The notes under the pieces: model-generated
Told to the model about the DNA's origin: nothing
The model's database searches: none
The model's input: the letters and a program-made list of their open reading frames with translations, nothing else
In this document: positions 1-4,724 of the stretch, one piece after another
Numbering within the stretch: the stretch's first letter is position 1
How the letters are laid out: each line of letters starts with the position of its first letter
Translations under genes and position numbers: made by a program
From: a virus
Lineage: Duplodnaviria > Heunggongvirae > Uroviricota > Caudoviricetes
Length of the DNA stretch: 4,724 nucleotides
Virus record (IMG/VR): IMGVR_UViG_2671180422_000001
Strand: one strand, 5' to 3'

Positions 1-9
1 GAATGCCAT
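1..9 (-). CDS. tfa: First three codons (Met-Ala-Phe) of a probable tail fibre assembly (Tfa-like) gene, truncated by the window edge
   Basis: ATG (complement of 7-9) overlaps the stf stop as TAATG; ATG-GCA-TTC gives MAF, the N-terminus I recall for lambdoid Tfa proteins; position immediately downstream of stf is the canonical one. Only 9 nt are visible. Confidence 0.3.
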
Positions 10-3000
10 TATGCAAGCCTCACAATATAGTTAAATGCGATGTTTTTGACGGTGTTTTCCGCGTTACCAGCAGCGTTAACGGTGATGGTGTGTCCATGTG
101 AGCCAATCGCAACGGAGTGCGTATGAGCACCAATACCGACAGTATGTGCATGTGCGCCTGCGCTTGCAGCAGTGCCGGACAGCGAGTGGGTATGAGCACC
201 ATCTGATGATGTCTTCCCTGCATTACGAGTCTGGCCACTACCGCTTGTTGTGCTCATAATCCCCGCGCTTGGATTTGAAATCGCGGTATAACCATTAGGG
301 AAAATGCTCGTGTTCGTGCCACCAAATGCACCGGAACTCTTGTGTTGGTGCGCACCGGCACTATTTGCAGTCCCGCTAATACTATGGGTATGCGCCCCGG
401 TGTTATTCGTGGATTTGGTTCCGTAATCAAACGACGATGTGTTTTTCGTCCCCAAATCCGTACTGGATGCGCTGGCGCTGTGGGTGTGCGATTTAATGCC
501 GTCCTGTTCCTGAGATAATACGGCTCGACCACTGGCAGGTTTGCCCTTAATCGTCCAGCCACGCATATCAGGGATCACGCCTGACGGATAAGCGGCTGCA
601 AGTTTTGGGTAGGCAGATTTGTCAAAAGTCTGCCCCTGCATCAGGGCATAACCAGACGGAACGGTATCTGATGGCCACGGGATTGGTGCACCGACTGGAT
701 AAAACTCTGCAGGAGGATGAGCCGAGGTGTAAAGCTGCGCCCAACCACTTTCAAAACCATAACCGTCTCTTGAAGAACGGTAGAACAGACCACCATTTCT
801 GTAATGCGCCTTCATCTGCAGGGTCCGGCAACTTCCGACTCCGGTATAGAAGTTAACCAGAATATAGCTGTCGCCAGAGCGGGTGACATTGTAAGCGCCT
901 GATTCGGCATTCCATGGAACGCCCCCATCCGCATCGGCATACGCATCCGTTGCTCTTCTGGCAAAAGCAGCCACATGCGCGGCGGTTAAAGTGATATCAG
1001 TAGAACCATCAAATGGAACACCGGATATTTTTCTTGCAGTCTGAAGTTTTGTAGCAGTTGCAGCATTACCAGTGGTGTTCTGATTACCCGTAGTGTTTAC
1101 ACCTGGAAGGTTAATATTTGCAGAACCGTCGAAAACAACTCCACCGATAGATCTTGCCGTCTGCAATTTCGTGGCTGTACTTGCATTACCATTCAATGAA
1201 CCAGTTAATCCACCTGTAACAGACAACGGACCTGAAACTGTTCCTCCGGTTGTTGGCAGTGCTCCAATATCTAACGGCGTCGGTTTCTGATGTGTGCTAT
1301 ACATCGTATAAACAACACCATCGGTAACGCTGGAAGGCTTACTCGCTGAATATGTTGGCGATGTATAAATAGAAACTGTCGCATTTGCAGTACAATCCCA
1401 ATGGATATTTACACGAGTCGCATAATTGCCAATCTCAACGTAAATATCATATGTATCGCCGGATGTGTTGATCCAGGCGAAATTCGTTAATCCGACGGCT
1501 GTACGCTTCCACAAAGCCCCGGTAATTCCTTTGGGGTTTCCATTGCCTGCTCGTAGAACCAGTTCTGAAATGCCTGCCTGATGTGGGGAACCGACGTTGT
1601 AACCAGCGCCACCAATCAATGCGATGTAAACGATGGAACTCGCTTGTGGCATGGTAACCGTAGCCAGTTTGAACCACCCAGCCCCGCCAGAGAAAGACAT
1701 CGTTACTGAATTTAAAGTACCAATATCTTTCGGCGTTAATGTTATATCCGCAGTCAGTGCTTTTCCGTTAACTTTTCGGTTAGATGGCACCCTGCTATTC
1801 GCATTGTCATTGGCTGCTTTAACTGCTTTTGGCGTTGCGGCCAGCGATTCACTGGTGCTATCAACAGCACTGCTAAGTTTCACAACACCTTTAGTTGTAA
1901 GGCTTGCGTCTTCCATCGCAACTGCACCGGCAATCTCTTCAGCACGATCAGCAGCAGCTTCCGCACGGGTCGCAGCGGATTCAGCAGCAGTTTTGCTCTG
2001 AGATGCTGCCGTCGCACTGCCTGCCGCCTCTGTTGCTTTCGTGGATGCCGTCGTGGCGCTGCCCTTCGCTGCTGACGCCTGTCTGGTCGCCTCATCTTTT
2101 GAAGCAGACGCAGATGATGCCGATGACGCTGCCGAACTGGCGGACGATGCGGCTGCCGTTTTTGAGGATTCTGCACGGGTTTCCGACGCTTTCGCATTCG
2201 TTTCGGATGTCTTCGCTGCGGAAGCAGACCTCGCTGCTGCGCTGGCCTGTACAGCGGCTTCGCCAGCCTTCGTTGTGGCTGTTGAAGCGGACGATGCAGC
2301 ACTTTCTGCCGATTTTCCGGCGGCGGTGGCACTGGCTGAGGCCTGCCCGGCACTTGTTGACGCGGCACTGGCAGACGACGCAGCCGCTGTTTTTGAGCCT
2401 GCCGCAGCCGAGGCGCTCTGTCCCGCTGCCGTTTCAGAAGACCTGGCGTTTGTCTCAGACGTCTTTGCCGCCTTCGCGGAATTGCCTGCCGCCGTTGCCG
2501 AGGAAGCGGCACTACTGGCGCTTGATGATGCGTTCGTTTCTGATGATTTCGCTGCCTCTTTTGAGGCCGCCGCATCCCGGGCTGAGGTGGCTGCTTCTGA
2601 CGCCTTCGTGGTCGCGGCGGATGCAGAAGTGGCTGCTGATTGTTGTGACGCTGCCGCATTCGTTTCTGACGTTTTCGCCGCAGCGGCACTGGTAGCTGCC
2701 GCGCTTTTTGAGGACTCTGCAGCAGCAGCACTTTTCGATGCTTCACTGGCCTTTGTTGATGCCGTTCCTGCGCTGGAAGATGCTGACTGAGCCGACGACG
2801 CGGCCTGTCCGGCTGACGTGCTGGCTGCGCGTGCTGAGCCTGCAGCATCAGTCGCATGGGTTACCTCCTGTTCCTGTGGTTTAAACCCATTCTGGTTTTG
2901 GCTAGATTGAAAACGTGCCGGATAAAGAATCTGCATTTCGCTGATTTCACCCTTAAAAAAATTGGCCAGACGTTCTGCAAGATCGATAGATGGAACTTGT

Positions 3001-3110
3001 TCCAGTCTTTCAATACGACTCAGCGTCGCTGGATTGACCTGAACGCCAGCAGCAACATGCTGCAAAGTAAATCCGTGCGCCTTACGCACATTCCGTAATG
3101 GTGATTGCAT
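9..3110 (-). CDS. stf: Chimeric ORF: Cro/XRE-type HTH segment (aa 1 to ~85) fused in frame to a lambda-Stf-like side tail fibre (aa ~86-1033)
   Basis: Uninterrupted 1033-codon ORF with ATG at 3110-3108 and GGAGG (complement of 3115-3119) 4 nt upstream; stop TAA is the complement of 9-11. N-terminus [43 protein letters not shown] fits the Cro/C1 HTH pattern. Residues ~86-400 are Ala/Ser/Thr-rich with repeated KTSETNA motifs; two [25 protein letters not shown] tail-fibre repeats at aa 642-706; C-terminus GAPIPWPSD...[23 protein letters not shown]...[15 protein letters not shown]...[11 protein letters not shown] matches my recollection of the lambda Stf / T4 gp37-type His-rich tip. No search was run. 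Confidence 0.85.
993..1187 (-). repeat. Two copies of a ~25-aa phage tail-fibre repeat ([25 protein letters not shown])
   Basis: Reverse complement of 1113-1187 encodes [25 protein letters not shown] and of 993-1067 encodes [25 protein letters not shown]; this motif is characteristic of the phage tail-fibre repeat family. Confidence 0.65.
1911..2855 (-). repeat. Low-complexity Ala/Ser/Thr-rich coding repeat region of the tail-fibre shaft, with reiterated KTSETNA-type units
   Basis: Translation aa ~86-400 is >80% A/S/T/G/K/E; K(T/S)SETNA recurs at aa 146-152, 188-194, 216-222 and 300-306 (e.g. 2655-2675, 2193-2213); near-identical nucleotide strings gcattcgtttcNgaNgtYttcgc recur. GC-rich and repetitive, producing long shadow ORFs on other frames. 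Confidence 0.75.
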
Positions 3111-3207
3111 ATGACCTCCACATATTGCGTGATGAGCATATTATTTCACGCAAATATTTTGCGCAAGTTGATTTGCTTAACGCGCAATAAAGAAATGTAA
3201 TAAACGC
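3111..3207. promoter_or_regulatory. Divergent promoter/operator region (OR-like) between the cro::stf ORF and the repressor gene
   Basis: 97-bp gap between divergent starts. Inverted repeat TTGCGTGA (3125-3132) / TCACGCAA (3146-3153); CGCAAAtatTTTGCG (3149-3163); palindrome TTGCGCAA (3159-3166); GCGCAA again at 3182-3187. Leftward promoter candidate: -35 TTGCGC (complement of 3161-3166), 17-bp spacer, -10 TAATAT (complement of 3138-3143). Rightward candidate: -35 TTGCTT (3173-3178), 17-bp spacer, -10 TGTAAT (3196-3201), placing the transcription start at about the repressor ATG. Confidence 0.55.
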
Positions 3208-3900
3208 ATGAACATAGGAAACCGAGTCAGACAACTTCGCCAGGCGAAGAACATGAAAATCGCCGATCTCGCTGAAGCAATAGGAGTGGATGCGGCGAAT
3301 ATCTCACGCCTGGAAACAGGTAAGCAGAAACAATTCACTGAACAAGCCCTGAGTAATATTGCCAGGAGCTTAGGTGTTGATATTGCAGATCTCTTTACCT
3401 CAGACGTCAAAAGCAATACTGTATGTAAAAACAGTATTAGTGAGGATGTTGCGCAGGTGAAGGATGTATTCCGTATTGAAATGCTGGATGTCAGTGCCAG
3501 TGCGGGAAATGGCCTTATCCAGGGCGGTGATGTCATTGATGTGATTCATGCCATTGAATACAGAACTGATAATGCTGTATCGATGTTTGGCGGACGGCCA
3601 GCCAATCACATTAAAGTTATCAACGTTCGTGGGGACAGTATGTGTCCAACCATTGAGCCAGGAGATCTCATCTTCGTTGATGTCAGTATCAATCAGTTTG
3701 ATGGAGATGGTATCTATGTATTTGGTTTTGATGATAAAATTTATGTCAAACGACTGCAAATGATACCTGACAAACTACTGGTGATTTCTGATAACCAGAT
3801 TTACCGTGAATGGGGAATTACCAGCGAAAATGAACACCGGTTTATGGTCTTTGGAAAGGTCTTAATCAGCCAGTCACAAACCCTTAAGCGACACAATTAA
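3208..3900 (+). CDS. cI/LexA-like phage repressor: N-terminal XRE-type HTH plus C-terminal S24 (LexA/UmuD-type) autopeptidase domain
   Basis: 230-aa ORF, stop TAA 3898-3900. HTH IGNRVRQLRQAKNMKIADLAEAIGVDAANISRLETGK; candidate Ala99-Gly100 cleavage site (SAS-AG-NG, 3502-3507); catalytic Ser144 in VRGDSM (codon 3637-3639) and Lys181 in YVKRL (codon 3748-3750), with the same Ser-Lys spacing (37 residues) as I recall for LexA. No Shine-Dalgarno before the ATG, consistent with a leaderless transcript. Confidence 0.85.
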   Translation: MNIGNRVRQLRQAKNMKIADLAEAIGVDAANISRLETGKQKQFTEQALSNIARSLGVDIADLFTSDVKSNTVCKNSISEDVAQVKDVFRIEMLDVSASAGNGLIQGGDVIDVIHAIEYRTDNAVSMFGGRPANHIKVINVRGDSMCPTIEPGDLIFVDVSINQFDGDGIYVFGFDDKIYVKRLQMIPDKLLVISDNQIYREWGITSENEHRFMVFGKVLISQSQTLKRHN

Positions 3901-3920
3901 CCCTTACCTCCTCATCAATT

Positions 3921-3945
3921 AGCCACCCAAAGGTGGCTTTTCATT
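3921..3945 (+). terminator. Rho-independent terminator downstream of the repressor gene
   Basis: AGCCACC (3921-3927) caaa GGTGGCT (3932-3938), a 7-bp GC-rich stem with 4-nt loop, followed by TTTTCATT (3938-3945). Confidence 0.6.
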
Positions 3946-3959
3946 ACCCTTTAAATTGC

Positions 3960-4008
3960 ATATCTCGCAACAAAAACACTTGCATAATGCGCAACTTCAT
4001 TTTATCTT
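3960..4008 (+). promoter_or_regulatory. Candidate second operator/promoter cluster (OL/PL-like), rightward
   Basis: The OR half-site recurs: CGCAA at 3966-3970 and GCGCAA at 3989-3994, within TTGCATAATGCGCAA (3980-3994). -35-like TTGCAT (3980-3985), 17-bp spacer, -10-like TATCTT (4003-4008). Hexamers are weak matches; this is inference. Confidence 0.25.
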
Positions 4009-4418
4009 TCTTTCCAGACAAACAAACAAGGTACTAACAAAATTTGGTTGTAACACGGCGTATGGCACATGCGTCGTTAGCGGTCTGGGGACGTTAAAGG
4101 GGACAATCCACTCCTTGCTCGGGCAAACAAACCAGGTAGCCGGAATGTGCAAGTCAATGATGATGCTGATAAGACGCCTAACCAGCGTGGCGATTCGGTT
4201 TGACGCCTGGGAAGAGACCAGGGTGCAACGATGAGGGCATTTATGGAGCCGCGACAAAGTGTGGTGCTGTAACTGGCTAAGTGCTCTCAGCGTTGTGGTA
4301 ATCCGCGAAATGGCGCGGCGGTAAGTATGGCGGGGTTACTCTTTCCCCGTTGAGGACACCGGATTGTCAGGTTGACCATACGCCTGAGTGACAACCCCAC
4401 CACAACAGCCACTGCTTT

Positions 4419-4465
4419 GGCGGTACCAGTTTGTACCCTTGCTTCCGGCTGGTACCGCTCTTTTT
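4419..4465 (+). terminator. Candidate rho-independent terminator (plus-strand only)
   Basis: GCGGTACCAG (4420-4429) pairs perfectly with CTGGTACCGC (4449-4458), extendable by two G-U pairs; loop ~15 nt; followed by TCTTTTTAC (4459-4467). No A-tract upstream, so unidirectional. Confidence 0.45.
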
Positions 4466-4554
4466 ACAAAACAGAGAAGAGCATCACCGGACGACGGGCT
4501 CATAACCCAATCCATCCGGGCGGCTGCCACCGCAGGTGTTCTTCTCTGTTTTGT
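4466..4554. repeat. Perfect 15-bp inverted repeat ACAAAACAGAGAAGA / TCTTCTCTGTTTTGT flanking a 59-bp spacer
   Basis: Arms at 4466-4480 and 4540-4554 are exact reverse complements (15/15); flanking bases extend the pairing imperfectly (CACC 4485-4488 with GGTG 4535-4538; UUUUU 4461-4465 with GGAGA 4555-4559 as RNA). Begins right at the T-tract of the preceding terminator and ends 49 bp upstream of the next ORF start. Confidence 0.6.
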
Positions 4555-4602
4555 GGAGAAACTAACCGACCTTACAGGGTCGATATGATGAGGAGCAGCA
4601 AA

Positions 4603-4724
4603 ATGGCTAGCGAACGCAGTACTGATGTGCAGGCATTTATCGGGGAGCTGGACGGCGGCGTATTTGAAACCAAAATCGGCGCAGTTCTCAGTGAAGTCGC
4701 TTCCGGTGTGATGAACACGAAAAC
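4603..4724 (+). CDS. 5' end of an ORF of unknown function (MASERSTDVQAFIGELDGGVFETKIGAVLSEVASGVMNTK...), continuing beyond the window
   Basis: ATG at 4603 preceded by AGGAG (4591-4595) at 7-nt spacing; frame open to the window end. Two further in-frame ATGs at 4585 and 4588 lack a comparable RBS. I do not recognise the product. Confidence 0.45.
   Translation, partial: MASERSTDVQAFIGELDGGVFETKIGAVLSEVASGVMNTK

Follow-up and report, generated by a model that had tools for sequence, protein, structure and literature searches.

The window analysed here, a stretch of 4,724 nt from the virus record IMGVR_UViG_2671180422_000001, is 100% identical to positions 3571808-3576531 of E. coli strain 26561 (NZ_CP027118.1; CP027118.1). 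It belongs to a prophage remnant that sits at tRNA-Thr (thrW), next to proA, and in which the genes are ordered int ... yfdR-yfdQ-yfdP, repressor, a truncated helix-turn-helix (HTH) gene, a tail protein gene, tfa, avs2, a truncated LysR-family gene and the pao genes. A single open reading frame on the minus strand (9..3110; ATG start, stop codon at 9-11) encodes a protein of 1033 aa, present in the ORF list and deposited as AVT64265.1. Its N-terminal part (2863..3110, minus strand) comprises codons 1-83 of an 86-codon gene for a Cro-type XRE HTH protein, a family common in E. coli. Pfam places HTH_3 (PF01381) at residues 5-58 with 32.5 bits (E = 8.8e-8; cut-off, 23 bits) and HTH_31 at residues 5-52, while the intact 86-aa Cro homologue scores 38.9 bits for HTH_3. 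Residues 1-83 fall into transcriptional repressor/regulator families of PHROGs, and solved HTH_3 regulators give weak sequence matches to this part. The HTH_3 and PHROGs matches, together with a divergently oriented repressor gene, bear out the first-pass annotation, which had recognised a Cro-type XRE HTH domain in the position of Cro.

The remainder of the frame (9..2860, minus strand) corresponds to residues 143-1092 of a side tail fibre, including the Ala/Ser-rich shaft, the Collar domain and the C-terminal tip. The Phage Tail Collar domain is found at residues 807-854 of the chimera (Pfam, E = 5.6e-12) and a tail-fibre repeat at residues 902-915; residues 84-1033 match many tail fibre families in PHROGs, and tblastn retrieves phage tail fibre and side tail fibre genes. 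These 950 aa are also identical (100%) to the corresponding part of an intact 1092-aa Stf protein (P0001). The earlier description of this part as a side tail fibre of the lambda type, with tfa after it, is correct. So is the single frame from 9 to 3110, but the switch between the two halves, previously placed at about residue 85/86, occurs after V83 of Cro. The PF08400 domain ("prophage tail fibre N-terminal"), which in lambda Stf attaches the fibre to the tail, spans residues 1-134 of P0001. Residues 1-142 of Stf are lost from the chimera, so the domain is missing in its entirety, as anticipated from the first reading of the sequence. The stop codon of stf overlaps the start codon of tfa, the tail fibre assembly chaperone gene (TAATG, window 11-7), of which the window contains the first three codons (1..9, minus strand); in the source genome tfa starts at window position 9 and encodes a 194-aa protein (WP_032199983.1) that is identical in intact prophages.

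The repressor gene (3208..3900, plus strand; 230 aa, WP_001020632.1, the same accession as in intact prophages) is divergent from cro across 97 bp, as first described. Its product is assigned to the CI-like repressors in PHROGs and contains HTH families and a Peptidase_S24 domain (residues 104-218, E = 6.4e-19), with the serine in a GDSM motif and the lysine in a VKRL motif. It thus has the LexA/CI-type architecture of SOS-cleavable repressors, from which self-cleavage is predicted. The 97-bp regulatory region (3111..3207), an analogue of OR/PR/PRM, lies within a segment of 6,140 bp whose identity to the intact prophage of ATCC 43886 is 99.95%. It contains sites of the TTGC-N7-GCAA type at 3125 and 3173, further TTGCG/CGCAA inverted repeats and, on the minus strand, the GGAGG ribosome-binding site of cro (3115-3119), located 4 nt before the ATG of the chimera; the chimera has kept a strong ribosome-binding site, as had been noted, and it is cro's own. 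Beyond the intrinsic terminator that follows the repressor gene (3921..3945, plus strand) are two more operator-like sites (3956-3970 and 3980-3994), which probably represent OL/PL. Across the whole window, TTGC-N7-GCAA-type sites are no more numerous than chance would give (5 sites against an expectation of 4.3); what is suggestive is only that they cluster in the two intergenic regions. The window ends within yfdP (4603..4724, plus strand), with which the annotated part of the leftward early operon (yfdP-yfdQ-yfdR...int) begins; the remnant has kept this operon intact.

The origin of this arrangement becomes apparent by comparison with E. coli ATCC 43886 (NZ_CP024256.1), in which an intact prophage occupies the same tRNA-Thr site. 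Identical accessions are found in the two elements for the integrase and four further early-left proteins (YfdR, YfdQ and YfdP among them), as well as for the repressor and Tfa, and the intact prophage continues from an 86-aa cro through ymfL to gpJ, lom, stf, tfa and avs2. In intact prophages, cro is followed on its 3' side by ymfL (cII-like) and then by a replication-type HTH gene. Homology between the remnant and ATCC 43886 extends on the left over the 6,140-bp segment, ends exactly at nt 250 of cro and restarts on the right within stf; 30,977 bp are missing according to the BLAST coordinates, and about 31.8 kb are missing relative to strain 120899 (NZ_CP025916.1). The prophages of both strains share with the remnant the attachment site and the integrase, early-left, repressor, Cro and Tfa proteins, and Avs2 is common to the remnant and the ATCC 43886 prophage. 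They differ from it in keeping the approximately 31-32 kb between ymfL and stf codon 142, including J and lom, which precede stf in the undeleted relatives and are deleted in the remnant. They also differ in the length of the Stf shaft, the protein being 1133 aa in ATCC 43886 and 1024 aa in 120899, compared with 1092 aa for P0001. Judged by these shared sequences, the ATCC 43886/120899 prophage represents this element without the deletion. Both comparisons uphold the proposal that cro and stf point the same way in intact relatives and that one internal deletion would yield the observed arrangement.

The junction was placed by a three-way comparison of the fusion with intact cro/ymfL and intact stf. 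The bases are specific to cro up to nt 248, are followed by an AA common to both parents (2861..2862, minus strand) and are specific to stf from nt 251 onwards, so that V83, the last residue of Cro, is followed by T143 of Stf as residue 84 of the chimera. The shared dinucleotide lies inside an imperfect match between GAGGTAAGCCGTG in cro/ymfL and GCGGCAACCCATG in stf; similarity at the breakpoints thus amounts to 2 bp exact and 13 bp imperfect. In intact phages the left breakpoint corresponds to the 3' end of cro, which overlaps the start of the cII-like gene ymfL (PF06892). The 40-mer that spans the junction is CACAGGAACAGGAGGTAACCCATGCGACTGATGCTGCAGG. The idea that the junction contains 48 bp of "filler" from an unknown source was discarded, the stretch being the normal 3' end of cro found in more than 1,000 genomes; it had appeared as filler in comparison with the first reference strain, Survcare253, in which the C-terminus of Cro is different and rearranged.

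Altogether, these data make it very probable that the open reading frame was left behind when, very recently, a single illegitimate deletion removed about 31 kb from a lambdoid prophage at thrW of strain 26561. The deletion would have extended from the last codons of cro, where ymfL starts, to codon 143 of stf, removing the replication genes, Q and the lysis, head and tail genes as well as J and lom, and leaving the segment from int to the repressor, cro'-'stf, tfa and the Avs2 defence cargo. As the breakpoints share just AA, the two genes would have been joined in the same reading frame by chance to give Cro(1-83)::Stf(143-1092), an outcome with a prior of about 1/3. Cro::Stf has the appearance of a chance product of ordinary prophage decay, not of a new protein that was selected. 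The cI-like repressor would normally hold the cro promoter off, and SOS induction would lead, through RecA-stimulated self-cleavage of the repressor, to derepression and to the production of the chimera and Tfa. Such repressor-controlled, SOS-inducible expression is plausible, because the ribosome-binding site and regulatory region of cro are kept and the repressor gene opposite is intact. The product could trimerise via the C-terminal part of Stf with the help of Tfa and would then bear three HTH domains, but it would have neither the tail-attachment domain, nor a tail to join, nor a lysis system by which to leave the cell. The free or DNA-tethered fibre envisaged in the first-pass annotation is speculative; any product of a remnant devoid of lysis and tail genes is expected to stay in the cytoplasm. 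For the host, the most likely gain would be the loss of lethal lytic genes while immunity and Avs2 are kept, rather than the chimera itself.

The deletion appears too young for the state of the frame to carry information about its function. Not one of the 250 nt of the cro part differs from cro of ATCC 43886, and the stf part shows 0 mismatches in 2,854 nt (window 9-2862) to stf in L009, where J-lom-stf is found upstream, the tfa-Avs2-paoD flank is the same and 2 further mismatches occur in about 8 kb. The first-pass annotation had argued that a relic in decay would not be expected to be as intact as the fusion, which might therefore be functional. This argument fails, as neither half differs by a single nucleotide from an intact gene of another strain and there has been no time for decay; with zero mismatches on either side of the junction, intactness is uninformative about selection. 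Likewise, the dN/dS ratio of the fibre part, which had been put forward as a further indicator, is undefined with zero substitutions relative to the closest intact allele, and selection on the chimera is neither shown nor excluded. More generally, a long intact frame in a prophage remnant should not be taken as evidence of selection when it is nucleotide-identical to intact relatives.

It could nevertheless be envisaged that the chimera has been exapted, i.e., that Cro::Stf is made upon SOS induction and is useful to the cell. In such a scenario, three roles could be imagined: poisoning of tail-fibre assembly in related lambdoid phages, whether superinfecting or resident in the same cell, through mixed trimers or titration of Tfa; action at the operators that are left, as an altered Cro in trimeric form; or service as a free fibre that binds receptors and is set free upon lysis of the cell by another prophage. 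The chimera is not obviously non-functional, given that almost all of Cro, the ribosome-binding site and an intact chaperone gene have been kept. Consistent with a role, the regulatory region and the repressor are intact too, 83 of the 86 Cro residues and the whole fibre from shaft to tip are retained, and the genome of strain 26561 has other stf-bearing prophages, its record matching the window at four places. This reading is nonetheless very unlikely: the chimera occurs just once in 5,426 complete genomes and about 15 billion proteins, its zero substitutions leave no signature of selection, comparable in-frame fusions of Cro to unrelated genes occur elsewhere, the remnant has no route for export or lysis, and expression would take place only upon repressor cleavage. 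It is scarcely credible that an SOS-inducible Cro::Stf together with Tfa would constitute a selectable, defence-like by-product, either as a dominant-negative "poison subunit" or Tfa sink that disrupts fibre assembly of related lambdoid phages infecting the same cell or induced in it, or as a trimeric Cro that rewires what is left of the immunity switch. If the chimera did disturb the assembly of the fibres of related phages, it would represent a small but new kind of prophage-derived interference.

The distribution of the junction and the behaviour of the same Cro elsewhere are in line with an accidental deletion. The first-pass annotation had proposed conservation of the junction across strains as a test, and the junction turned out to be a singleton: it is present in one of 5,426 complete E. 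coli genomes, and 1,035 others have intact cro/ymfL sequence at that point. The exact 1033-aa protein was found on 1 contig among about 15 billion proteins. Other E. coli isolates have this Cro in frame with no fewer than five different phage genes from further downstream, its N-terminus being joined to Rz-like (P0136), PerC (P0158), RusA (P0180) and YmfL/CII (P0150) proteins and to a protein with PF07157 (P0153), all of them deletion products of the same kind. Like the chimera described here, these fusions combine the N-terminus of Cro with a portion of what is normally a more distal gene of the rightward operon; they differ from it in their partners and breakpoints, and none includes a tail fibre. 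P0158 occurs on 25 contigs, compared with one for the Cro::Stf junction. Independent deletions in other strains join the early-right region to J or lom. A literature search for Cro-tail-fibre fusions returned nothing relevant, and the six supplementary text files of the strain 26561 paper contain no mention of tail, phage, Cro or helix-turn-helix.

An artefact, either an erroneous join made by SPAdes in the hybrid assembly or a deletion acquired by the laboratory culture used for sequencing and absent from the natural isolate, is extremely unlikely. The junction is known from a single hybrid PacBio and MiSeq assembly, with short and long reads obtained from separate cultures and a chromosome coverage of 27x, and spontaneous prophage deletions do arise in culture. 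However, similarity of 2 bp exact (13 bp imperfect) is far below any assembler k-mer, which makes a repeat-driven mis-join unlikely, and both sides of the junction are colinear with the expected flanks, tRNA-Thr/proA and the pao genes. Besides, a deletion acquired in culture would be no less real and would leave the interpretation unchanged. A natural family of tail fibres with an HTH-like N-terminal module, in which the arrangement would be ancestral rather than a fusion, is practically negligible as an explanation and was refuted: the whole-chimera and junction-region searches found no protein spanning both halves among 5.8 billion clusters, the 120 best homologues listed cover the fibre part only (92% of the query), the full-length ones among them nearly all beginning with PF08400, and in intact prophages each half has a nucleotide-identical counterpart in a gene of its own, the two genes lying about 31 kb from each other.

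The remnant resulting from the proposed deletion is comparable to the defective lambdoid prophages of K-12 such as e14, Rac, Qin and those of the CPS-53/KpLE1 type, which were made by internal deletions. Its yfdP/Q/R correspond to the genes of CPS-53, and the cI-like repressor with the cro-like gene to ymfK/ymfT of e14; the names yfdP, yfdR and ymfL do occur in annotations. As in these elements, the integrase, early-left region, immunity region and stf-tfa end are kept, while replication, lysis and morphogenesis genes are lost. Unlike them, the remnant has endpoints inside two ORFs in the same frame, giving rise to a 1033-aa chimera, and, being so young, shows no other lesion. With lambda Stf/Tfa the chimera has in common the Collar domain, the tail-fibre repeats, the C-terminal tip and the overlapping downstream tfa. 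Intact Stf homologues have PF08400 at the N-terminus and are encoded after J-lom; in contrast to lambda Stf, the chimera does not have this domain (residues 1-134 of the intact protein) and cannot be a virion component. The locus is of little importance as a biological system, but it provides a clean and datable case of the disarming of a prophage in one step by a microhomology-poor deletion of about 31 kb, which spared the immunity repressor, the early-left operon, tfa and the Avs2 gene, and to which the large chimeric ORF is incidental.

Some minor features of the window deserve mention. An internal start at a strong Shine-Dalgarno sequence and ATG at 2857 (AGGAGGTAACCCATG) was rejected, as it opens only an out-of-frame ORF of 325 aa in the Ala/Ser-rich region; AGGAGGTAACCCATG is the ribosome-binding region of cro/ymfL joined to an ATG-containing codon pair of stf. 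Matches to isrG in Rfam (20.7-30.6 bits, against a gathering score of 100) were dismissed as composition and repeat similarity of the antisense strand of the Ala/Ser-rich repeats, and a tRNA scan detected no tRNA. Finally, the annotations of the chimera locus in GenBank and RefSeq are inconsistent: GenBank contains the complete 1033-aa protein under the name of an HTH protein, whereas the PGAP annotation of RefSeq does without the fusion and has a truncated HTH pseudogene, an internally started 635-aa "phage tail protein" and an antisense ORF that is probably spurious.

The window is 100% identical to positions 3571808-3576531 of the genome of Escherichia coli strain 26561 (NZ_CP027118.1), which originates from bovine mastitis in France. 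The long cro'-'stf ORF, proposed in the first-pass annotation as a Cro-like helix-turn-helix (HTH) domain fused to a tail fibre, is confirmed by ORF, Pfam and PHROGs analyses: it runs from 9 to 3110 on the minus strand, starts with ATG and encodes 1033 aa. In Pfam, HTH_3 is matched at residues 5-58 (32.5 bits, cut-off 23), HTH_31 is also matched at the N-terminus, and the Phage Tail Collar domain and a tail-fibre repeat lie at residues 807-854 and 902-915, respectively. In PHROGs, residues 1-83 fall into transcriptional repressor/regulator families and residues 84-1033 into many tail fibre families, and, in tblastn, many coliphages have tail fibre or side tail fibre genes that match the fibre part. 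Compared to Cro, the fusion keeps the HTH and the gene position, and its DNA binding is putative; compared to the Stf family, it is atypical in one defining respect, having no N-terminal PF08400 domain. The ORF is divergent from a repressor gene (3208..3900, plus strand; 230 aa, with HTH and Peptidase_S24 domains in Pfam), and the 97-bp spacer between them (3111-3207) holds TTGC-N7-GCAA-type sites and TTGCG/CGCAA inverted repeats. Two further TTGC-N7-GCAA-type sites, at 3956 and 3980, are found downstream of the repressor's terminator. The fusion stop overlaps the start of tfa (TAATG, window 11-7), whose product is annotated in the source genome as a tail fibre assembly protein of 194 aa. The fusion is not called by RefSeq PGAP, which gives instead a 38-codon HTH pseudogene "missing C-terminus" and a 635-aa "phage tail protein" with an internal start; the GenBank record has the full 1033-aa product (AVT64265.1).

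The origin of the fusion is revealed by comparison with undeleted prophages. In E. coli strain 120899 (NZ_CP025916.1), this tRNA-Thr site is likewise occupied by a lambdoid prophage, apparently intact and with an identical repressor, in which the HTH gene at the Cro position encodes 86 aa and overlaps, by its final 8 nt, the start of ymfL, a cII-like gene (PF06892). ATCC 43886 (NZ_CP024256.1) is a closer counterpart, with identical accessions for integrase, repressor, Tfa and four other early-left proteins (including YfdR, YfdQ and YfdP), and its prophage also has cro, ymfL, replication genes, Q, lysis, head and tail genes, gpJ, lom, stf, tfa and avs2. The alignment of strain 26561 with ATCC 43886 extends over 6,140 bp at 99.95% identity, ends exactly at cro nt 250 and picks up again within stf, so that 30,977 bp are missing (about 31.8 kb by the coordinates of strain 120899). 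The breakpoint bases read ...CAGGAGGTAAGCCGTGGG in cro/ymfL, ...CAGGAGGTAACCCATGCG in the fusion and ...GTGAGGCGGCAACCCATGCG in stf: the fusion has cro-specific bases up to nt 248 and stf-specific bases from nt 251, and the AA at nt 249-250 (window 2862-2861) is common to both parents. Relative to the intact prophages, neither the regulatory region nor the repressor nor tfa is changed. One internal deletion, as the first-pass annotation had anticipated, disarmed the prophage and made the chimera; it spans about 31 kb, and its microhomology is 2 bp. The resulting protein comprises Cro residues 1-83 of 86 and Stf residues 143-1092 of 1092; replacement of the Stf attachment domain, also anticipated, is borne out by the loss of residues 1-142: all of PF08400, the "prophage tail fibre N-terminal" domain (residues 1-134), lies in this segment.

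The fusion was initially regarded as less decayed than would be expected of a relic, an argument that is not supported, given zero substitutions, a private junction and the in-frame fusions expected from about a third of such deletions. The cro part shows 0/250 nt mismatches to ATCC 43886, and the fibre part has 100% protein identity to P0001, an intact Stf of 1092 aa that is carried by 26 contigs. In one carrier of this Stf (GCA_051217695.1, locus L009), where the order is J-lom-stf-tfa-Avs2-LysR'-paoD and the right flank is as in strain 26561, the DNA matches the window from 2862 down to 9 with no differences, and the roughly 8 kb beyond contain 2 mismatches. As neither part has a single substitution, inheritance alone accounts for the 3.1-kb open frame; the missing stop codons in the Ala/Ser-rich part are unremarkable, since other frames are likewise open there for 249-325 codons. 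With a 121-nt probe spanning the junction, 1,036 genomes align to 80% or more of the probe. Strain 26561 alone continues past the junction; in all the others, the match ends there, over the boundary between the HTH protein and ymfL. The junction is private: it occurs in 1 of 5,426 complete genomes, the exact fusion protein on one contig among about 15 billion proteins, and homologue searches found no second protein covering both the Cro and Stf halves.

The structural interpretation is supported, the functional one unsupported, and the chimera is very probably a neutral by-product of the deletion. It is highly unlikely that it was exapted as a dominant-negative fibre subunit, a Tfa sink or an altered Cro. 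An assembly or culture artefact is also highly unlikely. The genome is a hybrid PacBio and MiSeq SPAdes assembly at 27x (PMC6128206), and a repeat-driven mis-join is improbable because the breakpoints have just 2 bp in common.

The repressor, whose translation shows a GDSM serine and a VKRL lysine alongside its HTH and S24 domains, should hold the cro promoter off, and its SOS-induced self-cleavage would allow cro'-'stf-tfa transcription. Lambda Stf folds into trimers with the assistance of Tfa and, by analogy, the chimera could form Tfa-assisted trimers via its C-terminal part. Lacking PF08400, and with the tail genes gone, it would be barred from virions, and it would be unable to exit the cell because the lysis genes are gone as well. 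A plausible selective gain would lie in the loss of lethal genes with immunity and Avs2 kept.

The same process is seen in other isolates, where this Cro N-terminus continues in frame into other phage proteins encoded downstream, five in all: an Rz-like lysis protein (P0136), PerC (P0158, on 25 contigs), RusA (P0180), YmfL/CII (P0150) and a protein with PF07157 (P0153). Related prophages that occupy other attachment sites have independent deletions by which the late end is likewise joined to the early-right region. In Survcare253 (locus L002, 16113-17054), a truncated HTH gene abuts J fragments followed by lom-stf-tfa; in SCEC020001 (locus L004, 11301-12135), the cro-like ymfT gene is followed directly by lom-stf-tfa. 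Loss of the interval from cro to the fibre end, with the immunity region and lom/stf/tfa/cargo kept, thus appears recurrent.

The locus itself is a prophage remnant at the tRNA-Thr site adjoining proA, with the order integrase, several small early genes, yfdR, yfdQ, yfdP, repressor, HTH/tail ORF, tfa, Avs2 (a 1484-aa defence gene), a truncated LysR-family gene and paoDCBA. The e14, Rac, Qin and CPS-53 elements of K-12 are defective lambdoid prophages that arose by internal deletion, and the 26561 remnant is of this well-known kind; its sole oddity is that both breakpoints lie within ORFs in the same frame. Retained Avs2 and immunity repressor may account for its persistence. Downstream of tfa, up to the end of the prophage, is a cargo site whose defence genes vary (L001 9433-13887, just past window position 1, downstream of tfa; also loci L004, L007 and L016). 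It holds Avs2 in strains 26561, ATCC 43886 and CUVET16-819. Other prophages with this Stf have a LEM-3-like GIY-YIG nuclease there, together with a DNA cytosine methyltransferase and an EcoRII-like endonuclease. In the related SCEC020001 prophage, a Dsr1 sirtuin adjoins the integrase end.

Several minor features overlap the fibre part. A 245-aa RefSeq "hypothetical protein" (WP_061362279.1; 2053-2790, plus strand), antisense to the Ala/Ser-rich stf shaft, is most likely a spurious call, since composition leaves several frames open there. Three sub-threshold Rfam matches to isrG (1946-2703, plus strand; 20.7-30.6 bits, gathering score 100), also antisense to repetitive Ala/Ser-rich stf, probably reflect tail-fibre repeat sequence common to the isrG seed rather than an sRNA. 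At 2855-2872 (minus strand), the deletion put the cro 3′ end AGGAGGTAACCC immediately 5′ of an ATG within stf; this textbook SD-ATG arrangement is a putative start for an out-of-frame 325-codon ORF (1880..2857).

Independent of the cro::stf finding is a conserved, strongly structured element at 4455-4565 (core about 4461-4557, plus strand), within the unannotated gap of about 700 bp (3901-4602) from the repressor gene to yfdP. It is apparently undescribed: no match was found in Rfam 15 or in the papers searched, and ARAGORN called no tRNA. Folding of 4260-4600 gives -138 kcal/mol (z = -4.3), and the core consists of a 25-bp outer stem that encloses an invariant loop of 22 nt, GACGGGCTCATAACCCAATCCA, closed by a 5-bp stem, and then a small variable hairpin. 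The GGGCUCAUAACCC part of the loop equals the E. coli initiator tRNA-fMet anticodon stem-loop. Across 26 distinct variants, 94.6% of cells in the flanking stem are paired, with compensatory changes in three of its five pairs; the covariation score is reached by 0/500 shuffles, and pairing is lost in slid registers. The element may be a cis-acting leader RNA, for which the HK022 put RNAs offer a conceptual precedent (PMC9378689), or may mimic the tRNA-fMet anticodon arm. Each E. coli prophage has one copy, and at least 120 viral contigs of IMG/VR contain the 22-mer. In ST64B and Citrobacter phiNP, as in the window, it is flanked by the repressor gene and the first early-left gene; in Klebsiella phage Chronis and Pantoea phage PA-1, it adjoins lysis genes.

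Follow-up and report, generated by a model that had tools for sequence, protein, structure and literature searches.

The window analysed here, the whole 4,724-nucleotide stretch, is in our judgement the centre of a "grounded" (defective) E. coli lambdoid prophage in which a single RecA-independent illegitimate deletion fused cro to stf (probability about 0.9). In the intact relatives ESY002 and FDAARGOS_1286 one strand carries both endpoints, separated by 30.7 kb, and the event is therefore read as a co-linear internal deletion. The two parentages, the exact breakpoint, the co-linearity and a deletion size of ~30.7 kb all emerge directly from comparison with these relatives.

The cro::stf junction

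The sequence-only reading had proposed that a Cro-like HTH gene meets a lambda-Stf-like gene here at a deletion or recombination endpoint, and Pfam domains, parent alignments and intact relatives agree with it. Positions 2855-4724 match the cI/cro/ymfL locus of E. coli ESY002 at 99.84% identity and positions 1-2869 match the FDAARGOS_1286 stf gene at 99.23%. The native cro/ymfL match spans 3130 down to 2855, the native stf match spans 1 to 2869, and the parental homology limits overlap at 2855-2869 only. Base-level three-way alignment of the window, the cro parent and the stf parent places the crossover at a shared AA on the minus strand, bracketed by a cro-specific T at 2863 and a stf-specific C at 2860. 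Perfect microhomology at the junction amounts to 2 bp, set within an imperfect patch of 17 nt with 12 matches; the cro 17-mer is this well matched at just 2 of 3,262 stf positions, the junction site included. Alignment to intact cro and stf genes, the suggested route to the breakpoint and any microhomology, thus recovered both. The crossover falls inside the interval 2840-2880 to which the switch had been assigned, and 1-2 nt outside the narrower 2850-2860. The protein boundary had been put at residue 85/86 and moves to 83/84, since T84 and H85 correspond to T143 and H144 of Stf. Coordinates are collected in Table 1.

Table 1. Features of the window, with strand and the evidence for each.
Feature	Position	Strand	Evidence or remark
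tfa (tail fibre assembly), first 8 nt, overlapping the stf stop (TAATG)	1-8	-	Sequence; tfa annotated directly after stf in relatives
Chimeric ORF of 1033 aa, Cro(1-83)::Stf(143-1092), in frame	9-3110	-	ORF list, Pfam, translated parent proteins; stop codon 9-11
stf-derived part, codons 143-1092 of a lambda-type side tail fibre gene	9-2860	-	99.2% identity to FDAARGOS_1286 stf
17-nt imperfect homology patch	2853-2869	-	Window AGGAGGTAACCCATGCG, cro/ymfL AGGAGGTAAGCCGTGGG, stf AGGCGGCAACCCATGCG; parents agree at 12/17
ymfL Shine-Dalgarno AGGAGGT (2869-2863), 5 nt upstream of an out-of-frame stf ATG (2857-2855)	2855-2869	-	Sequence, ORF list, native ymfL start
Crossover dinucleotide AA (plus strand: TT)	2861-2862	-	Sole bases either parent could supply; three-way alignments
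cro-derived part, codons 1-83 of an 86-codon Cro-like HTH gene	2862-3110	-	Same as ESY002 cro except for junction-patch mismatches
Divergent cI/cro control region with operator-like inverted repeats 3123-3154/3158-3189, TTGCGTGA/TCACGCAA	3111-3207		Repeat search
Intact CI-like repressor, 230 aa, HTH + Peptidase_S24	3208-3900	+	Pfam; in the 99.84% identical stretch
yfdP 5' end, early-left prophage arm	4603-4724	+	Relatives' annotation (yfdP-yfdQ-yfdR ... int); 99.8% identity to ESY002

The native Cro-like protein has 86 residues and ends in QEQEVSRG; the fusion lacks no more than its final three codons (SRG) and the stop. With 83 of 86 residues present and the Pfam HTH_3 domain at residues 5-58 (E = 8.8e-8 in the fusion, 1.8e-9 in the native protein), the Cro domain is essentially complete, as had been anticipated; the short tail noted after the HTH is the native C-terminus and not a product of the fusion. 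The gene sits divergent to a CI-like repressor of the HTH + S24 type, with the inverted repeats between them, and as a small HTH_3 protein divergent from cI it would fit the lambdoid Cro-type repressors (XRE/HTH_3 family, first gene of the rightward operon). The CI-like repressor has the same length as the annotated XRE-family CDS of ESY002, and a terminator scan placed a terminator-like hairpin at 3921-3938, 3' of its gene. One promoter-like match was found in the control region (3117-3144), which is no more than chance expects. The window edges fall within tfa and yfdP.

Native Stf is 1092 residues long and its THATDAAG begins at residue 143. The distal part of the ORF carries the expected succession of an Ala/Ser-rich shaft, a collar (Collar, 807-854, E = 5.6e-12) and a fibre match (Phage_fiber, 902-915, at its cut-off), with the start of tfa following the ORF, and the stf DNA is 99.2% identical to a prophage gene annotated as a 1092-aa tail fibre. 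The N-terminal tail-attachment domain PF08400 has no Pfam match in the 1033-aa ORF, Stf residues 1-142 being deleted; it is present in partial and full Stf relatives. An out-of-frame ATG of stf origin at 2857-2855 starts a 325-aa ORF in the +1 frame (1880-2857), and an Rfam scan returned just sub-threshold isrG matches, antisense, in the Ala-rich stf region.

An abrupt change of base composition had also been proposed, with GC and codon usage as the suggested check. The GC step is real: on the coding (minus) strand the 249 cro-derived nucleotides have 45.4% GC and the following 249 have 61.0%, and in 100-nt windows GC is 0.45 at 2851-2950 against 0.64 at 2751-2850. The change in codon usage is minor, however, with GC3 moving only from 0.37 to 0.43-0.48. 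Because GC3 shifts far less than GC, the step mainly reflects amino-acid composition, that is the Ala/Ser-rich stf part with its GCN alanine and its serine codons. Native stf also rises in GC within its own 5' end, from 0.47 to 0.68, and it is therefore the switch in homology, not that in composition, which proves the junction.

The exact junction was absent from 5,426 complete E. coli genomes and from phage and plasmid collections, its 31-mer was absent from GTDB representative genomes, IMG/VR and JGI metagenomes, and the exact 1033-aa protein was absent among 153 billion gene positions. As it occurs in no collection searched, the event rests on one sequence. An assembly or read chimera, with a junction present in no cell, would account for this absence of both 31-mer and protein. 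Nevertheless, 2 bp of identity is not enough for assemblers to join, and the 12/17 patch common to the partner sites ranks with the best matches that stf offers. Closed genomes show this stf endpoint again, and the ORF is uninterrupted and in frame; we regard a chimera as very improbable. A native HTH-fibre fusion protein, continuous across the junction, can likewise be set aside: in a collection of 5.8 billion sequences no protein covers both halves, and the best query coverage is 53%.

Probable deletion within a lambdoid prophage

In this prophage family one arm bears yfdP-yfdQ-yfdR and int, and the opposite arm bears J-lom-stf-tfa. Further remnants of the family have other internal deletions and keep the same ends, for example Survcare253 (O-like::J) and SCEC020001 (ymfT-lom). 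Cro is found fused to other partners in E. coli assemblies as well, in a dozen further Cro::X proteins where X is, for example, Rz, PerC, RusA, a LexA-like protein, YmfL, Q, Pin or the Stf C-terminus.

We propose that one illegitimate event joined the 3' end of cro (codon 83) to stf codon 143, the cro-side break falling between the ribosome-binding site of ymfL and the ymfL start codon, and the crossover taking place at the 2-bp AA identity within the imperfect 12/17 match. The joining probably proceeded either by a microhomology-guided template switch during replication or by microhomology-mediated end joining. A 2-bp microhomology fits template switching and end joining alike. In this reading the event removed everything needed for lytic growth, namely ymfL, the replication genes, Q, the lysis genes, those for terminase, head and tail, J, lom and the 5' end of stf, and spared the cI repressor, the predicted operators and the early-left operon. 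The in-frame 1033-aa Cro::Stf ORF would then be a by-product, presumably transcribed only from the cI-repressed rightward promoter, and its product would lack the Stf tail-attachment domain and have no tail left to attach to. The deletion is probably recent, since both halves are at least 99.2% identical to intact relatives and there is no frameshift in 3.1 kb.

The closest relatives on the cro side and on the stf side are different prophages with differing immunity or fibre modules, and no single intact parent was found. It should be considered, then, that the joining may have been an illegitimate recombination between two prophages, or of an infecting lambdoid phage with a resident prophage. 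In ESY002, the best match on the cro side, the distal fibre differs, with an S74 peptidase after a partial Stf N-terminal gene; FDAARGOS_1286, the best on the stf side, has a different immunity region (ymfK/ymfT). Some Cro::X fusions link cro to P2-like or Mu-like genes, and the median E. coli genome has 4 matching places. Lambdoid prophages are mosaic, however, and mixed best matches are therefore expected even from a single parent. Gene order and orientation are exactly those of a co-linear deletion, both prophage ends are retained in sister remnants that occupy the same locus (int/yfdR to tfa/dinI/prfC) on the chromosome, and recombination between prophages would invert or delete chromosomal genes. 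For these reasons we consider an exchange between two elements unlikely, and favour deletion within one prophage.

Reuse of deletion endpoints

The stf endpoint is not peculiar to the window. Seven independent X::stf junctions, that of the window and six others, terminate within the same stf AACCC, each with a different upstream partner sequence. Fused to stf within this AACCC are cro codon 83 (window), Nu1 at a first position (L007) and at a second position (L195, complete genome NZ_CM128585), a lexA-like gene (L016), gpL codon 25 (L014/15/17/18 plus 17 complete genomes), portal (L137) and J (L138). The Nu1::stf protein P0012 came from a search without a breakpoint constraint. Whole-IMG/VR controls gave no non-native junctions at -8, +3 and -62 and one at -100, against two independent events at the stf site, which was searched more broadly than the control positions.

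Other breakpoints are likewise reused to the base: gpL codon 3, terL near L004 35085, stf codon 66, and cro nt 188 and nt 240, the last two with three DNA-confirmed events each, involving different partners (plus two and one respectively at protein level only). The lexA-like site serves as both left and right junction partner. Junction microhomology ranged from 0 to 7 bp over 19 catalogued junctions, and remnants with several junctions keep tiny fragments between two of them, ~65 bp of gpL and 345 bp of J. Of 25 unique native sites, 18 have a GG within the 4 nt preceding the crossover dinucleotide, compared with a background of 23%, a statistic computed post hoc.

These observations raise the possibility, which we put forward tentatively, that deletion endpoints in this E. 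coli lambdoid prophage family are non-random, with a handful of sites reused to the base pair with many partners. The proposed sites are stf codon 142/143 (GGCGGCAA/CCC), stf codon 66, gpL codon 3, terL GCTA/TCCGG, cro nt 188 and 240, and the lexA-like site. Their proposed common signature is GG-N(0-2)-WW-(CC), sometimes with junction chains holding fragments of ~65 to 345 bp.

A site-preferential process at stf codon 142/143, whether a recurrent break, a nick, a replication stall at GGCGGCAA/CCCATGCG or an unrecognised recombinase, may thus have driven the joining. The seven junctions at one AACCC, the further reused breakpoints (cro, gpL, terL, stf codon 66, lexA-like), the near-empty control positions and the GG bias all point this way. 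Against it, no mechanism could be linked to the stf site, the stf site was searched more widely than the controls, and the motif statistics are post hoc. GG-N-AACC moreover occurs 18 times within the deleted interval, and the motif alone therefore cannot explain a single hot site. On balance a hot spot strikes us as somewhat less probable than endpoint choice without one. Such a reading would refine the deletion explanation and not exclude it. A literature search returned no described stf deletion hot spot.

Several candidate mechanisms for the stf site were tried and rejected. A hairpin or cruciform is not favoured, as the DNA folds no better than shuffled sequences (z-scores -0.2 to 0.9). 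Invertases of the Din family (Hin/Gin/Cin/Pin) recognise a 26-bp site with an AAACC-NN-GGTTT core and cross over at its central dinucleotide; stf reads GGCGGC-AA-CCCATG, without this core and with the crossover 5' of CC. Din-type exchange fails on its products too, the Nu1 product having three A's where four are predicted and the Nu1 and lexA-like products being out of register. A terminase pseudo-cos is no better supported: AGGCGGCAACCC matches 7 of 12 positions of GGGCGGAAGGCG, identified as the prophage's own cos by alignment to the lambda cos region, and 9 of 12 of the lambda cohesive end, GGGCGGCGACCT. The reuse events involve prophages of two different terminase types. Neither Chi (GCTGGTGG) nor its complement lies beside the stf site, which removes Chi or Chi-like end protection. 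Type I-E CRISPR self-targeting was considered because an ATG PAM is present on both strands; it is disfavoured because one strand still has its PAM and protospacer and on the other the polarity of Cas3 would be wrong. Rpn nucleases were ruled out on their reported absence of sequence specificity (PMC5350276). As for restriction sites, EcoRV GATATC is found at gpL codon 3 and at the ymfT end, and no one specificity fits all hot sites.

Known systems and significance

The junction itself is a textbook example of ordinary prophage decay. Cryptic E. coli lambdoid prophages grounded by internal deletion include DLP12 (nohD-aaaD'-tfaD), Qin (nohQ-stfQ'-tfaQ) and e14. As in these, the lytic and morphogenetic block has gone and the prophage ends are kept, and a truncated stf is fused to an unrelated upstream gene with little or no junction homology. 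Unlike them, the window has a fully intact immunity region, its breakpoint yields an in-frame Cro::Stf ORF, and its exact junction is in no collection searched.

RecA-independent illegitimate recombination at microhomology is known in E. coli as replication slippage, long-distance template switching (MMBIR/FoSTeS type) and alternative end joining. Junction microhomology of 0-7 bp resembles the outcome of these processes, and the tiny fragments between junctions resemble serial template switches. What the classical processes do not predict is one endpoint reused base-precisely with many partners over ~30 kb. A fixed endpoint is a feature of Int-promoted lambda deletions, which run from attP to variable secondary sites, and Cin, Gin and Pin act at quasi-sites in tail fibre genes. 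The stf site shares with these systems a single fixed endpoint with many partners, a crossover at 2 bp of identity, and a position inside a tail fibre gene at the boundary of the N-terminal attachment domain. It differs in having no shared att-like core and no AAACC-NN-GGTTT core, and no recombinase is encoded in the window. Invertases associated with stf have been mentioned (PMC3945230).

One illegitimate event can fix a lambdoid prophage as cI-positive and lysis-negative while making a large chimeric ORF. Annotation pipelines would call this ORF a tail fibre gene; in gene calling and in surveys of domain architecture, such "HTH plus tail fibre" proteins should be read as deletion scars. Should the recurrence of the stf and other endpoints be borne out, it would matter more than the junction itself: prophage domestication would proceed along preferred molecular routes, and the study of RecA-independent long-range deletion in E. 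coli would gain a natural, sequence-defined substrate. Reuse of this sort would suggest that the grounding of prophages is shaped by a host or phage activity with sequence preference, be it breakage, stalling or recombination, and the cro::stf junction of the window would be one product of that activity.

Homology switch and breakpoint

The sequence-only reading had proposed a deletion or recombination junction leading from a Cro-like helix-turn-helix gene into an Stf-like gene, and both the homology switch and a three-way alignment bear this out. With the whole window and its segment 2780-3130 as megablast queries against 5,426 complete E. coli genomes, the 351-base junction query was covered to at least 80% at no place. 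Stf genes in their thousands match as far as window 2869, and cro/ymfL loci match starting at 2855, 2859 or 2861. Pairwise, window 2855-4724 is 99.84% identical to ESY002, the closest relative on the cro/ymfL side, with two of the three mismatches in the junction patch, and window 1-2869 is 99.23% identical to the stf gene of FDAARGOS_1286, the closest on the stf side. It is this pattern that proves the junction.

On the coding strand the window reads ...CAGGAAC AGGAGGTAACCCATGCG ACTGATG..., native cro/ymfL ...CAGGAAC AGGAGGTAAGCCGTGGG TAATCAT... and native stf ...GCCCGTG AGGCGGCAACCCATGCG ACTGATG.... The cro-specific bases end at T 2863 and the stf-specific bases begin at C 2860, which places the crossover in the AA common to both parents (2862-2861). 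Of the 17 positions around it, 12 are identical in the parents, and the cro 17-mer finds an equally good match at only 2 of 3,262 stf positions; the pairwise alignment suggested earlier thus yielded both breakpoint and microhomology. Since native Cro has 86 aa (C-terminus ...QEQEVSRG*) and THATDAAG begins at residue 143 of the 1092-aa native Stf, the ORF is an in-frame Cro(1-83)::Stf(143-1092) fusion. The boundary had been put at residue 85/86; the junction stands and its place moves two residues earlier, and the "short tail" thought separate from Cro is native Cro sequence. With these small changes the original finding is correct. The crossover falls past the Shine-Dalgarno of ymfL and ahead of its GTG start, and ymfL is therefore wholly lost.

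The composition discontinuity also noted at this point is real, with coding-strand GC of 45.4% in the first 249 nt versus 61.0% in the following 249 nt, and plus-strand values in 100-nt windows of 0.64 at 2751-2850 versus 0.45 at 2851-2950. The proposed codon-usage check qualifies it: GC3 shifts far less (0.37 to 0.43-0.48), so the jump mostly reflects an Ala/Ser-rich protein composition. Native stf itself climbs from 0.47 to 0.68 GC along its first 480 nt, and GC composition by itself is no proof of a junction.

Neither GTDB representative genomes nor IMG/VR nor JGI metagenomes contain the junction 31-mer, phage and plasmid collections lack the junction too, and the exact 1033-aa protein has no record; the cro::stf event is supported by one sequence only. 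That the event is real and not a chimera is supported on several counts: the junction identity is only 2 bp, the 12/17 patch is statistically unusual, the reading frame is uninterrupted and the stf endpoint recurs in other junctions.

Internal deletion in a lambdoid prophage

Comparison with annotated E. coli genomes assigns the window to a lambdoid prophage family with yfdP-yfdQ-yfdR...int, of which it represents the immunity region and early-left arm. FDAARGOS_1286 carries a prophage of this family between yjjG and prfC, and in SCEC020001 the tfa end likewise adjoins dinI/prfC. By Pfam, the chimeric ORF has HTH_3 at residues 5-58 with Phage Tail Collar and Phage_fiber in the distal portion, and the 230-aa protein is a CI-type repressor made up of HTH and Peptidase_S24. 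The 97-bp cI/cro intergenic region holds nested inverted repeats of the operator kind, and some 600 bp with few ORFs separate the cI hairpin from yfdP.

Principal features of the window
Feature	Position	Strand	Basis or remark
Chimeric ORF, 1033 aa	9..3110	minus	ORF list
230-aa ORF	3208..3900	plus	ORF list; divergent from the 1033-aa ORF
Terminator-like hairpin	3921-3938		downstream of cI
yfdP start, ATG	4603		

Two TTGC...GCAAC repeats (3956-3971, 3980-3995) are similar to the cI/cro operators and have the look of an OL/PL region. After them comes a highly self-complementary yfdP leader of about 600 nt with 25-nt hairpin arms at 4466-4490/4530-4554; the region (3950-4602) has no Rfam match. 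Sub-threshold Rfam isrG matches (1946-2703, plus strand; best 30.6 bits, gathering score 100) run antisense to the Ala-rich stf region and probably stem from homology with a tail fibre segment of a prophage, not from an sRNA gene.

A continuous native protein across this point would have been the alternative to a deletion; the first 185 residues, searched against 5.8 billion proteins, gave none that spans both halves. Two intact relatives, ESY002 and FDAARGOS_1286, have cro (or its ymfT counterpart) on one strand with stf, and between these genes come ymfL, replication genes, perC, methylases, rusA, Q, lysis genes, terminase, head and tail genes, J and lom; in both, cro codon 83 is 30.7 kb from stf codon 143. 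Remnants of this family that have other internal deletions occur in two further genomes: in Survcare253 an O-like HTH gene is joined to a J fragment, followed by lom-stf-tfa, and in SCEC020001 ymfT adjoins lom. The same protein search returned more than a dozen other Cro::X chimeras, with partners including Rz, PerC, RusA, a LexA-like protein, YmfL, Q, a Pin-like recombinase and the Stf C-terminus, and the recovered contigs share the layout cI-cro'::X. Prophages therefore commonly decay through internal deletions that have one end in cro. This search, by its design, favours endpoints in cro.

Reused endpoints and possible mechanism

One protein-search hit (P0012) is a Nu1::Stf chimera whose Stf part likewise begins THATDAAG, and its DNA (L007) crosses over in the same stf AA. 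A follow-up scan for AACCCATGCG... with a non-native base just before it turned up two junctions in IMG/VR, lexA-like::stf (L016) and, in four contigs (L014, L015, L017, L018), gpL(codon 25)::stf, the latter also present in 17 complete genomes, and two in JGI metagenomes, portal::stf (L137) and J::stf (L138). A second Nu1::stf junction, 22 nt further along Nu1, occurs in complete genome NZ_CM128585 (L195). Seven independent left partners (cro, Nu1 twice, lexA-like, gpL, portal, J), all upstream on the same strand, thus join stf within AACCC (window 2862-2858), with microhomology of AA in five, A in one and AACCC in one.

Among 118 IMG/VR stf loci sampled as a control, only two or three junctions lay elsewhere in the 426-bp stf 5' part; a second sample, anchored 750 nt downstream, gave natural mosaic variants besides scattered junctions at -64, +10, +68 and +639. 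Whole-collection scans of the same design returned SNP alleles or nothing at -8, +3 and -62, one junction at -100 and two independent junctions at the stf site itself. As searches at the site were broader than the controls, its enrichment is well supported but not precisely quantified. The recurrence itself is likely real.

Other breakpoints are reused as well. Three DNA-confirmed fusions, no two sharing a partner, break cro precisely after nt 240 (CAGGAA|), and three others break it precisely after nt 188 (CTTTA|), the protein-level counts being four and five; these loci (L008, L010, L190-L193; native reference L194 2552-2812) come from unrelated assemblies, and each position has three to five partners, P2-like and Mu-like genes among them. 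Codon 3 of gpL (GGA-TA-TCCGG) joins portal, terL or ymfL, and a terL site (GC-TA-TCCGG; near L004 35085) joins ymfT, gpL or H (L014, L015, L138, L197); stf codon 66 (L006 45613) joins Nu1 or gene I (L136, L196). A lexA-like site is right partner of cro nt 188 and left partner of the stf site. Separately, some stf alleles (L178 and L185, IMG/VR) have lost a stretch of the Ala-rich shaft between its repeated GCAGCCAGCACGTCAGCCGG motifs, showing that shaft length varies through repeat-mediated deletion.

The junction anatomy matches RecA-independent illegitimate recombination: microhomology is 0-7 bp, the similarity in the flanks is imperfect, and mismatches upstream of the crossover retain the bases of the left parent. 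Some remnants are junction chains with tiny kept pieces (~65 bp of gpL and 345 bp of J), which resemble serial template switching. In post hoc statistics, 18 of 25 unique native sites have GG no more than 4 nt upstream of the crossover dinucleotide (background 23%) and 10 of 25 have CC no more than 4 nt downstream (background 18%).

As to the fixed stf endpoint, the site has no unusual DNA hairpin and no Chi; a Din-invertase core is absent and the register wrong, similarity to the prophage's own cos is poor, and Rpn nucleases are reported to be non-specific (PMC5350276). The deleted interval contains 18 copies of GG-N-AACC, so a single hot site is not accounted for by sequence alone. None of these known activities matched, and a genuine site-preferential mechanism seems to us conceivable but somewhat doubtful.

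Consequences for the prophage remnant

The deletion left cI, the operators and the early-left arm intact, so immunity and expression of the left-arm cargo should persist in the remnant. From the layout, the chimeric ORF would take cro's place under the cI-repressed rightward promoter, on which a promoter scan was uninformative. The N-terminal attachment domain of Stf is missing from its product, and the tail genes are gone; the product is best regarded as a non-functional by-product. The ymfL Shine-Dalgarno now stands 5 nt ahead of an out-of-frame stf ATG (window 2855-2869, minus strand), opening a well-signalled 325-aa R/Q/P-rich +1-frame ORF (1880-2857, minus strand) through the Ala-rich region. 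Gene callers call this same frame in error-rich assemblies (P0029, P0042, P0047).

That 3.1 kb contain no frameshift suggests that the event was recent. The fusion is a fresh instance of an ordinary kind of event, and reuse of the stf endpoint is the sole part of the finding that would surprise a specialist.

Follow-up and report, generated by a model that had tools for sequence, protein, structure and literature searches.

What does a prophage keep in the roughly 660 bp between its repressor gene and the next gene downstream, where no credible protein is encoded? The window analysed here is a stretch of 4,724 nucleotides from a defective SfV/mEp460-like prophage, in which an in-frame fusion joins Cro to a tail-fibre gene. 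Its open reading frame (ORF) listing holds no credible ORF in the interval 3939–4602. Upstream lies a cI-like S24 repressor ORF (3208–3900, plus strand; Pfam Peptidase_S24 and HTH), followed by its intrinsic terminator (3921–3938, plus strand; terminator scan). Downstream, the 5′ portion of a yfdP-like gene (4603–4724, plus strand, ATG at 4603) extends past the window end; identified from the annotation of relatives and from PHROG (phrog_204 and phrog_33467) and named from identical E. coli loci, mEp460 and phiSTEC1575, it is predicted to be the first gene of the early-left operon. The original prediction placed one non-coding RNA or one long leader in this interval. We find instead a mosaic of plus-strand RNA modules, A, B, T and C, rather than a single RNA: A, B and a DicF-like hairpin recombine separately elsewhere.

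All six ORFs of at least 30 aa in the interval start with TTG or GTG, and a Pfam search of the six returned no match. A and B carry no coding signature: 3-periodicity is absent from both (chi-square p = 0.997 for A and 0.87 for B), and the lengths of their homologues fall into every class modulo 3, with no reading frame kept. The original prediction had named such a signature as grounds for its refutation, and its view of the stretch as ORF-poor and non-coding stands. Folding energy over 4000–4470 was not distinctive on either strand (z = −1.4 on the plus strand, −1.9 on the minus strand) and was dropped as evidence, so the structural case is made by comparative analysis. Rfam, scanned with the window as a whole and with parts of it, yielded no family for A, B, T or C, and ARAGORN found no tRNA or tmRNA in the window; weak isrG matches in the Rfam scan fall within tail-fibre repeats and are irrelevant to the interval.

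The interval opens with two OL-type operators (3956–3970 and 3980–3994, not assigned to a strand), both exact matches to TTGCN6CGCAA and spaced 24 bp centre to centre. The cro–cI spacer holds another match (3173–3187) and a site with one mismatch (3125–3139). Altogether the motif has 9 matches against 2.4 expected, a number reached in 0 of 200 shuffles, and the arrangement is the lambdoid OR/OL layout. The operator-like repeats of the original prediction are therefore real, but of its promoter-like element at 3960–4008 only the operators stood, as a sigma-70 hexamer scan of 3940–4020 found no promoter above threshold. Neither scan nor eye assigned a convincing −35/−10 pair in the window, whose own hexamers are weak. 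By the test for a lambdoid OL/PL region, then, operators of the OR type do follow the repressor gene, whereas the promoter hexamers stay below the scan threshold. As the scan was empty, we infer the promoter from operator position alone: it would overlap or follow the operators, with transcription starting somewhere around 3995–4012. At the equivalent place, relatives of other immunity types have a TTGACA-18-TACATT promoter (mEp390) and a TTGACA promoter (locus L264). The repressor that would control this start is retained intact and SOS-cleavable in the defective prophage.

The region had also been likened to lysogeny-expressed accessory functions, such as rexAB of lambda, which is carried on the lysogeny-expressed cI transcript. 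That placement fails: the interval lies downstream of the OL-type operators and so belongs to the repressed early-left (PL-type) transcript and not to the cI transcript. Flanked by repressor operators on one side and by an intrinsic terminator on the other, the interval could plausibly give a rightward primary transcript of ~450–470 nt.

Module A (4053–4298, plus strand) comprises five helices, a pseudoknot and an invariant 19-mer. Its core, defined by pair counting and covariation (4053–4226), begins with a local hairpin, P1 (4056–4063/4069–4076), and helix P2 (4083–4088/4132–4137), which encloses a variable hairpin region. These are followed by the invariant strand GGUAGCCGGAAUGUGCAAG (4135–4153), a variable hairpin (~4154–4172), helix P4 (4174–4177/4185–4188), a pseudoknot pairing 4180–4183 with 4197–4200 that is fully rewritten in loci L264 and L265, and helix P5 (4206–4210/4218–4222). 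The 3′ domain, P6 (4226–4295), is a long helix (4226–4241/4280–4295) capped by a variable insert; it is missing from phage P1-type and mEp390-type copies, and A ranges from 175 to 245 nt in length. In a MAFFT alignment of 34 representatives, 95.2% of the A pairs are paired and 13 show double changes, which 0 of 500 shuffles matched and slid controls (28–51%) did not approach; for 80 distinct sequences aligned to the model, pairing holds in 96.0% of pair cells. RNAalifold independently recovered P2, P4 and P5.

P6 pairs were counted by a duplex-fold script, because MAFFT was unable to place a 1-nt bulge. The domain folds at −31 kcal/mol (z = −3.4), its 30 distinct helix versions still pair, with several pair types per position, and its duplex energy of −27.2 kcal/mol weakens to −21.6 once 3′ strands are exchanged among sequences. 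The five helices, the pseudoknot and P6 are all kept by compensatory changes in three phage lineages unrelated to one another. The strand is plus, since the invariant G–U pairs would read C–A on the opposite strand. With this covariation, the structured RNA that had been suggested is borne out on the plus strand.

Rfam 15 holds no counterpart. Within the whole-window scan, 3900–4600 gave nothing at E ≤ 1, and 4035–4305 at E ≤ 10 gave just one chance match (14.6 bits, minus strand); A is an RNA family outside Rfam 15. A literature search on sequence strings, P1 trnI/ban, the DicF precursor, prophage sRNAs and structured-RNA discovery turned up no description of A or B, and A is unannotated in every RefSeq match listed. 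Few systems have been mined for regulatory RNA as heavily as E. coli, its prophages and phage P1, yet A, with textbook covariation, has no family there.

Copies of A occur in 1,374 of 5,426 complete E. coli genomes (a quarter), in P1/P7, in epsilon15-like and lambdoid phages and in one Klebsiella phage. A looser three-block pattern for divergent copies added four loci only, and the A model found no copy in SfV, ST64B, Tritos or HK022. The usual position is the 5′ end of a repressor-controlled transcript or abutting a tRNA. In 66 of 138 scored contexts, spanning two repressor families, A lies 130–150 nt downstream of a same-strand S24 repressor gene; in P1/P7 it sits between tRNA-Ile and ban, and in the epsilon15-like phages and the Klebsiella phage directly upstream of tRNA-Arg(UCU). 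Adjoining tRNAs are always on the same strand. The genes downstream vary (YfdP, Ban and others), so that A is conserved independently of its flanks, as the original prediction had asked to be checked, and is a unit moving on its own. SfV and ST64B have the same cI-to-yfdP slot with neither A nor B, and CRISPRi knock-down in P1 found trnI and ban both non-essential, with plating close to 1 (PMC10695390); given these, the A/B cassette appears to be accessory.

Next to A lies module B (4292–4406, plus strand), a cloverleaf-shaped four-way junction defined by alignments and pair counting. It consists of an outer helix (4292–4298/4400–4406), helices Ba (4303–4307/4314–4318) and Bb (4331–4335/4345–4349), and helix Bc (4361–4369/4389–4397) with an invariant 19-nt loop, GGUUGACCAUACGCCUGAG. 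Its cells are 90% paired against 39–58% in slid controls; with just five doubly changed pairs, covariation support is moderate. B has homologues in the untranslated stretch that directly precedes DicF in Qin-type prophages (for example, phage Tritos) and in the 'dicF-like region' annotated in P1, and it fills the slot held by tRNA-Arg in other A cassettes. There the tRNA begins 164 nt on from the 19-mer (+164), a point corresponding in the window to base 4299, reported as inside the B outer helix (4292–4298). In phiV10-type loci the P6 helix ends 2 nt before tRNA-Arg, and in phiV10 the order is A, tRNA-Arg and a GGCGG…CCGCC hairpin with a U-run.

The likeness of B to a tRNA consists in its four-way-junction shape and its slot: ARAGORN calls no tRNA in the window, and the Rfam tRNA model found none at E ≤ 10. 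Since tRNA detectors miss B and its covariation is moderate, recognition by RNase P is speculative. The C4 model (RF01695) scored 13.4 bits on B (E = 4.8, minus strand) against a gathering threshold of 45. Cis targets of the B loop of the kind known for C4 and CI were also sought and rejected, as 105 of 126 B contexts have no complementary site.

Module T (4407–4465, plus strand) ends the proposed primary transcript. Bases 4419–4431 pair with 4447–4459 (13 bp), and the hairpin (4419–4459) is followed by UCUUUUU, with the U-tract at 4460–4465. It folds at −21.2 kcal/mol (z = −3.6), 0 of 200 shuffles fold equally well, and its GC-rich hairpin running directly into a U-tract is that of a rho-independent terminator; a consensus terminator scanner missed it owing to its unusually long 15-nt loop. 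The terminator predicted at 4419–4465 is thus confirmed by its fold, and it doubles as the 3′ part of a DicF-related sRNA. T aligns with the 3′ two-thirds of DicF (UUUGGCGGUAyCAGUUU…CCGCC plus the U-run) and is placed as DicF is, after B in an early-left operon, with a GGCGG…CCGCC hairpin and a U-run end. DicF, known for ~35 years, pairs with xylR, ftsZ and pykA through its 5′ seed UUUCUGGUGACG and its 3′ region. In T the seed is absent and the loop differs, so targeting of ftsZ and xylR cannot be assumed, and T may be only a terminator. The Rfam DicF model (RF00039, gathering threshold 48 bits) gave no match on 4280–4480 even at E ≤ 10, whereas the genuine DicF of phage Tritos scores 72.5 bits. 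A boxA-like GCUCUUUUUACAA at 4456–4468 was judged a terminator-tail coincidence, as its GCUCUUU is not kept in SfV, ST64B and F1055.

Beyond the terminator, module C (4465–4555, plus strand) forms a long hairpin in the 5′ untranslated region of the yfdP-like gene, with a 21-bp stem and a branched top (−47.5 kcal/mol, z = −7.1). It is kept in SfV, ST64B and F1055 with one compensatory G–C to A–U change and swapped G–U pairs, and is a candidate RNase III site.

The closest known system is the dicBF leader of Qin. Like the window, it belongs to an early-left operon under repressor control in a lambdoid prophage and includes a lengthy untranslated stretch, in which a B homologue lies just upstream of DicF (RF00039), the counterpart of T. 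It differs in having ydfABC upstream, where the window has A before B, and dicB downstream in place of yfdP and yfdQ. In Qin too, structured RNA comes next, and RNase III cleaves DicF transcripts there; RNase E generates the 5′ end of DicF, and termination or RNase III produces the 3′ end (PMC5069750). The ban operon of P1 combines a B core (then a terminator) and a copy of A with tRNAs in one repressor-controlled early operon, in the order C1-controlled promoter, 'dicF-like region', tRNA-Asn, tRNA-Thr, tciABC, tRNA-Ile, unannotated spacer and ban. Relative to the window the order is reversed, with B first and A last, directly after tRNA-Ile; the A segment (71010–71194), without P6, is unannotated in the P1 record.

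These comparisons lead us to favour, at about an even chance, a mobile non-coding RNA cassette (A–B–T–C) in the early-left leader that is cut into separate RNAs by host tRNA-processing enzymes. Once the S24 repressor is inactivated, for example in the SOS response, RNA polymerase would start just right of the operators (~3995–4012) and transcribe A, as a pseudoknotted RNA of ~245 nt, then B, then T, where most transcripts would end as a primary RNA of ~450–470 nt. Because B occupies the slot of the sister-cassette tRNA, we propose that the precursor is cut by the host enzymes of tRNA maturation, RNase P on the 5′ side of that element (tRNA or B) and RNase E immediately past its 3′ side. The cuts would free a stable A RNA and a short DicF-type sRNA ending in the terminator, while read-through RNA would enter yfdP, with hairpin C serving there as an RNase III site. 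Stable phage RNAs tied to tRNAs or RNase P have precedents in species 1 and 2 of the T4 tRNA cluster, C4 of P1/P7 and CI of P4, structured RNAs that host enzymes of tRNA processing free from longer early RNAs. Like B, C4 and CI resemble a cloverleaf, and they lead repressed operons; none of these RNAs is homologous to A or B. The model offers a testable account of DicF biogenesis in which the conserved cloverleaf directly upstream is a processing signal. A itself would most likely work as a stable RNA in free form, bound to a factor of the host or the phage, and not by regulating a particular downstream gene; counting against this, A lies at the very 5′ end of the transcript in many relatives, which fits a role in cis at least as well as one in trans. 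If A is expressed, the cargo slots of prophages, beyond protein 'morons', would hold RNA-only cassettes of structured RNA, tRNA or tRNA-like element and sRNA. As the prophage is defective yet its SOS-cleavable repressor intact, the cassette may by now be of use to the host, as an SOS-inducible RNA locus.

More tentatively, A could found a new class of structured phage RNAs whose biochemical role lies beyond the known families; it would travel as a self-contained 'RNA-only moron' together with rare-codon tRNAs and DicF-type sRNAs, and B would be a tRNA-shaped punctuation mark that explains the 5′ ends of the DicF family. Such a role might be that of a protein-independent modifier of polymerase or termination unrelated to put, or of a decoy, punctuated by tRNAs, that disarms a defence or RNA-processing factor of the host.

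A rather unlikely alternative is that A acts in cis as a processive antiterminator like put of HK022: by binding polymerase it would let these N-less phages transcribe past T and subsequent terminators and on into the early-left operon. Both would be structured RNAs that open the PL transcript in a lambdoid phage lacking N, with terminators downstream. Several immunity types place A 0–60 nt from the inferred start of transcription, much as putL begins at position +3 of the PL RNA (PMC9378689). Of 129 distinct contexts, 118 have a terminator-like hairpin within the 700 nt beyond A, phiV10 has two before the next gene, mEp460 and phiSTEC1575 have no annotated N-like gene around the A region, and the long invariant single-stranded stretches of A are typical of RNA contacting a conserved host machine. 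However, SfV and ST64B have T, C and the same downstream operon without A, Qin-type operons get past the DicF terminator without it, in P1 a distance of 2.5 kb separates A, which directly follows a tRNA, from the promoter, and the knock-down of trnI and ban brought no plating defect (PMC10695390). Kinship with put itself was rejected. Put is ~70 nt, has two stem-loops and occurs twice (putL and putR), whereas A, at 175–245 nt and with a pseudoknot, is almost always present once per genome with no twin downstream of PR, and is also found beside tRNAs in non-lambdoid phages; the best score of the A model in the HK022 immunity region was 5 bits, not significant, with no similarity in sequence or structure. 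A degenerate second copy, the one duplicate, occurs at locus L025.

It is improbable that A is a riboswitch-like leader sensing a ligand or factor, two alternating folds of which set the fate of the downstream RNA. The multi-helix junction, the pseudoknot and the many invariant unpaired bases would suit a switch, and the 5′ strand has two mutually exclusive pairings, hairpin P1 and a 14-bp long-range pairing with the 19-mer that RNAalifold favours, so that the fold may switch between states. P1 shows a G–C to A–U double change (47 versus 32 sequences), whereas changes in the long-range pairing are invariant or one-sided only and afford no covariation test. The B loop is complementary over 9 nt to the strand for which these two compete, but in one near-identical lineage only. 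P6 and the B outer helix share 4 nt (4292–4295) and so cannot both be complete simultaneously; still, A is overlapped by no expression platform, the closest terminator lies ~190 nt off, past B or a tRNA, and the partner downstream varies (tRNA, B, other hairpins or ban).

There is very little to recommend at least one small protein, whether from a minus-strand 64-aa ORF (4336–4530), a 66-aa ORF (4388–4588) or ORFs annotated as hypothetical proteins over the corresponding DNA in mEp460, phiSTEC1575, mEp390 and F1055. The minus-strand ORF matches phrog_3651 (E = 1e-37), and phrog_33599 also matches within the interval (E = 2e-15). Against this, in addition to the non-ATG starts and missing Pfam matches of the interval ORFs, the near-identical mEp460 and phiSTEC1575 are annotated in conflicting strands and frames, the window's minus-strand frame meets stops in most B homologues, and RNA covariation with G–U pairs explains the conservation. 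Both families, and a 29-aa ATG ORF inside A, were rejected as proteins on periodicity, frame and indels. The PHROG families here are best explained by repeated miscalling of conserved DNA, and the hypothetical proteins over the interval in phage records, with at least two PHROG families, are probably artefacts of annotation error.

Functionless decay into recombination scars and gene fragments, as the Cro–tail-fibre fusion, the mosaic region, the loss of the DicF 5′ part from T and the degenerate copy in L025 might suggest, can be given hardly any credence when compensatory changes hold A together over three unrelated lineages, the same modules occur in plaque-forming P1, phiV10, SPN1S, mEp460 and cdtI, and a quarter of E. 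coli genomes carry A.

The window comes from a defective lambdoid prophage that belongs to the SfV/mEp460/CPS-53 type. A single 1,033-aa ORF on the − strand (9–3110) opens with 70 residues 99% identical to mEp460 Cro and reads on, with no change of frame, as a side tail fibre (Collar and Phage_fiber domains, long Ala/Ser-rich repeats), indicating a deletion of all that separated cro from the tail fibre. This implies loss of the whole PR operon and of the lysis and morphogenesis genes, and thus a defective prophage, although the repressor gene (3208–3900, + strand; HTH and Peptidase_S24) is intact. That gene ends in a terminator (3921–3938), and a + strand yfdP-like gene, the first of the early-left operon (yfdP, yfdQ and others) in related phages, starts at 4603. 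Loci 100% identical to 3900–4610 occur in many E. coli genomes, one of them an O25b:H4 strain, with no RefSeq feature between repressor and yfdP among the matches listed. Elsewhere in the window, three Rfam isrG matches (1946–2703, + strand; 20–31 bits against a cut-off of 100) lie antisense to the tail-fibre Ala/Ser repeats and are probably repeat-driven. In the mEp460 locus, above-threshold matches to C4 antisense RNA (83.6 bits) and isrK (67 bits) at 2860–2947 and 2972–3048 (− strand), within or beside a PR-side gene annotated Rha/antirepressor, suggest a putative immI-like antirepressor control module.

The original prediction placed a non-coding RNA or regulated leader in an ORF-free stretch after the repressor terminator. 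Every ORF of at least 30 aa in 3939–4602 indeed starts with TTG or GTG, and none has a Pfam match. The operator-like repeats are also real: TTGCN6CGCAA occurs exactly at 3956–3970 and 3980–3994, and again in the cro–cI spacer (3173, exact; 3125, one mismatch), giving nine matches against 2.4 expected, a number reached in 0 of 200 shuffles. As read from sequence, this arrangement is that of OR/OL in a lambdoid immunity region. The intrinsic terminator was likewise borne out (hairpin 4419–4459 followed by UCUUUUU; ΔG −21.2 kcal/mol, z = −3.6). For the promoter-like element only the operators stood, as the scan returned no σ70 hexamer pair there; we infer the promoter's place from these operators and by comparison with relatives. 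In mEp390 the equivalent position carries TTGACA-18-TACATT, locus L264 shows a perfect TTGACA promoter whose start falls on the first base of the RNA module described below (the first base of its helix P1), and L025 has a similar one, read by eye. On the + strand the sequence reads as a repressor-controlled unit that opens with 600 nt of structured RNA.

The interval proved non-coding and structured, but it is a mosaic: sensitive blastn against phage genomes split it into separately distributed pieces. The segment 4042–4298, containing module A (4053–4298), matches P1, P7, phiV10, O157 typing phage 9, TL-2011b, SPN1S, a Klebsiella phage and mEp390 at 78–83% identity; 4292–4414, containing module B (4292–4406), matches Qin-like phages (Tritos, 813R8 and PPompW phages) and one phage deposited as Actinobacillus phage; and 4418–4600, spanning most of the terminator module T (4407–4465) and the hairpin module C (4465–4555), matches SfV, SfIV and partly ST64B. 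Exact scanning for the 19-mer GGTAGCCGGAATGTGCAAG, the invariant strand of A, gathered at least 120 viral contigs and 24 genome contigs, nearly all of the latter prophage-like regions of Enterobacteriaceae or Erwiniaceae, with at least 108 distinct cores between them. A is present in 1,374 of 5,426 complete E. coli genomes, where no annotated feature covers it among the matches listed; 255 places are on plasmids, read as P1-like phage-plasmids. Variable columns are spread evenly over codon phases (25, 24 and 26; p = 0.997), leaving no coding signature, and core lengths of 152–181 nt fall in all classes modulo 3. An Rfam scan matched A to no Rfam 15 family, and literature searched by sequence and topic yielded no description of it, though it may have been described before. 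L025 holds two − strand copies about 650 nt apart (3996–4155 and 4803–4960) separated by an ORF on the opposite strand; the second copy, whose 19-mer is mutated (GGAAGCTGG), appears to be degenerate.

On the + strand, A comprises helix P1 (4056–4063/4069–4076), helix P2 (4083–4088/4132–4137) enclosing variable hairpins, the invariant 19-mer (4135–4153), a variable hairpin (~4154–4172), P4 (4174–4177/4185–4188), whose loop (4180–4183) forms a pseudoknot with 4197–4200, P5 (4206–4210/4218–4222) and an optional long helix, P6 (4226–4241/4280–4295). Compensatory changes were visible from the first alignment on. Across 34 representatives aligned with MAFFT, 95.2% of cells pair, 13 of 27 pairs change on both sides, and the covariation score is 0.283 against 0.128 when shuffled (0 of 500 shuffles reach it), whereas partners slid by 1–3 columns pair in just 28–51% of cells. 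With 80 distinct sequences aligned by covariance model, pairing was 96.0% and the score 0.308 against 0.134. RNAalifold, not fitted to this model, recovered P2, P4 and P5. The pseudoknot shows one clean A-U to C-G switch (16 versus 64 sequences) and is wholly rewritten, from CACC:GGUG to UUGGU:ACCAA, in two divergent − strand loci (L264 1805–1946 and L265 10684–10808); both lack P5, which is therefore dispensable. P6 keeps its pairing through 30 distinct versions. On the opposite strand the invariant G-U/U-G pairs in P1 and at the P2 base would turn into C-A, so A is read from the + strand, which is also that of cI, yfdP and every neighbouring tRNA. In place of hairpin P1, RNAalifold puts a 14-bp long-range pairing of the 5′ region with the 19-mer. 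A G-C to A-U double change (47 versus 32 sequences) speaks for the local hairpin; the positions in the long-range pairing are invariant or change on one side only. The two may form at different times. In SPN1S and L011 an enlarged P6 insert holds the T-arm-like string GGTTCAATTCC, which may be a captured tRNA fragment.

Further analysis of genomic neighbours showed that A keeps company with repressors and tRNAs. Among the matches listed, 138 copies had a scorable upstream neighbour: 66 lie 130–150 nt 3′ of a same-strand S24 repressor gene of either of two families, 31 adjoin an epsilon15-type portal gene on the opposite strand, and about 12 are P1-like. In mEp390, A comes after the repressor gene, as in the window. 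In P1, A lies within the unannotated spacer between trnI (tRNA-Ile) and ban; tRNA-Arg(UCU) follows it directly in phiV10-type phages and in a Klebsiella phage. Neighbouring tRNAs are always co-oriented among the matches listed and spaced 2–16 nt from A: tRNA-Arg(UCU) starts at +164 from the 19-mer, 2 nt past P6, in at least ~35 loci, and tRNA-Ile(CAU) ends at −96 in at least ~20. The window base at +164, 4299, was placed inside the outer helix of B (4292–4298). Genes downstream vary (YfdP, other early genes, Ban). The order in phiV10 parallels the window (A, tRNA-Arg, then a GGCGG...CCGCC hairpin with a U-run), and a terminator-like hairpin follows within 700 nt 3′ of A in 118 of 129 distinct contexts among the matches listed, indicating that A travels first in a short, mostly RNA-only transcription unit. 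The junction GTTGTGG (4291–4298) is common to the P6 3′ strand and the B outer-helix 5′ strand, so that only one of the two closing helices can be complete at a time. The sequence resembles a recombination joint; GTTGTG also lies directly 5′ of tRNA-Arg in phiV10-type cassettes.

B is homologous to untranslated sequence directly 5′ of DicF, the Qin prophage sRNA, in Qin-type dicBF operons. In Tritos, an RNA called DicF by Rfam (72.5 bits) begins 8 nt after B, and the B core is the 'dicF-like region' annotated at the start of the ban operon in the P1 record. B shows no coding signature and is not recognised by tRNA detectors. A four-way junction is one way to draw it (a 7-bp outer helix, Ba, variable Bb with a CU-rich loop, and Bc with an invariant 19-nt loop); 90% of cells pair against 39–58% in slid controls, but support is moderate because double changes are limited to five pairs. 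Within the Bc loop, CCAUACGCC (4376–4384) is perfectly complementary over 9 nt to the 5′ strand of helix P1 (GGCGUAUGG, 4058–4066), and the loop also resembles the P1 3′ strand; the complementarity is confined to the window-type A+B lineage, ~21 of 126 B contexts (chance ~0.007). The 3′ two-thirds of DicF align with T, which lacks the DicF 5′ seed and is not matched by the Rfam DicF model; relatives such as SfV and L186 have a longer 5′ part in its slot. T is best called a truncated member of a broader DicF-like set, and in the window may be a terminator only. A CU-rich, anti-Shine-Dalgarno-like motif (CCUUG/UCCUU) is shared by apical loops in A, B and T (4113–4118, 4340–4345 and 4435–4441) and in the phiV10 DicF-like hairpin (L005 1862–1897). 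C is a 21-bp hairpin (ΔG −47.5 kcal/mol, z = −7.1) kept in SfV, ST64B and F1055, where one change is compensatory and G-U pairs are swapped. C would be an RNase III site on read-through transcripts, resembling the site of the lambda N leader.

We offer the fold of B and the functions of A, B and T as hypotheses. Host tRNA-maturation enzymes would cut the primary transcript, releasing A as a free RNA along with a short sRNA that carries the terminator. We infer this because either B or a genuine tRNA stands between A and the DicF-like hairpin, because A abuts tRNAs, and because release of DicF from an operon transcript is published, with its 5′ end made by RNase E and its 3′ end by termination or RNase III (PMC5069750). 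A would work on its own, binding a host or phage factor, a reading favoured by a structure kept in three unrelated phage lineages with differing downstream genes.

The strongest rival makes A an antiterminator like put of HK022, a role suited to its frequent place at the extreme 5′ end of the transcript, to the terminators 3′ of it and to the A-bearing phages discussed, in which no N gene was seen; yet SfV has T and C without A, a PR-side twin of A is absent, A is unrelated to put, and it adjoins tRNAs in non-lambdoid phages. The competing pairings make a riboswitch-like switch possible, but an expression platform is not evident. Periodicity and covariation oppose a protein-coding interval, which is disfavoured although local ORFs match phrog_3651 and phrog_33599, matches for which repeated miscalls over conserved DNA are the best explanation; the same data disfavour junk. 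The hypothetical proteins called on one strand or the other across A, B, T and C (window 4336–4588; mEp460_036/037, F1055_0036 and F859_gp36), and these two PHROG families, which derive from such calls, appear to be annotation artefacts over conserved RNA-coding DNA.

A is accessory, since neither A nor B occupies the slot in SfV and ST64B and knock-down of trnI and ban in P1 caused no plating defect (PMC10695390). The cI-to-yfdP slots of SfV and ST64B hold other cargo: orf33 and two terminators in SfV (L157 1617–2685), and ~800 nt with no annotated gene or Rfam match in ST64B (L158 1828–2642). These slots may hide further RNA modules.

Follow-up and report, generated by a model that had tools for sequence, protein, structure and literature searches.

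The early-left leader and its terminator

The window (the whole stretch of 4,724 nt that was analysed) is the immunity/early-left junction of a defective lambdoid prophage, and the features described here lie on its plus strand unless stated otherwise. We identified an ORF at 3208-3900 encoding a cI-like (XRE/S24) prophage repressor, which is annotated as an XRE family regulator in an identical locus and whose phage matches are to cI. Two putative OL-like operators, TTGCATATCTCGCAA (3956-3970) and TTGCATAATGCGCAA (3980-3994), were read from the sequence, taking for comparison the TTGCG..CGCAA motifs located between cI and cro. A weak candidate pL-like promoter has a -35 element TTGCAT at 3980-3985 and a -10 element TATCTT at 4003-4008. 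A consensus promoter scan of this region gave 0 sites at the scan thresholds, and we only infer the pL-like promoter.

The early-left operon (yfdP-yfdQ-yfdR...xis-int) opens with yfdP, which starts with the ATG at 4603, according to the annotation of the identical locus (locus position 6404 is window position 4603), and continues to the window end at 4724. A Shine-Dalgarno sequence, GAGGAG, precedes it at 4590-4595. The layout at yfdP is the same in the phages mEp460, SfV and ST64B. The leader from the pL-like promoter to yfdP is about 600 nt long and carries no convincing ORF: those found within 3900-4603 are short, including 4388-4588 on the plus strand and 4336-4530 on the minus strand, both of which span the terminator (T) and the structured element (Y) described below. 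Rfam searches of the whole window (E ≤ 1) and of a small region (E ≤ 10) found no match in 3900-4724; the only Rfam matches in the window were sub-threshold ones to isrG, inside the tail-fibre gene. A tRNA/tmRNA scan of one related leader found none. A small hairpin, H3 (4565-4584), lies between Y and the ribosome-binding site, and the same hairpin is reported when the minus strand is read. Its sequence differs among relatives, usually with GCA in the loop.

The fold and the homology to the dicF position identify T as an intrinsic terminator at 4420-4465. A perfect 10-bp repeat, in which GCGGTACCAG (4420-4429) pairs with CTGGTACCGC (4449-4458), was detected by the repeat finder. RNA folding extends it to a GC-rich stem of 13 bp (4420-4432 with 4446-4458; -19.1 kcal/mol for the hairpin alone), followed by the U-tract UCUUUUU at 4459-4465. 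A hairpin with 5-7 U adjoins the next helix in about 52 of 57 variant loci, and T keeps its position although its hairpin sequences fall into at least five unrelated families. The T hairpin is a genuine intrinsic-terminator module, homologous to the experimentally known DicF terminator, and is predicted to be the 3' module of an sRNA that occupies the dicF position with a different 5' (seed) part. A mosaic junction lies just 5' of T, at 4417-4420.

A three-way-junction RNA next to the terminator

The base after the U-tract begins an inverted repeat with perfect 15-nt arms (4466-4480 and 4540-4554), which the repeat finder extends to 25 nt at 84% complementarity. It is the longest perfect inverted repeat in the window for loops of up to 100 nt; the longest repeats in 60 dinucleotide-preserving shuffles were 8-11 bp. 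An earlier note on this DNA had given coordinates for the terminator hairpin, the U-tract and the 15-bp arms, all of which are exact. It had also called the repeat perfect, which is correct for the 15 bp found here and does not extend to the family, as the perfect arms are lineage-specific and 32 of 50 distinct relatives have a mismatch at the pair equivalent to 4476:4544.

Folding, consensus folding and pair counts place these arms within a three-way-junction RNA, Y, at 4466-4554 (4461-4559 with its extension). The arms are the outer part of P1, a helix of 20 bp between 4466-4485 and 4535-4554. P2 (4487-4519) is a hairpin formed by CCGGA.GA.GGG and CCC..UC..UCCGG around the loop CUCAUAA, and P3 pairs 4520-4523 with 4530-4533. 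In the minimum-energy fold, as the earlier note had anticipated, and also in the consensus fold, P1 is extended by pairing of the U-tract (4461-4465) with GGAGA (4555-4559) to a total helix of about 25 bp. The extension (consensus columns 5-9 with 125-129) consists of U-A or U.G pairs in most sequences. The fold of Y has an energy of -45.5 kcal/mol (z = -7.3). That of 4415-4565, which contains the T hairpin and the big stem together, reaches -72.4 kcal/mol (z = -7.9 relative to 200 dinucleotide shuffles), and the joint fold of T and the extended stem beats the sum of the separate parts by 7.8 kcal/mol.

The 34 proposed pairs of Y are maintained in 95.5% of the cells of an alignment of 50 distinct sequences, compared with 41-51% in a control in which the partners were slid. 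We counted 86 double-change cells, versus 28.5 +/- 3.7 in shuffles. Nine pairs have changed on both sides, with CG/AU, GC/CG and AU/GC in P1 and GC/AU in P2 among the exchanges. P1 alone is paired in 95.3% of cells and exceeds all controls; the compensatory changes that the earlier note had proposed to look for in the arms are present at six of its pairs, and in most relatives it contains one or two mismatches. Two wobbles, a U.G that is almost invariant and a G.U seen in 15 sequences, would become A.C on the opposite strand, and our model R1 scores Y at 116 bits on the plus strand versus 46 bits on the minus strand. The compensatory changes and G.U pairs establish Y as a real plus-strand RNA structure, and it is neither a DNA site nor a mobile repeat.

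The P2 hairpin is nearly invariant, whereas P3 varies freely in length. The near-invariance of P2 is partly imposed by the search pattern, and pattern-free BLAST matches also centre on the 5' arm of P1 and on P2. The sequence GGAGAA (4555-4560) is found in every aligned variant, including two that lack the upstream U-tract (L063 and L091). Its retention at these two loci is weak evidence against a termination switch, given that L063, at least, looks recently derived. We rejected the possibility that Y is coding, as it measures 102, 103, 104, 106, 123, 124 and 127 nt in relatives, differences that are not multiples of 3. The start codons that could be proposed in some relatives fall, by eye, in differing frames, which also indicates that Y is not coding.

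Y occurs in 2491 of 5426 complete E. coli genomes (46%), about once per prophage, with a median of one copy per genome and a maximum of five. EHEC strains are among the carriers, with O157:H7 PV15-279-like genomes as an example. It is also found in Kosakonia, Enterobacter and Citrobacter. The scan of the genome collection was run with a loosened pattern, so that most of the 120 loci listed are chance matches in GC-rich genomes; four Enterobacteriaceae loci tested with R1 (one each from E. coli, Citrobacter, Enterobacter and Kosakonia) all proved to be real. Among 70 loci of up to 14 kb there is one strong R1 match per locus, the others having E = 0.14 or worse. Y lies directly before the first early-left gene in every lambdoid phage or prophage locus examined, and several of the Y-bearing lambdoid phages (mEp460, SfV, ST64B, LLS and phiNP) have no annotated N gene. 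The Y of L091 begins about 25 nt past a similar block of operator and pL-like promoter, with no terminator between them. Upstream of yfdP in the K-12 prophage CPS-53 the element is absent. RefSeq records leave Y unannotated or call spurious ORFs over it, and no Rfam family matches it. Almost half of complete E. coli genomes carry this structured RNA that lacks an Rfam family, and functional phages that infect Escherichia, Shigella, Salmonella, Klebsiella and Citrobacter carry it too.

Comparison with the Qin dicF locus

The leader aligns with the dicF region of the Qin prophage over 4292-4465. Specifically, 4292-4406 matches almost letter for letter, as judged by eye, the sequence directly 5' of dicF (2252-2368 of the Qin locus, L252), with the motif CACAACA at 4401-4407, and T aligns with the dicF hairpin, to which it is homologous in position and in its 5' half. 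In both cases the leader belongs to an operon transcribed away from a cI-like repressor gene (dicA in Qin), and the sRNA terminator hairpin begins with UUUGGCGGUAyCAGUUU and forms, with its U-tract, a rho-independent terminator at the 3' end. The DicF seed UUUCUGGUGAC pairs with ftsZ, xylR, pykA and manX. It is absent from the sRNA that would end at T, as the 19 nt that carry it are missing and the window has CACCACAACAGCCACUGC instead. The Rfam DicF family (RF00039, gathering threshold 48 bits) has no match in the window at E ≤ 1 or in 4380-4475 at E ≤ 10; dicF of K-12 scores 76.7 bits as a control and the best relative, L037, scores 16.6 bits. An earlier report describes no DicF or DicB matches in phage databases (PMC5069750).

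Further upstream, the fold and the Qin alignment reveal a long stem, Y' (4225-4296), with the 5' arm GCAACGAUGAGGGCA at 4225-4239 and the 3' arm GUGCUCUCAGCGUUGUGG at 4281-4298. A stem also folds in Qin (L252 2173-2258), and the two leaders share a long upstream stem, positioned where an RNase III cut has been mapped. The 190-nt DicF species is RNase III-dependent, according to the account given of it in PMC10448788, and its 5' end, as calculated from the 3' end (2435-2440 minus 190), falls inside the 3' arm of the Qin stem. By alignment, Y' is homologous in position to this Qin stem, which contains the RNase III cut for the 190-nt DicF precursor. R1 scores on the upstream stems are weak, at 6.2 bits for Y' and 13.2 bits for Qin.

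Downstream of the sRNA, Qin has a 21-bp stem (L252 2443-2463 with 2575-2596) that begins 2-3 nt past the DicF U-tract; the spacing from U-tract to P1 is 0 nt here and in most relatives. In both leaders a stem of 20-21 bp thus reaches from near the U-tract to just before the first downstream gene. Intrinsic termination, RNase E and RNase III all take part in making DicF (Faubladier 1990, as cited in PMC5069750 and PMC10448788). DicF is described as a 53-nt RNA when made by termination and a 72-nt RNA when made by RNase III processing of the full-length mRNA (PMC5069750, as its text cites Faubladier 1990). The 3' end of the 72-nt form would fall at L252 2454 (2435 + 19), midway along the 5' arm of the 21-bp stem; the Qin cleavage positions used here are placed by such arithmetic from published RNA lengths, not from primary mapping data. 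R1 gives the Qin downstream stem 9.7 bits (E = 0.32), indicating no sequence relation to Y. Because Y is unrelated in sequence to the Qin stem, the argument for RNase III rests on architecture and position.

The two loci also differ in what the stem encloses and in what follows it. The interior of the Qin stem is a multibranch structure of 110 nt, whereas Y is a compact junction with a conserved P2, and the downstream genes are dicB in Qin and yfdP-yfdQ-yfdR here. The base of the Qin stem reaches the dicB Shine-Dalgarno sequence, whereas GGAGAA lies 43 nt from the start codon of yfdP. We considered GGAGAA itself as a ribosome-binding site and rejected it on this distance, no start codon being found 5-12 nt after it. 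The comparison ties the dicF locus of K-12, through Y, to the early-left leaders of living lambdoid phages, and suggests that the Qin design of an sRNA terminator followed by a processing stem is a conserved modular unit beyond Qin.

Proposed processing of the leader and other possible roles of Y

We propose, with a probability of roughly 55%, that the inverted repeat is the stem following an sRNA terminator and most likely serves as an RNase III processing site, rather than as a termination switch. Transcription from the pL-like promoter would cross a leader of about 600 nt built like that of Qin dicBF, and polymerases stopping at T would give rise to an sRNA or its precursor. In RNA that reads through, P1 would be lengthened by the U-tract:GGAGA pairing to about 25 bp, a double helix of two turns that RNase III would most likely cut. 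Such a cut may produce a second, slightly longer 3' end of the sRNA. It may also detach the yfdP... mRNA from the structured leader, leaving this mRNA with a new 5' end shortly before GGAGAA and H3. That RNase III cuts Y, and that yfdP expression is in any way affected, are both inferences.

RNase III requires a helix of the length of P1, 20-25 bp. At 20 bp, or 25 bp when extended, P1 has the nearly continuous duplex of at least 20 bp (about two turns) that characterizes a dicBF-type RNase III stem. A combination of termination and RNase III processing, already known from Qin and lambda, would not surprise specialists. The RNase III site in the lambda N leader has reportedly been studied by Kameyama et al. 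in 1991 and Wilson et al. in 2002, and cleavage there is said to change the 5' end of the mRNA. Like Y, the lambda site is a large hairpin in the pL leader, situated after the promoter-proximal RNA signals and before the ribosome-binding site of the first early-left gene. Unlike the present locus, lambda carries nutL and N, and no sRNA terminator precedes its hairpin; the sequence comparison between the two is limited to the negative Rfam scan. Two observations sit uneasily with an RNase III substrate: most relatives carry one or two mismatches in P1, and a plain helix is sufficient for RNase III, which leaves the near-invariance of P2 and GGAGAA unexplained.

The earlier note had instead suggested an attenuator or antitermination switch, in which the extended stem sequesters the U-tract and prevents termination. 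Such a switch calls for mutually exclusive structures, with the antiterminator in place before the terminator is complete. The potential for U-tract:GGAGA pairing is indeed kept in most relatives, but the minimum-energy fold and the centroid fold each contain both T and the extended stem, and the repeat finder detected no competing antiterminator overlapping the 5' half of T. Moreover, RNA polymerase releases the transcript 70-95 nt short of the 3' arm and GGAGA, which are still untranscribed when the decision is made; GGAGA itself lies about 95 nt past release. The persistence of GGAGAA at the two loci without a U-tract also speaks against a switch, which we therefore regard as very improbable. 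A role at the level of DNA (as a site for regulator binding or recombination, or as the two termini of a miniature inverted-repeat transposable element), also raised in that note, has in its favor the perfect 15-bp repeat of this lineage, and is the least credible of the readings considered. The wobble pairs are valid in plus-strand RNA only, the arms are 39-65 nt apart with a spacer of variable length, and the mosaic junctions fall 5' of T and not where the repeat ends. The median of one copy per genome and the same gene context in all loci examined are at odds with a miniature element or dispersed repeat, which would be expected in many copies and in unrelated contexts.

Given the nearly invariant P2 hairpin and GGAGAA, Y is perhaps more than an RNase III substrate. 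It is possible, although we consider it distinctly less probable than processing, that Y is a structured RNA in which P2, P3 and GGAGAA have another role and RNase III cutting is incidental or absent. It might be a protein-binding site, a stabiliser of the mRNA 5' end or a part of the 'termination-mediated immunity' circuit of SfV; for SfV, an immunity mechanism that relies on a non-coding RNA and on termination of transcription has been published, and PMC3475682 cites it for non-coding RNAs that mediate superinfection immunity. The free variation of P3 in length, as is often seen in the peripheral elements of functional RNAs, is consistent with such a role. No partner or ligand can be named, however, Rfam offers no matching family, and the Qin parallel already accounts for the layout. 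Across the variants we saw, by eye, no covarying complementarity between leader motifs 5' of T and the arms of Y, and a P4-like immunity pairing of the motifs CACCACAAC and UGCUGUGUGUAGUC with these arms was rejected on this basis.

The put RNA of HK022 folds into a pair of neighbouring stem-loops, about 70 nt in size and with U28 and G35 among the conserved residues, and suppresses downstream terminators in a manner dependent on the beta' zinc-binding domain. Alternatively, though this is unlikely, Y may be an analogue of put, that is, a cis-acting RNA that modifies RNA polymerase or acts on the transcript and supplies processive early antitermination or anti-polarity to N-less lambdoid phages. 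Y and put are both structured RNAs of 70-100 nt that lie in the early leader of such a phage, no N gene is annotated at the operon head of the Y-bearing phages, and conservation of P2 and GGAGAA is far above the need of a plain helix. LLS is without an N homologue and a put-like mechanism has been speculated for it (PMC12315714), and the promoter-proximal Y of L091, with no intervening terminator, is placed as putL is (PMC9378689). Yet Y shows no likeness in sequence or structure to put (comparison with the putL sequence from PMC9378689), and R1 has no match in the HK022 immunity region (L011). Y is single per locus, with no copy on the pR side in 70 loci, whereas put has left and right copies. 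It usually lies directly past a strong terminator (in about 52 of 57 loci), and T could not be suppressed by Y. A simple consensus scan found no strong intrinsic terminators from yfdP to int that putative antitermination would act on; the same scan missed T, whose loop is over its limit. At the corresponding place, the homologous Qin locus has a stem whose interior is unrelated. If the put-like reading were true, Y would be a second put-like system, structurally unrelated to put, in the large group of N-less lambdoid phages (SfV, ST64B, mEp460, LLS and phiNP).

On the preferred reading of an sRNA terminator and a processing stem, the sRNA ending at T may be compared with AgvB/AsxR-type sRNAs (PMC4104026), which also combine a conserved terminator module with exchangeable seeds, the junction here being at 4417-4420. 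The seed includes CACAACA, the consensus target of the R1 region of GcvB. The AgvB and AsxR families of Rfam have no match in the window (E ≤ 1), and T lies in an early-left leader whereas AgvB and AsxR are found downstream of pR' (PMC4104026). We rejected the idea that the sRNA is a GcvB sponge acting through CACAACA (4401-4407), as the predicted duplex with K-12 GcvB has an energy of -23.1 kcal/mol, versus -25.5 +/- 3.4 kcal/mol for shuffled seeds. Different seeds are joined to the same terminator-plus-Y module, which suggests that prophage sRNAs of this kind form a family in which seeds can be swapped.

Terminator and junction RNA in the leader of a defective prophage

The window is a portion of a lambdoid prophage. 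On the left it is similar to the tail fibres of mEp332, ev099 and phi458, and on the right (2861-4724) to the immunity regions of mEp460 and PhiR47_1. A 1033-aa ORF on the minus strand (9-3110) runs from the cro start codon in frame into the tail-fibre gene (junction ~2861-2869). As judged from the sequence, this fusion arose by deletion; the prophage is therefore defective. Three sub-threshold Rfam matches to isrG at 1946-2703 (+), scoring 20-31 bits where the gathering score is 100, fall in the coding region of the tail-fibre gene, antisense to it, and probably represent GC-rich repetitive coding sequence, not an sRNA. The cI-like repressor gene (3208-3900, +) is followed by operator-like repeats and a weak promoter (3956-4008) that were read by eye; a consensus promoter scan did not report this promoter. 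We found no convincing ORF in 3901-4602, and the by-eye reading suggests that pL fires rightward over this non-coding stretch. The gene yfdP starts at 4603 (+), and an identical E. coli locus continues with yfdQ, yfdR and on to xis and int.

The terminator hairpin T, in which GCGGTACCAG (4420-4429) pairs with CTGGTACCGC (4449-4458), folds into a 13-bp stem of -19.1 kcal/mol with the U-tract UCUUUUU (4459-4465) directly 3' of it. The next base begins an inverted repeat, ACAAAACAGAGAAGA (4466-4480), with its perfect complement at 4540-4554; the positions that the earlier note gave for hairpin, U-tract and repeat are exact. At 15 bp, this is the longest perfect repeat in the window (60 dinucleotide shuffles reach 8-11 bp at most), and the arrangement of repeat and terminator is real and far from chance. 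Folded as RNA, 4466-4554 forms a three-way junction, here called Y (-45.5 kcal/mol, z = -7.3), in which a 20-bp helix, P1 (4466-4485 with 4535-4554), encloses the hairpins P2 (4487-4519) and P3 (4520-4533). A fold of 151 nt of context contains the T hairpin and Y together (-72.4 kcal/mol, z = -7.9), and in it the U-tract pairs with GGAGA as had been proposed, 4461-4465 with 4555-4559, adding five pairs to P1.

Distribution and conservation of the junction RNA

BLAST of 4400-4600 against phage genomes identified one copy of the unit per genome in mEp460, cdtI, Stx2-converting phages, SfV, SfII, SfIV, ST64B, phiNP, a Klebsiella phage, LLS and others. At all loci inspected, Y directly precedes the gene that opens the early-left operon; most often this is a yfdP homologue, but other genes also occur, such as an F1055 gene annotated as recombination-associated. 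By this single copy and constant early-left context, the unit is not a dispersed repeat, the possibility that a BLAST search of it had been suggested to check. A 101-nt unit occurs in 2491 of 5426 complete E. coli genomes (median one copy, maximum five), where it carries either no annotation or that of a hypothetical protein, and Y is also found in the genomes of Kosakonia, Enterobacter and Citrobacter. Scanning IMG/VR for the motif added >120 further loci, from which 57 non-redundant variants were drawn.

Y is a conserved RNA structure on the plus strand. In an alignment of 51 sequences, the 34 pairs of P1, P2 and P3 are formed in 95.5% of cells, versus 41-51% when partners are slid by 1-3 columns, and double-sided changes number 86 cells versus 28.5 +/- 3.7 in shuffles (0 of 500 equal it). 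P1 covaries at several pairs (CG/AU, GC/CG, AU/GC), the kind of compensatory change for which a comparison of the arms had been suggested, and P2 at one (GC/AU; A4491:U4515 in the window). The perfection of the 15-bp repeat holds for the window but is lineage-specific, as the equivalent of 4476:4544 is mismatched in 32 of 50 relatives. The wobble U4484.G4536 is near-invariant as U.G across relatives and the equivalent of A4468:U4552 is G.U in 15 sequences; both would be A.C on the opposite strand. A covariance model built from 32 variants scores 116 bits on the plus strand versus 46 bits on the minus strand. P3 ranges from 14 to ~40 nt and Y from 102 to 127 nt in total; because these total lengths do not differ by multiples of three, a conserved reading frame is excluded. 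The DNA-level site offered in the earlier note to account for the perfect repeat (regulator binding, recombination or a miniature inverted-repeat element) is contradicted by the wobble pairs, by the copy number, by a spacer that changes in length and by a context that does not change, and was rejected.

In ~52 of the 57 variants, P1 is directly preceded by a GC-rich hairpin (-12 to -33 kcal/mol) with 5-7 U. These hairpins comprise at least five unrelated sequences (GGCGGUACCAG.., GCGGCAUC.., GUCGGCGUC.., UGCCCAUC.., CUGGCGGCC..); what is conserved of the terminator is its position and not its sequence. The exceptions are one locus (L091) where Y begins ~25 nt past a pL-like promoter without a terminator, one (L063) with the hairpin but no U's, and a group with a 6-nt spacer between terminator and P1. 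GGAGAA follows P1 in all variants, these exceptions included. P2 is near-invariant, partly because the motif-search pattern imposes it, and BLAST matches obtained without the pattern likewise centre on P2. As RNase III needs neither P2 nor GGAGAA, their constancy leaves room for a further function.

Comparison with the dicF locus of Qin

The Rfam DicF model matched the terminator hairpin of a relative weakly (16.6 bits), which pointed to the K-12 prophage Qin (coordinates in locus L252). By eye, window 4292-4406 has almost the same sequence as the segment that directly precedes dicF, and the dicF hairpin aligns with the T hairpin (common UUUGGCGGUAyCAGUUU), but the 19 nt of the DicF seed are missing from the window. 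The model found no match on the window RNA even at E<=10, against 76.7 bits for the K-12 dicF control. Membership of the DicF family is thus rejected by the Rfam criterion, and we read the window RNA as a putative sRNA at the dicF position, outside that family. According to a 2016 paper (PMC5069750), phage databases gave no hits to DicF or DicB. Modules with an sRNA at the dicF position are present in many sequenced, apparently functional phages (mEp460, SfV, ST64B, LLS, phiNP), and their seed divergence is too great for BLAST or the Rfam DicF model.

In Qin, a 21-bp stem (2443-2463 with 2575-2596) begins 2-3 nt past the DicF U-tract, surrounds a multibranched interior and extends to the dicB ribosome-binding site. 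A passage of PMC5069750, citing Faubladier et al. 1990, gives DicF two 3' ends, with termination yielding the 53-nt form and RNase III, acting on the full-length mRNA, a 72-nt form. Adding 19 nt to the end of that form (2435) leads, by arithmetic and not from primary data, to 2454, in the middle of the 5' arm of this stem. An rnc mutant lacks the 190-nt DicF precursor (PMC10448788); we infer that the 5' end of this precursor (~2246-2251), and with it the RNase III cut, falls in the 3' arm of an upstream stem (2173-2258). With RNA ends placed in both, the Qin leader has long RNase III stems on either side of the sRNA. The upstream stem has a homologue in position at 4225-4296 (+), with compensatory differences in the arms (GAGGGCA:UGCUCUC in the window, AAGCGCA:UGCGCUU in Qin). 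The window therefore shares the layout of long stems flanking the sRNA, but its downstream stem is different, and whereas the Qin purine run is the dicB Shine-Dalgarno, its window counterpart GGAGAA is not a ribosome-binding site. In the minimum-energy fold of Qin the DicF U-tract (2435-2440) pairs with GAGG of the dicB Shine-Dalgarno (2598-2601); on this model, RNase III cleavage at the stem base might also unmask the dicB ribosome-binding site.

The leaders are mosaic. In SfV-type phages, similarity to the window begins exactly at the T hairpin (4417-4420), indicating that different seed regions were joined to one terminator-plus-Y module. In some relatives (L037 4385-4600 (-); L009 ~1200-1330) the upstream stem is preceded by its own terminator hairpin and U-tract, so that a single leader holds two terminators, each with a long stem directly behind it. 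L038-type loci look like recombinants with the upstream terminator joined directly to Y. In the interior of the L037 upstream stem, GGTTCGATTCC is reminiscent of a tRNA T-arm; neither ARAGORN nor Rfam detected a tRNA or tmRNA.

Proposed processing and alternative readings

The module, a dicF-position sRNA terminator with a three-way-junction RNA directly behind it, is a conserved, unannotated leader RNA; its structure, strand, conservation, position and homology are shown by the analysis. Its closing helix P1 is most likely an RNase III site, as predicted here. Polymerases from pL that stop at T would produce the sRNA or its precursor, and others would read through. In the read-through RNA, P1 and the U-tract:GGAGA extension would form a helix of ~25 bp, which is the length of substrate required by RNase III. 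A cut there would free an sRNA whose tail is slightly longer, and would also separate the mRNA of yfdP and the following genes from the leader. We give termination at T combined with such processing of P1 a probability of roughly 55%.

The U-tract shared by T and the extended stem had raised the idea of alternative conformations, as in an attenuator or antitermination switch. An antiterminator must form before the terminator hairpin completes, and as the U-tract's partner lies ~95 nt downstream of the release site, such a switch does not work; in the fold, terminator and extended stem coexist without competition. The most interesting possibility is that Y acts as a put-like antiterminator in these lambdoid phages without N, an idea also put forward in the LLS paper. 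The evidence is against it, as Y bears no likeness to put, is present once per locus and usually stands behind a terminator that it could not suppress, and a consensus scan found no strong terminators downstream of it. Reportedly, a 2007 SfV paper described termination-mediated immunity involving a non-coding RNA. This immunity, which is cited with its non-coding RNA in a passage of PMC3475682, may bear on the Y leader region. The consensus target of the GcvB R1 seed, CACAACA (PMC4104026), occurs at 4401-4407, 13 nt upstream of the T hairpin, and in the P1 5' arm of many relatives (ACACAACAGA), whose P1 3' arm (CUGUUGUGU) resembles GcvB R1 itself. Duplex energies do not support a GcvB sponge, as the duplex of window seed and K-12 GcvB has an energy no better than that of shuffled sequences.

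A small hairpin (4565-4584, +) between Y and the yfdP ribosome-binding site varies in sequence among relatives (CGACC..GGUCG, GGCGG..CCGCC, GCGCC..GGCGC). Its loop usually carries GCA (UUACAG in the window; UUGCAG, UGGCA and UGUGCAGA in relatives), and some versions (GGCGGTGGCAGC) bear a loose resemblance to the ops element GGCGGTAGnnTG. K-12 CPS-53 lacks T and Y upstream of yfdP (L253 4400-4525) and instead carries several direct repeats (GACGGGTCAGATTTTGA / GATGCGTCAGATTTTGA type) ahead of the gene, which by their sequence look like iterons or a repeated binding site.

Follow-up and report, generated by a model that had tools for sequence, protein, structure and literature searches.

An ORF that opens at the right-hand end of a 4,724-nucleotide stretch of viral DNA (the whole stretch is hereafter called the window), downstream of a phage repressor gene, raises the question of whether it is expressed in the lysogen or belongs to the lytic program. 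The original prediction placed it where lambdoid prophages carry lysogenic exclusion or defense cargo of the rexAB or sieB type. We favor another reading, to which we give a probability of roughly 0.7: the ORF is the beginning of yfdP, which heads the PL operon of a lambdoid prophage that has no N gene and survives here as a deletion remnant, and its product is a lytic partner of YfdQ rather than an exclusion system.

Identity and predicted fold of the ORF at 4603

The start site and the strong ribosome-binding site (RBS) described in the original prediction were confirmed. The ATG is located at 4603–4605 on the plus strand, and the frame stays open up to the window end at 4724, which cuts the 120-codon gene after codon 40 and 2 further nucleotides (translation MASERSTDVQAFIGELDGGVFETKIGAVLSEVASGVMNTK). 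Direct reading of the sequence places a Shine–Dalgarno (SD) motif, GAGGAG, at 4590–4595 on the same strand, with a spacing of 7 nt to the ATG. Translation of the adjoining region revealed 2 in-frame ATGs upstream (4585–4590, plus strand), which serve as an alternative start in some phage annotations; initiation at 4585 or 4588 would give a product beginning MMRSSK-MASERS, and the PhiR47_1 record uses this upstream start for a 381-nt gene of 126 aa. The start at 4603 is favored by (i) the SD spacing; (ii) the RefSeq and K-12 annotations (b2359, 120 aa); and (iii) the N-termini of relatives from other genera.

Positions 3900–4724 of the window are 100% identical to many E. coli chromosomes, in which the ORF is annotated as yfdP. 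In E. coli AR435, which is 100% identical over this range, the ORF runs to 120 aa under the same name, and the 40 codons in the window show 100% identity to the corresponding part of its product (WP_000135680.1). The K-12 gene b2359, located in the cryptic prophage CPS-53/KpLE1, is also identical across the 40 codons. The window itself contains YfdP residues 1–40 only, and the family-profile match was made with the full protein of about 120 aa from the identical locus, which matched PHROG 204 with an E-value of 1.2e-49 (the PHROG annotation is unknown function); all close homologs have a precomputed Pfam assignment to PF27127, named "YfdP." The N-terminal 40 residues, for which no family had been recognized, therefore do have one. 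Searches of Pfam-A, NCBIfam, and PADLOC gave no match for YfdP, in the case of Pfam-A because the copy searched is older than PF27127. A profile search of 1.8 billion representatives recovered a strongly conserved family of 523 clusters at 50% identity, nearly all of which are single-domain proteins of 110–125 aa.

The family (PF27127; PHROG 204) also includes ST64B gp37 and LLS gp39. The full gene has 99–100% identity in the identical loci, with the same neighbor, yfdQ, and the same early-left operon setting, and there is no difference from the known family within the gene itself. By these sequence matches, the ORF at 4603 is a real gene and not a chance ORF, and it is the 5′ end of a gene of unknown function that is already catalogued in K-12, RefSeq, PHROGs, and Pfam. 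The gene call as such changes nothing.

The AlphaFold model of YfdP, computed with 84 diverse homologs, has a pLDDT of 91.6 and contains a helix (residues 9–39) and three long antiparallel strands (residues 44–55, 58–71, and 74–88); the protein also has a turn with the invariant sequence EEDTTETP and a C-terminal tail that is extended and conserved. YfdP is thus predicted to be a soluble α+β protein of 120 aa, in which one 30-residue helix packs on a three-stranded antiparallel sheet. The structure prediction that had been suggested for this ORF yielded this confident model and no solved relative: a Foldseek search of BFVD found only uncharacterized phage proteins of similar size, and sequence searches of the PDB with 2 profiles gave only noise (AcrB and calponin domains, E > 0.01). 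The protein matched no housekeeping gene and no routine recombination or replication protein, so the earlier statement that its function is open stands.

Position of yfdP relative to the repressor and its operators

As the original prediction noted, yfdP is co-directional with the repressor gene and downstream of it. The repressor gene (3208–3900, plus strand) encodes a CI-type protein of 230 aa with an HTH domain and a Peptidase_S24 domain (Pfam PF00717, E = 6e-19, in addition to HTH families), and is followed by its intrinsic terminator, mapped to 3921–3938 or to 3921–3943 on the plus strand (−11.8 kcal/mol, z = −3.7). Beyond this terminator, 2 palindromes of the form TTGC-N7-GCAA, TTGCATATCTCGCAA (3956–3970) and TTGCATAATGCGCAA (3980–3994), occupy 3956–3994. 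The palindrome recurs between cro and cI at 3173–3187, and a copy with one mismatch is found at 3125–3139. In total, 4 perfect copies were found, 3 of them in the 2 regulatory regions, where about 0.07 would be expected by chance in 4.7 kb. We read the palindromes at 3956–3994 and those between cro and cI as putative OL and OR operators, respectively.

A candidate PL promoter is placed at 3980–4008 on the plus strand, with a −35 element TTGCAT (3980–3985), a 17-nt spacer, and a −10 element TATCTT (4003–4008). It agrees with the consensus at 7 of 12 positions and was not picked by a promoter consensus scan; we infer its placement from its overlap with the operators and from the point at which similarity to phages of other immunity begins. 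This similarity, to cdtI and Stx2c phages, is seen only from about 4036 on, a short way past the operators.

The yfdP ATG is located approximately 610 nt past the operators, and the untranslated leader from the inferred start to the ATG is approximately 590 nt long and contains a second, conserved terminator (described below). This is not the position of rexAB-type lysogenic cargo. In lambda, rexAB lies between cI and OL/PL, on the same transcript as cI, whereas yfdP lies past OL/PL and 2 terminators; what yfdP shares with rexAB and sieB is that it is co-directional with the repressor gene and on the same side of it, and neither a sequence relation nor a defense-model match links them. The cI terminator, the operators, and the leader terminator all precede yfdP, which therefore appears to be the first gene of the early-left (PL) operon. 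By this arrangement, yfdP occupies the slot of lambda N and not that of rexAB, and the positional reading is corrected to this extent. The same 3 features argue against expression of yfdP in the lysogen, where the gene is probably silent. In both AR435 and PhiR47_1, whose loci match the window exactly or almost exactly, the gene order is cro (leftward), cI (rightward), about 700 nt, then yfdP, yfdQ, yfdR, eaE, ea22, and, further on, xis, int, and att; the window ends before yfdQ. A placement of yfdP in the early-left operon has already been published (PMC12315714).

The minus strand of 9–3110 contains an ORF of 1033 codons, in which a Cro-like HTH region (about 83 codons) is joined in frame to a side tail fiber gene (stf), with the junction at about 2860; the tail fiber portion consists of interior Ala/Ser-rich repeats and the C-terminal part. 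AR435 has an intact 86-aa cro at the same place, followed by ymfL, and the window therefore comes from a prophage remnant that no longer has anything between cro and stf. The exact cro–stf junction was not found in one piece in the complete E. coli genomes of the collection. In the GC-rich Ala/Ser repeat region of the tail fiber gene, on the opposite strand, matches to isrG (RF01390) were found at 1946–2703 (plus strand). They were rejected at 20–31 bits against a gathering score of 100, and are almost certainly composition artifacts.

The yfdP–yfdQ pair and its possible roles

The gene yfdQ (DUF2303) lies immediately 3′ of yfdP in 78 of 78 loci from different species, counted at the species level among loci with enough downstream DNA. 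The pairing persists where identity of YfdP falls to 42–52%, as in Marinobacter, Endozoicomonadaceae, Aggregatibacter, and a Pseudomonadales MAG, and in most Enterobacterales yfdR, which encodes an HD phosphohydrolase, is the next gene after yfdQ. The present analysis adds that the pairing of yfdP with yfdQ is inseparable throughout Gammaproteobacteria, and this makes the recently solved YfdQ assembly the obvious handle on YfdP. This structure (PDB 9o7m, "YfdQ Protein") has 36 chains in one entry, and its sequence is that of YfdQ from the Xanthomonas phage MET23-P3, in which yfdP–yfdQ lie in an operon with Erf, YqaJ, and SSB. We found no paper for PDB 9o7m or PF27127 in the literature. Homology between YfdP and YfdQ themselves was considered and rejected, hhalign giving no relation. 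At 69–1388, the MET23-P3 sequence also encodes a 439-aa protein with weak, Ro60-like matches to TROVE/vWA_Ro60. Ro60-like proteins usually act with Y-like non-coding RNAs.

We propose that, in the lysogen, the repressor at OL/PL would shut off transcription, with the leader terminator as a backstop; sequence anatomy and synteny both suggest this. Production of YfdP, along with that of YfdQ and YfdR, would then await induction or infection. The gene order and the yfdQRST phenotype suggest that YfdP would most likely serve YfdQ, which forms oligomers, as a small partner or regulator: multicopy yfdQRS/T inhibits DnaA-dependent initiation, YfdR binds DnaA, and yfdP is dispensable for this replication-inhibition phenotype (PMC4776307). 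Early in the lytic cycle, the YfdP–YfdQ module may target the DNA metabolism of the host or of the phage, as a form of host takeover. Gene order suggests that YfdP and YfdQ may be in physical contact, and the partner role is our best guess.

An unlikely alternative is that YfdP–YfdQ form an early anti-nuclease or anti-defense module, analogous to Gam or Abc2 or acting against restriction, which would shield phage DNA after induction. Early-left operons often encode such functions, among which are Gam of lambda and Abc2 of P22, and YfdQ, with a median pI of 5.0, is an acidic protein that builds a large assembly (9o7m). Many lambdoid phages with the yfdPQ cluster have no known anti-RecBCD gene, but the cluster is also present in phages with a complete Rec module (PMC12315714). 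Moreover, no similarity to known inhibitors was found, and the pI of the YfdP family ranges from 4.6 to 9.3 with a median of 6.1, so that YfdP is not an obvious DNA mimic; we rejected the DNA-mimic idea because the family is not consistently acidic.

That yfdP, with yfdQ, is lysogeny-expressed exclusion or defense cargo like rexAB or sieB, transcribed from its own promoter or by read-through from cI, is in our judgment distinctly unlikely. Its orientation with, and position downstream of, the repressor gene are compatible with such a role. The cryptic prophage CPS-53 retains yfdPQRST, and loss of CPS-53, yfdQ, or yfdS lowers stress tolerance according to work cited in PMC4776307. In addition, yfdPQ mRNA is detectable in uninduced K-12 cells, where yfdPQ of CPS-53 are transcribed under the host factor SrsR (2022 paper); expression from a decayed resident prophage therefore does occur. 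However, the upstream region on which expression in K-12 hinges has been replaced and differs from that of the window. Sequence in common between K-12 and the window is confined to the part from 4584 onward, some 17 nt ahead of the yfdP ATG, and covers the RBS and ORF, the leader and the repressor gene being replaced, and the K-12 copy of yfdP, without a leader and repressor of the window type, is driven from an upstream region bound by SrsR. Further points against the cargo reading are the operators and 2 terminators between cI and yfdP, the occurrence of the pair in an early operon beside recombination genes in the Xanthomonas phage, and the published early-left placement (PMC12315714). The check for defense signatures that had been suggested, run with PADLOC v2.0.0 at E ≤ 0.1 on YfdP, YfdQ, YfdR, and the products of the next 2 genes, gave no match.

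The K-12 spacer between yfdO and yfdP (2473247–2473603) differs in sequence from the window and contains 4 TCAGATTTTGA-like repeats, which are the SrsR binding sites (2022 paper). These sites could be operators of a lost phage repressor that are now used by the host factor.

A cryptic recombination function of yfdPQ is very improbable. The pair sits in the Rec-module place of the early-left operon and adjoins Erf/YqaJ/SSB in the Xanthomonas phage, and the many chains of 9o7m, with C as the example chain, would be compatible with assembly on 2 nucleic-acid strands, which is speculation from a listing of protein chains only. By contrast, the Xanthomonas phage has its own Erf, neither YfdP nor YfdQ matches any single-strand annealing protein (SSAP) or exonuclease family, and the authors of PMC12315714 argue against such a function, the cluster co-occurring with complete Rec modules.

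RNA elements in the yfdP leader

Like lambda N, yfdP is the first ORF downstream of OL/PL and lies behind a long structured leader. Lambda N protein is disordered. That YfdP is an N-type or other protein antiterminator, for which its place as the first gene after PL in the slot of N and the terminator that precedes the operon genes could be cited, is already close to refuted, since YfdP has no arginine-rich motif (one Arg and 2 Lys in residues 1–40, in agreement with the original prediction that the ORF is not of the N type) and is predicted with confidence to be a folded α+β domain, the leader terminator is upstream of yfdP itself, and the family always occurs with yfdQ, also outside lambdoid contexts. 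The leader has no boxB: no boxB-like 5-bp stem with a GNRA-like pentaloop follows the boxA-like string, which is itself not kept in relatives. This string, CGCTCTTT at 4456, was considered as boxA/nut and rejected; it is confined to the E. coli version, the relatives having CGCCCTTTTT, so its likeness to boxA is due to chance and the string is the terminator tail. A T-box likeness of GGCGGUACC was rejected as well, being also confined to the E. coli version and having no Rfam match. ARAGORN found no tRNA in the leader. In the whole-window Rfam search, nothing was found in 3900–4610 at E ≤ 1, and a search with the leader alone gave noise (E 1.2–5) far under the gathering scores.

The leader of approximately 590 nt folds better than its shuffles (z = −3.8) and is a mosaic of modules found separately in other phages. 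Its terminator-like hairpin (4419–4466, plus strand; −21.2 kcal/mol, z = −3.9) has a 13-bp stem, GGCGGUACCAGUU/GGCUGGUACCGCU, followed by UCUUUUU, and is located 138 nt ahead of the yfdP ATG. Of 36 yfdP loci from other genera (Enterobacter, Kosakonia, Klebsiella, Serratia, Yersinia, Proteus, Providencia, Xenorhabdus, Rahnella, Morganella, and others), 26 have a hairpin with a T-run (dG ≤ −8) in the corresponding position, the stems of which have changed yet remain complementary. A long hairpin (4462–4558, plus strand; −49.7 kcal/mol, z = −6.9) has a closing helix that takes in the U-run and a conserved GUGGAG. This helix (14–24 bp) is preserved by compensatory changes in 26 of the 29 leaders folded, from at least 10 genera.

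Within 4419–4558 of the window, the terminator is thus followed at once by a hairpin of about 95 nt that base pairs the terminator U-run with the conserved GUGGAG. At least 10 genera of Enterobacterales have retained this arrangement of terminator and long hairpin ahead of yfdP by compensatory change. It may be an antitermination target, an RNase III site, or a means of translational control, all of which are possible. Like the RNase III hairpin of the lambda N leader, it places a long, near-perfect stem directly ahead of the RBS that serves the first PL gene; the 2 hairpins have no sequence relation.

On the 3′ side of the long hairpin, yfdP leaders contain GUGUGGAG, a small GC hairpin, and the RBS. 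In the window, the small hairpin GACCUUACAGGGUC (4567–4582, plus strand) is just 5′ of the RBS and, taken alone, weak (z = −1.4); other genera have a GC-rich hairpin, such as CGGCGGTGGCAGCCGCC, at the same place. The 3′ leader module (4418–4602) accompanies yfdP, and SfV and SfIV have it at 97% identity. The mid-leader segment (4292–4414) has about 89% identity to unannotated stretches of PPompW phages, Evi, and PhiR42_1, and also of an Actinobacillus phage. It occurs independently of yfdP and of the upstream RNA element described below, and is a further mobile non-coding module.

The upstream part of the leader contains a conserved structured RNA, which we designate element A (core at 4054–4226, plus strand, with a further helix extending to about 4298). 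Element A is supported by a covariation test and scores 140.6 bits with its covariance model. It comprises 150–175 nt and at least 5 helices, 5 of which are supported by compensatory changes, and a possible pseudoknot is formed by GCACAU/AUGUGC, both of which are invariant. In 46 diverse copies, 97.8% of cells are paired in the five-helix structure, compared with 89.9% in shuffles and 25–44% when the partners are slid, and 10 base pairs have changed on both sides.

The invariant 19-mer of element A, GGTAGCCGGAATGTGCAAG, matches more than 120 viral contigs in IMG/VR, and we found no paper on it in the literature. Element A is present in 1636 of 5426 complete E. coli genomes (30%); among the matches listed from these genomes, RefSeq has no annotation under it, and it has no family in Rfam 15. 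Lambdoid phages of several immunities carry it downstream of the repressor genes and ahead of differing first genes, and P1/P7 have it between tRNA-Ile and ban. Of 120 viral contigs, 41 show it with tRNA-Met directly on its 5′ side and/or tRNA-Arg directly on its 3′ side, all in the same orientation. A tight linkage between element A and yfdP was rejected: only about 6 of 75 species-level loci have element A ahead of yfdP, and it is therefore a separate mobile module.

The closest functional analogy for the leader may be the put RNA of HK022, a cis-acting antiterminator that is likewise a structured RNA right after PL in a phage without N, with terminators before the genes. Element A has no sequence similarity to put or to the HK022 immunity region: neither nhmmer with the element A profile nor cmsearch with its covariance model gave a match in HK022 22–34 kb. 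Element A (150–175 nt, at least 5 helices) is also larger than put (about 70 nt, 2 stems), and, unlike put, it adjoins tRNA genes and precedes P1 ban, with no terminator after it.

That a phage without N should have a conserved terminator 138 nt ahead of its first gene implies some antitermination or processing step. It is tentatively possible, although we hold it to be doubtful, that lambdoid phages without N gate the early-left operon by the conserved terminator, which would be passed with the help of a leader RNA of a novel type that works in cis (element A and/or the 4462–4558 hairpin), acting as a put-like, protein-independent antiterminator or as a Rho shield; the module would be reused before P1 ban and in phage tRNA arrays, and YfdP–YfdQ would form a large early assembly for host takeover. 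The leader control region, rather than the ORF, is the object of interest, and its RNA elements merit a follow-up of their own. Together with the conserved terminator, the leader RNA poses the testable question of how the many lambdoid phages without N switch on their early-left genes.
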